A program made the translations under genes and the position numbers. Source: Thermoplasmata archaeon (GTDB lineage: Archaea > Thermoplasmatota > Thermoplasmata > Lutacidiplasmatales > UBA184). From it: 64,000 nucleotides of DNA. This document shows positions 1-64,000 of this stretch, one piece after another (the stretch's first letter is position 1; each line of letters opens with the position of its first letter). The notes below the pieces were generated by a model. That model was given only the letters and a program-made list of their open reading frames with translations. It was not told the origin of the DNA and did no database searches. Location: assembly GCA_028864975.1 (NCBI GenBank), contig JAGWLG010000001.1, forward strand, positions 1 to 64,000, given 5' to 3'.

Positions 1-1926
1 GACTGGAACAACACGTTCCCGGCCTGGCGCCAGGTCTCGGGGTACGTGCTGGCGTCAACGGGTGGGGTGGTCTCGGGGGCGCTGGTCTCGAACGGGTTCG
101 CTCAGGCCACCACCGACACCACCGGGTACTACTTGCTCTACGCTCCTCCCGGAAGCCTCACGCTCAAGGCCACGGCGACCGGATTCGCCACTGCCACGCG
201 CGGTGTCGTCGTCAACACGACTGATCTCTCCGACGTCAACATCACCCTCTACCCAGGGCCGTCCTACTATGTCACCGGGACGGTGATCACCGAGGTCGGG
301 GCGCTGGTGACCAACGGGCTCGTCGTCGCGGACCAGGGAACGACGTTCGTGGGGTCGAGCGGCACCAACGGCCTGGGGCAGTTCGGGATCTGGCTCCCGG
401 TGGGCGCCTACACGCTCACAGGCTCGGCTCCCTACCTCAACTCCTCCTCGATCCAGGTCTCGGTCTCTAGCAACCTGGGGAACCTGATCATTCGCCTCGC
501 GTATCCCCGGGTGACGGTCGAAGGGCTCGTCCTCTCCTACGTGGGGCATGTCCCGGTCTGGGGGGCGAACGTTGTCGGAAGCACCGTGCAGAACGGCGTC
601 GCGGTCACCTCCTCCCAGAACACGAGCACGGTGGGCCAGTTCTTCATCCACCTGCCCCAAGGGACGGGCTCGCTCACCGCGAAGGTCTATCCCTACCTTC
701 CGAACACGACGCTGCTCAAGGTCTGGCAGAAGGGAATCTTCGGGATCGTGATCTTCCTCTATCCCGATGGGTCGCGCACCACGCAGGTGGACCTCGCGGT
801 ACACATCCTGGACCCCAAGCGCACGCCCCAGGGAGTCCCGGTGGTGGCGAGCGGCAGCTCCCTTACTCTGGAGATCTGGGCGAACAACTCGCTCACGCTC
901 ACTCCGCAGCTCGGCATCTGGCTCTTCTTCAACGACCAGTACTCGGGGCAGTTCTCTTCTTACAACGTCTCCGTCAGCATGGGCGGGGCGGGAGTGCCCC
1001 CGCTCGGGGTGGCGTTCGTGAACTACACAGCTCCTTTCCTCGGGAGCGCGGTGTTCGACGACCTTGTTATCGAGGTGGGCACTCCCGGCTGGACGGGTTC
1101 CTCGCTCGCTCGGATCTATCTGACCCCGAACTTCGCGACCGCTTGTGCCACGGGACCGTGCGCGTACCCTGTCTGGGGGGTCGTCGTCTCGACCTACGGG
1201 CAGCGGCTCACCGGGGCCCAGGTGACCATCGAGGAGGGCGTGGAGACCTCCAACGGATGTGGGCCCACGACGGCGGCCACCGGGGTGTCGAACTTCAACG
1301 GCATCTACTCGGTCGTCCTCCCGAACAACACCGACATCGACCCGATCTACTATGCCTACGCCACGCTCTCGGGCTTCTACAATCCCAATCCGAGCGCCGC
1401 CTCGTGCACAACGTTCGTCGTGAACGGGACCTCGGAGGAGGTCGATCTGGTCCTGGCGCCCGTCCCGCCTACGCTCACGCCCGCGGAGTCGTCGGCCTAC
1501 CACTCTTATCGCAATCTGTTCCTCGTGGACGGCTGGGCGATCATCCCGTTCCTCGCCATGGCGATGATCCTCATCACCGCGGTGGCCGCGCGGATGGTGC
1601 GGCGACCCGAGAGCGAGGAAAAGGAGGAGCCGGCGGGGGCTCCGAAGGCTTCGGCCGAGCAGGCCATCTTTGATCAGAGCGGAGGAGGAGGGGCACCGTT
1701 GCCCCCCGGTGGTCCGCCGGACACCGGACCAGCTGCGCTCCCCCAGGCGCCCGCCCCAGAGACCCCTTGGGAGATCACCCCAGCTCCGACACCGCCTCCC
1801 CCCGACAGCAGCGGTGGCCTACCTCCCCTCCCGGACCAACCGGAAACGCCAGGGAGCTCAGGCGGTGCGGGCACGGGCTTCGAGCCCGGCTCCTCCGAAG
1901 GCGGTGGACCTCCGCCGCTCCCCTAG
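1..1926 (+). CDS. Cell-surface protein (5'-truncated) with carboxypeptidase-regulatory-like beta-sandwich repeats, C-terminal TM anchor and Pro-rich cytoplasmic tail
   Basis: Frame is open from base 1 (DWNNTFPAWRQVSGYV...). Repeated V.G.V...G..V.GA.V...T...G.Y motifs, many N-x-S/T sequons, TM WAIIPFLAMAMILITAVAA, then a PPLP-rich tail. Confidence 0.75.
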   Translation, partial: DWNNTFPAWRQVSGYVLASTGGVVSGALVSNGFAQATTDTTGYYLLYAPPGSLTLKATATGFATATRGVVVNTTDLSDVNITLYPGPSYYVTGTVITEVGALVTNGLVVADQGTTFVGSSGTNGLGQFGIWLPVGAYTLTGSAPYLNSSSIQVSVSSNLGNLIIRLAYPRVTVEGLVLSYVGHVPVWGANVVGSTVQNGVAVTSSQNTSTVGQFFIHLPQGTGSLTAKVYPYLPNTTLLKVWQKGIFGIVIFLYPDGSRTTQVDLAVHILDPKRTPQGVPVVASGSSLTLEIWANNSLTLTPQLGIWLFFNDQYSGQFSSYNVSVSMGGAGVPPLGVAFVNYTAPFLGSAVFDDLVIEVGTPGWTGSSLARIYLTPNFATACATGPCAYPVWGVVVSTYGQRLTGAQVTIEEGVETSNGCGPTTAATGVSNFNGIYSVVLPNNTDIDPIYYAYATLSGFYNPNPSAASCTTFVVNGTSEEVDLVLAPVPPTLTPAESSAYHSYRNLFLVDGWAIIPFLAMAMILITAVAARMVRRPESEEKEEPAGAPKASAEQAIFDQSGGGGAPLPPGGPPDTGPAALPQAPAPETPWEITPAPTPPPPDSSGGLPPLPDQPETPGSSGGAGTGFEPGSSEGGGPPPLP

Positions 1927-2136
1927 GTCCCCCCACCCAGCTCCTCACTCGAGGTCCCGGAGCCTCGGGGAGCGAGGTCCGGAAGCGAGCTCAAGGAGGA
2001 TGCGCCTCGACCTTGGTCGACCGATAGACGTTCTCGGATTGAACGCGCGCGTTCAGGGAAGAAGGATGACTAACCTCGAGGGACGCGAGGATTTAGGGCC
2101 TCTCGCCGCCTCGGCCGAACAGGCGCCGGGGTCGTT

Positions 2137-2144
2137 CTTATAAC
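2137..2144 (+). promoter_or_regulatory. TATA box of the nuo operon
   Basis: CTTATAAC in a GC-rich intergenic region ~50 nt upstream of the nuoA ATG. Confidence 0.6.
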
Positions 2145-2192
2145 CCCCTCCGGGTCCGACGGTAGCGGGGGAACCGGCCTCCCTGAGGGACC

Positions 2193-2570
2193 ATGGCGGG
2201 ATTGGACAGCGGAACGATCGGTTTCCTCGTCTTCCTGGGGATCGCCGTGGGGTTCGCCGTGGGGTCGATCGTCCTGAACTGGGTGTTCGGAGCACGCCGT
2301 CGCTACTCGTACCTCCAGCGCACCACATACGAGTGCGGGCAGGAGCCTGAGGGAGAGGCGCAGATCGACTTCCCGAGCGCGCACTACGTCTACGCTCTGG
2401 TCTTCGTCGCCGTGGACATCCTTGGGTTCGTCCTGGTGCTTTGGGCGGTGTCGTTCCGGGCCTTCCGAACAGCCTGGCCGACCTTCGCGGCCATCCTCGG
2501 AGGGTTCACCCTGCTGGCACTCGCGGGGATCTACTACGTCCTTCGAGGGGAGAGGTCCCTATGGGTGTGA
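2193..2570 (+). CDS. nuoA: Complex I-like oxidoreductase subunit A
   Basis: Three TM helices, [10 protein letters not shown] loop, [11 protein letters not shown] motif; first gene of the operon. Confidence 0.93.
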
Positions 2571-3199
2571 GCTCCTCAGCTCCCCCCGTGCCGAGGCCGG
2601 CTGCGGGACCGAAGCCCTCGGGCTCGAACGTGAGCCCCATCGTGGCGGCCACAGCGCCGGTCCCCCCTCCGCAGGTCGAGCCCTGGGAGATCGAGGTCGT
2701 CCGGGCGAAGGAGTTCATCCCCCGGGCGAAGGAGGGCCTCTGGGCCATGATCACGCGTGAGGGGGTCGCCCCCGTCGTGAAGCCGGTGTTCAACTGGGCG
2801 GGACGGAACTCGCTCTTCCCGCTCCACTGGGGGCTCGCCTGCTGCGCGATCGAGTTCGCCGCCGCCTTCGGCTCCCGCTGGGACGGGGAGCGCTTCGGGC
2901 TCGTGCCGCGGTCTTCCCCGCGCCAGTGCGACCTGTTGATCGTGAACGGGACGGTCACGTGGAAGGTCGCCCACAAGCTCATCACGCTCTGGGAGCAGAT
3001 GCCCGAGCCAAAGTGGGTCATCGCGATGGGCAACTGCGCGACCGGGGGAGGACCCTTCCGCTCGGCCTACTCGGTCGTCCCGGGCGTGGACAAGCTCGTC
3101 CCCGTCGATGTGTACATCGCCGGTTGTCCGCCGCGCCCCGAGGCCATGTTGGACGGGGTCCTCCGACTTGAGCGCCTCATCCAAGAGCGCAAGGAGTGA
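2561..3199 (+). CDS. nuoB: Complex I-like subunit B (N2 cluster)
   Basis: [43 protein letters not shown]; ATG at 2561 overlaps the nuoA end. Confidence 0.96.
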
Positions 3200-3223
3200 G
3201 GCGCGCGGGAGGAGGTCGTTCAC

Positions 3224-3889
3224 ATGGCTGGCACGAGTAAGGAGGGATCCGCAGCGGCGTCGAAGCCTCTGCCCGCACCCAAGGTCGCCATCGGTCCCGC
3301 AAAGCCTGGCTCGCAGGCACCCGCCCCAGCGGCCTCTCGCGCCCTGGCTCCTCGCACCGACAAAGCGCGCGTCGTCGAGGTCGCCCTGCCATCGGAAGCC
3401 GAGCGGGACAAGATGGGCAAGGACCTCCTCGACCGCATGAAGGAGCACTTCCTCGGTGAGTCGCTCGAGGTGACGGAACGGGCGGGGGTCCTGGCGAGGG
3501 TGAAGTTCCCCTCCCGCTCGGTCGTGACTTTGTGCACGTGGCTACGCGACCAGGGGACCTTCGGCCACTGTGCCATGGTCGCGGCCGTCGATTGGCGGGA
3601 GACGCGCGAAGTGCTCTACACCCTCTGGTCGGACCACCTCAAGTCCTACCTCGAGCTCACCACGACGCTCCCCGCCGACGACCCCCACATCGAGTCGGTC
3701 TCGCAGGTCTGGCCGGGGGCGAGCTGGCACGAGAGGGAGGCCTGGGACCTGGTCGGGGTGCTCTTCGACCATCACCCGGACCTGCGTCGTCTCTTCCTTC
3801 CGGAGGGCTACAAGTTCCACCCGCTGCTCAAGACCTTCGAGCTTCACGAGCCGGAGGACCTGGAGGTGAAGGCCCGCACCGGTCGGTAG
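3224..3889 (+). CDS. nuoC: Complex I-like subunit C
   Basis: WHEREAWDLVGVLFDHHPDLRRLFLPEGYKFHPLLK; SD GGAGG upstream. Confidence 0.95.
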   Translation: MAGTSKEGSAAASKPLPAPKVAIGPAKPGSQAPAPAASRALAPRTDKARVVEVALPSEAERDKMGKDLLDRMKEHFLGESLEVTERAGVLARVKFPSRSVVTLCTWLRDQGTFGHCAMVAAVDWRETREVLYTLWSDHLKSYLELTTTLPADDPHIESVSQVWPGASWHEREAWDLVGVLFDHHPDLRRLFLPEGYKFHPLLKTFELHEPEDLEVKARTGR

Positions 3890-3910
3890 ACCGGACGAGG
3901 GCGTTGGACC

Positions 3911-5056
3911 ATGAGCGAGATGTGGATCAACATGGGGCCGCAGCACCCCATGACGCACGGACTGTGGAACCTGCGCGTGAAGGTGGACGGCGAGCTGGTC
4001 ATTGACGCGGTCCCCGAGATGGGTTACCTGCACCGGGGCATCGAGAAGATCTGTGAGTACCGGCGGTACAACGAGGTCGTGACGCTCATGGACCGCTGCT
4101 GCTACGTTGCGGGACTCGCCTGGGAGCAGCTCTACCTCATGGCGAGCGAGCAGGCCCTTGGGGTCGAGGTCCCCGAGCGGGCGGAGTACATCCGCGTCAT
4201 GTGCCAGGAGCTCCAGCGGCTCGCTTCCCACCTGATGTGGTACGCGGCGTTCGTGATGGACGTCGGCCTCATGGCCCCGTTCGGGTACGGGATGCGTGAC
4301 CGGGACATCATCCTCGACCTCTTCCAGTCGTTCACCGGCGCCCGGATGACCTACGAGTACATGCGCGTCGGGGGGGTCCGCAACGACCTCCCCGTCGGGT
4401 TCACGGACCGGTGCCGGAAGGTGATGGGCTGGCTCGAGCAGAGGGTCAACGACTACGAGGACCTCTGCGACCGTTCCGACATCTTCCTCAAGAGATGCAT
4501 CGACGTGGGCGTGCTCAAGGCCAAGGACTGCATCCGGGACGGGATCACGGGTCCGATGTTGCGGGCGGCCGGGGTGGCACGCGACCTCCGACGGGACCGC
4601 CCCTACTCCGTCTATCCCGAGCTCGACTTCCAGGTCGCGGTCCACGACGCGGCCGATGTCTACGGGCGCTACCGCGTTCGCATGGAGGAGATGCGCCAGT
4701 CCCTACGGATCGTCCGCCAGTGCCTGGATTGGCTCGACCACAAGCCGGGACGGGTCATCGCGGAGAAGGTCCCGCGGTTCGTCGGGACCCCTTCGCCTCC
4801 TCCGGGCATGGAATCGTACATCGTCCGCCGAGGTTACCCGAAGGGGGTGGGGTTCTCCGCGATGGAGGAGCCGCACGGCGAGGCCCTGGCCTATGTCGTC
4901 AACGAGGGCGGCGAGCAACCCTACCGGGTGAAGTTCCGCTCCCCCGTGATGGTGAACATCTCCGCCGCCCGGGACTATCTCGTGGGCTACCGGGTCTCCG
5001 ACATTCCCGCGATCATGGGTTCGGTGGACATCTGCGTCGGCGAGTCGGACCGGTGA
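3911..5056 (+). CDS. nuoD: Complex I-like subunit D
   Basis: NMGPQHPMTHGLWNL, GYLHRGIEK, C-terminal GSVDICVGESDR. Confidence 0.96.
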   Translation: MSEMWINMGPQHPMTHGLWNLRVKVDGELVIDAVPEMGYLHRGIEKICEYRRYNEVVTLMDRCCYVAGLAWEQLYLMASEQALGVEVPERAEYIRVMCQELQRLASHLMWYAAFVMDVGLMAPFGYGMRDRDIILDLFQSFTGARMTYEYMRVGGVRNDLPVGFTDRCRKVMGWLEQRVNDYEDLCDRSDIFLKRCIDVGVLKAKDCIRDGITGPMLRAAGVARDLRRDRPYSVYPELDFQVAVHDAADVYGRYRVRMEEMRQSLRIVRQCLDWLDHKPGRVIAEKVPRFVGTPSPPPGMESYIVRRGYPKGVGFSAMEEPHGEALAYVVNEGGEQPYRVKFRSPVMVNISAARDYLVGYRVSDIPAIMGSVDICVGESDR

Positions 5057-5115
5057 GGCCGAGGCGATATGATGGGCGGTCGAGGGGAGCGGTCCGGAGG
5101 TAGGAGGGGGCGTCG

Positions 5116-6234
5116 ATGAGCGCAGCTACGCTCCTGGGCGTCTCGTTCTGGCTCGCTCAGACGATGTTCTCGACCTTGCGACCGATCACCCCAGCGCCGC
5201 TCCTTCCTCTCATGGGTCCCCAGGCGCAGCTCGCGACCGGCTACCTGCTCGCCGGCACGCTGGTCTTCGCTACGGGGCTGGTCAATTCGATCATGCTGAT
5301 CTGGTGGGAGCGCAAGCTCCTGGGCCGCTTCATGGACCGGCGCGGCGCGATGCACGTCGGATACGCGGGACTGCTCCAGAACTTCGCGGACGGGCTCAAG
5401 CTCTTCCGGAAACAGCCGCTACGGCCCCGGGAGGCGGACAAGCTGGGCTACCTCCTCTCCCCCACCGCCTACCTCGCGACCTCCCTCGCGATCGTCGGGT
5501 TCCTTCCCGTCTCCACCGGGTGGGTCCCCGGCGTGGCGCCGCTCTCGCTCCTGATGGCGCTCGCGCTCTTCTCCTTCGCTCCGTTCTTCATCTTCGTCGG
5601 GGCGTGGTCCTCGAACAACAAGTACTCCCTGATCGGCGGGATGAGGACGGCGGCCCAGCTGGTCGCCTACGAGGTCCCGCTCCTCTTCGCGATCGTTTCG
5701 GTGGTGCTGCTGGCGGGCACCTTCGACCTGACCGGGATCGTCAACGCGCAGATCCACGACGGGTGGTTCGCCCTCCCGCTCGCCCTCGGACTCATCATAT
5801 TCTTCGTGGCCATGCTGGCCGAGGTCGAACGCATCCCCTTCGACCTTCCCGAGGCGGAGGCCGAGCTCGTCGAGGGCTGGAACACCGAGTACGGCGGGAT
5901 GCTCTTCGCCATGACCACCTTGGGCGACTACGTCCGCGCGCTCGTCGGAAGCTACCTCGTGGTCCTGCTCTTCCTGGGAGGGTGGTGGATGCCTGCCGGT
6001 CCCTACACGGCCGCGATCAACGGGTTCCCTCTGGCGGGGATCCTCTGGTTCCAGGTCAAGGTCTACATCGTCTTCGCCGTTTTCGTCTGGGTGCGCGCGA
6101 GCCTCCCCCGGGTCCGGACGGACCAGCTGCTCCAGATCGGATGGAAGCGCATGATCCCGCTCTCGCTTGCGAACGTGTTCCTCGCGGCGGCGTTCGTCGC
6201 CGAGGGGTGGCCTCCGTTCCCGAAGCTGCTCTAA
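5116..6234 (+). CDS. nuoH: Complex I-like subunit H
   Basis: ERKLLGRFMDRRG, GLLQNFADGLKL, AEVERIPFDLPEAEAELVEG, RVRTDQL. Confidence 0.96.
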   Translation: MSAATLLGVSFWLAQTMFSTLRPITPAPLLPLMGPQAQLATGYLLAGTLVFATGLVNSIMLIWWERKLLGRFMDRRGAMHVGYAGLLQNFADGLKLFRKQPLRPREADKLGYLLSPTAYLATSLAIVGFLPVSTGWVPGVAPLSLLMALALFSFAPFFIFVGAWSSNNKYSLIGGMRTAAQLVAYEVPLLFAIVSVVLLAGTFDLTGIVNAQIHDGWFALPLALGLIIFFVAMLAEVERIPFDLPEAEAELVEGWNTEYGGMLFAMTTLGDYVRALVGSYLVVLLFLGGWWMPAGPYTAAINGFPLAGILWFQVKVYIVFAVFVWVRASLPRVRTDQLLQIGWKRMIPLSLANVFLAAAFVAEGWPPFPKLL

Positions 6235-6268
6235 GCGTACGAAGGACGGAGAAGGAGAAGGAAGAACG

Positions 6269-7120
6269 ATGTCGACCCCTGCGAGCCCACCGATCCCTTC
6301 GCGACACCCCGCGGCGGAGGAGATCAAGTTCACGTTGCCGCCGCCCGAGCCGACGGGGGTGGCCTCGCTGGTCGTCCACCCTCTCGCCCGCGCCGGACGG
6401 CAGTTCATGAAGAGCCTGTGGAGGCCTTCGACCATCGTCTACCCCTTCAAGACGCCCTTCGGGAAGACCGAAGAACGCCTCGAGAACCCCGAGTTCCGCA
6501 AGGAGGTGGACATCCGCTCGGGAGTCCCGCTGGGCGTGGGGGAGGTCTGGGACAATTACCGCGGGGTCCACGCGCTCAACGTCCAGACCTGCATCTCGTG
6601 CAACCTGTGCATGTTCTCCTGCCCGGACACCTGCATCGAGATGGTCACGACGGAGACCCCCGACGGGAAAACGAAGAAGTGCCCGCAGATCGACTACGGC
6701 AAGTGTTCCTTCTGCGGGTTCTGCTCCGACGCCTGTCCTGAGGGGTGCCTGTCGATGACCTCGCGCTACACGCTCACGACGAACGACCGCGGGCACATGG
6801 TCTACAGCCCGAAGATGATGTACGCGATCTATCGGACGAAGCTCCCGATGAACCCGATCCGCCTCGCTCGGCCGGAGAACGAGGACAACATCCTGCTGGA
6901 CGAGGACCTCTGCATCGGTTGCAACGCCTGCGCGCGCGACTGTCCGACCAAGTGCATCACGATGATCGATATCCCAAAGCCTTCGGCCCCCAAGCCTGGG
7001 GAGAAGCTCCCCAAGCGCATCTGGAAGGAGCCCATGGTGAACGACGAGGACTGCGTTCGTTGCGGGACGTGCATCTCGGTCTGCCCCAAGGAGTGCCTCT
7101 ACTGGGGGTCCCACGGTTGA
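6269..7120 (+). CDS. nuoI: Complex I-like subunit I, extended with a second 2x[4Fe-4S] ferredoxin domain
   Basis: Operon position; YRGVH..CISCNLCMFSCP, CSFCGFCSDACP, plus CIGCNACARDCP and CVRCGTCISVCP; ATG at 6269 (283 aa). Confidence 0.92.
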   Translation: MSTPASPPIPSRHPAAEEIKFTLPPPEPTGVASLVVHPLARAGRQFMKSLWRPSTIVYPFKTPFGKTEERLENPEFRKEVDIRSGVPLGVGEVWDNYRGVHALNVQTCISCNLCMFSCPDTCIEMVTTETPDGKTKKCPQIDYGKCSFCGFCSDACPEGCLSMTSRYTLTTNDRGHMVYSPKMMYAIYRTKLPMNPIRLARPENEDNILLDEDLCIGCNACARDCPTKCITMIDIPKPSAPKPGEKLPKRIWKEPMVNDEDCVRCGTCISVCPKECLYWGSHG

Positions 7121-7674
7121 CGTTGGATCCCGCGACAGTCGCCTTCGTCCTCGTTGGGGTCGCCGCCTTCGCCTCCGGGGCGATCGCGCTCCTCTCGCGG
7201 GAGATCGTCCACACGGTGATCTTCATCGGAGGGTTCTTCGCCGGGCTCGCCGTTGTGTACTTCCTGCTCTCCGCACCGTTCCTGGGGCTCCTCCAGCTCG
7301 CGGTCTACGCCGGGGCAGTCACGATCCTCCTGATGTTCGCGGTGATGGTGGTCAAGCGCCGCATCTTCGCGCGGGAGGCCGTCCTCGGCGTTCGGGTCCC
7401 CACGCTGGTAATCACGGTCCTCGTCGGGTTCGTCCTGCTCGACGTGGCCCACATGCTGACGACGCCCGCAGCACCGTACCCGTACACGAGCCCTGGGGTG
7501 ATGTGTGGGGGTGGCGACCCCTACTGCGTGACCTCGCTGGGACAGAACCTCTTCCTGCAGAACGGCGCCTGGCTCGACCTGTTGGGGCTCATCATGCTCT
7601 CTTCCCTCGCAGGCGCGGTCCACCTGGCGCGCGAGTGGAGGACCCCCTCGGTGCGCCGGATACGGGAGGACTAG
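7117..7674 (+). CDS. nuoJ: Complex I-like subunit J
   Basis: TTG start overlapping the nuoI stop (TTGA); LQLAVYAGAVTILLMFAVM motif; five TM helices. Confidence 0.92.
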   Translation: MTLDPATVAFVLVGVAAFASGAIALLSREIVHTVIFIGGFFAGLAVVYFLLSAPFLGLLQLAVYAGAVTILLMFAVMVVKRRIFAREAVLGVRVPTLVITVLVGFVLLDVAHMLTTPAAPYPYTSPGVMCGGGDPYCVTSLGQNLFLQNGAWLDLLGLIMLSSLAGAVHLAREWRTPSVRRIRED

Positions 7675-7681
7675 GCGGCCC

Positions 7682-8002
7682 ATGGCGATCCCGCTCGACG
7701 GCCTTCTTTCCCTCTCGGGGGCGCTCTTCGCGCTCGGGCTCTTCGGCGTCCTCACCCGGCGCAACTTCATCCTGATCCTGATCTCGGTGGAGGTGATCGC
7801 GAACGCGGCGATCCTGAACTTCATCGCGTTCTCCTTCTACCCGCCCAGCGGCGCGGTCTCAGGGATCTCGGGCCAGAGCATCGCGGTCATCCTGATCGGG
7901 CTGGCCGCCACGGAAGTGGCCGTGGGGCTCGCGATCGTCCTCGCCCTGAACCGTCTTCGTGGCACGCTGAACGTCGCCGAAGCGATCCAGCTCAAGCTCT
8001 AG
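7682..8002 (+). CDS. nuoK: Complex I-like subunit K
   Basis: RRNFILILISVEVIANAA, AATEVAVGLAIV. Confidence 0.95.
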   Translation: MAIPLDGLLSLSGALFALGLFGVLTRRNFILILISVEVIANAAILNFIAFSFYPPSGAVSGISGQSIAVILIGLAATEVAVGLAIVLALNRLRGTLNVAEAIQLKL

Positions 8003-8017
8003 AGGGAGGGGAGGAGA

Positions 8018-10276
8018 CTGAGCCTGGCGCTGCCCTTCGAGCTGGCCTTCCTGGTCCCGCTCTTCCCGGCCCTCGGCTTCGTCCTCCTCGGGCTCGGAGG
8101 TCGGACCCTGGGGAAGCTCCACGGTTGGATCGCCGTCGCCTTCGAGGGCGCGGCGCTCGCAACGGGGCTCTGGATCGCGATCGCGGAGGCGACGGGGGCG
8201 GGTCCCAACATCTACCACGACGTGAGCTTCGTCTGGCTGGGCCTCCCCGACGGGACGAACTTCGTGATGGGCACGCTCGTGAGCCCCCTCGGCGCGCTCA
8301 TGCTGATCGTGGTGAACGTGGTGGGCTTCCTGGTCGTGCTCTACTCGAACGAGTACATGGCCCACGAGGAGGGGCTTCCTCGATACTACGCGGAACTGAT
8401 GCTCTTCCTCGCCGCGATGAACGGCCTCGTTCTCGCGGACAACTATCTCGAGTTCATCCTGATGTGGGAGCTGGTGGGGCTCTGCTCCTACCTGCTCATC
8501 GGGTTCTTCTGGAAGAAGCCCTCGGCGGCCTCGGCGGCCAAGAAGGCGTTCATCGTCACCCGCGTCGGCGATGTGCTCTTCTTCCTGGGGGTCTTCATCC
8601 TCTTCTCCTCGCTCGGACACATCACCTCGGCCGCGGCCACGACCTACCCGGGGACGGCCTCCACGATATGTTCCTCGACCGATCCACGCTGGTCCTGCGT
8701 CGGTTTCGCCTTCACTCCCCCGAACGCCAACAGCGCCGCGCCCTTCTTGAGCGCGGGGTCCGCGATCCAGTCCATCAATTTCGGAGGGTCCTCCTGGCTC
8801 CCGACGCTGGCGGGGCTCCTGATCCTGGGCGGAGCGGCCGGAAAGAGCGCCCAGTTCCCGCTGCACACCTGGCTTCCCGACGCGATGGAGGGGCCGACCA
8901 CTGTGAGCGCGCTCATCCATGCCGCAACCATGGTCGCGGCGGGGATCTACCTCCTCGCGATCACCTCGATCTTCATCGGGTTCACGATGACCACCGCGAT
9001 GGTCATCCTCGCCATTGGGGCGTTCACCTCGCTCTTCGCCGGGACGATGGGGCTCGCCTCCCCGGACATCAAGCGGGTGATCGCATACTCCACCGTGTCG
9101 CAGCTAGGGTACATGGCCATGGCCGTCGGGGCGTCGAGCGTCCTCGTCGACCTCCCGAACAGCGTCTACGCGAACCAGAGCGGGGTGGCGATGTTCCATC
9201 TCTTCACGCATGCGTTCTTCAAGGCCCTCCTCTTCCTTTCTGCGGGTTCCGTCATCCACGCCATCGGCGGCCAGCAGGACATCTTCAAGATGGGCGGGCT
9301 CCGCCGACACCTGCCTATCACCTCGACGGCGATGCTCGTGGGGGCGCTCGCGCTCTCGGGCATCCCTCCGTTCGCGGGCTTCTTCTCGAAGGATGACCTG
9401 ATCGGCCTCACCTGGACCGCGGCTTCGAAGGCGGGCGACCCCCTCCTCTACCTCTTCTTCGCCCTCTCGGTGGTGGGGATCTTCCTCACGGCCCTCTACA
9501 TCTTCCGTCTCTGGTTCCTCGTCTTTAGCGGAGGCGCTCCTCGGGACGCTTCGCTCCTGAGCTCCTCCGGTCACGGCGAGCCGAGCACGATGGGGTCGGC
9601 GGCCCCTCATGCCGACCCGCACGCGGCGCTGGTCTCCGCACCTTCTCCCGCGTCACCGGCCCACGGGACGGGCCCCCACGACCCCAGCTGGATCATGACC
9701 GCCCCGCTCCTGGTACTATCGGCCTTGGCGATGGTCGCCGGCTTCCTGCCGCTCCTTCCCTCGATCCACGCCCTCCTCCCGGGACTATCTTGGTCGGTGT
9801 TCGGCGAGTGCTTCGGGAGCTGCAGCGCGACGGCCGCAGGCTTCGACCAACTCGATGCAGTCCTCGGGGGGGTTTCCCTGGCGCTCGCCGGTGGAGGGAT
9901 CCTTGTGGCCTGGCGGGTCTGGGGGGATGGAAGGGTCTTCCGCATCCCCGAAGGGAGCGTGCTCGCGGTACCGCACCGCATCCTGTTCCGCAAGTACTAC
10001 TTCGATGAGGTGTACGACGCGTTCGCGGTGAGCGTGGTCCTCGGGGTTGCCCGCGCCGCGGACTGGGTCGACCGCTACGTCATCGATGGAACCGTGCGGG
10101 GGATCGAAGAGATCTTCTCGCAGGTCTCCCGATCGGGCCGACGGCTCCAGAGCGGGATCGTCTCCAGCTACGCGGCCTGGGTGGTGGTGGGGCTGCTCGC
10201 CCTGCTGCTGTTCTTCGTCTACGTCGTCCCCTGCCTCGAGAACGCCTGCCACAGCCCGTTCTCGCTGGGGTTCTAA
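8018..10276 (+). CDS. nuoL: Complex I-like subunit L (antiporter-like); probable CTG start
   Basis: WELVGLCSYLLIGF, GKSAQFPLHTWLPDAMEGPTTVSALIHAATMV, HLFTHAFFKALLFL. The frame extends upstream of the track's start to a CTG at 8018 after GGAGG and encodes TM1 LAFLVPLFPALGFVLLG. Confidence 0.93.
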   Translation: MSLALPFELAFLVPLFPALGFVLLGLGGRTLGKLHGWIAVAFEGAALATGLWIAIAEATGAGPNIYHDVSFVWLGLPDGTNFVMGTLVSPLGALMLIVVNVVGFLVVLYSNEYMAHEEGLPRYYAELMLFLAAMNGLVLADNYLEFILMWELVGLCSYLLIGFFWKKPSAASAAKKAFIVTRVGDVLFFLGVFILFSSLGHITSAAATTYPGTASTICSSTDPRWSCVGFAFTPPNANSAAPFLSAGSAIQSINFGGSSWLPTLAGLLILGGAAGKSAQFPLHTWLPDAMEGPTTVSALIHAATMVAAGIYLLAITSIFIGFTMTTAMVILAIGAFTSLFAGTMGLASPDIKRVIAYSTVSQLGYMAMAVGASSVLVDLPNSVYANQSGVAMFHLFTHAFFKALLFLSAGSVIHAIGGQQDIFKMGGLRRHLPITSTAMLVGALALSGIPPFAGFFSKDDLIGLTWTAASKAGDPLLYLFFALSVVGIFLTALYIFRLWFLVFSGGAPRDASLLSSSGHGEPSTMGSAAPHADPHAALVSAPSPASPAHGTGPHDPSWIMTAPLLVLSALAMVAGFLPLLPSIHALLPGLSWSVFGECFGSCSATAAGFDQLDAVLGGVSLALAGGGILVAWRVWGDGRVFRIPEGSVLAVPHRILFRKYYFDEVYDAFAVSVVLGVARAADWVDRYVIDGTVRGIEEIFSQVSRSGRRLQSGIVSSYAAWVVVGLLALLLFFVYVVPCLENACHSPFSLGF

Positions 10277-10291
10277 GGGAGGTCGATCACG

Positions 10292-11851
10292 ATGGACATA
10301 CCTTGGCTCTCCCTCCTCGTCCTGGTCTCCTTGGGGGGCGCGTTCGCGACGTTCTTCGCCGGGCGCTACGCCCGGTGGGCCGCCCTCGTGGTCTCGCTCG
10401 GCTCGCTGGTCATCGTTCTCGCGGTCATGGCCCTATTCCAGCCCAGCCTCGACCTGCAGAACACCAGCAACTCCTGCGCGGCAGGGGGGTTCCAGCTCTG
10501 TGAGGTGCACACCTGGTTCACCTACAGCTCCTCCACGAGCGCTCCGGGGTTCTCAGTGGACTATGCGGTGGGTATCGACGGCATCTCGCTCGTGCTCATC
10601 CTCCTCTCGGCGGTGATCACGGTCGCGGCGGTCGTCTACCACTGGAGCGAGGAGCGCGACCCTCACGGTTTCTTCGGTCTGCTCCTCTTGACGAACGCCG
10701 GGTGCATCGGGGTCTTCGTTTCCTTGGACGTCCTGCTCTTCTTCGTCTTCTGGGAGATCGTGCTCATCCCGATGTTCTTCCTCATCGGGCATTGGGGGGG
10801 CCCGCGTCGTCACTATGCGGCGCTGAAGTTCTTCGTCTACACCCACGTCGCGTCGGTGACGATGTTCGTGGCGTTGCTCGCGATGGTCTTCCTGGGGCAC
10901 TGGGACTCCTTTGACTTCGTCAACACCTTCCAACGACAGCAGGTGGACAACATGCAGAACATCCCCTCTGCGGTCCAGGCCCTCCTGTTCGGTTCGCTGC
11001 TTTTTGGTTTCGGGGTGAAGCTTCCGATGGTGCCGTTCCATACGTGGTTGCCCGATGCCCACGTCGAGGCCCCCACGGGAGGGTCGGTGCTCCTCGCGGG
11101 GATCCTGCTCAAGCTCGGCGGGTACGGGCTGATCCGGCTCGCGTCCCCGATGTTGCCCGCAGGGAGGTCGCTCATGCTCCCCGTGATGCTGTTCCTCGCT
11201 TTCCTCTCCATCGTTTGGGGGGCCTACCTTTCGCTCGCCCAGAGGGACCTGAAGCGGCTCGTCGCCTACTCTTCCATCAACCACATGGGGATCGTCCTTC
11301 TGGCGATCGCCCTGTGGACCCAGCTCGGGGTGATGGCCGCAGTGCTGCTCATGTTCGCCCACGGGCTGGTCAGCGCGCTGCTCTTCATGGTCTCCGGATC
11401 GGTCCACCACACCTTCGGGACCCGGGACATCCCTTCGGTGGGGGGAATGACCGCGCGAACCCCGGTGCTCTCGACGATGCTGATGATCGGTTCGCTCGCC
11501 TCCCTGGGGCTCCCCGCGCTCGTGAGCTTCCCCGCGGAGTTCTCGGCCTTCCTGGCCACGTGGAACACCCTTGGCTACTGGGTGCTGCTCCCGCTCATGG
11601 CCCTCGTGGTGACCGCGGGGTTCTACATCTGGATGATGCAGCGCATGTCCTTCGGCCCGACGCGCGGCATCCCTGCGAACGCGCACGACCTCCCGTTCCC
11701 GGAGGTCATGGGGATGAGCCTGCTCGTCGGCCTGATCGTCCTCTACGGGATCCTCCCGCTCCTGATCGAGCAGGTGATCCCGATCGCGGCGATCTTCGGG
11801 GTGCCCTGCGGGGCCGGGGGCATGTGGGGGGCCTGTCCGAGCCTGCCGTAG
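10292..11851 (+). CDS. nuoM: Complex I-like subunit M
   Basis: FFVFWEIVLIPMFFLIG, KLPMVPFHTWLPDAHVEAP, LVAYSSINHMG. Confidence 0.96.
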   Translation: MDIPWLSLLVLVSLGGAFATFFAGRYARWAALVVSLGSLVIVLAVMALFQPSLDLQNTSNSCAAGGFQLCEVHTWFTYSSSTSAPGFSVDYAVGIDGISLVLILLSAVITVAAVVYHWSEERDPHGFFGLLLLTNAGCIGVFVSLDVLLFFVFWEIVLIPMFFLIGHWGGPRRHYAALKFFVYTHVASVTMFVALLAMVFLGHWDSFDFVNTFQRQQVDNMQNIPSAVQALLFGSLLFGFGVKLPMVPFHTWLPDAHVEAPTGGSVLLAGILLKLGGYGLIRLASPMLPAGRSLMLPVMLFLAFLSIVWGAYLSLAQRDLKRLVAYSSINHMGIVLLAIALWTQLGVMAAVLLMFAHGLVSALLFMVSGSVHHTFGTRDIPSVGGMTARTPVLSTMLMIGSLASLGLPALVSFPAEFSAFLATWNTLGYWVLLPLMALVVTAGFYIWMMQRMSFGPTRGIPANAHDLPFPEVMGMSLLVGLIVLYGILPLLIEQVIPIAAIFGVPCGAGGMWGACPSLP

Positions 11852-11878
11852 GCGAGGGGAGGAGGAGGGAGGGAGAAC

Positions 11879-13474
11879 ATGGAGGTCCCGATCGCGGCCT
11901 ATCTCCCCGAGGCGCTGGCGCTCGCCGGGGCGCTCCTCACGTTCCTGATGGACGCAGCCGGGGTCCGTCGACGCAGCGCGATCGGGGGGCTCTCGGTCGT
12001 CCTCTACTCGCTCGCCTTGCTGTCGGTGTTGGGCGACCTCGCGGTCTTCCCGTTCACGGCCTTCGCGACGATCCCCTCCGGTCTCGTGGACGCGGGTCCC
12101 ATCGGTCCGATCCAGTTCACCTCGTTCGGGATCCTCTGGCAAGTGATCTTCCTTTCGGCTTCCCTGCTCGTGGCCTTCGCCTCGCTCTCCGAGGGCGAAG
12201 GGGAGCGTGAGGTCCCGATCTTCTACGGACTTCTCTCGCTCGCGACCTTGGGGATGTTGCTCGTCGCGCTGTCGGCGGACTTGGTCTTTCTGCTCCTCTC
12301 GATCGAGATCACCGGGATCTCGACCTACGTCCTGGTCGCCTATGCCCGGAAGGATGCCCGCGCGCTGGAGGCCTCGATGAAGTTCTATCTCATCGGAGCG
12401 CTCTCGACCGCGATCAGCTTCTTCGGAGCCTCGCTTCTCTACGGAGCCTACGGCACGACCTCCCTTTCGGTGCTGAGCAAGGTCCCGTCCGCCGGGAGCG
12501 AGATGGTCATGGTCGGGCTCGGGATGCTCGTGGTCGGCCTGGGGTTCAAGGTCACCGCGGTGCCCTTCCACATGTGGGCGGTCGACGTATACGACGGCGC
12601 CCCCGACCACGTTTCGGCCTTCCTCGCGGCCGGTTCCAAGAAGATGGGGATCCTGGCCTTCATCACCGTATTTGTGGCCTCGGTCCGCCTCTTCCAGGTC
12701 TCGAACGCCTGGGCGCTTTACGTGGCTCTGGGGGCGCTTGCGGTCGTAACGATGACCGTGGGGAACGTGCTCGCGCTCCAACAGCGCACGATGAAGCGCA
12801 TGCTGGCCTACTCCTCCATCTCCCAGGCGGGCTACATGCTGATCGGGATCGCCGTTGATACCCCCGCGGCGCTCGCGGGGACGACGATCCAGGCCGCCGC
12901 GCACGTGCTGATGAAGGGGGGGGCTTTCCTCTTCGTGGCCGCGATGGCGACGATCGGGGTGGGCAACCGGATCGATGACTACCGCGGGCTTGGCCACACG
13001 CACCCCGCGACGGCCGCCTCCTTCGCGATCCTCCTGCTCTCCCTGGCAGGGATCCCGCTCACCCTGGGCTTCGTGGGAAAGTTCTACCTCTTCGCCGCCG
13101 CGGTCGAGGCCCAGGGGATGTTCATCTTCCTCGCGATCGCCGGGCTGCTCAACAGCGCAGCGTCCGTGTTCTACTACGCGCGGATCCTTCGGATCATGTA
13201 CATGGTCGACCCTCAACCCAGGTCAGCGGGTCGGTGGACCCCCGCGGTAGCCCATCTCGCGGACCCGGGCGCGGGCTCGACGCCTCCCTCTCATGGTGGG
13301 GCGAAGAGCGCCGTCGGTGGACGACTTCTTGCAGAAATCCAGAGCCTAGGGGTCGCCCGTTGGACCGCGATCGTACTCTGCGCCGCCTTCACCATCGTGC
13401 TCGGTATCTACCCGACACCGCTCATCGACCTCGCGAACAACGCGGCGTTCCACCTCATCAACAACCTACCTTAG
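11879..13474 (+). CDS. nuoN: Complex I-like subunit N
   Basis: EASMKFYLIGALS, GFKVTAVPFHMWAVDVYDGAP, KRMLAYSSISQAGY. Confidence 0.96.
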   Translation: MEVPIAAYLPEALALAGALLTFLMDAAGVRRRSAIGGLSVVLYSLALLSVLGDLAVFPFTAFATIPSGLVDAGPIGPIQFTSFGILWQVIFLSASLLVAFASLSEGEGEREVPIFYGLLSLATLGMLLVALSADLVFLLLSIEITGISTYVLVAYARKDARALEASMKFYLIGALSTAISFFGASLLYGAYGTTSLSVLSKVPSAGSEMVMVGLGMLVVGLGFKVTAVPFHMWAVDVYDGAPDHVSAFLAAGSKKMGILAFITVFVASVRLFQVSNAWALYVALGALAVVTMTVGNVLALQQRTMKRMLAYSSISQAGYMLIGIAVDTPAALAGTTIQAAAHVLMKGGAFLFVAAMATIGVGNRIDDYRGLGHTHPATAASFAILLLSLAGIPLTLGFVGKFYLFAAAVEAQGMFIFLAIAGLLNSAASVFYYARILRIMYMVDPQPRSAGRWTPAVAHLADPGAGSTPPSHGGAKSAVGGRLLAEIQSLGVARWTAIVLCAAFTIVLGIYPTPLIDLANNAAFHLINNLP

Positions 13475-13516
13475 ACCTGCTCCACGAAGTCCGTAAGTAG
13501 GCTCACGGGAGCCCTC

Positions 13517-14641
13517 GTGGGGCCGATGGAGCACTTCGACGTAGCGGTGGTTGGAGCCGGCCCTGCGGGGAGCTCGGCAGCCCTTTTCGCCGCGCGCGGC
13601 GGCGCGCGTACGCTCCTCCTCGACCGTCGCCCCGAGCTTGGCCAGCCCGTTCAGTGCGGGGAGTTCCTCCCGACCTTGGAGGAGCTCTGCGACCTCTTCC
13701 CGAACCATGGAGGGTTCGAGGAGGTCTTCCAGGTCCCCGAGACCAGCGTGCTCCAGAGAACGCGCGAGATGGCCTGCGTCTCCCCTTGGGGAGGTCGGTT
13801 CACCTTTCCGGTCGACGGCTACTCTGTCTCCCGCCGTTCCTTCGACAAAGTCCTCGCCCTTCGGGCGGAGGCCGCCGGAGCGGAGCTTCGCTTCCCCAAG
13901 AGCGTCGTCGGTGTGAAGGAGGCGGGGAGTGAACTGCTCCTGCCGGGAGGGGACAGGGTCGCGGCCAAAGTGGTCATCGCCGCGGATGGGCCGCTGACGG
14001 AGGTCGGTCGGGCGGTCGGTTTCCACGTCGAGCGGCAGATGTACCGGATGATCACGGCTACGTGCGACCTCGCCTTCCCCGACCGACTTGAGCTCTTCTT
14101 CGGCTCCCTCGCACCGGGGGGGTACGCCTGGATCATCCCGAAGGGGGGCGACTGCAACGTCGGGCTCGGGGCAACCCATCTGCCTCCGGGGGAGAGCCTG
14201 AGCTCGCTCCTCGCGACCTTCGCCCGCAGGTACCACCTCCCTGCCCCTCACCATTTGACCCGCTGGTGGGTTCCCCTGGGCCCGCCTCCCGCTTCGGCTG
14301 TTCGGGGTAGTGTTCTCTTCGCGGGGGATGCGGCGAACCTGGTCATGGCCACGAACGGCGGGGGGATCCCCACCGCCATGGTGAGCGGAATGGACGCCGG
14401 GAAAGCGGCGGTCTCGCACCTACGAGAGGGCAAACCGCTCGAGGACTATGACCGGCGATGGCGGGAGCATATGTATGAGCCCCTGATGCGGGGATGGCGC
14501 ATGAAGGAGGGGGCGGATCGGTGGATCGAGCATGACCTTCTGGTCGCGCTCGGCATGCGCTATCTGGGCTCCCATGGGCTGGATGAGATGATCCGCCTGA
14601 GATGGCCTCGGCGGTGGCCCCACTCCCGGAGCGCAGCATGA
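13517..14641 (+). CDS. Geranylgeranyl reductase family FAD-dependent oxidoreductase
   Basis: VVGAGPAGSSAA Rossmann motif, CGE, YAWIIPKG, GDAANLVMATNGGGIPTAM. Start is GTG 13517 or ATG 13526. Confidence 0.9.
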   Translation: MGPMEHFDVAVVGAGPAGSSAALFAARGGARTLLLDRRPELGQPVQCGEFLPTLEELCDLFPNHGGFEEVFQVPETSVLQRTREMACVSPWGGRFTFPVDGYSVSRRSFDKVLALRAEAAGAELRFPKSVVGVKEAGSELLLPGGDRVAAKVVIAADGPLTEVGRAVGFHVERQMYRMITATCDLAFPDRLELFFGSLAPGGYAWIIPKGGDCNVGLGATHLPPGESLSSLLATFARRYHLPAPHHLTRWWVPLGPPPASAVRGSVLFAGDAANLVMATNGGGIPTAMVSGMDAGKAAVSHLREGKPLEDYDRRWREHMYEPLMRGWRMKEGADRWIEHDLLVALGMRYLGSHGLDEMIRLRWPRRWPHSRSAA

Positions 14642-15684
14642 CCGGTCCTGCAGAGATCGAGGCCCCCCTGAAGGGTCTGGTCCGTTCGGTCCTAGGCGAC
14701 GGGGACTACTCGGTCTTCTACGACCTGCTCCCGATCCTGGCGCAGGATGTCGCGGACTCCGAGGACCGCCTGAAGGCTTCCTTGCCCGCGTCCTACCCTT
14801 TCCTCGAGGAAGCGGCCAGCTATGCCACCGACTCCGGGGGGAAGCGGGTGCGACCGCTCCTCATTTCCGCGGTGTATCGGGCCCTGGGGGCGACGGAAAC
14901 GTCGAAGATCCAGCCTCTGGCCGCCGCATTTCAGTTGATCCACACCGCGACCCTGGTCCATGACGATGTCATCGACCGGGCCGACCTGCGTCGGGGGAAG
15001 CCCTCGGTCCCGCGAGCGTTCGGAATGCCCGCCGCGATCGTGGCGGGCGACTACCTCTTCGTGCGAGCCTTCCAGCTGGCTGCTCGCTACTCCCCGGAGG
15101 TGATCCTGCGATGCGGAGAGGCTTGTGCCGAGCTCGCGCAGGGCGAGATGATGCAGGAGAACTCCCGCTACGACCTGACGCTTGGTCGCGACCGATACCT
15201 CCGGATCATGTCGATGAAGACGGCCAGCATCGTCGCCGCCGGGGTCGCCTCCTCCGCCATGGTCTCAGGCGCCGCCCGGGAGGTCGTGGACGGGCTCGAG
15301 GAGTACGGGCGAGGGGTGGGGGTGGCCTTCCAGATCCAGGACGACCTTCTGGACGTCTACGGGGACCCCGACGTCACGGGAAAGCCTCTCTTCTCGGATT
15401 GGAAGGAGGGGATGCCGACGCTGCTTTCCCTCGATGCCCACGCCGCGTTGGACGGGAAGGAGAGGTCCGAGTTCGAGCGTCTCTTCCTCGCTCGGAGAAA
15501 GCGCCCGGCCGAGCTCTTGCGGTTGAAGGAGCTCACCGACCGCACCGACGCCCACGCACGGAGCATGGCCGACGCCGAGAAGTGGGTCGAGAGCGCAATC
15601 CACGGGCTGAGGAAACTTCCTGAGGGTCCTTATCGCCAGCTCTTGGAGCAAGTGGCCCGAGGGGTCATTACGCGGCGCTTCTGA
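14638..15684 (+). CDS. Polyprenyl diphosphate synthase (medium/long-chain trans type)
   Basis: GGKRVRP, HTATLVHDDVID (FARM), GDYL, KTA, FQIQDDLLD (SARM); ATG 14638 overlaps the GGR stop. Confidence 0.93.
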   Translation: MTGPAEIEAPLKGLVRSVLGDGDYSVFYDLLPILAQDVADSEDRLKASLPASYPFLEEAASYATDSGGKRVRPLLISAVYRALGATETSKIQPLAAAFQLIHTATLVHDDVIDRADLRRGKPSVPRAFGMPAAIVAGDYLFVRAFQLAARYSPEVILRCGEACAELAQGEMMQENSRYDLTLGRDRYLRIMSMKTASIVAAGVASSAMVSGAAREVVDGLEEYGRGVGVAFQIQDDLLDVYGDPDVTGKPLFSDWKEGMPTLLSLDAHAALDGKERSEFERLFLARRKRPAELLRLKELTDRTDAHARSMADAEKWVESAIHGLRKLPEGPYRQLLEQVARGVITRRF

Positions 15685-15717
15685 GCGCCCCGAAGGGCCC
15701 CGGAGCGGCACCCTCCC

Positions 15718-15725
15718 CTTTAAGA
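15718..15725 (+). promoter_or_regulatory. TATA box for the Zn-ribbon/RGG gene
   Basis: TTTAAG ~25-30 nt before ATG 15749, consistent with a leaderless or short-leader transcript. Confidence 0.5.
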
Positions 15726-15748
15726 GCGGTCGAGGAGCGTATCTGCGC

Positions 15749-16678
15749 ATGGCCAAGGCCTGCACGGAGTGCGGAGCGGAGCTCAGCTTCTCCTTCAACC
15801 CGGACGGCACCGTCCTGGGGTCTTGTGAGAGCTGCGGGAACGAAGTGAAGCTGAGCGCGGAAGAAGGGAAGGAGCTCGAGGGGAGCGAGGAAGGCTCCGA
15901 GCGCGGCTCCAGCGAAGGAGACGACGGCGAACACGAAGGAGACTCGGACAACGTCCGGCCCAAGGGACCCAAGGGCAAGGCGGATGCGGACGAAGACGAG
16001 GATGATGATGACGATGACGAGGACTCCGACGAGGACGCGGAGGGCGGGGACGAGGCCCCGACCCGAGGCTGCCGCGCTTGCGGGTCCGCGCTCTCGTTCG
16101 CAGAGAACGACGAGGGCGTGGTGATCGGCAGCTGCAGCGAATGCGGCAAGAGCTTCGCCTTCGTCCTCGAAGCCCCACGCGGCCCGCGGCGCGAGGGTCG
16201 CGGTCGCTTCGGTGGAGGAGGACGCCCGTCGTTCGGACGTGGAGGCGGAGGCGGACGCGGCGCGCCCATGCGGGCCAAAGGATGCCGCCAGTGCGGTGCC
16301 CCTCTCGAGTTCTCCGCGAACGAGGACGGTTCCGTGACCGGGAAGTGCACCTCTTGCGACAACCAGTTCACCTTGCCCCCCCGCGAGGGCGGTAGGGATG
16401 GCGGCGGTGGCGGCGGCTACGGTAGGGGCCGTGGTGGCGGCGGGGGAGGCGGCCGGTACTCGCGCGGAGGAGGCGGCGGTCGGTTCGGAGGCGGAGGCGG
16501 CGGCGGAGGCTGGGGCGGCGGCGGTGGCGGGCGCTCTGGCGGACGCGGCGGTGGCCGAGGCTACTACGGAGGCGGCGGCGGCGACCGGGGCCGGGACCGC
16601 GAGGGCGGGGGACGGGACCGTTTCACCCGCGACTCCGGGGATGACCGGCGCCGACGGCGCCGCTTCCGCGACGAGTAG
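15749..16678 (+). CDS. Hypothetical protein: three Zn-ribbon repeats, acidic tract, Gly/Arg (RGG) tail
   Basis: Three CxxCG..L.F..N.[DE]G.V.G.CxxC repeats; D/E tract; >90-aa RGG/GGY tail. Confidence 0.85.
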   Translation: MAKACTECGAELSFSFNPDGTVLGSCESCGNEVKLSAEEGKELEGSEEGSERGSSEGDDGEHEGDSDNVRPKGPKGKADADEDEDDDDDDEDSDEDAEGGDEAPTRGCRACGSALSFAENDEGVVIGSCSECGKSFAFVLEAPRGPRREGRGRFGGGGRPSFGRGGGGGRGAPMRAKGCRQCGAPLEFSANEDGSVTGKCTSCDNQFTLPPREGGRDGGGGGGYGRGRGGGGGGGRYSRGGGGGRFGGGGGGGGWGGGGGGRSGGRGGGRGYYGGGGGDRGRDREGGGRDRFTRDSGDDRRRRRRFRDE

Positions 16679-16855
16679 GGCCCGTCCGTGCCGAGCCCTT
16701 CGCCCGGGCGACCCCTGACGTGGGCCCGAGGGCGCGGTCAAGCAAAGGCTCAAGGACGACCTGTCGCTAGTGAACTGGTTCCTGCGGCATAGCCGCGGGG
16801 TCGGAGGTCGGTCGAAGGGTCCAGGGCGACGGGCTCCCGACTCCACGCGAGGTCC

Positions 16856-17317
16856 ATGAGCGTTCGCCCCCCCTATCATGCTCCCCCGATGCGGCCTGTC
16901 GCCGGGACGGTCGCCGTGCACGCCGGGTTCGCCCACCCGAAGCGCCCGATCGGGATCGCGCTCCTGGCCGTTCTTGTCGCCTTGGTCGGGGTGGGGGCGC
17001 TGATCCTGGGGCTCATCGTGCTCCTTGGGCCGACCATCGATCTTGGCCCGCTGTACGGGGTGGTCTCGCTGTTCGGGGCCACGGTCTTCACGCTCGGTCC
17101 CCTCGGGGGCGCAGGGATGTTCCTGGGAGGGTTCATCCTGATCTCGGTGGCCAACGGACTGTGGCACCAGGAGCTCTGGGCCCTTGCCCTGGCCGCCGTG
17201 GCGCTCTTCGCGGCGGAGGCGGTGATCTTCTTCTTCTTCCTCCCGTTCACCTACTTGTTCTTCGTCTTGCTCGGGCTGTTCGTCTACCTGCTCGCCGTTC
17301 GCAAGAGTTTCACGTAG
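16856..17317 (+). CDS. Small multi-pass membrane protein
   Basis: KRPIGIALLAVL start of TM1; four to five hydrophobic helices. Confidence 0.7.
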   Translation: MSVRPPYHAPPMRPVAGTVAVHAGFAHPKRPIGIALLAVLVALVGVGALILGLIVLLGPTIDLGPLYGVVSLFGATVFTLGPLGGAGMFLGGFILISVANGLWHQELWALALAAVALFAAEAVIFFFFLPFTYLFFVLLGLFVYLLAVRKSFT

Positions 17318-17497
17318 GCCCCTCCGCGTCGCGAGGGCAATCAGGAAAGGGTCTCCTGCTGCGGGGGTCTTTCCTCCCACGGCGGCAAGCCCAAGAGACC
17401 GTACCCTCTGGATGCACGTCCTGCCCCCCCCGGGCAGTCCCGGCCCCTGCCGGCAAAGCTTCTCGTAGGCAGAGCCTGTCGCAAGGGTTGCCTTTCC

Positions 17498-18298
17498 GTG
17501 ACGCTCAGGCTCGTCCTCGCGGAGCTGGCCCCTGCGCGCGGTGAGCTGCCCAAGAACCTCGCCCTGCTCGACAGGGCGGTCAAGGCCTCCCCGCCGGCCG
17601 ACCTGATCGTCCTGCCCGAGCTCTTCCTCTCCGGCTACCGGGTCGGAGAGAGGATCCACCGGTTGGCCCTTTCCCCGGAGAGCCCCGCGTTCCGACGCGT
17701 CCAAGAGGCTTCTCGCGCCTCCGGCGCCTGGATCGTGGTGGGGACCCCTTGGGCCCATCCCGATCGAAAGGGCGAGACGCAGAACGTTGCACTCTTGGTC
17801 GGTCCATCGGGCGAGTGGAAGGTCCAGCCGAAGCGCTACCTCCCGACGTTCGGCCCATTCGAGGAGGCGGTGAACCTCTCTCCGGGGGACAAGAGCGAGG
17901 TCTTCGCGACTCCCCTCGGCAAGGTCGGGATGGAGATCTGCTACGAGGTCTTCTTCCCCGAGGTGAGCCGTCAATTGGCGATGTCGGGGGCTGAGCTGGT
18001 CGTGGTCATCTCCGCCTCGCCCGTCTCTTCGAGGCGTCTCTTCGAGAAACTCCTCCCGGCCCGCGCGGTCGAGAACGGCTGCCCCGTGGCCTACTGCAAT
18101 CGCACGGGGGTCGAGGACGGTATGGTCTTCGCGGGAGGCTCGGGCCTCTGGGACACGCGGGGGGACCCCGACCCCCCGAAGGCGATCGAACTGGGGGAGG
18201 AGGACCGCCTCCTCTGCTACGAGGTCCCGCTCGAGTCGGTCCCGCTCTGGAGGCCGATGCGACCGGTCCTCCGGGACGTTGCCGCGAGACCCCCATGA
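17498..18298 (+). CDS. Carbon-nitrogen hydrolase (nitrilase family)
   Basis: Catalytic triad contexts LPELF (E), QPKRYLP (K), ICYEVFFPE (C); RAVENG. Confidence 0.92.
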   Translation: MTLRLVLAELAPARGELPKNLALLDRAVKASPPADLIVLPELFLSGYRVGERIHRLALSPESPAFRRVQEASRASGAWIVVGTPWAHPDRKGETQNVALLVGPSGEWKVQPKRYLPTFGPFEEAVNLSPGDKSEVFATPLGKVGMEICYEVFFPEVSRQLAMSGAELVVVISASPVSSRRLFEKLLPARAVENGCPVAYCNRTGVEDGMVFAGGSGLWDTRGDPDPPKAIELGEEDRLLCYEVPLESVPLWRPMRPVLRDVAARPP

Positions 18299-18339
18299 TC
18301 CGCGGGCCAGGGCGCGTGGATGGGCAGCGCTCTGGCTCG

Positions 18340-21300
18340 ATGGCTTGCCGGAGCGATCCCGACCTGTTCCCGGTATCGTGTCGACCCCAGCACGCGCTCC
18401 CTGGACCTCCCCGTATTCCCACCCAGGGGGCGGTCGTACTTCTCCTACTCTTCACCCTGAGCCTTTCTGCGGGCGCGGGGGTGGCTGCTCCCACCCACCA
18501 TCCCGGGTCAGGTCTCGCGGAGACCTCCGGAGCGCGCGAGGAGAGAAGCTCTGCAACGCTCCCCACCCTGACCGCCCGGATCACGACCGAAGACCGTGGT
18601 GCGGGCTCGAATCAGGGCATCAGCGCCTCGGTCTATCTTCCGAACCAGACCATCGCTCCCGGGGAGAACTGGACCCTCCTTTTGGCGGAGCCGGTCAACG
18701 CGACAGCTGCGTTCGGGGTCGGGCTCATCGGCTGGCAGAACGGCAGTCGACCGATGTGGGATGGATTCTACGAGCTGTGGAACTTCAGTGGGTTCGCTCC
18801 CACGCAAGTATTCCGGAACCTTTCCTCCCCGTTCCTGGGGGGCTCGACCCTCTCCCTGGACTTCTCTTGGTCGCATGGGCTCTGGTGGCAGGCCCACATC
18901 GGGGGTCGGAACCTGTCCGCTCCTGGGGGGAACGGGAGCGTGGACCTTGGCGCGCTCACCGCGGCGGGCCTCTCCTTCGGAACGGCGCCGTTCCACTCGC
19001 CAACGTTCGAAGTGGAGGGGAACTCGACGACATTCCCCGGGGTGCTCTCCCTCCCCGCGACCCTCGCGATCGAACAGGGCGGATCCGCGCACGTACCATC
19101 GAACGCGATCTGGTGGGCTTCTCAGAGCGGATGGACCGCCGAAGGGGAAGACCAGAACACGGCCCTCCCGATGGGGGCGGTCCTGATGGGGACCGGGGCC
19201 TCGAGCGCTCCCTCGAACGGGAGCTGGTTATGGGGGATCGGAGGACCGGCCTTTCGTACGCTCGGGAACCTGTCCGCGCCTTCGAGCCCTTCCGCGTCGG
19301 GGTTCGCGACGACGCTGAACCTGACCCTCGCGGGCACGTCCGGTTCGAACGTGTCCTCCTACGCGGTCACCCTCCTCATGCCCCTCTCACCATCGGTCAC
19401 GATCGGGGTGGGAGCTTGGGTCCACGCTCCGGGGCCGACCTCGGTCCTTCCGTTCTATGTGGAGAACCGTTCGGGCGTGCTGCGGTACTTCGCTGGCGAC
19501 TTCGACCTGCTGAACGCGGCCGGCCTCCTTCGATTGGAAGCATCTTCCTCGGGGGGTGGGGTCTGGTCCTTCACGGCGGGCGCCACGGCGATCCTCGGGA
19601 CGTCGGCAGGCGGGGCGTTGTCCGAAGGCAACTCCGTTACTTCGGCAGGGGGGGTCCCCGAGCTCTTGGTGCAAGAGGGAGTCCCGGGCCCCGCGACACC
19701 GACCCCCCTCTCCCTCGCGACAGTTGTAGAGCTGAACGCTTCTGGAGCGTGGTCCATTCCCTCGAAAGGGGTGGTCGGAGCCGCCCCGATCGGTTGCGCC
19801 GGCTGCTCCTCCGTCCCTGTCGAAGGCAACTCGCAGGACCTTTTCCTCCCACCGGGCTCGGCCCAGGTCCTGGCCAGCCTCTCCCCTCTCCCCACCGGTA
19901 CGCTCTTGTGGAACGGAAGCCCGGGGCCTAGGGCGAACGTCACGCTGGGCGGGATCCCGAGCCAGGTGGGCTCCCTCAGCCGTGTGAGCGCTATCGTGGA
20001 GGTCAACGGCTCGGGGATGCCCCTCTCTTCTCCGCAAGTGGAGCTCGTGCTCCCCCCCGAGGTCACCGCCGCGCCTCCATGGTATCTCAGCTCCGGGGGA
20101 GCGGTCGTCAACCTGACGTTCCCTCTGACCACGGGGCCTACGCTCTTGACGGTGAGCGCAAGAGGTGTCGCGCCGGGGTACTCTCCCGGGGTCGCGGGTG
20201 AGACCTTCTGGTTGGTCCCGGGGAACCTCACGGTCTCGGGGCACTTGACCGGCCCCCCCCTGGCCCCATCGAAGAATGGCACGCTTGAGGTGTGGGTCAA
20301 CGGTACCGACGGGATCGGCCCGCTCTCGAACGCGACCCTCGCGCTCCAAAGCTCACTGGGGGCGGTCCTCGGACCCCCCGTCTTCGATCCTTCGACCGTT
20401 TCGTATGACCTGGGCTACACGGCCCCCTCGGTAAGCCAGCCCACCACCGACTCCGTGACCATCTTCGCGACGGTGCCGGGGTTCGTCCTCACGGGGGGTC
20501 GGGTCCAGGTCCCTCTTGCCCCCCAGGTTCTCTCCCTCGCCGTTCGCTCGTCCTCTGGCCCCGTCGCGAGCGGGAGCGTCGCAAGCTTCGAGGCCTGGGT
20601 GAACGGAACGTCCGGAGCCCCCATCTCGGGAGCGACGATCTACGCCGTCTTCGGGCTCTACGCCTTTTCGGGGCCCTTGACCACGCGCTCGCCCACCTTC
20701 GGGACCTACACGTTCAACCTCTCAGTCCCGCTCGTTCCCCACAACGGAAGCTACGTGGTCCTCGCGGAGGCGACCTTCGCGGGCTACGGGCCGGACGCGG
20801 TCCAGACGCATGCGACCGTGGTCGTCCAGCCCTTGGAAGCTGCGGCCTCGGTCTCCAAGCTTTCGCAGGGGACCTTCGGGATTTTCTTGATGGTCCGCAA
20901 CGCTTCCGGTCCGGTCGCGGGGGCCGAGGCGAGCGTGTCGGCGGAATCGGGTACGGTCGTCCCTCCCTCCTCCGCCACGAACGGGACGGGCGCATCCCAG
21001 TTCGTCTGGGTGCCGCCAGCAGGCGCCTCCGGGTCCTTCGTGCTCCGGGTAAGCGTGAGTGCTCTGGGATTCTATCCCCGGAACCTGACCCTTTCGATCA
21101 CGGTCGCGGCCTCGTCGGGACCGCTCGGGTTGCCTCCGTCAGACTGGTTCCTCCTGGCTCCGCTCGCGGTCCTCGCGACCTTCTTCGCTCTCTGGGTCGT
21201 GGGACGCTGGAAGGCGGGGCCGCCGCGTCCGCGGTTGGGGAAGACCCCATCGAAGCCTCCACCCGAGGATCAGGCGCGGCAGAAGGGGAAGGAGAAGCCC

Positions 21301-21519
21301 GAAGGTGAGGTGTCGGTCGAGAGCGACAAGACCTTCCTCCCCAAGGAGTCGCTCGGGATCCCAGGAGAAGAGGCCGGCAAGACCCTAGCGACCGCACCCT
21401 CCTCCGGACCGGAAGTGCCGGGGAGCGAGGCGACACCAAGGACCGAGGAGGAAGAGCGCGTGGCCGACCCAGAGACGGCCGACGCTCCCGGTGCGCGCCC
21501 GCCTTCTGAGGGTCCCTAG
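18340..21519 (+). CDS. Large surface glycoprotein: tandem N-terminal beta-rich domains, Ig-like stalk, C-terminal TM
   Basis: Signal-like VVLLLLFTLSLSAGA, many sequons, TM WFLLAPLAVLATFFALWVV, charged/Pro tail. Start uncertain (18295/18340 or later). Confidence 0.75.
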   Translation: MACRSDPDLFPVSCRPQHALPGPPRIPTQGAVVLLLLFTLSLSAGAGVAAPTHHPGSGLAETSGAREERSSATLPTLTARITTEDRGAGSNQGISASVYLPNQTIAPGENWTLLLAEPVNATAAFGVGLIGWQNGSRPMWDGFYELWNFSGFAPTQVFRNLSSPFLGGSTLSLDFSWSHGLWWQAHIGGRNLSAPGGNGSVDLGALTAAGLSFGTAPFHSPTFEVEGNSTTFPGVLSLPATLAIEQGGSAHVPSNAIWWASQSGWTAEGEDQNTALPMGAVLMGTGASSAPSNGSWLWGIGGPAFRTLGNLSAPSSPSASGFATTLNLTLAGTSGSNVSSYAVTLLMPLSPSVTIGVGAWVHAPGPTSVLPFYVENRSGVLRYFAGDFDLLNAAGLLRLEASSSGGGVWSFTAGATAILGTSAGGALSEGNSVTSAGGVPELLVQEGVPGPATPTPLSLATVVELNASGAWSIPSKGVVGAAPIGCAGCSSVPVEGNSQDLFLPPGSAQVLASLSPLPTGTLLWNGSPGPRANVTLGGIPSQVGSLSRVSAIVEVNGSGMPLSSPQVELVLPPEVTAAPPWYLSSGGAVVNLTFPLTTGPTLLTVSARGVAPGYSPGVAGETFWLVPGNLTVSGHLTGPPLAPSKNGTLEVWVNGTDGIGPLSNATLALQSSLGAVLGPPVFDPSTVSYDLGYTAPSVSQPTTDSVTIFATVPGFVLTGGRVQVPLAPQVLSLAVRSSSGPVASGSVASFEAWVNGTSGAPISGATIYAVFGLYAFSGPLTTRSPTFGTYTFNLSVPLVPHNGSYVVLAEATFAGYGPDAVQTHATVVVQPLEAAASVSKLSQGTFGIFLMVRNASGPVAGAEASVSAESGTVVPPSSATNGTGASQFVWVPPAGASGSFVLRVSVSALGFYPRNLTLSITVAASSGPLGLPPSDWFLLAPLAVLATFFALWVVGRWKAGPPRPRLGKTPSKPPPEDQARQKGKEKPEGEVSVESDKTFLPKESLGIPGEEAGKTLATAPSSGPEVPGSEATPRTEEEERVADPETADAPGARPPSEGP

Positions 21520-22286
21520 GAGATCGCGGCCCCGCAGTGCTTGCAGAAGCGCGAGTCCCCCTCCAGGGTCGCGCCGCACGCCGGGCAAGCCCGGGGACCC
21601 ACGGGCATGGGCGGAGGCGACGCGGTCATGGCCGAGCGCGCGGTCTGGTAGGTCGACGGGCGCGCCCCCGGCGTGTAGGGAGCGCCGCCCCGGGGAGGTG
21701 CCCCCGCCGGTGTCGGTGGAGGTGAGCGGGCGCCGGCGAAGGGGTCGGGAGCGACATTGTCCGCGGGGGCGGGACCCGGCGCGGGCATCCCGGGTCCGGG
21801 GGCATAGGGTGCACCGGCGGAAGGGTAAGGGGACGAGTAGGGTGGCGCAGCGACAGGGGCCGCCATGGCGCCTCGGGGAGGCGGCATCCCGCCCTTCTCC
21901 AACAGCACGAGCGGGTGGACCCGCTCGAGGGCGCGGTGAAGGAAGAGGCCCGGGAGGATGCCACCCGGAACGAATCCGAGCGTGCGGCGCCAGCCGCGGA
22001 GGTAATTGTCCCCCTCCTCGAATCGCCCCTCTCGCCAGAAGGACACCGCCCCTTTCTGGGACGTGAGGCCTACGAAGAGGTCCGAGGCTCCGGCGGCCCC
22101 GAAATAGGCCATGGCGAGGGCAGGGAAGAGGTAGGGGAAGCCGGGGGTGACCGCGACCACATAGGCCATGTAGGCCGTCAGGGCGAGGAAGGCCGCTCCC
22201 AGCACGATGGCGAGAACCTGGCCCAGCTTGAGCTGGGACCGAGCCTCCTCGGCCTCGACCGGCAACGGCACCGGTTCCTTCTCCAT
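21516..22286 (-). CDS. Membrane protein with Pro-rich linker and C-terminal Zn ribbon (last gene of the pilus operon)
   Basis: Two to three TM helices; tail CPACGATLEGDSRFCKHCG; SD GGTGGAGG before ATG 22286. Confidence 0.75.
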   Translation of the reverse strand: MEKEPVPLPVEAEEARSQLKLGQVLAIVLGAAFLALTAYMAYVVAVTPGFPYLFPALAMAYFGAAGASDLFVGLTSQKGAVSFWREGRFEEGDNYLRGWRRTLGFVPGGILPGLFLHRALERVHPLVLLEKGGMPPPRGAMAAPVAAPPYSSPYPSAGAPYAPGPGMPAPGPAPADNVAPDPFAGARSPPPTPAGAPPRGGAPYTPGARPSTYQTARSAMTASPPPMPVGPRACPACGATLEGDSRFCKHCGAAIS

Positions 22287-22350
22287 CGACGGGTCGCCTC
22301 CACCTTGGCCTCCTCGGATCATCGTTCTTCTCCTCCTTGTTGGGTCCTCT

Positions 22351-22929
22351 TCAAGTACACGAATATGACGCGCCATCGAACGCGTAGACGAAGGTGAGGT
22401 AGGTCGGGAAGCCGTCGACGAAGACGAGCGCAACGGTCGCGTTGAAATTGACCCCCGAGGGGAACGAGGTGCACTTGTAGACCTGGTCCATCGCGTTGAG
22501 ATGGTACTGGGTCGTACCGAACCGTTCGATGGTGTGGGTCATGTTCTCAGGGAAGAGGTGGACGGGCTTCGTCAGGTCCAGATAGGTGCCGACGAGGGGG
22601 CCCGACCCGTTCGAGACCGTCACCACGAAGTCGTGGGTGAAGTCGACGGTGTAACGGCTCCCGGCGAGCGTGGTGGGCATCGCGACCCCGTTCTCGACGG
22701 TCGTTCCGCTCCCTCCGACGGTCTCGTTATAGAGGAAGGGCTGGTTGGTCGAGGCGGCGATCCCTTCGACCCGGTCGACCTGGTCCGCCACCGTATGGGC
22801 GGTCGAGGAGAGCGCATTGCGCAGGACGTAGTTGTGGTCGACGTTCTGGAAGAAGGCGAGCGAGATCACCACCAGTCCGAAGACGATCAGGCTCACGACC
22901 AGGACGCTCACCGCCCAATCGAGCATCAT
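22351..22929 (-). CDS. Pilin-like protein (N-terminal hydrophobic helix, no obvious prepilin leader)
   Basis: MMLDWAVSVLVVSLIVFGLVVISLAFF followed by a beta-rich domain; ATG overlaps the upstream stop (ATGA). Confidence 0.65.
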   Translation of the reverse strand: MMLDWAVSVLVVSLIVFGLVVISLAFFQNVDHNYVLRNALSSTAHTVADQVDRVEGIAASTNQPFLYNETVGGSGTTVENGVAMPTTLAGSRYTVDFTHDFVVTVSNGSGPLVGTYLDLTKPVHLFPENMTHTIERFGTTQYHLNAMDQVYKCTSFPSGVNFNATVALVFVDGFPTYLTFVYAFDGASYSCT

Positions 22930-23516
22930 GGGATCTGCTGCACCTCCACGAAGCCCGTCGTGTTGGTCGGGTCCGGCATCCCGCAGAAGAAGCCGCCAGG
23001 GGAGATCTTCGTGAGAGCGATCTGGCTGTTCCCCGGAGGAAGGACGAAGGGGCGGAAGTTGAGCCCCGGGTTCGGCGTGTTGCAGGTGATGTTCGTTAGC
23101 AGGACGTTCTGGACGCCGTTGTCTACGAGGGTGGAGAAGCTGTAGACGTTGTGCGTCCCCCACTTGATGTAGGCAGCCTGGTAGTTCAGGAACCCTCCCC
23201 TCAGATAGATCGACCCGCCGGCGGTGATCACGCCGTTCCCCGGCAAGGAGATGGAGACGAGCAGGGTCGTGTTGATCCCGTCATCGTAGGCCTGGACCGC
23301 GACGTCGCGCATGTTGGCGACCTGTTCCTGGACGGCGAGGGTCTCCTGGTCGTTCGAATACGTGATGAGCGAAGCGACGATGATCGGGATCACGATCGCC
23401 AGAATGATCACGATGATCAGCAGCTCGAGCGGGACGTCCGTCACCCCTCGGGTGGACCGGCGGAGCGCACGCGCGCGCCTCGGCCGTCGGACCTTCAGGG
23501 GGGACAGGGACCTCAT
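22926..23516 (-). CDS. Type IV pilin-like protein
   Basis: Class III signal: basic leader ...RRSTRG|VTDVPLELLIIVIILAIVIPIIV. Confidence 0.82.
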   Translation of the reverse strand: MRSLSPLKVRRPRRARALRRSTRGVTDVPLELLIIVIILAIVIPIIVASLITYSNDQETLAVQEQVANMRDVAVQAYDDGINTTLLVSISLPGNGVITAGGSIYLRGGFLNYQAAYIKWGTHNVYSFSTLVDNGVQNVLLTNITCNTPNPGLNFRPFVLPPGNSQIALTKISPGGFFCGMPDPTNTTGFVEVQQIP

Positions 23517-23983
23517 GATAGCACCATCAGGGTGACCGTCGTGGTCTGCTGAGGCGGAGAGGCCAGGGAGACCGAGGGCAGGTAGATCCCGGTCACGGTG
23601 AGCTCTCCGCTCGACGCATGGTAGTGGAGCACGGGGACGATCCAGAAGAACGCGGAACCGTTCGCGGAGGTGAGGGCCCTGCCGGAGATGGAGCTGCCGT
23701 TCAGGACGATGGTCACGCCTCCGAGCACGCCTCCGGACTGCGCCCAGGCCGTGACCTTGAGTTGGGTCGGGGCCGCGTTGATGAAGCCGTTCGTCGTCGT
23801 CCCGGCGGGGGTCGACACCACGATCTGCGAGAGGCTCGTCATCCTGGCGTAGGAGAAGAGCGAGAGGACCAGAACCGTCCCGATCGCGATGACGAAGATC
23901 GAGATGAGCACGGAGAGCGGAAGCCCCTCCAGGACACCGCGTCGGGAGCGGCGAAACCGCGCCATCGATCCCCTCGCGCTCAT
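23513..23983 (-). CDS. Type IV pilin-like protein
   Basis: ...RFRRSRRG|VLEGLPLSVLISIFVIAIGTVLVL. The track fuses it into a spurious longer ORF; start is 23965, 23983 or 23995. Confidence 0.82.
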   Translation of the reverse strand: MSARGSMARFRRSRRGVLEGLPLSVLISIFVIAIGTVLVLSLFSYARMTSLSQIVVSTPAGTTTNGFINAAPTQLKVTAWAQSGGVLGGVTIVLNGSSISGRALTSANGSAFFWIVPVLHYHASSGELTVTGIYLPSVSLASPPQQTTTVTLMVLS

Positions 23984-24027
23984 TCCTCTCTCCATCGGAA
24001 CCATGCGTCCCCCGGCCGGGTCCAACT

Positions 24028-26151
24028 CTAGACCCCCGCGCTCGTCACCACGGCCAGTCCGAGGGTCGCCGCGACGAGGAAGATACCCACCGCGACGCCC
24101 AGCCAGGTCCCGATCATCATGCGGAGCGAGGTCCGGTCGCCCCCTCGGTCGACCCCGATGGAGAAGAAGATGATCACCATGACCATCTCGACCAGGTAGA
24201 CCCCGATGACCAGCATGAACACGGGGACCGAAACCACGAGGCTCCCCCCCGCGAGGACGTTGGAGAGCAGTACGTAGAGCGCTCCGGTCATCCCCAGGAC
24301 CAGAGGAGAGAAGAAGAAGGCCGTCCCGTTCATCATCGAGACGGTCGGCTTGAGCGTGGTCCGCAGCGATTGGTCGACGTCGCGCAGCTCTTTCAGATAC
24401 TGGGCCATCGGCACGATGGTGTGCCCCACGGCCTCCGGTCCCTTCGTCACCGCCTCGAGCAGAGCGCGCATGGAGACCGCGACCATTCGAGAGGGGTAGA
24501 TCTTGAGCAGACCCGGACCGTGGGGTCCCCCGAAGATGACCTGCTCGGGGGTCTGCCCGGTGACCCGCATCGCGTGGAGGATGCGTCGGAAGAACAGCGC
24601 AGTCTCCGTCCCGGTCATGGCTTCGGCGGTCCGGTCGAGCGCCCGCTCGAGCGGAAGACCCTCGGCCATCCGGTTCCCCACCTGGAAGAGCGCGTCCGGG
24701 AACTCGGCCTCCAGCCGCTCCATCGCCTTGCGTGCTTGGAAGCGTGGCCAGACATCCAGAAGGAAGAACACCGAGACGGCGACGGCGAAGCCGAAGACGG
24801 GGAAGAGCTCGAAGACCGGTTGGACGAGGCTCCCCATCCATCCCACGAACGCCGGGTAGGCCACCGCCCCGATCGCGAGCCCGATCAGGACCGAGAGCGC
24901 GAGGTTGGTCGAGAAGGTCCCTATCTCCTCGACCTCCGGAGGCTCGGGAGGCTTGAGCGTCCCGGGTCGCTTCGCAAGGATGCTGGAGGCGTAGGCGAAA
25001 GCGCCCACAGGGAAAGCGACGTCGAGCATGATGGCGAACAGCACGTTCGCTGTGATCTGGTCGCTCACCGAGAGCGGTGTCGTCTGGAGCGGGTTCCCCG
25101 AGCTGGTCCCGCTCGAGACCGAGCCGGGGTTGGCGAGCGTGTTCCCGAGGCCGGCGAGGAAGATCATCGGCAGCATCGCCCCGATGATCATCGGGAGGAG
25201 GACGCCCAGTCCAAAGAGCACGGTCGTCGGGCTCTGGAGCCCTGCGGCGAAGCTGTCGATCTTCTTCTTCGTTCCCTGAAGGACCGACTCGAGGGCCTTT
25301 TCGAGGTTCTTCGCGAGCCCCTCGTCGGTCCGCTCGAGCGTCGCCATCCGAATGGAGTACATCGCGTTCTTGAAGTCCTCGTTCCAGTGGCCCCACTCCT
25401 CGGCGAAGGACATGAAGGATTGTTCGATCGACGGGTGATTCCTGGTGTGGACGTCCCACAGTACCTTCCGCAAGCTGCTCGAGAGCGGGTCCTCGACGTT
25501 CTCGGCCGCGAAGCGGACCGCCCGGTCGAGAGACGGGTTCAGCCGCATGGACATGACCATGTAGTGGACCGCCTCGGGCGCCCTTCCCAGGGTCTGGACT
25601 CGGAGGCGGCCGGCGGTCCACTGGGGATAGTTGTAGATGTAGAGGTAGAGGACCAGGGGGAGCAGCGCGAGCGCGGCGATCGTGAGGGTCGCCAGGATCG
25701 GGTCGAGCGCGATCTGACCCGCCGCGGTCACGGCGAGCACGAGCTGGACCACGAGGACCGCGAAGATCGCCAGGAAGGAGACCAGAAAGACCGCCATGGC
25801 GGTCGTGTGGATTTCGTCCGGAGTGACGTCGAGCCCCGCGAAATAGAGCTCGCGGCGGAACCCGACGCGTTTGATAGATTGGTCGAGGACATCCAGCTTG
25901 CGCTGCAAGACGTGGACCCTCTTCTCCGCCTGGCGGAGTCGCATCGAGCGGCGGGCCTCCACGGTCTCGGCCTGCGTGACCGCGACCTCGGCCTGGCGGA
26001 GCTGGAGACGGACCCTCTCGTACTGGGCTTGTAGCCGGGCGGTCCGGCGTGCAGGGGGGAAGAAGCTCTGGAAGGACCCGCCCAGGCTGCGGACGAGGGA
26101 AGTGTACCAACCTGCCGCAGCGGCAGGTCCGCTCGCCAAGGCTTCAGCCAT
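24028..26151 (-). CDS. Type II/IV secretion system F-family (TadC/ArlJ-like) membrane platform protein
   Basis: Two T2SSF-like halves (APEAVHYMVMSMRLNPSLDRAV; FPDALFQVGNRMAEGLPLERAL) with multiple TMs; overlaps the ATPase stop. Confidence 0.88.
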   Translation of the reverse strand: MAEALASGPAAAAGWYTSLVRSLGGSFQSFFPPARRTARLQAQYERVRLQLRQAEVAVTQAETVEARRSMRLRQAEKRVHVLQRKLDVLDQSIKRVGFRRELYFAGLDVTPDEIHTTAMAVFLVSFLAIFAVLVVQLVLAVTAAGQIALDPILATLTIAALALLPLVLYLYIYNYPQWTAGRLRVQTLGRAPEAVHYMVMSMRLNPSLDRAVRFAAENVEDPLSSSLRKVLWDVHTRNHPSIEQSFMSFAEEWGHWNEDFKNAMYSIRMATLERTDEGLAKNLEKALESVLQGTKKKIDSFAAGLQSPTTVLFGLGVLLPMIIGAMLPMIFLAGLGNTLANPGSVSSGTSSGNPLQTTPLSVSDQITANVLFAIMLDVAFPVGAFAYASSILAKRPGTLKPPEPPEVEEIGTFSTNLALSVLIGLAIGAVAYPAFVGWMGSLVQPVFELFPVFGFAVAVSVFFLLDVWPRFQARKAMERLEAEFPDALFQVGNRMAEGLPLERALDRTAEAMTGTETALFFRRILHAMRVTGQTPEQVIFGGPHGPGLLKIYPSRMVAVSMRALLEAVTKGPEAVGHTIVPMAQYLKELRDVDQSLRTTLKPTVSMMNGTAFFFSPLVLGMTGALYVLLSNVLAGGSLVVSVPVFMLVIGVYLVEMVMVIIFFSIGVDRGGDRTSLRMMIGTWLGVAVGIFLVAATLGLAVVTSAGV

Positions 26152-28300
26152 ATCTTACGGTCTTCGCGAACCAGTCCTTCCACTCCTGAAGGACCTGGTC
26201 GTAGGACAGGGTGTGGTCGTGCACCTGGTCCTTGTGACGCTCCATGATCTCCCAGAAGGCAGCGTTCGTCGCGCCGACCCACGGGGCCGTCAGGAGGTCC
26301 AAGCGGCCGCTCGCCTCCGCGTACTTCACGATGTGCTCCTTGTAGGCGGCACGGGTCCGGATGTTCTCGATCGCCTCGGGGTAGGTCATGCCCCAAGCCT
26401 CTGCGATGGTGGAGATCCTCATCGAGCCCTGCCCGACCCGCGGGGTCTCGAGGAGCGCGTCATTCGCCTCATCGTAGGTGAGCAGGTCCTCGAAGGTCCC
26501 GGGGTCCGGAGCGTTCTTGTCGAGCTCCGAGAGCTGAACGAGTCGACGCCGCTGGGCCCGAATCGACCCCCCCGGGCTCGTCAGTCCCGAGATCGCCACG
26601 ATGTCTGTCGCGTTGAACGAGGTCGGAGAGATCCCAAGGTCGTGGACCACACGTTCGTAGACGGCGTGCGCGCTGTTCCCGTGGATCGTTCCCAGGACCG
26701 CGCTCCCGGCGGTCCCCGCCCGCATGGCCTCGTAGAGCGTCCGGGCCTCTTGGCCACGGACCTCCCCCAGCACGATCGCGCTCTCCCCCAGACGCAGAGA
26801 GACCTTGAGCGCGTCATCCGTGGTCATCTCCCCGGCTTGTCCGCCGAGCGCGCTACGGACGAAGATCGTCTGCACCTTGTAGCCGAGCTGGCGCATCTCC
26901 AGGCTCGGCAGCTCGAGCGTATCCTCGATCGTCAGGATCCTCTGGGTCTTCGGGAACTCCAGCATCAAGGCCCCCACCAGCGAGGTCTTTCCCGCGCTTC
27001 GTGCCCCCGAGACCAGGATGGTGCTACGCCCGTCCACCAGGAACGAGAGGAGCCCAGCCGCGAAAGAAGAGATCGAACGGAAGTAGAGGAACTTGAGCAG
27101 CGTCCAGGGGTCGGTCGCGTGCCGCCGCAGGGCGATCGCGATGCCGTCGGGAGACAGGGGACGGCCGATGACCGAAGCCCGCGTGTTGTACTCCTTGATG
27201 TCCGTCTCGAGGACGGGCATCGCCTCGGAGAAGGGTCGACCGCTCTCGATGCGGAACCGTGAGAGGATGGCCTCGGTCTCCTCGTCCGTGACGATGATGT
27301 TGGTGAGCGCCTTGTCGCCGACCCGCTCGTCGGGATAGCCCGCGATGCGCAGGTGCACCCGGTTCTCGGAGGCCGGGGCGTCCACGTAGACGTCCTGGAT
27401 GTGCGGGTCCTCGAGCAGGAGCTCGATCACGCCCAACCCTGCGACGTGCCTGGCCAGGATCTCGGAGAGCTCCTTGAGCCGGGCGGAAGCGGCCGCAGTC
27501 GTCGGGCCCAGAGAAATGCCGCGTTCCTTCGCGATGCGGTGCATGAGCCGCTCGGAGAGGTCCTGGACGTACTGGCGGGTCTGGCCCAGGAAGGTCAGCT
27601 TGAACTGCTTAGGGTACCAGTGCACCAGCTCTTCGCGGGTCCACTGGATGAGCTGGACGTACTGGGGCGGGACGCGATAGTCCGCGAGGTCAAGGTGATA
27701 GAGGATGTCCACCTCGTTCGGGATGCGGTAGAGCAGGACGCGGCTCCTCCCCAGAGGGTATTGGAAGAGCAGCTCCCCATTCTCAGGAACGGCGGGTGTG
27801 ACCCAGCAACCGGAGAAACCAGGACGGGTCAGCATCCCGCGACCGAGGATGCGCCCGGCACCTCGGACCATGTCGTCCACGGGCAGCCGGTCCATGGTAT
27901 GGAGGACCTTTCCCACCGAAGTGGGTCCCACGCTCTCCGCGGTCGGGCGACGGTAGCGCTGGGCCATCGAGGGCATCGGTGGAGGCCGGTAGACCGCGGC
28001 CGTCGGGGCCGAGGCGGAACGGGGCGAAGGGGCGCGCGGTGCGGGGCCGGAGGGTCCTCGTGAGCTTGCTGGAGGCGCCGCCGTACTGGGGCCCACGGGT
28101 GGAGGAGGCATCGGGGCGATCTCATCCTTCGAACGCTCGCTCGCCGCGGCAGAAGCGACCGTCGATGGCCGCCCGCCTGAGGATGCCCTTCCCAACGGCA
28201 CGGGAGTGCCGCAGCTCCCGCAGAATCGGGTCTTCCCGGAAAGTGGCGCTCCGCAGTTCGTGCAATTCCCCAGTGCCGAGGAGGTGGACTGAGCCGCCAT
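26144..28300 (-). CDS. Type II/IV secretion ATPase (TadA/VirB11/CpaF family) with N-terminal Zn ribbon
   Basis: Walker A SGARSAGKT, ILTIEDTLEL, Walker B IVLGEVRGQEA, GTIHGNSA; N-terminal CTNCG...FCGSCG. Confidence 0.93.
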   Translation of the reverse strand: MAAQSTSSALGNCTNCGAPLSGKTRFCGSCGTPVPLGRASSGGRPSTVASAAASERSKDEIAPMPPPPVGPSTAAPPASSRGPSGPAPRAPSPRSASAPTAAVYRPPPMPSMAQRYRRPTAESVGPTSVGKVLHTMDRLPVDDMVRGAGRILGRGMLTRPGFSGCWVTPAVPENGELLFQYPLGRSRVLLYRIPNEVDILYHLDLADYRVPPQYVQLIQWTREELVHWYPKQFKLTFLGQTRQYVQDLSERLMHRIAKERGISLGPTTAAASARLKELSEILARHVAGLGVIELLLEDPHIQDVYVDAPASENRVHLRIAGYPDERVGDKALTNIIVTDEETEAILSRFRIESGRPFSEAMPVLETDIKEYNTRASVIGRPLSPDGIAIALRRHATDPWTLLKFLYFRSISSFAAGLLSFLVDGRSTILVSGARSAGKTSLVGALMLEFPKTQRILTIEDTLELPSLEMRQLGYKVQTIFVRSALGGQAGEMTTDDALKVSLRLGESAIVLGEVRGQEARTLYEAMRAGTAGSAVLGTIHGNSAHAVYERVVHDLGISPTSFNATDIVAISGLTSPGGSIRAQRRRLVQLSELDKNAPDPGTFEDLLTYDEANDALLETPRVGQGSMRISTIAEAWGMTYPEAIENIRTRAAYKEHIVKYAEASGRLDLLTAPWVGATNAAFWEIMERHKDQVHDHTLSYDQVLQEWKDWFAKTVRYG

Positions 28301-29152
28301 CTATGCGCTCCCTCGTCCGGAGGCCCGAGGTTGGGGGGGAGCGGACGGTGCGGCCGGGGCCTTTCCCAGGGCCGCCCCCGGCCCCGTCGCCTCCCCAGCA
28401 CCTCGGCTTCGGACGAAACCATCCAGTTCGACCAGTTGGTCGGCCAAGTACTCCAGGTCGGACAGGGTGTAGCCCAGGCATCTCGAGCACCCCTCGTCCG
28501 GGGGCCCTTGGGAGAGGACCTGCGCCCGTTGACGAAGATCGAGCGCGAAGGCGCGCAGGTCGGTCAGGAGGAGGTTCTTGAGGCTGGGGAAGATGTTGCG
28601 TGGGTTGTAGGCGCAGTGGCCGCAGTCCAGTCGACGAAGATGCCGCTGGATGTTGGCCCGCTGAGCGCGGGCGTTACGGGCGAGCTCCGCCGCGACCGGA
28701 GGGGTAAGGTTCTGCGGGTTCCCTTCGGAGGTGAGCAGGGGGCCGGGGAGGGCGCCGGGCGTCGTCGCGACCTTCTCGAGGTCGGCGACCACCTCATCGA
28801 CCTGGCTGTCCGGGAAGACGATGCCCGCGCTGAAGGGCATCGGTTGCCGCCCGGCAAGCTGGTCGAGCAGCTTGGAGAAGGTGACCAGTCGCTTCAGCAA
28901 CTCCACGGCCTGCCCGCCGTACTGCCTCTGTGTGATCCCGGTGAAGGTGATCAGGTCCGCGAAGGACTCCCCTGAGAGGATCTTCAGGACCACCGCGAGG
29001 CACTGGGGGTTCAGGATCCCCTCGGGTCCCTGGCAAGCGGAGCAGCGAACCACGAGGTTGAGGGCTCGACCCTCCGTGCGGAGCTCATACTCGTACTCCG
29101 GTAGGTTGGCCAGGGGGTTCGCGACCTGTGCGGCGACTCGGGGTGGTATCAT
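28301..29152 (-). CDS. Cys-containing hypothetical protein, possible detached ATPase N-domain
   Basis: CSACQG...QCL, CGHC, CSRC; its TAG abuts the ATPase ATG in frame. Confidence 0.75.
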   Translation of the reverse strand: MIPPRVAAQVANPLANLPEYEYELRTEGRALNLVVRCSACQGPEGILNPQCLAVVLKILSGESFADLITFTGITQRQYGGQAVELLKRLVTFSKLLDQLAGRQPMPFSAGIVFPDSQVDEVVADLEKVATTPGALPGPLLTSEGNPQNLTPPVAAELARNARAQRANIQRHLRRLDCGHCAYNPRNIFPSLKNLLLTDLRAFALDLRQRAQVLSQGPPDEGCSRCLGYTLSDLEYLADQLVELDGFVRSRGAGEATGPGAALGKAPAAPSAPPQPRASGRGSA

Positions 29153-29185
29153 GGTCTTAGCTTCACGTGGCCGGTCGGGGGATCC

Positions 29186-31039
29186 TCACGGACCTCCCGC
29201 GCCTCCTGGGGGTGGCATCGGGGCAGAGGGATAGGTAGCGGCCGGAGCGACGGCCGAAGGACCTCGCTCGCTCTTGGGGGCGGTTCCCTTCCGGTGGAAG
29301 AGGTAGAACACGACGAGCCCGCCGGCGAGCAGGACCACCGCTAGGACCTCGAGGGGAACGAAGGGGTCTTGGACCGCGGGGGCCGAGGCGGTCGTTCGAG
29401 CGACGGGGCTCGAGGTCGCGCTGGTCGCCCCGCCGTACGCGGCGACGGTCAACGTCACCGTGTAGTTGGTGGAGAAGCTCAACCCTCCAATCGTGTAGCT
29501 TGTGCTCCCCAAGGCGAGAGCGATCGGTGCTGGAACACTGCCCGTGGTGGAGCTACCCGGGGTCAGGGACACGCTGAGGACCATGGACGTGAGCGGGGGG
29601 TAATTGGGCTCGTACCAGGACACGGCGAGCTTGGCGCTGCCCTCTCCGGGCGAGGGGGTCACTGGGGTCACGACCACCAGCGGTGCAGCGGGCGTAGGGA
29701 CGCCACCGTCCGTCGCCAACGTGAACTCATCGCCGCTCGAAGCGATGTGACCGCTCCCGATCGCGACGGTCGCCCGCCAATAGGACAGAGCGAGATCGTT
29801 GATGGTCCCGATCGTCGTCATCGCTCGGTAGTACGCGGAGGATGACTGGGCCATTCCCGGGTAGAGGTAGAACAGGTCAACGTTGTTCAGGAACGAGACC
29901 CCGAAGTAGTTGGGAATGTAGCGAGCCATGCTTCCGTTCCCCACAGAAGAAGCGAACGTGGCCTTCCATGTCGCCGAGGCCCAGTTGTTGCTGGACCAGT
30001 TGAAGTACTCCACATGGGTCCCCCCGGCGCATAGGACCTGTTTGCCATTGTACGACAGCGAGACCTGGGTACACGTCGGAGCGATCGTGTTCGGGATCGT
30101 GGTCTGATTCTGGGTGAGCGAGTCCGGGTCCGCGGGGAAGACCCCGGAGGTGGTCACCGCGAACATGATGGTACCATCGGGAGAGATGACCCCTTGGGTG
30201 AGCCGCCCCGCCCCTGCCCCGGTCGTGGGGGAGTACTGACCGATGTATCCGTTCACCGCCATCGAGAGGAGTACGGGATTGGCGTCGCTGATCATCCCGG
30301 CCGCCACGACCCGGGTCCCGTCGGAGTCGATCGACAGGTCCACGGGGACCGTGTTCGAGCTGTTCTTCATGTACTTCCACTGAAGGATCGAGCCCGAGGT
30401 CTGGAAGTAGTTCACATCGAACCCCTGCAACCCGCTCATGGCGTAGGTCGTCAACACCGCGGCGACGGAGCCGGTGTCCGATGCGACGACCTGGCGGACC
30501 CAGAAGAAGGAGTTCGGGGTCGGGACGTCCCTCCAAGCGGGGTTACCGGAGAACATCCCCGACGTCGAAACGTTCCAGGCCTCGGCAGCCGTCTTCACCG
30601 GACCGGCTACCGTCGTGGTCGGAGCAAAGCTCACGAAGAGCAAGGGCGTCCCCGTCGAGGCAGCCGTGTCCGTCAGAGCGATGGACGTGGCGTTCGTGTT
30701 CGCGGGAAGCTGCAGGGTGCCGATCGGGGTCAAGGGCCCCGCGCTCGCAGAGGAGAACACGAAGACCTCCCGGTCGTCCGAGGCGGCCGCGACATAGCTT
30801 CCATCCGGAGAGACGGCCACCTGGGTGATGTCCGAGTTGTCGCCCGTGGTGTAGTTCAGCCAGGAGTTCACCGCGCCCGTCGCCGATCGAACGTAGGGGT
30901 GGTGGAGCGCCGATCCGGTCGGCGCCGCCCCGACCGAAGGGACCGAGAAGAGAAGTCCTGCCAGAACGAGCAGGGCCCAGGCGCGTGCGGGCACGTTCGT
31001 CGATCGGCGCAGCATCCCTCGAACCACACCTGCTTTCAC
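29186..31039 (-). CDS. Surface beta-propeller (WD40/YVTN-like) plus FN3-like domain, TM-anchored
   Basis: Signal peptide; repeats VAVSPDGSYVAAAS, LSIDSDG, ISPDGT, LSYNGK; FN3-like YTIGGLSFSTNYTVTLTV; C-terminal TM. Confidence 0.8.
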   Translation of the reverse strand: MKAGVVRGMLRRSTNVPARAWALLVLAGLLFSVPSVGAAPTGSALHHPYVRSATGAVNSWLNYTTGDNSDITQVAVSPDGSYVAAASDDREVFVFSSASAGPLTPIGTLQLPANTNATSIALTDTAASTGTPLLFVSFAPTTTVAGPVKTAAEAWNVSTSGMFSGNPAWRDVPTPNSFFWVRQVVASDTGSVAAVLTTYAMSGLQGFDVNYFQTSGSILQWKYMKNSSNTVPVDLSIDSDGTRVVAAGMISDANPVLLSMAVNGYIGQYSPTTGAGAGRLTQGVISPDGTIMFAVTTSGVFPADPDSLTQNQTTIPNTIAPTCTQVSLSYNGKQVLCAGGTHVEYFNWSSNNWASATWKATFASSVGNGSMARYIPNYFGVSFLNNVDLFYLYPGMAQSSSAYYRAMTTIGTINDLALSYWRATVAIGSGHIASSGDEFTLATDGGVPTPAAPLVVVTPVTPSPGEGSAKLAVSWYEPNYPPLTSMVLSVSLTPGSSTTGSVPAPIALALGSTSYTIGGLSFSTNYTVTLTVAAYGGATSATSSPVARTTASAPAVQDPFVPLEVLAVVLLAGGLVVFYLFHRKGTAPKSERGPSAVAPAATYPSAPMPPPGGAGGP

Positions 31040-31041
31040 GT

Positions 31042-31701
31042 CTAGGGCCCCCAGAAAGCCATCTGCACCTGGACCGGTCCTTCGCCGAATTGGTCGGGCT
31101 GAAGCACCGTGGACCAGGTGTACACGGTCGTGCTAGGATAGGCAGGATAAGAACCATCGTACTCGCGCATCGGCGTCGGTCCTGAGAAGCAACCCGGGCC
31201 TGCGCCGTTCGCGGTCCCGTTGAACTGCAGATAGTAGTTCCAGTACGTCGTCGGTGACGTAGGAGGCATCGCCCCCGAGGCGACCTCGTGCGCGGTCAGG
31301 TCGATGTAGTACCCCATCCAGGGATAGTGGTCCATCGACGTGTTCGTGGCCACCCCGCAGCTCACCAGGTACACTTCCCACAGGATCAGATCGGAGACCG
31401 TCCAGTCCCGGACATACGTGGGTGCCCAGTAGCAGTAGAAGGGATTGCAGAACCATCCCCACGTCTTGGCGTGCCAGACGGTCGCCTGCATCGTCGTCGC
31501 GAGTCCTTCGGAAGCGTAGCGGGAGGAATTGACGTTCTCCGCGACCGTCGAGGTCGGGAGCGAGACGACGGAGTCCAGGAAGAGCAGGGCCACGAGAAGC
31601 AGAGGGACAAAGAGCACGATGTCGAAGACCGCGACCTCGGCGCGCTCTCCTCGGGCGACCCTGCGCCATCTTGTGGCCTGAGGAGGAGAGTTCGGCCTCA
31701 C
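31042..31701 (-). CDS. Type IV pilin-like protein
   Basis: GTG start overlapping the upstream stop (GTGA); leader MRPNSPPQATRWRRVARGERA|EVAVFDIVLFVPLLLVALLFL. Confidence 0.75.
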   Translation of the reverse strand: MRPNSPPQATRWRRVARGERAEVAVFDIVLFVPLLLVALLFLDSVVSLPTSTVAENVNSSRYASEGLATTMQATVWHAKTWGWFCNPFYCYWAPTYVRDWTVSDLILWEVYLVSCGVATNTSMDHYPWMGYYIDLTAHEVASGAMPPTSPTTYWNYYLQFNGTANGAGPGCFSGPTPMREYDGSYPAYPSTTVYTWSTVLQPDQFGEGPVQVQMAFWGP

Positions 31702-32192
31702 GACCAGATCACCACCGTGAGAGACGCAGCATGGAACTCGTCGTCGCCGAAATTGAACACCCAGAGGTCGACCGGCGTGCTGTCGCTGACCCACCCATGC
31801 TGGAGGCCGCTCGTGTCCTTGGGGAAGGTCCCCGTCGCCCAGTTCTGGTTGTAGTGGAGCGGGTAGACCGACGTGTCGGTCACGGTGACGCTGTACTGGA
31901 ACGAGGGGTGGAAATCGTACGTGAGATTGTTGACGGTCAAGGCCTCCATCGCATAGACATCGAAGATCCCGTTCTGGCCGAGGTAGGTCAGGTTCGAGTA
32001 ACCGAGCAGACCCTCGAGGAAGGTCTGAGCTTCCTGAGCGAACTGACTGCTCTGCTGTCGATTCGTGTAGTTCGAGAGCGCGACGAGGATCCCGCTGAAG
32101 AAGAGCAGCAAGGAGATGATGGCCACGGTCGCGGCGGGGATCTCCTCGAAGAAACCTGCGACGCCCCGTCTTCCTCGGCGGAAGTTCGGCAT
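31698..32192 (-). CDS. Type IV pilin-like protein
   Basis: MPNFRRGRRG|VAGFFEEIPAATVAIISLLLFFSGILVAL; first gene of the leftward operon. Confidence 0.82.
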   Translation of the reverse strand: MPNFRRGRRGVAGFFEEIPAATVAIISLLLFFSGILVALSNYTNRQQSSQFAQEAQTFLEGLLGYSNLTYLGQNGIFDVYAMEALTVNNLTYDFHPSFQYSVTVTDTSVYPLHYNQNWATGTFPKDTSGLQHGWVSDSTPVDLWVFNFGDDEFHAASLTVVIWS

Positions 32193-32400
32193 GTCAAACC
32201 CCGCCACGGGGGGGGTCTCATATAAGCGTGCCCAAATTGAAACGCCACGAAGGCACGAGCTGACTTCTGCGGGGGCTTCCCCGACCTGCGAACGCGCGGG
32301 GCGACCGCGTTGGCTCCGCTCCTCGTCCAGGAATCGCTCCCCGTAGCCCGTCGAGTTCCTCCGTGAGGAAGCCTTTATACTTGTCAAAGTTTGACACGGG
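32192..32400. promoter_or_regulatory. Divergent promoter region of the pilus locus with operator-like palindrome
   Basis: Minus-strand TATA CTTATATG (~32219-32226); plus-strand TATA TTTATAC (32374-32380); TGTCAAA-G-TTTGACA (32382-32396); half-site TGTCAAAC (32192-32199). Confidence 0.65.
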
Positions 32401-32418
32401 CGTCCCGAGGGACTGCAA

Positions 32419-32988
32419 ATGCTGGGAACCCGAAGACTGCGGAATCGCCGTGGCGCATTGGAAGGACTACCGCTCTATCTGATCATCCTGATCGTCGTGG
32501 CAGCGATCGTGGTGGCCATCCTCGTGGGGTGGCTCTCGACGCTCAAGCACCCCGCGGTGGGGAATGTCACGTACAACGTCAGTGGAAGCGGGGCCCAGGC
32601 GCTCAGTCAGGCGGGGGCCACGTGCAACACCGCGTCGGACACGGCGTGCTTCAACCCTCAGCCTAACGGGGGTTGCACGTTCACCATCAACCCGTTGCCT
32701 CCAGGGAACGTCGCGGGGATCACGATCAACGTCGCGGACAAGGGGGGCGGATCCCTAAGCGGCGCTTCGGTGCAGCTGAGCGGTCAGACCATCTCGGTCT
32801 CGGCCTCCCCCTCCGACACGGGGGTCACCGACAGCAGCGGGAACGTCGTGTTCAACGGCGTCACCGGTACCGTCCCTCCGAACGATGGGGCTGGCGGGTT
32901 CATCGTGATCGACGTGACCTACTCGTCGGGCGGGATTCAGACCCAGGGATCCGCTCAGATCCCCGTAGAGTCTCCCTCCAGCTGCTGA
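32419..32988 (+). CDS. Type IV pilin-like protein (major pilin candidate)
   Basis: MLGTRRLRNRRG|ALEGLPLYLIILIVVAAIVVAILVGW; own promoter; Cys pair in the globular domain. Confidence 0.85.
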   Translation: MLGTRRLRNRRGALEGLPLYLIILIVVAAIVVAILVGWLSTLKHPAVGNVTYNVSGSGAQALSQAGATCNTASDTACFNPQPNGGCTFTINPLPPGNVAGITINVADKGGGSLSGASVQLSGQTISVSASPSDTGVTDSSGNVVFNGVTGTVPPNDGAGGFIVIDVTYSSGGIQTQGSAQIPVESPSSC

Positions 32989-33016
32989 GGGGGTGGGGAG
33001 AGGGGCCCCGGGGACG

Positions 33017-36000
33017 ATGACCCGGGGCCTCTCCCAACCATTTCGAGGAAGGAGCGGTCGGCTCCCCTATTCGTTCGTTGGGATCGTTATCCTTGCCGCG
33101 ATGGTCATCCTCACGGCGTACTTCGAGATTGCCGTCACGTGGTCGAACAACGAGGGCGCGTTCAACGTCCCTGAGCAGCTGAACACGGCCTTCGCGCTGG
33201 CGCAGCGGAACATCCAGCAGGCTGCCTACCTCGCGCTCCTTCAAGGGGAGTCGCAGCTCCTGCTCCAGACCCCTAATCCTCCTATCGATCAACTGAACCA
33301 GACCCTGAGGGACGGATTCGCGTCGGCGTTGCAGTCGATGGGTTTCGTCTCCCTCTCCGGGGGACCAGCTCCGGGATTCCAGGACGGGTCAGTCCGCGTC
33401 TACGCCGAGTCTTGGGGCATCAACCTGACCTGGGACCAGGGACAAGTGTGGGACGCGGTTCCCTCGATCGCGCTCCGGTCCGGAAGCAACGACCCTAACC
33501 TCCCCCTCGCGCAGGTCCCCGACGCGGCCCGCCCGACCTCGCTCGCCCTCACGGAAGAACCCGTCTATCCCATGGCCATCGGCGAGGTGCTCCTCTTCGG
33601 TGTGGATGGCGCCTCCGGGGTCTCTGGAACGCAGATCGTACCCTTCACCGAGACCGTCCAGAGCGAGCTGGGGCTCCTCGAGGACAGCCGAGCTCAGTTC
33701 GCCGATGCCTCCTTCGGACCTTCGGGGGGGTTCGCCCACCTGGTCCAGTACTTGGCCACGACGCTGGGAGAAATGCGCGCGTTGGTGGGGTACGGCTCGG
33801 GGGGGTGGCTCGGACCGAACGATGCGACGTCGATCGCCAGCAGTGCTTGTGGTGGCGCGAGCACGCCGAGCATCCTCTCTTGCGACGACCTTCACAACGC
33901 CGTCTCTCTTGCCGAGTTGCTGGAGAGCCTGCAGTACTTCCGCAGCTACGACCCCAACGCCACCTATGCGCTTCTGAGCGGACTTCCCCCCGGACCCTAC
34001 CAGACGCTCCTGTCGAAGTTCGTCTCCGATGGCGTCGTGGATGGGGCCGCCCTCTTCCTCCTCCTCTATCAGCAGCCGGGTAGCGGAGGGACTACCCCCG
34101 GGGGGATCGCCTCCATCAGTTCGGGCGAGGGGCTCGCCTCCGCGGCGTACTCGTTCGTCGACCGGTTCAAGTTCGACCTCATCCAGCAGTTCTTCGGAGC
34201 TCAGGCGGTCGACCCGACGCTCACGGAGCCGGTCGTCGACTGGGCCCGGCTCACCTCCCAGGGACAGGCCTACGCCCAGGCTCGTCTGCTCCAATGGCTG
34301 TCCGACTACCAGAACTGGCTGGGGATCTCGGTCAACTCGGTCCCCGCCTTCGACGACACTTCCTACATCCCCGCCGAGTGGTGCGACGACAACGGGAACT
34401 GCGGAACAGGGGCTTACACCGGAGGCGGGGCGTGTCTCTACTCCATCCTGCCGGCCGGGTCCACGATCAACACCTACGGCGCGACGATCGCCAATCTGCG
34501 TCTGGAGATCCTCGGGCAGAACAACTTCGGCTTCACGCCCCAGATGTTCACGATCAACGAGGTCATCACGGTCCCCGCCGTGGGCATCTACCCTCAGTGG
34601 CAGGATGCGGACGTCGGTACTGGAGCGGGTGGCGGTGCGGGGTACAATCTGGTCGACTACTCCCTTCTCGGGGAGTACAACGGGGCCTCCGGCCTGTCGA
34701 ACCCGCTCCTGGGCATGACCCCGGGCCCTCAGGGCGACCCGTACATGCAGGCGCTCGCAGGTATCCTGGAGCAGCTCAACGCCTCCATGGACCACAAGTC
34801 ACCCGCGGCCACGGGAATCGGCCAGAAGGGATACTTGGACTGGCTCGCCTACAGCGCCGCTAAGGATGGGGGCAACTACTCCAGCTTCGCCTCCGCGGGC
34901 CTTCCAGACCTATCGAACCCCTTGGTCGTGAACCAGGTGGTCAACTCGACCTCCTACAGCCTGCTCACGAACGGAAGCTCGACCCTCCTTAATGGAGTGG
35001 ACGCGCTCGCCCTCCAAAAGCTCTCGACGCAAGCCACCAACGCCTCGTGGCTGAACACCTCTTGGGTCTGGGGCGCGGCCCATCCTGATCTGATGCCTGC
35101 GGATGCTCTGGGGAGCACGATACCCGGAGGTGGAGTTCCTCCCACACCCCCGTCCGACAATCCCAGCCCGGGCCCGGCCGACTGGTGGACGATCTTGGAC
35201 AGCGCGCGACTGACCGCGCGCGAGTGGTACCAGCTGATGTACAACCTCTACTGGGGTACCTCGGGCATCATCCCCGGCTCCCCGGTCGGGGCGATCGATT
35301 TTGGGGCCATGGACAACGCCCAGTTCACCCTCTGGAGCCAGGGGGTCTACCACCAGCCGCCATCTCCCGGTATCGAACCGGACTTCGCGATGTGGATCCA
35401 GAACGAGAGCTATATCTCGGTCTACAACTGGATGGGCTATAGCCAGCCGGGGTACGGCGAGGGAGAGTGCGACAGGTTCTCCTGCGCCAATCCTGCGACA
35501 CGGTACGTTGGGGCGGTGGCCACAGGTGCCTGTTCCAATGGGGCGTTCGGTACCCCCGGGTACGCGGCATGGCAGAACGCTCGGAGCTACTTCTTCTTCG
35601 AGGAAGGCACGGGTCAGCCGAGCCGGACCTGGAACAACGTCGGGGCGGCGGTGACCTGCGCGCTTCTGGGTCCGGCCGGTCACACGCTGGGTGGTGCGTC
35701 CTGTGCCGCGGCGCCGTACAGCACCACCGGTACTCCGAAGGGCATTGACTTCTTCCACTATGACACCGCGCCCGGCGTCGGGCTCACTTCCTCCTTCTGG
35801 AACACCAAGAACGCCACCGGCGATGGGTGGTGGGGATGCTGGAGCCCCACCGTGGGGCTCTGCCCGCGGGCAGGTCAGTACGACTACGGAAACGACTACG
35901 GCAACTTCACCAACTGGACGATCGACAAGATCGCGCCACCGTTGCTGAACGACACGCGGGAGATGGGCCAGGTGGGGGGCTGGCTCTCCCAGCTCTACGC

Positions 36001-37891
36001 CGCGGCCGACCGAGAGATCTGGCAGGGCGCGAACCTGTCTGCGACCATCGACAAGCCCTGGCTCGAGAACGGGGTGAACTACAGCTTCTGGCAGGGCAAC
36101 TACACTAACGAACTCCGTGACGGCCAGGTCTCCAACGAGTCGTTACAGAACCTGCTCAGCGGAATGCAGGTGCACGGTGCGGGGCTCACGTTCACGTGGA
36201 CCGCTCCCACGTCCACGATCCACTTGGTCGATGCCCAGAACGACTCCTCGAACATGGGCATCGCCCCGATGACGTCCACGTGGGCCGTCGACCTTCACGG
36301 GAGCATCGACCTCAATCTGACGTCGAGCCGTCTCGCGCTGCTCCAGAAGGGCTACGGGGTCCCCACGCAGCTCAACGTGACCGTTCCGATCAACATGGAC
36401 GTGCCGGTCACCATCTATACGCCGTGGAACCTCGGAAGCGGATGGGACCCCCTCTCGACCCCGCTGCCGGGGGACCCTGCGTACGTCCTGACCCGCGGGG
36501 TCTTCGGCCTTGTCGGGAACGACTACCACGCCGCGCCGAACTTCCTCCCCGGGACCTACCTCAGCGCTCCCTTGAACGCCCTCATGGCGAACATGACCTC
36601 GCTTGGCCGCGTGTTGGGGGCGGAGGGACGCGCTCAGGCGTCCATGTTAGCGGGGCTACCTGACCGGGACGTCGGGGCCTCGGCACCCTGGGCGCAGAAC
36701 TGGACCCTCCTGGAGAACACCACCCAGACCGCGCTCGCCGCCACAGCTGGGCCGTACCTCGCGGCGACGCAGGGCTACATCGCGCTTCTGAACTCCGAGC
36801 TGACGGCCGTGCCGAACGGAGGGCCGTACACGAACGTGCCGTGGGTCTACCCGGCCTACTTCGGCTTCCTCGGCCAGCTCAACAGCCCCGGCCAGCAGTT
36901 CAACTACTATGGCTACCCCGGACCCACCGGGTTCGGGAACGTCGACCAGTACAACCTCACCTTCGCGGGACCGACCGTCGGGGTCAACTACTTCGTCGAC
37001 AACAACTTCCGGGGCGCCTCTCCGGGCACGGTCCCGGTCCATGGGTTCTGCGGGGCCTGGTCGCCGACGGCCCCTGCGCGCAACCTCTACTGCGGCCCCG
37101 CCATCCACAATACCGGCCTGTCCTACACTTTCGATGGGTACTGGCAGGAGTTCCTCACTCCCTACCGCCTCTCGCTCTCGGGGTCCCCCACGTTCACGGC
37201 CCCTGCTCAGGTCGCGGCGGCACGGAGCTATCCCTCCCTCACGTCCCCGTACCTGGGGCCCACGTCGGCCTACCCGGCGGAGCTCTCCGTGAGCGGCGTA
37301 GGAGGACTCCCACCGCCCGCGTCGACCGGGTTCGTGCAGGCCAACCAGGGATACCTGCCCGCTCCGGGAGCCTTCTCCAACTACGCCGCGGAGCAGCAGT
37401 GGGCGGCGGCATACCTCTTCGACGGGCTCGGCTCTGCGACGACCCCGGGGGTCACGGAACTCGGCTACTCGACCGTGCTCGAGTACTCGACGCTCGCCGG
37501 GGACGCCAGGTCGATGAACACTACGGTCGATCTTCAGGACGCCGCCGGGCTCTTCGGATCAGCGACGCAGATGGCGAACGTCGGGGGCTTCCTGGAGTGG
37601 TTCGAGCTCAACCACGAACAGATCGCCTACGGTCTGGGAGGACTTTCGGCGGACCCGACCACCCTGGCCTCGGCCGAGCCCTATCTCCTGACCTCGGCGT
37701 ATCGGAACGTCACCGTCGCGACGGGGTCGCTCTCGACCCCCTCGACCTACGCCTTCCTCTCCTCGAACCTCGCTTGCACGGAAGGCGACCTTGGCGGAAC
37801 GGGTGGAGGGCTCCTGAACACCCCTACGGTGCTCATCGGGGGAGGGACCCCCCAGACGTGGTCGTACGGCGGGGCCCTGGTCGAGGACTGA
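33017..37891 (+). CDS. Giant (1624 aa) secreted protein with pilin-like N-terminus; adhesin candidate
   Basis: FRGRSG|RLPYSFVGIVILAAMVILTAY; W/Y/N/G-rich body with several Cys pairs and sequons; no C-terminal TM. Confidence 0.82.
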   Translation: MTRGLSQPFRGRSGRLPYSFVGIVILAAMVILTAYFEIAVTWSNNEGAFNVPEQLNTAFALAQRNIQQAAYLALLQGESQLLLQTPNPPIDQLNQTLRDGFASALQSMGFVSLSGGPAPGFQDGSVRVYAESWGINLTWDQGQVWDAVPSIALRSGSNDPNLPLAQVPDAARPTSLALTEEPVYPMAIGEVLLFGVDGASGVSGTQIVPFTETVQSELGLLEDSRAQFADASFGPSGGFAHLVQYLATTLGEMRALVGYGSGGWLGPNDATSIASSACGGASTPSILSCDDLHNAVSLAELLESLQYFRSYDPNATYALLSGLPPGPYQTLLSKFVSDGVVDGAALFLLLYQQPGSGGTTPGGIASISSGEGLASAAYSFVDRFKFDLIQQFFGAQAVDPTLTEPVVDWARLTSQGQAYAQARLLQWLSDYQNWLGISVNSVPAFDDTSYIPAEWCDDNGNCGTGAYTGGGACLYSILPAGSTINTYGATIANLRLEILGQNNFGFTPQMFTINEVITVPAVGIYPQWQDADVGTGAGGGAGYNLVDYSLLGEYNGASGLSNPLLGMTPGPQGDPYMQALAGILEQLNASMDHKSPAATGIGQKGYLDWLAYSAAKDGGNYSSFASAGLPDLSNPLVVNQVVNSTSYSLLTNGSSTLLNGVDALALQKLSTQATNASWLNTSWVWGAAHPDLMPADALGSTIPGGGVPPTPPSDNPSPGPADWWTILDSARLTAREWYQLMYNLYWGTSGIIPGSPVGAIDFGAMDNAQFTLWSQGVYHQPPSPGIEPDFAMWIQNESYISVYNWMGYSQPGYGEGECDRFSCANPATRYVGAVATGACSNGAFGTPGYAAWQNARSYFFFEEGTGQPSRTWNNVGAAVTCALLGPAGHTLGGASCAAAPYSTTGTPKGIDFFHYDTAPGVGLTSSFWNTKNATGDGWWGCWSPTVGLCPRAGQYDYGNDYGNFTNWTIDKIAPPLLNDTREMGQVGGWLSQLYAAADREIWQGANLSATIDKPWLENGVNYSFWQGNYTNELRDGQVSNESLQNLLSGMQVHGAGLTFTWTAPTSTIHLVDAQNDSSNMGIAPMTSTWAVDLHGSIDLNLTSSRLALLQKGYGVPTQLNVTVPINMDVPVTIYTPWNLGSGWDPLSTPLPGDPAYVLTRGVFGLVGNDYHAAPNFLPGTYLSAPLNALMANMTSLGRVLGAEGRAQASMLAGLPDRDVGASAPWAQNWTLLENTTQTALAATAGPYLAATQGYIALLNSELTAVPNGGPYTNVPWVYPAYFGFLGQLNSPGQQFNYYGYPGPTGFGNVDQYNLTFAGPTVGVNYFVDNNFRGASPGTVPVHGFCGAWSPTAPARNLYCGPAIHNTGLSYTFDGYWQEFLTPYRLSLSGSPTFTAPAQVAAARSYPSLTSPYLGPTSAYPAELSVSGVGGLPPPASTGFVQANQGYLPAPGAFSNYAAEQQWAAAYLFDGLGSATTPGVTELGYSTVLEYSTLAGDARSMNTTVDLQDAAGLFGSATQMANVGGFLEWFELNHEQIAYGLGGLSADPTTLASAEPYLLTSAYRNVTVATGSLSTPSTYAFLSSNLACTEGDLGGTGGGLLNTPTVLIGGGTPQTWSYGGALVED

Positions 37892-37942
37892 AGGGCGCGC
37901 CCGACCCACCGGAAGGGCCGCTCCAGGGCCCGGAACTGGGGC

Positions 37943-40015
37943 TTACCCGTCCTGCGCTCCCTGCTGGCCGGAGGAGCTGTTGTTCCCCTCGCCCCCGCGG
38001 GTCCGCTGAAGGTGTTGACGGAGGTTCTCATGGGCGTCGCGGAGGTTCTTGCGCGCCGACGCCCTCTGGTGTTCGAGCGCCTCCATCTGGCTCTCGTGAT
38101 CGCTCAGGGCCTGGCCGTGCTGGAAGAGGACGTTCTCGCGTTCCTCGACCCCGCGCCGCCGGCGGTCGACCTCCTCGGTCTGTCGTTGGACCGCCCCTTC
38201 CCTCATCGAGGTCTGGCGCTCCCGTGATACGAGCGAGGCCTCGCGGTCGCGCAGCAGGTTGGACTGCTGCTCGAGCTCCGCGGCCCGGCGGGCCTGGCGG
38301 TCCTCGACGCCGCGCGCGAGGTTCTCCCTCCTCGTGATCTCGATCTCGCGTCCATTGAGGGTCTGTTCGCGGTCGGCGATCTTGCCTTCCCGCTGACGCA
38401 GGGTCTCCTGGAGCGCTGAGAGCTGGCTCTCCATGGCGTTCATCCGCGCCTGCCGCTCCTCCACCTCGCTGAGCCGGGAGCGCGCGGCGGTGGAGATCTG
38501 CTCCGCCTCCATCTGCCGGCGTTGAAGGTCCTGCTCCTGGGTCCGGCGGACGTTCTCCCACTGCTCCTCCTGGGAGAGGAGGTGGGTCTCTCGGTCGCGC
38601 AGCGCGGACTCGTCCGCCCGTAGCTTGTCCTCCCGCGCGCCGAGCGCCTTCAGTCGCTCTCGGGTCGCGAGCTCACGCTTTTCGAGCTCCTCGCGAGAGG
38701 CGCGGGTCTCGTTCTCTCGACGAGCGGCCTCGCTCTCGCGATGCTCGAGCTCGGAGGCACGCTTTCGGAGCTCGGCCTCCTCCACAGATCCCGGGGGAGG
38801 GGCTGTCGGCGCCCCTTGAGGAACCTGCCCCTCTCGCTCGGTGATCGCCTTCTCGCGCTCGCCCAGCGACTGGTCGCGGGTGTCCAGCTCTTGGTAGCGC
38901 CGCTGGAGCTCGATCTGGTGCGCCTCGAGGTCATGTTGGAGCGTCTGGAGCTCCTGTCGGTGCGCTTCGAGAGCTTGTTCATGCTCGGTGAGCTGTTGCT
39001 CTCGAGAGGACAGCGCCGCCTGTTGCTCGGCCTGCGCCTTGCTGCCTTCGGCCTCCTGCGCCGAGGCCTTCGCGGACGCGGCCTGCTCGGCGGTCCCTAT
39101 CCGCTCCTCCCGCTCCGAGAGCTTCGAGTCCCGCTCTATAAGCTGGGACTCGGCCGCGTTGAGCGCGCTCTCGCGCGCGGCGATCTCGGCCATGCGTTGC
39201 TGGACCGCATCCTCCCGGCCCACCAGGGAGCGGTCCTTCTCTTCCAACGCCTTTTGGCGCGCGTCCAGCTCCTCGTTGGAGACCGAGGGCCCCGGCGGGC
39301 TGGGCGCCGAGGGTGGGGCGGACGCTGCTATCGACGCCCCTGTCGGGCTCGCAGCGGTCGGAGCGCCCCTCCCGACGACCGTGAATGGACGGGAGGTGTC
39401 CTCGGCATCGACCGGGGTCGCCTCGGGCGAGGCGGGATTCGCTTCTGCAGCGGCGGAGTCCGACCCCGCGACGAACGCTTTCAGGGGATCAGGGCCCGGG
39501 GGCGGTGCAACGGAGACGAGCGGGGCCTCTTCCTTGACCTGGGAAGGCGCTGGGCTCTCCGCGACCACGGCGGTCGGGCCGGGGGAAGCAACGGGGGAAG
39601 AGGCGGGAGCGACACCCGTGGGAGGTGGGGATGCCACCGTCGTGGCGGCCGGTCCCGGAGCTGCGACGCTGGGGATAGGAGGCGTTGCCTCCTCTGGCGA
39701 AGGAGCCCCACCGCGGGCACGGCGGACGAGTTCGAGCCCCTGAGGGGTCATGTGGACCTGGAAGTCCTCGGGCCCAAGCTGTTCGATCCGCACGAGGTTC
39801 GAGCGCTGGAGCTTGCTGAGCGCGTCCTTGACATCCTTGTAAGCGGCCCCGCCCAGGGACTTCCGGATGTTCCGGACGTAGTCCTCTCTCGTGACGGGGT
39901 TCCGGCCGCCTCGGGAGTGATCGGCACTGAACAGGAGGACCGACTGGAGCAGGTTCAGTTGAGGGTTCGGGGATGGCCTGGCCACAGCTTGAGGGGACGC
40001 CAAGGAGGGCAACAC
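37943..40015 (-). CDS. Winged-helix-like N-terminus, Pro/Ala linker, long coiled-coil
   Basis: DVKDALSKLQRSNLVRIEQ...VHMTPQGLELV wHTH-like signature; ~330 aa of L..RE..L..RE heptads; TATA CTTATCTC upstream (~40043-40050). Confidence 0.8.
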   Translation of the reverse strand: MLPSLASPQAVARPSPNPQLNLLQSVLLFSADHSRGGRNPVTREDYVRNIRKSLGGAAYKDVKDALSKLQRSNLVRIEQLGPEDFQVHMTPQGLELVRRARGGAPSPEEATPPIPSVAAPGPAATTVASPPPTGVAPASSPVASPGPTAVVAESPAPSQVKEEAPLVSVAPPPGPDPLKAFVAGSDSAAAEANPASPEATPVDAEDTSRPFTVVGRGAPTAASPTGASIAASAPPSAPSPPGPSVSNEELDARQKALEEKDRSLVGREDAVQQRMAEIAARESALNAAESQLIERDSKLSEREERIGTAEQAASAKASAQEAEGSKAQAEQQAALSSREQQLTEHEQALEAHRQELQTLQHDLEAHQIELQRRYQELDTRDQSLGEREKAITEREGQVPQGAPTAPPPGSVEEAELRKRASELEHRESEAARRENETRASREELEKRELATRERLKALGAREDKLRADESALRDRETHLLSQEEQWENVRRTQEQDLQRRQMEAEQISTAARSRLSEVEERQARMNAMESQLSALQETLRQREGKIADREQTLNGREIEITRRENLARGVEDRQARRAAELEQQSNLLRDREASLVSRERQTSMREGAVQRQTEEVDRRRRGVEERENVLFQHGQALSDHESQMEALEHQRASARKNLRDAHENLRQHLQRTRGGEGNNSSSGQQGAQDG

Positions 40016-40077
40016 TCCTACGCTCTAGGGAGGAGGCCCGCGGGAGATAAGCGTTGGCTCTCGGTCCTTTGGTTCCG

Positions 40078-41373
40078 TCAGCGAAGCTCCAATCCACGGG
40101 CTGTGGCGTAGACCACGGATTTAGACCCGCAGACGGGGCACGAAGGTCGCCCGCTCTTGAGAGGGTATCCCGTCCCGCAGAGACCGCAGGTGACCCGGCC
40201 CTCCCCGGTAAGTACCGGGGACGGAGGCGACTGAGGGGGCGGGCTTGGAGGGACCCGGCTTGGCGGGGCGGTACCCGGTCGAGCTTCGAGGTGCGCGACC
40301 GTCTCCCTCCGCCAGCCGTCCACGTCCGGGCGGGGTCCCTGCACGGACTTGCGGGGGGACGAAGGGCCGGTGCTCACCTCGACCGAGGCCCCCGCTGCCT
40401 CCGTGGGGCCCCTCCGAACGAACGAGCCCGTGGCCGCCAGGAATCCGAAGAACCCCATGCCGGCGCCCACGGCTCCCACGAGGGACCCGGTGTCCAAGGG
40501 CGCCCCCTTGCTCGGGTCGAGCTCGGTCGCGTTGTACGAGAGGGTGGACGCATTCGCCTCGGCGGAGAGGAAGACCAGGGTCCAGCCGGTGACCGTTCCG
40601 TGGACCTGGGCGTACCATGAGACGGGCGTCCCCCCCATGCCCACCCACGACCCCGAAGTGAGGAACGAGTTCTCGCACGCGGGATCGCTCGGGAGGAACG
40701 TGGCCGCGGGACACTCGGTCGAGTTGTTCGGGGAGAGCAAGTAGAGCTGGGCCCCTCCCCCCGCGCCCGACGGGACGGAGAACGAGCCCCGGATCCCGAT
40801 GGCGACCGAGCTGAGGGGAGGAAGGATCACAACCGCCCGGCCCGGAACGGGGTCCTCACGGACCAGGGACGGGTTCGATGGGACCGAAAGGCCGACCGAA
40901 CTCGAACTCGCGTCGGGGGTGTAAGCGACCGTCTCGGAGATGGCGAAGGAGCCGTCCGAAGGTCCTAGGTAGAGGAGGGCGAAGGGTCCGTCGGCGGTGG
41001 TGTTGTACCCCCAGCCACCCGAGCTCCGGCTCCCCAGGGCGGTGGCGAACGACGTCGGGACCCCATGTCCCGAGTCGCTGGCGTTCTCGATCGCCCAGTC
41101 CGCGGCATCTAGGAGATAGAAGGCGACCGTGGAGCCGGGGGCGCCCGTGGTGAAGTTGCCCCACAGGAACGCGCCGGACGGAACGTAGGGCAACGGCACC
41201 ACAAGGTCCGACGGCAAGGAGGTCATCGAGGGCAGGAACTGGTCACCGGAGGGTATCAACGGGGTCGCGGCGAGGGGGGCTTGCGCGTGCGGAAGCTCGT
41301 AGTATGCGAAGGCGATGGTGCTGACCCCTAGGACCACCAGCACGAGCCCGACGGCGAGCTGGGTCGAGTGCAT
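40078..41373 (-). CDS. Two-TM membrane protein with extracellular beta domains and cytoplasmic Zn ribbon
   Basis: TM at the N-terminus and near aa 325; tail CGLCG...CPVCG. Confidence 0.72.
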   Translation of the reverse strand: MHSTQLAVGLVLVVLGVSTIAFAYYELPHAQAPLAATPLIPSGDQFLPSMTSLPSDLVVPLPYVPSGAFLWGNFTTGAPGSTVAFYLLDAADWAIENASDSGHGVPTSFATALGSRSSGGWGYNTTADGPFALLYLGPSDGSFAISETVAYTPDASSSSVGLSVPSNPSLVREDPVPGRAVVILPPLSSVAIGIRGSFSVPSGAGGGAQLYLLSPNNSTECPAATFLPSDPACENSFLTSGSWVGMGGTPVSWYAQVHGTVTGWTLVFLSAEANASTLSYNATELDPSKGAPLDTGSLVGAVGAGMGFFGFLAATGSFVRRGPTEAAGASVEVSTGPSSPRKSVQGPRPDVDGWRRETVAHLEARPGTAPPSRVPPSPPPQSPPSPVLTGEGRVTCGLCGTGYPLKSGRPSCPVCGSKSVVYATARGLELR

Positions 41374-41453
41374 CGGGCCGGGTTCCCTTCCTCCTCGCCA
41401 TCGCGGAGGCGCCCTATATAATGGACGAACGAGGTGCGGTCCGAGAACCGCCC

Positions 41454-42728
41454 GTGGACTTCCTGACCGCGCTCTTCCTGGTCCTGGGCTCGGCGGTCAT
41501 CGCGGGGGAGGTGGCGGCCCGGCTCGGCCACGTCGCCCTCGTCGGCCAGGTCGCGGTCGGTGTCGTGCTCGGCCCCACCCTCTTGGGTGGTTCGCTGGGC
41601 CTCACGATGAACCCGTCCACGACGGTGGGCGCGGGCCTCGGCGCGATCCAGACGGTGGCGGTATTCTTCATCCTCTTCATGGCCGGGCTCGAGGTCGTTC
41701 CCGAGGACATCTGGAGCACGGGGGCCGTGTCCGCGACCCTGGGCCTCTCGATGTTCCTGATCCCGTTCTTTGTGGGAGCCTGGTTCCTCCCCTTCGTCTT
41801 TCCCACCGAGCCGCTGACGACGGACCTGTTCATCTCCCTCACCCTCTCGATCACGGCCCTCCCCGTGATGGCCGTGATCCTGATCGAGCTCAAGATGCTC
41901 AAGACCCGACTCGGGTCGATGGTCCTCGGCGCCGCGGTCGTGAACGAGCTGAGCGCCATGACCACCTTCGCCTTGCTGCTCCACTACCACGGGAGCTCGA
42001 CGACCCTGGCCGGCCTTCTCGTCCCGGGGCTTGAGGTCGCCGTCTTCATCTCGACGGTGCTGACCATCCACCAGGTCCTGAAGCTCCTGCGTCAAGGACC
42101 GGCCTGGGCGCGCCTTCAGCAGCGCTGGGCCCGGCCCCTTCGGAAGCGCCAGGTCTGGTTCGCACTCTTGATGGTGATGGCGCTCTCCTCCTCGCTGCTC
42201 TCGCAGGCCTTGGGGCTCACCTTCCTGGTCGGAGCCTTCTACGCCGGCCTTCTCGTGACACGAGAGAGCGCCGGTCCGGTCGCACGTCGGGAGATCGGTC
42301 GGGTCTTCGGGACGATGACCTGGGGATTCTTCATCCCGCTGTTCTTCGCCCTGGTCGGCCTCGACATGGACCTCCGGCAGATCTTCACCTTGCCAATGGA
42401 GCTGACCTTCGCCGCTATGTTCGTGTTCGCCTGCTCGAGCAAGATCGTCGTGGGTGCGGCGGTGCCGCTCGCCTTCGGTTGGACCCCGCGGCAGGCCGCG
42501 ACGGTCGCCTCGCTCGTGAACGGCCGGGGAGCGGTCGAGCTCGCGATCGCGACGATCCTGCTGAACTCCGGGGTCTTCACGCTGCCGATCTTCACGCTCG
42601 TCGCTTCGGTCGGCCTGGTCACGACCATCATCGCGCCGCTCGGAGCTGCGCTCGCCTGGCGCAAGGAGGTCCCGTCGGCGGCGGCCGGTCCTCCAACTTC
42701 AGGCCGGGCGCCGGCTCCCGCCAAGTGA
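41454..42728 (+). CDS. Cation:proton antiporter (CPA2/Kef-type)
   Basis: FMAGLEV, SITALPV, GAAVVNE, FFIPLFFALVG, NGRGAVELAI; TATATAA at 41415-41421 supports GTG 41454. Confidence 0.9.
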   Translation: MDFLTALFLVLGSAVIAGEVAARLGHVALVGQVAVGVVLGPTLLGGSLGLTMNPSTTVGAGLGAIQTVAVFFILFMAGLEVVPEDIWSTGAVSATLGLSMFLIPFFVGAWFLPFVFPTEPLTTDLFISLTLSITALPVMAVILIELKMLKTRLGSMVLGAAVVNELSAMTTFALLLHYHGSSTTLAGLLVPGLEVAVFISTVLTIHQVLKLLRQGPAWARLQQRWARPLRKRQVWFALLMVMALSSSLLSQALGLTFLVGAFYAGLLVTRESAGPVARREIGRVFGTMTWGFFIPLFFALVGLDMDLRQIFTLPMELTFAAMFVFACSSKIVVGAAVPLAFGWTPRQAATVASLVNGRGAVELAIATILLNSGVFTLPIFTLVASVGLVTTIIAPLGAALAWRKEVPSAAAGPPTSGRAPAPAK

Positions 42729-42756
42729 GGGCTGCTCGCGCCCCCGCAGCGGGTCG

Positions 42757-43545
42757 TCAGGGCGGCTGGATCATCTGGGAGAGGAGGTCCAAGAAGGAAC
42801 GACCCAGGGCGTTCATCGAGGGGGTGAGGCTTTCCAGGGCCGCGTCCCTGGCCTCCATCGCAATGCCGTTCCAGTCCTCTCCTTCGAGGAACGCGCTGAC
42901 GCAGGCGGCCACCCGTGGCTCGCTGGAGCGCCACGCCGCGCTCTGCGCGGCCAGGTCCGCGACGCTCATGGCCACGTTCCAACCTGCCTTGATGGAGAGG
43001 TCCTTCGCGACGATCTGGGCCCCCGAGGCTGCCGCGAGGCCACACGCGGTCCGCTCAGGGCTCTTCACGACCTCCTCGACGAGGTCGACCGCGCGAGACC
43101 ATGCCGTGCTCGCTCCCTCGGGGCCCGATGCGCCTTCCAACGACGAACGGAGCTGTTCGGAAGCCCTGACCCCGTCCGCTTGAACCGCCTCCAGAGTTCG
43201 GAGGAGCGCTGCCTGGGCCGTGGTCGCGGGGAGATCTGTGATCACGGCGGCGAGCTTGCGCAATCTGCGACCTTCTCCGACCAGCCCCGCGAGCTCTACC
43301 CATTCCGGAGTGTGAACTCGGACGAGCCAGTCCAGCGACCGTCGTGAGCGCTCGAGGTCCTTCCCATCCCCGGCCGTGCCCACCATTCGGGCCACCACGC
43401 TCTCCAGCTCCTCGCGGAGGGGCCCCCGGGGGCGCGCGTCGGCCAGCCCTCGGGCGAGCTCCCGTAAGACCGGGGAGACCAGACGCGTGTCGATGTTCAG
43501 CGGGCGAGGCTCTTCCCGGGAGACGGAGCCTTTCGAGGCGGGCAT
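42757..43545 (-). CDS. Hypothetical alpha-helical protein
   Basis: Open frame from ATG 43545; LDWLVRVHTPEWVELAGL motif; Ala-rich C-terminal half. Confidence 0.6.
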   Translation of the reverse strand: MPASKGSVSREEPRPLNIDTRLVSPVLRELARGLADARPRGPLREELESVVARMVGTAGDGKDLERSRRSLDWLVRVHTPEWVELAGLVGEGRRLRKLAAVITDLPATTAQAALLRTLEAVQADGVRASEQLRSSLEGASGPEGASTAWSRAVDLVEEVVKSPERTACGLAAASGAQIVAKDLSIKAGWNVAMSVADLAAQSAAWRSSEPRVAACVSAFLEGEDWNGIAMEARDAALESLTPSMNALGRSFLDLLSQMIQPP

Positions 43546-43806
43546 GGGTCGGCCATCCCGAAGCGTATGAGAAGGATTCCAGGGAAGACCGGAGGGGATG
43601 TTCCAACGTGCGTCTAGCGCGACCTGACCGACGGTCCGCAGGCCCATCCCAGCTCCGTGCTCCGATTCGGCTCCCTCTCAACGCGAGGGCGCCCGTTCGT
43701 TCAGTGCGGAGACGGATCGGACCTTCGGGCGGCGCCGGGAGCGAGGTCCTCCCCTTCCTTCCGCCTCACGGAAGTCTCTTGGCGGTCCTCGCGATGTCAT
43801 CGACCC

Positions 43807-44313
43807 ATGACTTCCGCGCGTCCCTTGCGCATCAACCGGTTCACGGTGATGGCCATGCTCCAGGCGGCGCGCGCCCGCCACATGGGCCTCTCCGAGGAGT
43901 CCGCGTACTCCTGGGGCCTCAACCGTGCGATCTGGTACGCTGCTGCGAAGAAGGGGTTCAAGACAGGTAACCCCGGCGAGGGTCCTCCTTCTCCCTCGGG
44001 GAGACCAACCCTGGAGTTTCGCTTGGGAAGCGACATGGCCTATCGAACTCCAGAGTCGGAAGTGTCCGCCCCGGTCTTCGTCCTAGGTGCCGAGGCCCAG
44101 ACCGCGGAGGCCTTTCGCTCAAAGATCGCCTCGCGCTTCGGGACGGACCGCAGCTTCCGGGTGGCGTGGGAGGAGGCGACGCGGATCGTCAGCGAGGTGG
44201 ACCCCGAGTGGCTCCAGACAGGCTCGTCCTTCTACTCACACGTCTACAAGCCGCGGCGGGACGCCCTCGTCAAGAAGTGGGCGGACGACTTCGGTGAGGC
44301 GCCCCCCGGTTGA
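43807..44313 (+). CDS. Conserved-looking hypothetical protein
   Basis: INRFTVMAMLQAARA...SWGLNRAIWYAAAKKGFK; protein-like composition from ATG 43807. Confidence 0.7.
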   Translation: MTSARPLRINRFTVMAMLQAARARHMGLSEESAYSWGLNRAIWYAAAKKGFKTGNPGEGPPSPSGRPTLEFRLGSDMAYRTPESEVSAPVFVLGAEAQTAEAFRSKIASRFGTDRSFRVAWEEATRIVSEVDPEWLQTGSSFYSHVYKPRRDALVKKWADDFGEAPPG

Positions 44314-44329
44314 ACCCCCTCGCTTGGGC

Positions 44330-44977
44330 TCACGAGAGCTTTTCGAGCGGCGCCCCGCAATCCGGACATCGCTCGTCGGAGACCCGGTAGAGCGAGCCGC
44401 AGTACGGACAGCGGACCATCGCTAGCGCAGGCTTCGAACCCGTGGAAGCCGGGGGGCCGGGTAGGGCCCCGGGACCGCTCCTCGCTGGGAGCGCGGCGAC
44501 GACCTCATCATGGACCTTCTGTAGGTCCTCCGCCGGGTCCAGCAGGAAGTGGATGCCGTTCGTGCCGGCCACCTGCCCCTCGACATATTCGGGGCTGTAC
44601 TGGGCCGCGTCCCCTTGGACGCGGATGGCCAGTACCTCTCGCAAGGGCCCAGGGAGCTTCGACCGGTCGACCCCCCGGATGTCCTCTCGATGGATCTTGA
44701 TGTCCTCCTGGATGCCCGTGACCCTCATTTCGATCAGCCCTGGGGCTTCGACCAGACGGCAATGGACCAGCCCCTTGTCGGTCAGAATGAGCAAACCGCT
44801 CCCGGTCTCGGGCTCCTTGAACGGGATGCCGTCCCCGTAGGTCCCCGATGCGGCGAGCACGACCTCACGGCCATCCTGCGTCATCACAGGGATGACGACG
44901 CTCCTCCAGCATCCGAAGAACTTCTCGGCGGGCTTGATGAAGAGGAAGCGGTCGAAGGGTGAGGGTATCTGCTCCAT
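44330..44977 (-). CDS. Hypothetical protein with beta-rich (PH-like?) domain and C-terminal Zn ribbon
   Basis: GLLILTDKGLVHC is typical of PH-like folds; CPYCG...CPDCG tail; SD-like GAGAGAGG upstream. Confidence 0.65.
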   Translation of the reverse strand: MEQIPSPFDRFLFIKPAEKFFGCWRSVVIPVMTQDGREVVLAASGTYGDGIPFKEPETGSGLLILTDKGLVHCRLVEAPGLIEMRVTGIQEDIKIHREDIRGVDRSKLPGPLREVLAIRVQGDAAQYSPEYVEGQVAGTNGIHFLLDPAEDLQKVHDEVVAALPARSGPGALPGPPASTGSKPALAMVRCPYCGSLYRVSDERCPDCGAPLEKLS

Positions 44978-45062
44978 CTGGTCCTCTCTCGTCCCAGAGA
45001 TCTGTCCCTGAGCTCTTCCTTTGAAAAGGTTGCAGTCCGTCTCTGACCGAGACCGGCGGGAT

Positions 45063-45851
45063 TCATCTGCTCCTGTCGGAGGTCGAAGAACCTGCGCCGG
45101 AACGGTCGCTGCATGAGACGTTCTCGGAAGGCGTGAAGCTCCGGAAGCTTGCGGGGTCCCAAAGCGCGACCTTCCCGGTTTCGACCTGTTCCACCTTCGT
45201 CGACCCATAGGCCTCCACCACCTTCGCGATCGCGGCTTGCACAACGTCGGGGAACCTGGGCTCTCCCAGGTTGCCTGCTTGGACCTCCTGACGTCGCATC
45301 GGCTCGACCAGGTCCACCTTCGTTCGGGTGGTCCAGGCCGTGCGCACTTCCTTGGGTCGGATCATCTTGACGAGCGCGCGAACACCCTCGTCCAGGAGTC
45401 CGGTAGGCATGCCCATCTCCGCCCGAGTCTCGAGGAGGATCCTGCGGTGGTCCGGCTCGCGTTCTCGGATGACGGCGACGACCTTGTCCGAGCCGACCCT
45501 TCCCATTTCGTGAACGGCCCCTACCCAGTCCGGCACCAGGTGGAGCATCTCGACGAATAGGACCGCATCGAACGACCCATCCCGCATGGGGAGCCGCGAC
45601 GCATCTCCTCGAACGAGCCGGTCCAGCCTCTTCTTCCGGGCCTCCCACATCATCGGCCCGGACCGGTCGAAGATGGTGGGATGATGGCCGAGCCGGGCCA
45701 GGGGGTCCGCGTACCTCCCGGTGCCCCCACCTACATCCAGGAGCGTGAGGCTCTCGCCCAGGATCTCGTGGAGGGCGTCGATCTCTTCCGGCTTCGCAGG
45801 GCCCCTCCAACCATCGAACTGGGTGGCCCAGAGGTCGAAACCGCGTGTCAT
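45063..45851 (-). CDS. Class I SAM-dependent methyltransferase
   Basis: LLDVGGGTG, FDRSGPMM, VRGDASRLPMRDGSFDAV. Confidence 0.88.
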   Translation of the reverse strand: MTRGFDLWATQFDGWRGPAKPEEIDALHEILGESLTLLDVGGGTGRYADPLARLGHHPTIFDRSGPMMWEARKKRLDRLVRGDASRLPMRDGSFDAVLFVEMLHLVPDWVGAVHEMGRVGSDKVVAVIREREPDHRRILLETRAEMGMPTGLLDEGVRALVKMIRPKEVRTAWTTRTKVDLVEPMRRQEVQAGNLGEPRFPDVVQAAIAKVVEAYGSTKVEQVETGKVALWDPASFRSFTPSENVSCSDRSGAGSSTSDRSR

Positions 45852-46573
45852 TCCCTCGCTCCCCAGAACGAGTCGTAGCACGGGGCCAGCTCTCGGTACA
45901 GCAGTGGCGGGAGCACGATCGAAGGGGACGTGGGCGGGCGATGAGGCTTGCGCCGTAAAGCGTCCTCGGCCTTCCTGGCCAGGTTCCTGATCGCTCCACG
46001 CATGAAGCATGGGGGGACAGGTCAGAATCTTAGAGGTGAACTTCAGAACACGGAGGGGCAGCTGCCTGGTACCAGGACCAACCTCCGTGCTACCTTCCTT
46101 CCTTTCGGATCTCAGGCATGGGTTCTACGCCATCCCCCAGATATGAACCCTCCCCGTCGCACGTCGATGGTACTCTGTGCCCAACGCCGTTTGGCGTCTC
46201 TCCTCGAAAGTCTATGGAGCGACTTCCCTGGGCGCAAGTACGCATACTGTGCTCGCCCCGCGTTTCACTCAAGGAGGGCCCAGCGGTCTACGGCCGCCAC
46301 AGCGGTGGGAGGCATGCGTAATACCCGCCGACAGCGACCGCATCCTCGAGGCCCCGCCAACCGTTTTCGGAGAAGAGACTTGGGAGAGCCGATCTTCGAT
46401 CCGCTCAAGTTTCGGTCAGGAGCGAAGCCTCGCAGCTGTCGACGGCACAGCCAACAGGCGGAGGTCCTCTCGAAGGTGGTTGTCCGAGCCCTAGTCGGGA
46501 CGACCTACCACGAGGTTCACGAGACGCTCGGCTATCGTCACAGGGAGTTCTCGGCCGAACTCTCGATGGGGCA

Positions 46574-46645
46574 TGGACACGGTGGGATTTGAACCCACGG
46601 CCTCTGCTTTGCGAAAGCAGCGATCTTCCGCTGATCTACGTGCCC
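46574..46645 (-). tRNA. tRNA-Ala(CGC)
   Basis: Cloverleaf GGGCACG/CGTGTCC with G3:U70, anticodon loop TT-CGC-AA, T-loop TTCAAAT; TATA TTTATTG ~27 nt upstream. Confidence 0.96.
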
Positions 46646-46695
46646 GAGCGGTGGGCGGGACGGAGAGGGGGCAATAAACGTGCTGGGCCCCGCGG

Positions 46696-47400
46696 CTAGG
46701 AAGCGGGCAGTTCTTCTCGCTTCTTCGGCGACGCAGCAGGAGAGGCGGTTGCCGGCAAGGGGCCGCCCGGGGCGGGGCTCGTCTTTTCCACGGGAGCCTT
46801 CGACGAGGGACGGGTGGCGCGCGGCTTCGCGGCCGGGGGCGCCGTTGGGGGAGGTGGGGGAGGAGGCGGAGCCGCCGCAGGGGGGGGAGATGCGGGCGGG
46901 GCCGGGATCGCCGGTGCAACTTTCGGCTTCCCCCGGGTGCCCGCTGGGAGGATCGCGTGTCGGTTCGCATCGTAGCGGAAGAGCTCGGTGTACCGACCCC
47001 AGGTCACGATGTTCTGGACCGCGTCGGGAGGGGCCGTCGTGAAGGCCACGATCTGCTGGAGCTCATCCTCGGCGAGGCACCCGTCGACCGCCGCCTCGAG
47101 AGAGCGCAAGATGGCTCGGAAGAGGGTCGTCTTGCGCAGCGCCTCTCGAAGGAGCTCCTTCTTCGCCCGGATGGTGCCGGCGGCTAGCTTCTTGCCGCTC
47201 TCGGTGAAGGAGACCCGTCCGTCCGAGACCGAGATGAGGCCAAGCCCTTCCGCATATTCGATCGACGGGAGGATGTCGTCCACCGCTAGGCTCTCGTCGT
47301 CCGCGATGCGGGCGATCTCCTCGCTGCCTTTCAGACGCTTGACAAGGGAGAGGAGCCCGAGGAGTTCGCTGGGACTGCACTTCGGATAGAGGGTTGGCAC
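46696..47400 (-). CDS. Stand-alone AAA-associated C-terminal domain protein (NitT/TauT ABC ATPase accessory) with Pro-rich tail
   Basis: LLGLL...IARIADDESLAVDDILPSIEYAEGLG...GRVSFTESG...IVTWGRYTELFRYD matches the domain usually fused to the C-terminus of this ATPase subfamily. Confidence 0.8.
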   Translation of the reverse strand: MPTLYPKCSPSELLGLLSLVKRLKGSEEIARIADDESLAVDDILPSIEYAEGLGLISVSDGRVSFTESGKKLAAGTIRAKKELLREALRKTTLFRAILRSLEAAVDGCLAEDELQQIVAFTTAPPDAVQNIVTWGRYTELFRYDANRHAILPAGTRGKPKVAPAIPAPPASPPPAAAPPPPPPPPTAPPAAKPRATRPSSKAPVEKTSPAPGGPLPATASPAASPKKREELPAS

Positions 47401-47555
47401 GGTCTCGAGCCTACCGGGAGGGTTCTCACCGGAGTAGTGGGAGATAAGCGTTCCCTAACGCTGGAACTGCGATAGGAACGACCCCCCTCCGACCGCCCTC
47501 GAAGGGGGCAGTGCAGGTCCTTCGAAAATCGTAAGCGATGGCGGGAGGTGGGCCG

Positions 47556-48389
47556 CTACAGCCCGTCCGCAGAGGCGGGGACGGGGGGGGTTTGACCTCG
47601 ACCGCCGTTCCCACCGGTCCCCCCTTTCCGCGGGCTTCCCTCGGTGATCATGGAATAGACGTAGTCCGTCAGCTGGTAGAAGGCTTCGGACTTCCGGTCC
47701 CTGGGGCGCGGGAGCTTCACGGGAACGCCCGCGAGGACCTGGCTCGGCCGACGTGAGAGGACCAAGATGCGGTCGGCCATTTCGACGGCCTCCTCGATGT
47801 TGTGCGTGACGAGCACCACAGCGTCCGGCGGCAGTCCCGGGTCGGCCCAAAGCTCCAGGACCTCGTCCCGAAGGCTCTCCGCCGTGAGGGGGTCGAGGGA
47901 CGAGAAGGGCTCGTCCATGAGGAGGACCGCGGGCTCCACGGCCAGCGCGCGCGCGAGGCCCACCCGCTGCCGCATCCCCCCGGAAAGCTCCCGCGGGTAG
48001 GCCTCCTCGAAACCCACCATCCCGGTGACCTCGATGTACTTCGCGACCTGGTTCTCGATGCGGTCCTCGCTCCAGCCGCGGGCCTCGAGGCCGAGCGCAA
48101 CGTTCTCCTTCACGTTCAGCCAGGGATAGAGCGCGAAGCTCTGGAAGACCATCGCCATGTCGAGCTGGACGTCCATCACGGGCTTGCCACGGAACAGGAT
48201 CGCCCCGCTCGAAGGGTGGTCGAGCCCTTGGATCAATCGAAGGAGCGTCGATTTTCCGCAGCCCGACGGACCGACGATGGCTAGGAAGTCGTTGTTCGCG
48301 ACCGAGAACGAGACATGCTCCATGATGGCCACCGGCCCATGGCGTCCGGCGAAGTTCTTGCCGATGTCCGAGATCTCGATGAGCGGCAT
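47556..48389 (-). CDS. ABC transporter ATP-binding protein, NitT/TauT family
   Basis: GPSGCGKST, VFQSFALYPWLNV, LSGGMRQR, LLMDEPFSSLD, VTHNIEEA. Confidence 0.95.
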   Translation of the reverse strand: MPLIEISDIGKNFAGRHGPVAIMEHVSFSVANNDFLAIVGPSGCGKSTLLRLIQGLDHPSSGAILFRGKPVMDVQLDMAMVFQSFALYPWLNVKENVALGLEARGWSEDRIENQVAKYIEVTGMVGFEEAYPRELSGGMRQRVGLARALAVEPAVLLMDEPFSSLDPLTAESLRDEVLELWADPGLPPDAVVLVTHNIEEAVEMADRILVLSRRPSQVLAGVPVKLPRPRDRKSEAFYQLTDYVYSMITEGSPRKGGTGGNGGRGQTPPVPASADGL

Positions 48390-48431
48390 CGGTCCCCTTT
48401 GACTCTCGGTGCAGGAACGATCGACCGAGGC

Positions 48432-50201
48432 TCAGTCGATGGTGTACCTCTTCGTGCGGCGGTAGAGGGGCTTCCATAATAGCTCGTTGACCGCGATGAC
48501 CGCCCCGACCAGCGTGAACAGCGAGATGGCCATGAGCGGGACGCCGGCCCCGGAGTTGGGGTAGCACCAGGTTCCGATCTCGAGGAGCTGCCCCAGGCCG
48601 AGCGTTCCGTGCCCGGTGCAAATCGCGCCACCAGTTCCCGCAGGGGGTGGGGGTGTGACGAGCCACTCCGCATAGATGAGCGAGTTCCACCCTCCCCCGA
48701 ACGCGGTGATCGACCCTGTGACGAAGGCTGGGAAGATCGCAGGGAGGGTCAGCCTGCGGTAGGAGAGCGAACCCTTGAGACCGAGGGATCTTCCAGCTTC
48801 CTCAAGGTCGGGAGGAAGGGACTTGAGCCCCGAGTAGACGTTGAAGAAGACGTACCAGACCATCCCCGTCATCACCGCGATGATGACCGTCGCTTGGAGC
48901 CCGAGCAGTCCGACCAGCGCCAGGAGGAGGATCGGGAAGATGGCGGGGGCGGGGAACGAGGCGATGATCTCTACGATCGGCATCCCGAACTTCGCGGCCC
49001 TCGCTCGGCGCACGAAGAAGAGCACGACCGGGAAGGTGATCGCCAGCGAGAGCCCGTAGGCCAGGACCACGCGCGCAAAGGAGGTCCCCAGAGCAAGGGG
49101 GACCTGGTCGATCTCCCCTCTCACGGAAGGTTGGACCGGGCCAGAGACGACGTGGAAGACCGCGACCGAGATGGCGATAAGGATGAACCAACCGAGAACC
49201 AGCAGGCCCCCCACGAGGGCGTAGCGGATGACCCCGGGAGAGAAGTGGGTCTTCTTCCGGATGCGGGTCACGGTGGTGGTCCCCAGGTTGACCAAGGGGG
49301 AGGCGACCCGGGTCACTCCCCCGACGAAGCCGCGTGCGACCGTGGACACGCCACGTTGAACCCGCTCGTCGAGCCGACGGGGGGCCATCACATCGCTCTC
49401 GCCGCTCGGCGACTGGTCGTAGCGATACCGCTCGGCCCACCGCCCCGCGGGTTTCCAGACAAGCAGGTCCAGCGCGGCGATCAGTGCGACCAGCAGCGCC
49501 GTCCCGGCGAGGAGCTGCCCGAGGTGCCCGAACTCGGAAGCGACGTAGAGGTAACTCCCGATCCCCGGTAGGATGACCGGGCTAGAGACCGACCCGATGA
49601 TCTCAGCTCCGACAAGATAGTACCATCCTGCGGTCCACGAGAGCACGGAATTGTAGACCAGCCGATTGATCGTGGCCGGGAAGAAGAGGTGGCGGAGCCT
49701 GAGACCGCCCGAGAGGCCGAAGGAACCTGCGGCCTCTGTCATGTCCGAAGGGATCCCTTTGATCGACTCGTACACTCCGAACGCCATGTTCCAGGACATC
49801 GAGGTGAAGATCAGGAAGATCGCCGCCACGTTCGGGCCGAGGAGACTTCCCGGCGTGAGGGCGATGAGATAGTAGACGGCGAAGGGAAAGAAGCCCAGGA
49901 TAGGTACCGACTGCAGGATGTCCAAGATCGGGATGAGCACGCGTTCTGCGGTACGATTGACGGCGGCGGCATAGCCGTAGGCCAGGGAAAACCCGAGTGA
50001 GAGGACATAGGCGAGAAGCATCCGGACGAACGAGGCGGCGAGCGCGGCCGACGCTCCCGGCAGATCGCCCAGGATCCCCGGGGCCACGGGGAGGACCGCG
50101 AGGGGCGCCGCGAGACCCCACACGGACCAGGGAAGCGCCGAACGCAGCCGAGCGAGCGGCGCCGAGCTCGGAACGACCCCGGGGTTCCCGCTCGCACGCA
50201 T
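48432..50201 (-). CDS. ABC transporter permease, duplicated NitT/TauT-type TM domains
   Basis: Two halves (LDILQSVPILGFF / EIIASFPAPAIFP) with EAA-like loops (DMTEAAGSFGL; DLEEAGRSLGL). Confidence 0.92.
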   Translation of the reverse strand: MRASGNPGVVPSSAPLARLRSALPWSVWGLAAPLAVLPVAPGILGDLPGASAALAASFVRMLLAYVLSLGFSLAYGYAAAVNRTAERVLIPILDILQSVPILGFFPFAVYYLIALTPGSLLGPNVAAIFLIFTSMSWNMAFGVYESIKGIPSDMTEAAGSFGLSGGLRLRHLFFPATINRLVYNSVLSWTAGWYYLVGAEIIGSVSSPVILPGIGSYLYVASEFGHLGQLLAGTALLVALIAALDLLVWKPAGRWAERYRYDQSPSGESDVMAPRRLDERVQRGVSTVARGFVGGVTRVASPLVNLGTTTVTRIRKKTHFSPGVIRYALVGGLLVLGWFILIAISVAVFHVVSGPVQPSVRGEIDQVPLALGTSFARVVLAYGLSLAITFPVVLFFVRRARAAKFGMPIVEIIASFPAPAIFPILLLALVGLLGLQATVIIAVMTGMVWYVFFNVYSGLKSLPPDLEEAGRSLGLKGSLSYRRLTLPAIFPAFVTGSITAFGGGWNSLIYAEWLVTPPPPAGTGGAICTGHGTLGLGQLLEIGTWCYPNSGAGVPLMAISLFTLVGAVIAVNELLWKPLYRRTKRYTID

Positions 50202-50207
50202 GCCGCC

Positions 50208-51656
50208 TCACATGTTCGCCCGAGACCGTGCCTTGCCCCGCGTGATCGTGGTAGAGCCGGTCGTCGACACTCGCTTCGGCGAGGGGCCGAACTTGGCGAG
50301 GAAGTGCCGCAATCGCTCCGGGGCTTCGATGATGCGCAGCCCACCGATGCTCGCTCTGCGCCGCCACACGGCCTTGAGCGTCTCGGCGACGTAGTGGAGA
50401 TGGCTCGCGGTGTAGACCCGACGAGGGATCGCCAATCGGACCAGCTCGAGGGGGGGCGGCGTTCCGGGGGCGGGTTTCTCCGAGCCGAACATCACACCGC
50501 CCACCTCGCAGGTGCGGACCGCGCCCTCGCGGTAGATCTCCACGACCAGGGACTGTCCTGGGAGCTCCGACGCGCTCAGGTGGGGCAGGAAACGGTGGGC
50601 GTCCAGGTAGAGCCCGTGGCCGCCCGGAGGATGCACGTAGGGGATCCCTTCCGCATCCAGGAGCGAGGCCAAGTAGCGTACCTGCCCGATGCGATGTTCG
50701 AGGTAATCGAGGTCGGTCGCCTCCAAGAGCCCCACCGCCATCGCGGCGAGGTCGCGCCGTGCGAGCCCCCCGTAGGTCGGGAAGCCCTCGAACGTGATCA
50801 GCGTCTCCTTGAGGCGCGGGACGAGCGCCGCGTCGCGGGTCGCGACGAAGCCTCCGATGTTGACCAGTCCGTCCTTCTTCGCGCTCATCGTCGCGCCGTC
50901 CGCCAGGCCAAAGCACTCGCGTCCGATCTCGCGGATCGAACGACCTTCTTGACCGTGCTCTCGCTCCCGGATGAAGTAGGCGTTCTCCGCCCATCGGCAC
51001 ATGTCGAGGTAGAAGGGGACCTTCTGGGCCCGGCAAACCGCGGAGATCGCGCGAAGGTTCTCGAGGGAGGCGGGCTGGCCCCCTCCGGTATTGTTCGTGA
51101 GGGTCATCATCACGAGCGGGACGTTCTTCCGGTTCGAGCGCAGAAGCTCTTCGAGGCGCGGGACGTCCATGTTGCCCTTGAAGGGATGGTCGACCTGGGG
51201 GTCGTAGGCCTCGGGGATAGCCAGGTTGAGCGGCCGAGCCCCCTGGCGGAGGACATGGGCCTGGGTCGTGTCAAAGTGCATGTTGTTCGGCACGGTCTCC
51301 CCGGGGTGGAGGAGGGCCGACATCAGCAGGTGCTCGGCGGCCCGTCCCTGATGGGTAGGGATCACGAAAGGAAAGCCGGTGAGGTCCTGGACCGTGCGTT
51401 CGAACTCGACGAAGTTGCGGCTTCCAGCGTAGCTCTCGTCGCCCGTCATGAGGGCCGCCCACTGGCGGTCGCTCATCGCCGAGGTGCCGGAGTCGGTGAG
51501 GAGGTCGATGAAGACCTCTTCGGAGGTCAGATTGAAGAGGTTCAGACCTGCCCGAGCGAGGGCCTTCTCCCGTTCCTCGCGGGTCGGGAGGTGGAGCCGT
51601 TCGACCGCCTTGATGCGGAAAGGCTCGAGCGGAAGGGGAGGAGCGTCGGGGGACAT
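50208..51656 (-). CDS. tnaA: Tryptophanase (PLP-dependent beta-eliminating lyase)
   Basis: EPFRIKAVE, DLLTDSGT, GDESYAGS, HQGRAAE, MSAKKDGLVNIGG (SAKKD favours tryptophanase over the SGKKD of tyrosine phenol-lyase), EGFPTYGGL, RLAIPRRVYT. Confidence 0.88.
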   Translation of the reverse strand: MSPDAPPLPLEPFRIKAVERLHLPTREEREKALARAGLNLFNLTSEEVFIDLLTDSGTSAMSDRQWAALMTGDESYAGSRNFVEFERTVQDLTGFPFVIPTHQGRAAEHLLMSALLHPGETVPNNMHFDTTQAHVLRQGARPLNLAIPEAYDPQVDHPFKGNMDVPRLEELLRSNRKNVPLVMMTLTNNTGGGQPASLENLRAISAVCRAQKVPFYLDMCRWAENAYFIREREHGQEGRSIREIGRECFGLADGATMSAKKDGLVNIGGFVATRDAALVPRLKETLITFEGFPTYGGLARRDLAAMAVGLLEATDLDYLEHRIGQVRYLASLLDAEGIPYVHPPGGHGLYLDAHRFLPHLSASELPGQSLVVEIYREGAVRTCEVGGVMFGSEKPAPGTPPPLELVRLAIPRRVYTASHLHYVAETLKAVWRRRASIGGLRIIEAPERLRHFLAKFGPSPKRVSTTGSTTITRGKARSRANM

Positions 51657-51779
51657 GGAAGACCCTGTCGGACATTCGTTTGGGCGTATAAGTGCGGCGG
51701 CGGAGGTCGTGACGGTGAGGGACTTCCCACTCGAGCTCAGGGGAGCCCTTATCTTGCGTGGATCTGTGGATGCGCGCGC

Positions 51780-51852
51780 AGCCCCGTAGTCTAGTGGCCA
51801 AGGATGCGGGACTCTGGATCCTGCGGCATCGGTTCGAATCCGGTCGGGGCTA
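51780..51852 (+). tRNA. tRNA-Gln(CTG)
   Basis: AGCCCCG/CGGGGCT acceptor (A1-U72), anticodon loop CT-CTG-GA, T-loop TTCGAAT; TATA CTTATCT ~30 nt upstream. Confidence 0.95.
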
Positions 51853-52145
51853 GAGTGTTGGCAGATTTGCACGCGCTTCGGGAAGGGGAGGTTCCGTCGC
51901 CCTTCGCTGGGGAACGTGCCCAAAGCCAGCTTCAGGGAGAGGACACTCTTCGCGGCGCGAATCCCTCGCGCGGCGCTGGGCGCGGCTCAACTCCGTGGAC
52001 GAGCTCGGGCGATCGATCCGCACAAGGAGGCTTGTGCATCCAGCTTCGCAGGCAGAAGCACGCGAAACCGGTCGGGCCGATCGGCATCTTAAGGATCGAC
52101 CGAGCGAGGAATGGATTATATGGAATTGCGTATTTTGAATATTGT

Positions 52146-52388
52146 ATGACGCTTGTCCAGGCGCAGATCCCTGAAGGAGAGTATCGTCTCCTCCGACAAC
52201 GCGCGGAGGCCACGGGTCAGCCGATGAAGGAGATCGTTCGACAGGCCTTGCACGCCTACCTTGCCGACGATACCGTGGACCCGAACGACCCGATCTTCAA
52301 GATCTTCCCTCTGGGGTCGAGCGGGAGGAAGGGTCACTCTGCCGCTCGCGATCATGACGTGATCCTGTATGGACCCCGGCGACGATGA
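52146..52388 (+). CDS. vapB: Antitoxin, ribbon-helix-helix (VapB-like)
   Basis: MTLVQAQIPEGEYRLLRQRAEATGQPMKEIVRQAL RHH pattern, RDHDVILYG tail; overlaps vapC; AT-rich promoter with TTATATG. Confidence 0.82.
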   Translation: MTLVQAQIPEGEYRLLRQRAEATGQPMKEIVRQALHAYLADDTVDPNDPIFKIFPLGSSGRKGHSAARDHDVILYGPRRR

Positions 52389-52789
52389 TCTTTGTCGATA
52401 CCAGCGCATGGCTCGCTCTCGCGGATAGCCACGACCGCGACCACTCGGCCGCTCAGGCCTTTGCTCAGCGGCTTTCGCGGGGCGAGTTCGGGAAACAGGT
52501 CACGACCAATTACATCTTGACGGAGACGTTGACCATCGTTCGTCGTCGGCTCGGTCACACCGTCGCGCTCAACCTGTCAGAGAACTTGGCGAAGAGCGAG
52601 GTCGTGAGGACCTTCTGGATCGAACCCGTACACCATCGAGAGGCCATCCGACTCATGGCCGATCACCGCGACAAGGAATGGAGCGTGACGGACTGCTCGA
52701 GCTTTGTCGTCATGCACGCTCTGCAGATCCAGGACGCGTTCACCTTCGACCGCGATTTCGCCCGGGCCGGGTTCACCGCGGTCCCTTGA
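52385..52789 (+). CDS. vapC: PIN-domain toxin
   Basis: MIFVDTSAWLAL, LTETLT, SVTDCSSF, FTFDRDF; all four acidic PIN residues present. Confidence 0.94.
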   Translation: MIFVDTSAWLALADSHDRDHSAAQAFAQRLSRGEFGKQVTTNYILTETLTIVRRRLGHTVALNLSENLAKSEVVRTFWIEPVHHREAIRLMADHRDKEWSVTDCSSFVVMHALQIQDAFTFDRDFARAGFTAVP

Positions 52790-53121
52790 CCACATCGTCC
52801 CAAAGCGCTTGCAGGGTCCCGATAGCCGCGTGTCTTCCTTCGACCAGATTCGGCGGCGGATCGGGTCGGGGCTAGAATGCTGGCCGACCTGCACGGGATC
52901 TGCAGAGCGAAGTCTTCGTGCTCGGGGGCGCCCCGGGCGGTTCTTGGGTCGACCGTTCCACGCCGCGTTCCAGAAGGGGAGCGGCCACTCTCCTACCCAG
53001 CCCCCTCGGCAGCACGCCACGTCTCCGGAAGGGTTCGCTCTCCTCCACCAGGGGCGCGGTCGGACCGCGTCGGGGGTCGATAGCCGTTCCGGGACGGGGA
53101 GCATCTATACGGGGGAGACCG

Positions 53122-55725
53122 GTGAATCTCGGGAGGGCCCGATTGTACGCTGCGTCCGTGACGGTCGTCGTGTTCGCCCTCCTGACGCTCGTCGCGGGCG
53201 CGGCTCCCCTCGTGGCTGGGGTGCCTGCGCCGACCGCGCTCGGAGGCGCTCCCGGGGTCCTATCGACCTCCAGGTCTCCACTGGCCCCTCTCAACACCTG
53301 TCCGAACTCCTACTTCTACGGGTCGTCGACGAGCCTCAGCCTCCAGAACGTCGTGGATTGCGCCGGGGCGGGAGGGTTCAGCGGGGACCTGCAGATCACG
53401 TTCGTCTCGATGGCCTATCAAGAGAGCAACTTCTGTCCGGGGGCGATCCAGGGAGGGAGCGGCACCTGCTTCGTGACCGGTCCGGGCTGCAGCGGGAACC
53501 CGAATGCTGAGGGGATCCTCCAGCAGGGAACCGCCGGCCAGTGCCCTCCGACGGGAGGTCCCTTCTCGGTGCCGGGCTACAGTGCTAGCTCGTGCTCGAC
53601 CTGGTCCGGGAACGTGAACGACTGGGGCGGGATCTACTTCAATCCGCTATGCTCGTTCCAGTGGGCGCTGGCATACTACAACCAGAACGGGGGAGGGGAC
53701 TACAACTTCTGGGGAAGCTACCTCTCTGGCGCGTACTGCAACTGGGCCCCCAACGGCTTCCTGGGGACGGGTTCGGTCACTTGTTCGGGGACGGGGCAGA
53801 ACCAGGCGAACCTGCCTTGGAGCACGGTCTGCCCCAACAACGTCTGTCCGAGCGGCGGGAGCCCTCTTTCAGCAAGTTACTCGGTGACGGACACCACGAC
53901 AGGTACGAGCCTCGCGTGCGGCGCGACGATCGATACCGGTGACTCGATCCAGTTCACGGGCACTGGGTCGGGGGGGTCGCCCCCGTACACCTATACATGG
54001 ACCTACGGGGACGGGGGTACAGGGACCGGATCGACCGCGACCCATGTCTACACCGCCACCGGCACCGTCAACCCGATGCTGAAGGTGACCGACAGCACCG
54101 GCGCGACCGCGAACACCGGCACCGGATGCTCGTTCACCGTCGCCGCCCCTCCTGTCCCCACGATCTCTTCGTTCACCCTCTCCCCCTCCGTGCTCCACCT
54201 GGGGTGGACCACCTACGCGAACGTGAGCGCCCAGGGTGGGACCCCCCCGTACGCCTACGCCTTCGGGGGGCTCCCGACGGGGTGCGCTTCCTCCAACGTG
54301 GCCTCCCTGACCTGCACGCCGACCGCGACCGGGAACTTCACGGTCCACGCGACGGTCACGGATGCCCGCGGCCAGACCGCGTCGGCCAGCGCCTGGGTAG
54401 ATGTGAAGCCCGCCAAGGGGCCGGGACCGACCCTGAGCGCGTTCACCGCCGCGCCCAGCCCGATCACCTTGGGGGCCTCCGCCTACTTCAACGCCACCCC
54501 CACGGGCGGCGTGCTTCCATACACTTACGTCTACACCTCGCTCCCTGGGGGGTGCGTGAGCTCGAACACAAGCTCGCTGCTGTGCACGCCCACGGCCACC
54601 GGGACGTTCAACGTCAGCGTCCTGGTCACGGACGCCCAGGGGTTGAGCGCGTCCGGGGTCGCCACGCTCCAGGTCGATCCACCGGTCATCACGCCCCTCA
54701 CGATCGCCCATTTCCTCGCCTCACCGTCCACTCTGAACGCGGGAAGTGCGACCCGACTGAGCGCGACCGTCTCGGGAGGAACGACCCCCTACACGTTCTC
54801 CTACGCGGGGCTGCCCGTGGGGTGTGCTTCGAGCGATGCTGCGACCTTGACGTGTACCCCCACGGCTTCGGGGCAGTTCGAGGTGACGCTGACGGTCTCG
54901 GACTCGGGAGGGCATAGCGTCTCGGCTCTGGTCTCGATCTCCGTGACCGTCCCCAGTGGTTATCCTGCCATCGCGTCGTTCACCGCGGCGCCTTCACCCG
55001 TGGCCGTCGGCGGGACCACCGTCCTTGCCGTCTCGGTCGACGGGGGTTCAACGCCGTACTCGTTCTCCTACTCGGGGCTCCCTTCAGGTTGCTCGTCGTC
55101 GGACGTCGCCTCGCTACGCTGTTCTCCGACCAGCTCCGGCAGCTTCTCCGTGCAGGTCGTAGTCCAGGATCAGCTCGGTCACGGGGCCTCGACCCGGGCG
55201 ACCCTGAGCGTGGTCCATGCCTCCTCGGCGCCGCGCATCACGAGCTTCGTGGCGACCCCGAGCACCACGGTCGTCGGAGGCACGGTCGGTTTCTCGCTCA
55301 CGGTCGTTGGAGGGACGGCGCCCTACGAGGGGAGCTACTCTGGCCTCCCCACGGGATGTGCGAACGAGACGTCCTCCTCCTTCACCTGCTCCCCGAGCGC
55401 TCCGGGGACCTATCACGTGAGCGCGAACGTGACCGACGCTCTGGGCCAATCCACCTCGGCCACGCTCGTGCTCACGGTTCAGCCCGGGGGTGGCGCTCCC
55501 CCGGGCGCCTCGTCTCCTGCGATCGAGGTGATCGGCATCTTGACCTCAGGGCCAGGATTGATCGCGCTCGTGGGGTTGGCGGTCGGCGTGATCACGGTCC
55601 TGGCCGTCCGACACCGCCGCCGGTCGAGTGTAAAAGGTATGGCGTCACCTGAGGAAGAGGCGACCTGGGCTCCCTTGCAGCCCGGACCCCCGGAGGGTTG
55701 TTGGCAGGGCCCGCCGAGGACCTGA
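53122..55725 (+). CDS. Surface-anchored lysozyme-like (SLT/lytic transglycosylase-like) domain, PKD domain, five Ig-like repeats, TM
   Basis: Signal peptide; GF.G....VSMAYQES..CPGA / EGILQ / FNP / FWGSYLSGAY pattern; PKD YTWTYGDG; C-terminal TM LIALVGLAVGVITVLAV. Start approximate (GTG 53122). Confidence 0.8.
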   Translation: MNLGRARLYAASVTVVVFALLTLVAGAAPLVAGVPAPTALGGAPGVLSTSRSPLAPLNTCPNSYFYGSSTSLSLQNVVDCAGAGGFSGDLQITFVSMAYQESNFCPGAIQGGSGTCFVTGPGCSGNPNAEGILQQGTAGQCPPTGGPFSVPGYSASSCSTWSGNVNDWGGIYFNPLCSFQWALAYYNQNGGGDYNFWGSYLSGAYCNWAPNGFLGTGSVTCSGTGQNQANLPWSTVCPNNVCPSGGSPLSASYSVTDTTTGTSLACGATIDTGDSIQFTGTGSGGSPPYTYTWTYGDGGTGTGSTATHVYTATGTVNPMLKVTDSTGATANTGTGCSFTVAAPPVPTISSFTLSPSVLHLGWTTYANVSAQGGTPPYAYAFGGLPTGCASSNVASLTCTPTATGNFTVHATVTDARGQTASASAWVDVKPAKGPGPTLSAFTAAPSPITLGASAYFNATPTGGVLPYTYVYTSLPGGCVSSNTSSLLCTPTATGTFNVSVLVTDAQGLSASGVATLQVDPPVITPLTIAHFLASPSTLNAGSATRLSATVSGGTTPYTFSYAGLPVGCASSDAATLTCTPTASGQFEVTLTVSDSGGHSVSALVSISVTVPSGYPAIASFTAAPSPVAVGGTTVLAVSVDGGSTPYSFSYSGLPSGCSSSDVASLRCSPTSSGSFSVQVVVQDQLGHGASTRATLSVVHASSAPRITSFVATPSTTVVGGTVGFSLTVVGGTAPYEGSYSGLPTGCANETSSSFTCSPSAPGTYHVSANVTDALGQSTSATLVLTVQPGGGAPPGASSPAIEVIGILTSGPGLIALVGLAVGVITVLAVRHRRRSSVKGMASPEEEATWAPLQPGPPEGCWQGPPRT
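54151..55485 (+). repeat. Five tandem ~90-aa Cys-stapled Ig-like repeats
   Basis: Consensus P.I.SF.A.PS......T......GGT.PY...Y.GLP.GC.SS....L.C.PT..G.F.V.V.VTD..G repeated five times. Confidence 0.85.
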
Positions 55726-55851
55726 GCCGACGGTTCGCCAGTTCCCTGGTGCCTACCGCCCTTGCGCACTCCTCCGGGGCGCCCGTCCTTACTTTTCACT
55801 CGTCGGCTTCTGGTCGGTGGGTCCCGCTCCATGCCTATGGGCGGAGACGAA

Positions 55852-56802
55852 CTACCGGGGCTCGGTGGGGCGCGTTCGAGAGCGCGACGCGACCTTCGGT
55901 CGATGGACCTCGCCCACGCGGCTCTCGGGTTCGATCAGAAGGTAGTGGATGCGCGGGAAGTGCTCCCGGATCAGCTCCCCCAGGCGGTCGATGTGCATCT
56001 CGACCTCGTTCGTGCTGAGGTCGTCCGCGAAGTTCACCCGGAGACCCACCAGCTCGTCGTCCGGTCCCAAGAGCATGCTCTGGACGCCGACCACTTGACG
56101 CACGGGGGGATACTTCTCCACGAGCGCTAGGAGCGCGCGGGTCTCCTCCGCCCCTCGGCTTCGTCCCACCAGGAGCTCTCTCCCATCTCGCGCCAAGGCC
56201 AGGCCCATGAAGAGGAGGGACGCGCCGACGATGAAGGCCGCCACCCCGTCGAGCGCGAAGAGCCCGGTCACCTGGACGAGGAAGAGGCCCAGGAGGGCGA
56301 CCGCGCCGCCCAGGACGCTGACCGCGTCCTGGAGAAAGACAGTTTTCACCCCAAGGTGCATCGAGGTGAGCAGCGCTCGGACCGTGCCCCCGTCCCGCCG
56401 GAGCTCGAGAAGGACCACAAAGATGCTCGCGAGATTCCCCGCGAAGGTGACGGCCACGGTGAGGAGCCCCTCCCGTAGCGCTCCTACGGGATGAGGGGAG
56501 AGGATCTCTTGCAGCGCGAACACCATGACGAACGCCCCCGCGAGGCAGAAGGCCACCAGGCCGGCGCTGTAGGCCCAGAAGAACCGCTCCTTCCCCCGCC
56601 CGAAGGGGTGGGTGGGGGACGCCGGGAACTGGGCCGCGCGCTGTCCCCAGAGGATCATGAGCCCCGCCACTAGGTCCGTCGCGGCGTTCACGGCCTGGGA
56701 GAGGACCGCGTGGCTCCCTCCCGCCTCGAAGACCACGAAGTTCACGGCCAGGAAGGCCACGTTGAGGGCGAAGCTTGCGACGAGCACGAGCTGGGTGCGC
56801 AA
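55852..56802 (-). CDS. Cation diffusion facilitator (CDF) transporter
   Basis: SHAVLSQAVNAATD, HPFGRGKERFF, VFLQDAVS, C-terminal dimerisation domain; TTG start. Confidence 0.9.
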   Translation of the reverse strand: MRTQLVLVASFALNVAFLAVNFVVFEAGGSHAVLSQAVNAATDLVAGLMILWGQRAAQFPASPTHPFGRGKERFFWAYSAGLVAFCLAGAFVMVFALQEILSPHPVGALREGLLTVAVTFAGNLASIFVVLLELRRDGGTVRALLTSMHLGVKTVFLQDAVSVLGGAVALLGLFLVQVTGLFALDGVAAFIVGASLLFMGLALARDGRELLVGRSRGAEETRALLALVEKYPPVRQVVGVQSMLLGPDDELVGLRVNFADDLSTNEVEMHIDRLGELIREHFPRIHYLLIEPESRVGEVHRPKVASRSRTRPTEPR

Positions 56803-57262
56803 GTCTGCTCCTCGGAATCACGGTCGGGGGCTACGCGGTCTTCGTGCTACCTGCGGGAGCCGCGGGACCGGGAGTCTGCGGCGACGAGGTCCCAATGGGG
56901 AGTTTCACCATAAGGATTCGTCCGCTCGTCGCGGGGATGATCCTCCGCTGTACTGTACGGGGAGGCAGAGGCCCGCTTCAATTGCGGAGAAAAGGTTCAC
57001 AGGGCCCCTGCGGTACGACCTCCGACCCCCTCCAGCGGAGCCTACGGTCGGGCCCACACACGGGGCGGAGCATCCGAGCCGAAACGCGTGAGGCTTTTGT
57101 GCGCATTGGGCTACAGGTTCGTTCGGTCCCTCGTAGCCGCACGGGCGCGGCCCGTGATGAGGTCGGCACGGATCGCCGCCGCCGGCGTCCTCCTCTCGGA
57201 GCGGAGATCGGGTTCGCAAGGAGTCGGATCGTGGCTGAGCAGCGGAAAGAGGTCCGCCCGCG

Positions 57263-58642
57263 ATGATCCGACTGTGCATCAGCTCCCAGACGCCTCCTCT
57301 TCGCCCTATTGGAGACCGCCCGAAGGGCGCCTTGGGTACGTGGAAGCTCGGTGCCGACTACGTGCCGCAGCTGGGCGGGGTCGTCCCGATGATGCGGGCC
57401 CTCATCCGAGAGGGAAGGCGCTCCTGGCTGGCCCCCCGTCCCCTCTGGGTGGCGATGGGGGGTGCGGGGATCCCAGAGCGCGCGCTCACCTCCGAGGGAT
57501 ACCTCGTTGAGACGGTCGATGTTTCGAGGACGGAACGTGAGCTCTACGGGCGGTTCAAGGAGCGAGTGTGGCGCTCCTTCCACGGTCCCGGTTTCCCCGA
57601 GTTCGTCCCCGAAGAGTACCGAGCCTTCGTCGCGTACAGCCATGCGACGGCGAACCACCTGCTCCAACATCTGGGGGAGTACGACCTGTTCTACATCAAC
57701 GACTTCCAACAGATCCTCTGTGGAGCGATGATCGGGGCGGCCGCGCCCTCGGTCCTCCGATGGCACATCCCCCTCGAGTTCCGGGGGTACCCGGAACCGG
57801 TCCGACGGTTCTTCCTTCGGCTGATGGAGGACTATGACGCGATCGTGGTGAGTACGAAGGCCGCCCTGGTCGAGCTCATTCGGGCCGGGTTCCACGGCCG
57901 GGCCTACCAGGTCTACCCGTACGTCGACCCTCGGGAGCAGAAGGTGTCGACCACGTCGGAGACCCGCCGGTTCCGCGGACGCTTCGGTCTCGGCGAGGGC
58001 CCTCTGGTGCTTTCGGTGGGCCGGATGGACCCGGTGAAGCGCCAGGACCTTCTCATCGAGGCTTTCGCACGCGTGCACGCCAGGTTCCCGTCCAGCCGCC
58101 TCGTCCTGGTGGGAGGGGGGAGCTTCACGACTCGCCAGCTGAGCTCAAGCGGCCTGCCGTCGAAGGCCATCTGGTGGGAGTCGCGGATCCGGGCCCTTGC
58201 CCGTCGGCTCCATCTCCAACAGGCCGTGGCCCTGACCGGAGCCCTGAGCGTCGAGGAGTTGAGGGCAGCGTATGCCTCCGCCAGCGTGTTCGTCCACCCG
58301 GCCCCCTGGGAGGGTTTCGGTCTCGTGGTGATCGAGGCCTGGCTCCGGGGGCTGCCGGTCATCGTGAGCCGGGGCGCGGGGGTCGCGGAGCTCGTGAACG
58401 ACGGGGTGAACGGGTACATTGTGCGCTCGGGGTCCGTCCCCGAGATGGCGTCCCGCCTCGGGGCCCTTCTCGCGCACCCCTCCCAAGCGGAACGCATGGG
58501 GGAGAACGGTCGGCTCACTGCCAGGGGCTGCACCGTACAACGCGCCGCCCCTCAGCTCAAGGAGATCTTCGATCTCACCATCCGGCACTACGAGCGGAGC
58601 GGTCTGCTCCTCGACCACCGTGCGAGGAACGGACGGCCATGA
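57263..58642 (+). CDS. Glycosyltransferase (GT-B): OtsA/TreT-like N-domain, GT4-type C-domain
   Basis: VWRSFHG, INDFQQ, LRWHIP; VGRMDPVK, WEGFGLVVIEAW. Confidence 0.85.
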   Translation: MIRLCISSQTPPLRPIGDRPKGALGTWKLGADYVPQLGGVVPMMRALIREGRRSWLAPRPLWVAMGGAGIPERALTSEGYLVETVDVSRTERELYGRFKERVWRSFHGPGFPEFVPEEYRAFVAYSHATANHLLQHLGEYDLFYINDFQQILCGAMIGAAAPSVLRWHIPLEFRGYPEPVRRFFLRLMEDYDAIVVSTKAALVELIRAGFHGRAYQVYPYVDPREQKVSTTSETRRFRGRFGLGEGPLVLSVGRMDPVKRQDLLIEAFARVHARFPSSRLVLVGGGSFTTRQLSSSGLPSKAIWWESRIRALARRLHLQQAVALTGALSVEELRAAYASASVFVHPAPWEGFGLVVIEAWLRGLPVIVSRGAGVAELVNDGVNGYIVRSGSVPEMASRLGALLAHPSQAERMGENGRLTARGCTVQRAAPQLKEIFDLTIRHYERSGLLLDHRARNGRP

Positions 58643-59427
58643 GCCGCGATTGCCGGGATGGCGGCCGTCACGGCGCAGGGGCACCGATTCAGGGCGTCAC
58701 GGTCGATTTCTGGCACACGCTCGCCTACCTTCCCGAGAGGCCGCGCCAGCGCCTCGAGGAAGAGCGTCGCTCCATCTGGACTCGTCATTTGGTGCGCGGA
58801 GGTCTTCCCTCGCGTCAAGCTCCGCGATGGGTCCGCTGGTGGGAGAAGCTGGACTATCGGCTCGAGCGGCTCGGTCGAGCTCCCTCGATCCCCGCGCAGT
58901 GTCGGCTCGTAGGGCGGGCGGCGGCGATACGTCTCCGAAGTCTGGAGTTGCAACAGGACCTGGACGCGGCTCTGTTGGCGGCTCCCGTCCGCAGGGTCCC
59001 GGGAGCGCGCGAGGCCCTGCGACGTCTCGAAGGGGTAGGGGTGCGAATTGCACTACTGTCCAACGTGGTGTTCGAGACCCCCGTTGCGGCCCGGGCCCTT
59101 CTCGCCAAGCTCGACCTCGCGAAGGAACTCCCCGTTCGGGTCTATTCGGCGGAACACCCCTGGTCGAAGCCGGACCCCCGGATCTACCGATGCGCGATGC
59201 ATAAGCTCCGGCTCCGGCCTTCCCAAGGGCTCCATGTGGGCGACCTTTCTCTCGATGTCGAGGGGGCGCTGGCGGCCGGGATGTCCGTCTTGCGACTCAC
59301 CTGGGAGGAGCGGCACCGCGGGATTGCTCGACTCCCCGGCCGCTGGGATGTGCCCACCTGGTCCGCCGCGAGCCGGTGGATTCTCGCAAGGGCGAGCCCC
59401 CGAGACGAACGCGGAGCGGGCGCGTAG
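58639..59427 (+). CDS. HAD-family hydrolase (subfamily IA-like)
   Basis: VDFWHTL, LLSN, KPDPRIY, HVGD..LDV; ATGA overlap with the glycosyltransferase. Confidence 0.85.
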   Translation: MSRDCRDGGRHGAGAPIQGVTVDFWHTLAYLPERPRQRLEEERRSIWTRHLVRGGLPSRQAPRWVRWWEKLDYRLERLGRAPSIPAQCRLVGRAAAIRLRSLELQQDLDAALLAAPVRRVPGAREALRRLEGVGVRIALLSNVVFETPVAARALLAKLDLAKELPVRVYSAEHPWSKPDPRIYRCAMHKLRLRPSQGLHVGDLSLDVEGALAAGMSVLRLTWEERHRGIARLPGRWDVPTWSAASRWILARASPRDERGAGA

Positions 59428-59945
59428 CATCTCTCGCCGACACTCGTTCGCGTAGGGAGAGCGGCGCTGCCGCACGGGGGAGGTGTCAGCGGCACGGCCC
59501 GGACCGGGGAGCCACCGGTCCCTGAGGAGGGGGGGGTGGGGGCTCTGACCCCAGGGCTCAGGGGGAGAGCTCGGACCCCTCGCGGGCGTCGGGCTCCCGC
59601 ACGGGGCGGGCACTTGGCCCGGGCGACGGGAACTTGGGCCCTCTTCGAGCGTTTCGAGGTTGCGGCGGGGTCCTTTCGGACCATACCCCAGTACCAACAT
59701 GTTGGATTTCACTCCCATGAACTGGGGCGGATTGCAGCGCCGTGACTCGGCGGGGCGCGGGCCCTGCCCTGCGCCGGAAGCACGCTCGTGAACGAGATCT
59801 CCCCCGTCACGGCCCGCCGCGTCTATGCGCGGCCCCCCCGCGGGTCCGAGGTCCCAGGGTGCGATAGGCCGACGGGCAAGCGCGTTGCCCGTCTTGGGCG
59901 CGGACCAGCTTCCCCGGGTGGTGGCCGTTGGGCCGGAGGCCGACG

Positions 59946-61283
59946 GTGAGCGATCTCCTCGGTGCGGCCGCCCCATGGCTCGAGCTCCTCTTCCCCACCT
60001 TCCTCGGTCTGGTGACGCTCGCGCTTGTCGCCGGATTCGTCCAGGCGCGGGTCTCCGAGGGCCGGTGGCGGAGGACCCTTCACTCCCTCGTGGCCGGTCC
60101 GGGGCTTGCGGTCGTGCTGGGCTACGCGGTGCTCGTCGTCGCCCCCCGTCTGCAGCATGACTATCCGCGGGTCTATCCCGACGTTCTCGCCCAGCCGGTC
60201 GTCGAGCTCCTGGTCGAGCTCGCGGTCCTCTCCACCGTTGTCGGCTTCGGCTCGGCCTCCGTGACGCGTCACCTCGACTCCCCGAAGCATCCTGCCCGTC
60301 GCTATCTCCGATTGGGGGTGTATGCCGCCGGGTTCCTGGGGCTGCTTTACGTCCTCCTGTCCAATCCCGATGCGCCCCGGGCGGCGCCGCTGGAGTGGAG
60401 CACGCTCGGGTTCCTGGCGGGGCTCACCGCCACCTACCTGGTGGTCCACATCATCGACGTCCTCCTGGAACGTTACATGGCGGGGGCGGCCGCCCGTCAA
60501 CCCCGTCTGCAGACCATCTATGTCTTCCTCCGCCGCCTGATGCTCGTCGCGGTCGCTCTCGTCGGGCTCGCGGTCACGGTGAGCGTCACCTTCCCGGGCG
60601 CGGCGCTCGCCGTCTCCTCCCTGATCCTCGCGGCGGGCTTCCTGTCGATTGTCGTGGGGCTGGCGGCCCAGCCGACCTTGTCGAACCTCTTCGCGGGGAT
60701 CCTCGTGGCGACGACCCAGCCCTTCGAGATCGGGGACGCGGTCGTCTTTCCGTATCCGAACGGGGATTGGTGCATCGTCGAGGACATTCGCCTGAACTTC
60801 ACCGTTTTGCGCACGTGGGACCTCCGACGGCTCATGGTGCCGAACTCCATGTTCCAGTCCAACATCGTCGTGAACTACACCGCGGTCGACCCGACGATGC
60901 TCGTCATCGTCTACCTCGTGATCACCTACGGTTCCGACGTCGACCGGGCGCGCGAGATCATGGTCGAGGAAGCGCGCAAGCACCCCGACTGCAAGCCCCT
61001 GGGGAACCTGCCGATCACGCACGTCATGGACTATCAAGGCGGAGGGAACCAGGGGAGCGGGATGTACGGCGGGGTCGACCTTCGCTTGCTCAGCGCCGCG
61101 AAGGACCAGAGCACGGCCTTCCAGGTGGAGAAGGACCTCCTGTACACGATCCGCAAGCGGTTCGAGGCGGAAGGGATCCAGCTTGCGTACCCGACGCAGC
61201 GCGTCATCCTGGAGCGAGCGGCCGATCCCGGGCCGCGACGCGGTCCCGCGGGCCCTGGGCCCGACCTAACGGGTCGGGGGTAG
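59946..61283 (+). CDS. mscS: Small-conductance mechanosensitive channel
   Basis: GLAAQPTLSNLFAGI, PFEIGDAV, VEDIRLNFTVLRTWD, VPNS, GIQLAYP; extra N-terminal TMs. Confidence 0.92.
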   Translation: MSDLLGAAAPWLELLFPTFLGLVTLALVAGFVQARVSEGRWRRTLHSLVAGPGLAVVLGYAVLVVAPRLQHDYPRVYPDVLAQPVVELLVELAVLSTVVGFGSASVTRHLDSPKHPARRYLRLGVYAAGFLGLLYVLLSNPDAPRAAPLEWSTLGFLAGLTATYLVVHIIDVLLERYMAGAAARQPRLQTIYVFLRRLMLVAVALVGLAVTVSVTFPGAALAVSSLILAAGFLSIVVGLAAQPTLSNLFAGILVATTQPFEIGDAVVFPYPNGDWCIVEDIRLNFTVLRTWDLRRLMVPNSMFQSNIVVNYTAVDPTMLVIVYLVITYGSDVDRAREIMVEEARKHPDCKPLGNLPITHVMDYQGGGNQGSGMYGGVDLRLLSAAKDQSTAFQVEKDLLYTIRKRFEAEGIQLAYPTQRVILERAADPGPRRGPAGPGPDLTGRG

Positions 61284-61333
61284 ACCGGGCCGAGATCGAG
61301 TTGGGGTGCGAGAGCTTCCCTGTGGGCCCGTGC

Positions 61334-63607
61334 TCAAGGTGACTGCGGCGCCCAGGCAGGGGGTGGCTCCGCCATGGGCGCTCCCGGGGGAGGACCCTCC
61401 TGAGGGGGCCAGGGGGCGGACTCGGGCCCGTAGGGGGGACCGGGGGGCGCCGCGGGCGGACCCGGTGGGACCACTTCCATAGGAGATGGCGGGGGCCCGA
61501 CCACGGGGGTCTGGCCCGCTCCTGAGCCGTTGCGCTTCCTGCGAGATAGCAGTAGTACCACGACCGCGCCGACGGCCACGCCAAGGACCGCGCCGAGCAG
61601 GAAGACCCAGGAGTAGTTCATCAGGTCCTGGACGAAACCCTGGCTTCCAGAAGGGGTCGGCGAACCGGAGCTTGCGGGTGCCACGACACGAAGCACCGAG
61701 GTCGAGCGGGCCTGAGCACCCAGTCCGTCCGTGACCAGGAGACTGAAGGTGAAATTGCCCGCGCCCGTTGGGGTGAAGGAGATCGAGGGGCTCAAGCCGT
61801 TCGAGAGCGCCGTTCCGTTGAGCGACCAGGCATACGAGAGGGAGCCCCAGCCGCCCTTCACCGCGCTGTCGAGGTTCACGGTCGTGTGGGGGAGGGTGAA
61901 GTTGGACGAAAGGGCGGTGGTCACGCTGAGCGCGGCCGTCACGTCCACCCACACGGATGCGCTCGCGGAACTCCCGGTCGAGTCGTTGAACCAGACCGTC
62001 GCGGTGTAGTTCCTGGGGAGCGCATAGACGTGTGTCGCGTTCCGCGTGAGACCGATGTTCCCGTCGCCGAACTCCCAGAAGTACGTGAACGGCCCGGTCC
62101 CTCCTGAGCCGACCGAGGTGAACCCGACCGTCGTCGCACCCTCTCCCACGGGGGGAGTGCGCGAAAGGGCGACGGTAGGTGCAGGAGCTATCGGCACCAC
62201 GACCCAGAGGGAGGTCGCGCGTAGACCGTTCGATGCGTTCACCGAGGCCGTGATGTTGCTCGACCCCGGCACACCTGGGGTGCAGGCAAGGTGCGACGCG
62301 TTGACGGAGGCACACCCGCTCGGTAGCCCGTGCCACCACCAACTGTAGGAACCGTTCCCTCCGGAAGTGTTCGACCAGAGGTTCAGGGTTCCCCCTACGT
62401 CCAACGCCTTGGGGGTCGGAACGGGGGTCGCGATGCGTACGGGAAGTCCGAAGGCCCAGGTCCATGCCAGGTCTGTAGCGCCCTTGCGACCGCCGAAGAG
62501 CAAAGCGTAGCCATCGTGGCCGTCGTAGCTCATCGAGAAGTAGTTCACGGGTCCCGGTGAAAGTGCGAGGGCGAGCTTGGACCAGCCTGGCCCGGTGAAC
62601 GTCCATGAGTCTACGAAACACCCGGCGGCACTGCACCCTCCGTAGAGGAGCAGGTCGCCTTGAGCGGTGTCGAAGGCGAGGCCCGACCCGTACCGGGCAG
62701 CAGGTGCCACCGCGAGACTCCCCGTGAGGTTCGTCCAGTTCCCGCCGCGGAACGCCCAGGTGTCGCCCTGTGGTCGGGTCCCCGTAAGGCCCCCGAAGAG
62801 GACCCCTTCGGCCAGCGCGGGTGCATCCGCGAAGGCCCCCATCGAGCGGCGGATCGGAAGGGGCAAGCTCTGCACGGGCGTCAGGTTGGCCCAGAAGGTC
62901 CCCTTGAGCGCCCAAGTGTCGGAGAGGTCATGGCCCGCGCGGAACCCTCCGAAGAGCACAGGATGCCCATAGGAGGCCACGTAGCTCAGGGCGAACTCGC
63001 CTCGGCCCGACGGCGCTCCCTTGGCCCCCGTAGAGATCTCGGTCCAGCGACCTGCATGGAAGGTCCAGGTGTCGTTGAGCCCACACCCCGACTTCACGTC
63101 GCAGCCCCCGAAGAGGACGAGGAACGGACCGGCCGGGTCGTAGACCAGCCCTCCGTCGCGGCGCGGGATCGGAGCCGCCCCGATCGTGGGGGTCAGGTTC
63201 GTCCAGACCCCGGCCTTGAAGGTCCATGTGTCGTTCAGGAACCCGATCGTTCCTCGCAGTCCTCCGAAGAGCACCGTGTAGCCATCCGAAGGATCGTAGG
63301 CTTCCATCGCCCCGAACCGCGGAGAAGGGGCCGAGGGGAGGCTTGCCGAGAGGTTCATCCAGAGGGGGAGCGGGGTCGCGCTGGGGGTGTCGCGGGCCGA
63401 AGATGCCCCCGATGGGGCCAGCGCCGAGCCCTGGTTCATGGAGAGCCGGTCGGCTCCCAGCCCCGCGCCCCCCTTCGCGTGCTCAAGAGCCGGGTCAAGC
63501 TCGGAGAAGAGGGGGCTGAGGGAGATGACCACGATGAACACGACGAGGGCCTGCTGCACGGACGAGGCAGGAAGGCCTCTCCGGCGCGCCGTCGCGTTCC
63601 CAAGCAC
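61334..63607 (-). CDS. Kelch-repeat plus Ig/PKD surface protein, TM-anchored with Pro-rich tail
   Basis: About six repeats of P.PR.G..[LM]AYD.....LFGG......DTW.F....W; PKD FWEFGDG; TM WVFLLGAVLGVAVGAVVVLLL. Start approximate. Confidence 0.85.
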   Translation of the reverse strand: MLGNATARRRGLPASSVQQALVVFIVVISLSPLFSELDPALEHAKGGAGLGADRLSMNQGSALAPSGASSARDTPSATPLPLWMNLSASLPSAPSPRFGAMEAYDPSDGYTVLFGGLRGTIGFLNDTWTFKAGVWTNLTPTIGAAPIPRRDGGLVYDPAGPFLVLFGGCDVKSGCGLNDTWTFHAGRWTEISTGAKGAPSGRGEFALSYVASYGHPVLFGGFRAGHDLSDTWALKGTFWANLTPVQSLPLPIRRSMGAFADAPALAEGVLFGGLTGTRPQGDTWAFRGGNWTNLTGSLAVAPAARYGSGLAFDTAQGDLLLYGGCSAAGCFVDSWTFTGPGWSKLALALSPGPVNYFSMSYDGHDGYALLFGGRKGATDLAWTWAFGLPVRIATPVPTPKALDVGGTLNLWSNTSGGNGSYSWWWHGLPSGCASVNASHLACTPGVPGSSNITASVNASNGLRATSLWVVVPIAPAPTVALSRTPPVGEGATTVGFTSVGSGGTGPFTYFWEFGDGNIGLTRNATHVYALPRNYTATVWFNDSTGSSASASVWVDVTAALSVTTALSSNFTLPHTTVNLDSAVKGGWGSLSYAWSLNGTALSNGLSPSISFTPTGAGNFTFSLLVTDGLGAQARSTSVLRVVAPASSGSPTPSGSQGFVQDLMNYSWVFLLGAVLGVAVGAVVVLLLSRRKRNGSGAGQTPVVGPPPSPMEVVPPGPPAAPPGPPYGPESAPWPPQEGPPPGAPMAEPPPAWAPQSP

Positions 63608-63729
63608 GCTGATAGATGGAGACTGCTCTGATTTGAGCCCTTGCTCTGGTCCGTTCCGGCCTCCCTGCCCCCTGCGGACTCCCCGGGTCGCGGGAGCTTG
63701 AAAAGGAGCGATGCTCCTACCTATCGGGC

Positions 63730-63846
63730 GCGGGGGTACTCTAGCCCGGTCAAACGTGCTGTTCGCGAGGACAGGAGCGGACCCAAGAGGCAAGGCTTAG
63801 GACCTTGTCGCGCAGGCGTTCGCCGGTTCAAATCCGGCCCCCCGCA
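63730..63846 (+). tRNA. tRNA-Leu(TAG) with a 32-nt intron (63754-63785) at position 21/22
   Basis: After splicing: GCGGGGG/CCCCCGC acceptor, D-stem CTCT/AGAG, anticodon CT-TAG-GA in CAAGG/CCTTG stem, long variable arm, TTCAAAT T-loop. BHB motif GGTC-AAA / GACC-CAA. Confidence 0.9.
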
Positions 63847-63868
63847 TGCCCTCCTCAGCGAGGGCGCG

Positions 63869-64000
63869 CTAGTACAGCGTGAAATCGGTGGTCTGAGAAG
63901 CGGTGTCCCCGGCGTTGTCGGTCACCGTGACCGTCGCGTAGTGGCCTCCCGAAGAGTAGAAGGTGTACTCGACAGAGATGCCTACAGCGCTCCCCCCATC
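63869..64000 (-). CDS. C-terminal fragment of a PKD-domain protein (runs off the window)
   Basis: ...DGGSAVGISVEYTFYSSGGHYATVTVTDNAGDTASQTTDFTLY*; not in the ORF track. Confidence 0.7.
   Translation of the reverse strand, partial: DGGSAVGISVEYTFYSSGGHYATVTVTDNAGDTASQTTDFTLY

What the first reader, a model, noticed from the sequence alone, without database searches (positions are those of the whole stretch)
63730..63846. tRNA-Leu(UAG) with a non-canonical D-loop intron (21/22) and strict bulge-helix-bulge
Seen: removing 63754-63785 (32 nt) restores a perfect D-stem (CTCT/AGAG) and cloverleaf. The junctions form GGTC/GACC with 3-nt bulges AAA and CAA; cutting after the second bulge base gives exactly this product. 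The intron folds into a GCGA-tetraloop hairpin (CTGTTC/GGACAG). Known: non-37/38 introns are typical of Crenarchaeota/TACK and some DPANN, and rare in euryarchaeal lineages whose endonucleases need a strict BHB. Inference: intron gain or transfer in Thermoplasmata; standard tRNA scans may miss or mis-call this gene.
Basis: partly seen in the sequence, partly recalled or inferred. Interest (0 to 1): 0.7.

Follow-up and report, generated by a model that had tools for sequence, protein, structure and literature searches.

The report
Leucine tRNA gene with D-loop intron
This is a real and apparently the only leucine tRNA gene for CUA codons in an uncultured Thermoplasmata archaeon. A 32-base protein-spliced intron sits in its D-loop; the intron is old and widespread in this family, although the family's cutting enzyme is the type thought to handle only standard introns.

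Summary
Window 63730-63846 (+) encodes tRNA-Leu(UAG), interrupted by a 32-nt intron (63754-63785) between positions 21 and 22.

- **Detection:** ARAGORN and the Rfam tRNA model miss the gene. After removing the 32 nt, ARAGORN calls a normal class-II tRNA-Leu.
- **Splice motif:** The junctions form a 4-bp helix GGUC/GACC, 3-nt bulges AAA and CAA, and an intron-side helix.
- **Conservation:** The same intron at the same site occurs in 147 of 180 genomes of this Thermoplasmata family. Its interior varies freely, and the helices keep pairing through compensatory changes.
- **Intronless genus:** One genus has an intronless gene with the predicted junction (D-loop ...CAA joined to AGAGG).

- **"Strict" motif:** In this genome the exon-side helix is C-G, C.A, C-G. 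The strict fold costs 5.9 kcal/mol more than a fold that keeps the D-stem, so the motif is relaxed (HBh'-like). Most relatives have a true strict motif.
- **Age:** The intron is ancestral to the family and was lost once. It is not a recent gain.
- **Not unique:** I found at least eleven other tRNA genes in this genome with D-loop or T-loop introns. Earlier reports of this scan noted several of them on other pieces of this genome.
- **Enzyme:** The only EndA found is a two-unit, alpha'2-like enzyme without the loops known to allow non-standard introns.

Splicing itself is inferred, not shown.

The parts
63730..63846 (+). Complete tRNA-Leu(UAG) gene including the intron; no encoded CCA
   Evidence: orthologues
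63730..63753 (+). 5' exon (positions 1-21: acceptor 5' strand, U8 A9, D-stem 5' strand CUCU, D-loop AGCCCGGUCAA)
   Evidence: ARAGORN on the spliced product; the intronless g3 genes have the same junction, D-loop ...CAA joined to AGAGG
63754..63785 (+). 32-nt intron at 21/22 in the D-loop
   Evidence: The interior is not conserved between genera, while length (24-35 nt) and the boundary structure are
63786..63846 (+). 3' exon (D-stem 3' strand AGAG, anticodon arm, variable arm, T-arm, acceptor 3' strand, discriminator A)
   Evidence: 97-100% identical in genus g1 and g7 orthologues
63748..63751 (+). Central helix H, 5' strand GGUC (exon; G18 G19 U20 C20a)
   Evidence: Pairs with 63780-63783. 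123 of 124 cells paired in 31 orthologues, with a compensatory U-A/C-G change at the third pair
63780..63783 (+). Central helix H, 3' strand GACC (intron)
63752..63754 (+). 5' bulge AAA; predicted cut between 63753 and 63754
   Evidence: Unpaired in the MFE fold; AAN in all 31 orthologues
63784..63786 (+). 3' 'bulge' CAA; predicted cut between 63785 and 63786. In the MFE fold C84 pairs with G15 and A86 with U13, so it is not a clean 3-nt bulge
   Evidence: It is always 3 nt in orthologues: the first two bases vary and the third is the first exon base
63755..63779 (+). Intron-side helix h' (CGU 63755-57 with GCG 63777-79) closing a 6-bp hairpin (63759-64 / 63769-74) with a GCGA loop (63765-68)
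   Evidence: The h' pairs 1-3 are paired in 100/97/90% of orthologues against 65/58/46% in shuffles, with CG/GC/UA swaps. The hairpin sequence itself is not conserved
63745..63747 (+). D-loop CCC, which could pair with GAG 63787-63789 as exon-side helix h (C-G, C.A, C-G). It competes with the D-stem 63739-42 / 63786-89
   Evidence: It is CUC or UUC (3 bp) in 24 of 31 orthologues
63798..63800 (+). Anticodon UAG

Best explanation
A functional, single-copy tRNA-Leu(UAG) gene is transcribed with a 32-nt archaeal (protein-spliced) intron between nucleotides 21 and 22. D-loop residues G18-C20a pair with the 3' end of the intron to form the 4-bp helix of a bulge-helix-bulge motif. The genome's single EndA, a two-unit homodimer-type enzyme with catalytic Y311, H319 and K350, would cut after the second base of each 3-nt stretch. 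RtcB would then join the exons, after which GAG(23-25) pairs with CUC(10-12) to form the D-stem. Shown here: the gene, the motif, its conservation and covariation, an intronless orthologue with the predicted junction, and the presence of EndA and RtcB. Inferred: that cutting and joining happen, and by these enzymes. In this genome the exon-side helix is weakened, so the 3' site is presented in a relaxed (HBh'-like) context. In most relatives the D-loop CUC pairs with GAG and gives a strict hBHBh' motif.
For: The cloverleaf appears only after removing 63754-63785. The motif is conserved at the same site in 147/180 family genomes, against 0 hits for the reversed control pattern. These counts include three unpublished genomes, G028, G180 and G181, all with the intron; without them the count is 144/177. 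The intron interior varies while H and h' keep pairing with compensatory changes, and 0 of 2000 shuffles reach the observed pairing for h'1-3. The third bulge base tracks exon position 22. Intronless genes in genus g3 have the predicted junction and are called tRNA-Leu by ARAGORN and by Rfam at 51.9 bits. No other Leu(UAG) gene was found in the genome. CUA occurs 1483 times in 934 long ORFs. One EndA gene is present with an intact catalytic triad, and RtcB is present.
Against: There are no RNA data, so splicing is inferred. The genome is 89.6% complete, so a second Leu(UAG) gene or a second EndA subunit could lie in unassembled DNA. The published alpha'2 enzyme of A. fulgidus hardly cuts even a canonical BHB placed in a D-loop (PMC3241643). 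This EndA lacks the CSL and ASL insertions and any basic Tyr-His loop. In this genome the strict conformer is 5.9 kcal/mol less stable than the D-stem-retaining fold.
Confidence: 0.88

Rival explanations
1. The motif is a fully strict hBHBh'. The D-arm stays unfolded in the precursor, CCC(16-17a) pairs with GAG(23-25), and an ordinary narrow-specificity alpha'2 EndA suffices.
For: All the elements can be drawn with 3-4-3 geometry. In 24/31 orthologues h is a clean 3-bp CUC/GAG or UUC/GAG helix, and the strict fold is the MFE or within about 2 kcal/mol of it. An unfolded D-arm would also remove the steric problem described for D-loop introns (PMC3241643).
Against: In G000 and all of g1 and g7 the middle pair of h is C.A, and the strict conformer is 5.9 kcal/mol above the MFE fold, which keeps the 4-bp D-stem. 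Nearest-neighbour energies ignore the protein and tertiary contacts, so this does not exclude the reading.
Confidence: 0.3
2. The gene is a decaying pseudogene, disrupted by an insertion and no longer used.
For: Standard tools do not call it. CUA is a rare codon, 2.4% of Leu codons.
Against: The exons are almost invariant and every stem is intact. The interruption sits at the same site with conserved BHB geometry in 147 genomes of six genera. No alternative CUA decoder was found. CUA is still used about 2.4 times per 1000 codons.
Confidence: 0.03
3. The 32 nt are an assembly or binning artefact of this MAG.
For: None beyond the fact that this is a MAG in 124 contigs.
Against: Independent assemblies from other samples carry the same interruption.
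Confidence: 0.01

Closest known systems
Methanopyrus kandleri pre-tRNA-Glu(UUC) D-loop intron (20b/21, HBh'), Kaneta et al. 2018, PMC5829648
   Same: It is found in a euryarchaeal-grade lineage. The intron is in the 3' part of the D-loop, next to the D-stem 3' strand. The motif is relaxed HBh'-like. The EndA lacks the specific loop. The fused M. kandleri EndA (5x89) is the best solved-structure match of this EndA.
   Different: It is a different tRNA, and the site is one or two nucleotides away. The M. kandleri enzyme is an (alpha-beta)2 heterotetramer, whereas here both units are in one polypeptide. Here the intron is conserved across a family of 180 species-level genomes, and most copies are strict.
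Aeropyrum pernix pre-tRNA-Thr(UGU) D-loop BHB intron, Hirata et al. 2011, PMC3241643
   Same: It is a BHB intron in the D-loop of an expressed tRNA, and it was shown to be cut by EndA alone.
   Different: The A. pernix enzyme is (alpha-beta)2 with the Crenarchaea-specific loop (K44), which was needed for D-loop cleavage when grafted into A. fulgidus EndA. This EndA has no such insertion.
ARMAN-2 (Ca. Micrarchaeum) non-canonical introns with epsilon2 EndA, PMC3239211 and PMC3488258
   Same: It is a lineage outside TACK in which many tRNA genes carry introns at non-37/38 sites, including 59/60.
   Different: The ARMAN-2 enzyme has three units and the ASL loop (K161). Here the enzyme has two units, and the ASL insertion site reads SKIGE, the same length as in A. 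fulgidus.
Non-canonical BHB introns of Thermoproteales and Thaumarchaeota, as modelled in tRNAscan-SE 2.0 (PMC8450103)
   Same: They share the same splice motif and the same rule of cutting after the second bulge base, and several introns can occur per gene.
   Different: They belong to a different phylum and enzyme type. I found no paper in the searched library that reports such introns for Thermoplasmata.

Membership tests
Archaeal BHB (protein-spliced) tRNA intron | Central 4-bp helix between the two splice sites | tested here: met
   GGUC/GACC in the MFE fold; 123/124 cells paired in 31 orthologues
Archaeal BHB (protein-spliced) tRNA intron | Two 3-nt bulges on opposite strands, 5' site distal, each cut after its second base | tested here: inconclusive
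   The 5' bulge AAA is clean. The 3' stretch CAA has the right length and register in all orthologues, but in the favoured fold of this genome's RNA it lies in an irregular internal loop
Archaeal BHB (protein-spliced) tRNA intron | Removal restores a canonical tRNA | tested here: met
   ARAGORN calls Leu(tag) on the spliced product; the intronless g3 orthologues have the same junction
Archaeal BHB (protein-spliced) tRNA intron | Cleavage by EndA and ligation by RtcB, shown experimentally | not testable with these tools
   Both genes are present in the genome; there are no RNA or enzyme data
Strict hBHBh' motif (Marck and Grosjean sense) | Flanking helices h and h' of at least 2 contiguous bp on both sides | tested here: not met
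   h' is met (CG/CG plus U.G). h in this genome is C-G, C.A, C-G, and the strict conformer is +5.9 kcal/mol. The feature is met in 24/31 orthologues from other genera
alpha'2-type (two-unit homodimeric) EndA | One polypeptide with two tandem endonuclease units, with the catalytic Tyr-His-Lys only in the C-terminal unit | tested here: met
   There are two N-domains and two catalytic-type domains in one 374-aa ORF. Y311, H319 and K350 are conserved. The N-unit has L and K at the Tyr and His sites. Dimer formation was not tested
Broad-specificity EndA (CSL/L1, ASL/L2 or basic L3 loop) | Lys-bearing insertion next to the active site, or a basic loop around the catalytic His | tested here: not met
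   The A. pernix CSL aligns to a gap. The ASL site has the same length as in A. fulgidus. The Tyr-His loop is short and acidic or neutral

The most novel reading that the evidence does not exclude
A whole class-level lineage of Thermoplasmata maintains D-loop and T-loop introns in essential tRNAs. It does so with a single homodimer-type EndA that lacks every loop so far shown to confer broad specificity. If so, either this enzyme has a new, loop-independent way of accepting non-standard positions and relaxed motifs, or the precursors avoid the problem by using the D-loop CUC as a decoy partner for GAG(23-25), which keeps the D-arm unfolded until after splicing. A candidate for the first route is the full-length pseudo-active-site loop of the N-terminal unit, with the conserved motif LPRGGxxxKTPS[KR]xWV. 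Either route would revise the accepted link between EndA architecture and intron position.
Probability: 0.5. Interest if true: 0.65.

Novelty: new member of a known kind. Interest (0 to 1): 0.5.

Why it matters
Reviews tie non-standard tRNA introns to (alpha-beta)2 or epsilon2 endonucleases that carry special loops, and they treat alpha'2 lineages as limited to strict motifs at 37/38. Here an essential tRNA in a large Thermoplasmata family keeps a D-loop intron with only an alpha'2-like, loop-less enzyme. In this genus the motif is even relaxed. That gives a natural test pair for what really limits EndA specificity: a strict motif in genera g4-g6 and a weakened one in g1 and g7, for the same tRNA and orthologous enzymes. 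In practice, annotation pipelines based on ARAGORN or the plain Rfam tRNA model will report these genomes as lacking tRNA-Leu(UAG) and about a dozen other tRNAs.

Tried and rejected
- **ARAGORN intron mode:** On the whole genome it gave mostly false long-intron calls and still missed this gene.
- **Family BLAST with the 3' exon:** It mainly hit the Leu(UAA) gene and added little.
- **Two-intron scan:** My first filter was too strict and dropped true genes. I used the raw output instead.
- **Shared intron sequences:** I looked for similarity between the D-loop introns of Leu, Lys, Arg and Pro, which would suggest intron transposition. None was evident, and the sites differ.
- **Conserved intron payload:** The GCGA hairpin could have been a small RNA, but the intron interior is not conserved beyond the genus (crude similarity scores).
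- **'Insertion' in the EndA N-unit:** The apparent 11-aa insertion relative to A. fulgidus looks more like a deletion in A. fulgidus, because the N-unit loop matches the length of the protein's own catalytic loop.
- **Literature:** Searches found no report of non-canonical tRNA introns in Thermoplasmata. Absence from that library is not proof.
- **Not run:** tRNAscan-SE and SPLITS are not available here. The spliced sequence could not be given to Infernal because it has no reference; I used the intronless orthologues instead.

Full report
**1. What is in the sequence**

Window 63730-63846 (+) reads as a class-II tRNA with an insert. Without 63754-63785 it has these parts:
- acceptor stem GCGGGGG/CCCCCGC
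- U8 and A9
- D-stem CUCU/AGAG
- an 11-nt D-loop, AGCCCGGUCAA
- anticodon arm CAAGG-CUUAGGA-CCUUG, with anticodon UAG at 63798-63800
- a 14-nt variable arm
- T-arm GCCGG-UUCAAAU-CCGGC
- discriminator A, with no encoded CCA

ARAGORN and the Rfam tRNA model find two other tRNAs in the window but not this one. A permissive Rfam search gives only a sub-threshold tRNA-Sec match of 24.5 bits, with a 39-nt insert in the D-arm.

I ran a genome-wide scan that removes every candidate bulge-helix-bulge segment and passes the product to ARAGORN. It recovers tRNA-Leu(tag) here only for the deletion 63754-63785. Because of the A run, deletions shifted by one base either way give the same product. The BHB rule selects 63753|63754 and 63785|63786, which is position 21/22.

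**2. The splice motif**

The MFE fold (-53.9 kcal/mol, z = -2.3) contains:
- helix GGUC(63748-51)/GACC(63780-83)
- the unpaired AAA (63752-54)
- helix CGU/GCG (63755-57 / 63777-79)
- the 6-bp hairpin CUGUUC/GGACAG with a GCGA loop

The geometry is the canonical one: the 5' bulge is distal and the 3' bulge is proximal.

The weak point is the exon-side helix h. The only partners for GAG(63787-89) next to H are CCC(63745-47), which gives C-G, C.A, C-G. The MFE fold keeps the 4-bp D-stem instead, and that places the 3' cut site in an irregular internal loop. Forcing the strict conformer costs 5.9 kcal/mol in this genome and in a g7 relative. In three g4 orthologues, where the D-loop reads CUC, the strict conformer is the MFE or within about 2 kcal/mol of it, and it beats the D-stem-retaining fold. 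So 'strict' fits most of the family, while this genome's copy is better called relaxed (HBh'-like).

**3. Comparative evidence**

Record titles of close matches name Thermoplasmata MAGs. BLAST against 60 relatives found full-length, intron-containing orthologues in genera g1, g7 and g2. It found intronless genes in g3 and in other families.

A pattern scan of all 180 genomes of the family found the interrupted gene in 147, with no hits for the reversed control pattern:

| Genus | Genomes with the intron |
|---|---|
| g1 | 2/3 |
| g2 | 1/1 |
| g7 | 3/3 |
| g5 | 8/8 |
| g6 | 8/9 |
| g4 | 124/150 |
| g3 | 0/5 |

Three of the 147 (G028, G180, G181) are unpublished genomes. Without them the count is 144/177. 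The tree below does not use them.

In 31 distinct orthologues:
- **H** is paired in 123/124 cells, with a U-A to C-G compensatory change and G.U wobbles.
- **h'** pairs 1-3 are paired in 100/97/90% of sequences, against 65/58/46% after shuffling (0 of 2000 shuffles reach the observed value). CG, GC and UA types are all present.
- **The 5' bulge** is always AAN.
- **The 3' stretch** is always 3 nt. Its first two bases vary freely and its third equals exon base 22.
- **The intron interior** is unrelated between genera, and intron length ranges from 24 to 35 nt.

The g3 genes have the predicted junction (D-loop ...CAA joined to AGAGG, then GCAAGG). ARAGORN calls them tRNA-Leu, and Rfam scores them at 51.9 bits. 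Intron-bearing orthologues are missed, or mis-called as a truncated gene.

An EndA gene tree rooted with three other families splits the family into (g3,(g2,(g7,g1))) and (g4,g5,g6). The first clade has 86/84 support. The intron occurs in both clades, so one ancestral gain and one loss in g3 is the simplest history. This rests on a single gene.

**4. Is the gene needed?**

No other Leu(UAG) gene turned up in the 89.6%-complete genome. The Leu genes found are CAA, GAG, CAG and UAA, the last with a 37/38 intron. CUA occurs 1483 times in 934 long high-GC3 ORFs, or 2.4 per 1000 codons.

**5. Context in the genome**

The Leu gene is one of many. My scans and inspection found:
- **D-loop introns** in Arg(GCG), Pro(UGG) and Lys(UUU). 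They lie at other D-loop sites. Lys(UUU) has one at 20/21 plus one in the T-loop.
- **T-loop 59/60 introns** in Gly(UCC), Ala(GGC), Asn(GUU), Ser(GCU), Ser(GGA), His(GUG), Asp(GUC) and Arg(UCG).

Earlier notes of this scan list several of these on other pieces of the same genome. I re-derived them independently before reading the notes.

In g4-g6 the Leu(UAG) gene itself carries a second intron, in the T-loop.

**6. The enzymes**

The genome has one EndA gene (G000:C53, 374 aa). It has two N-domains and two catalytic-type domains in one ORF. Y311, H319 and K350 are in the C-terminal unit. Its best solved-structure match is the fused M. kandleri enzyme 5x89, followed by A. fulgidus alpha'2. RtcB is present.

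The EndA lacks the three loops linked to broad specificity:
- The A. pernix Crenarchaea-specific loop (LDVEKPRGADFEGP, K44) aligns to a gap in this protein.
- The site where the ASL was grafted into A. fulgidus EndA (E174-G176; PMC3488258) has the same length here and across the class sample (SKIGE or SRIGx).
- The Tyr-His loop is short and not basic.

One full-length two-unit EndA was found in 57 of the 61 class genomes searched (59 had a match; two matched only in part).

Published experiments report the following:
- Wild-type A. fulgidus alpha'2 EndA hardly cuts even a canonical BHB placed in a D-loop, and does so only after the CSL is grafted in (PMC3241643).
- It barely cuts a relaxed T-loop intron (PMC3488258).
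- The loop-less M. kandleri enzyme cuts its own D-loop HBh' intron poorly in vitro, although mature tRNA exists in vivo (PMC5829648).

This lineage therefore sits awkwardly with the accepted link between enzyme architecture and intron position.

**7. Mechanism proposed**

- **Shown:** the gene, the motif, its conservation and covariation, and the presence of the enzyme genes.
- **Inferred:** EndA cuts at 63753/54 and 63785/86, RtcB joins the exons, and GAG(23-25) then forms the D-stem.
- **Inferred for most relatives:** the D-loop CUC acts as a temporary partner for GAG. This builds a strict motif and keeps the D-arm open, which could remove the steric hindrance seen with D-loop introns.
- **Open for this genome:** that helper helix is weakened here, so either the enzyme tolerates a relaxed 3' site or it captures the minor conformer.

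**8. Surroundings**

The gene lies between two minus-strand ORFs. A Kelch-repeat protein is on the left. Its longest reading would overlap the tRNA, so its real start is probably further in. A PKD-domain protein ends near 63869 on the right. An A/T-rich stretch, TTGAAAA, about 25-33 nt upstream could be the TATA element; this was not tested.

**9. Verdict**

This is a known kind of element, a BHB intron at a non-standard position. It occurs in a lineage and with an enzyme type where the searched literature does not report it. It is ancient and common in the family, and it is one of a dozen in this genome.

Noticed in passing
L039-L045 and L053-L075 (orthologues from genera g4-g6): In these genera the same tRNA-Leu(UAG) gene carries a second intron in the T-loop (59/60; ...GGUUCAAA|G...GGGAAC|UCCGG). 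It is absent from G000 and from genera g1, g2 and g7.
   Followed up: partly
L017:~1440-1560 and L019:~1440-1560 (family f3, AT-rich genomes): Here tRNA-Leu(UAG) has no D-loop intron but has a short AT-rich intron in the T-loop, so intron sites in this tRNA differ between families of the order.
   Followed up: no
G000:C32:210147-210253 (-), G000:C44:4196-4306 (-), G000:C38:9223-9371 (+): Arg(GCG), Pro(UGG) and Lys(UUU) also have D-loop introns, at sites different from Leu's. Lys has one at 20/21 plus a T-loop intron. I saw no sequence similarity between these introns.
   Followed up: partly
G000:C10:2785-2898 (+) and G000:C81:10553-10665 (+): These are two class-II tRNA-like genes with good acceptor, D and T arms, whose anticodon-loop and intron region I could not resolve. 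ARAGORN gives undefined anticodons.
   Followed up: no
G000:C53 EndA (L001:1447-2571:-), residues 128-143: The N-terminal, non-catalytic unit keeps a full-length pseudo-active-site loop with a motif conserved across the class sample, LPRGGxxxKTPS[KR]xWV. A. fulgidus EndA has an 11-aa gap there.
   Followed up: partly
window 46574-46645 (-) and 51780-51852 (+): These are ordinary intronless tRNA-Ala(CGC) and tRNA-Gln(CUG) genes, so intron-free and intron-bearing tRNA genes coexist on the same contig.
   Followed up: no
L004:1536-1617 (+) (G001 orthologue): ARAGORN mis-calls the intron-bearing orthologue as an 82-nt tRNA-Leu that starts inside the intron. This is an example of the annotation error to expect in this family.
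   Followed up: yes
window ~62231-63793 (-) and ~63869-64753 (-): The flanking ORFs encode a Kelch-repeat protein and a PKD-domain protein. The longest reading of the Kelch ORF would overlap the tRNA gene, so its true start is probably internal.
   Followed up: no
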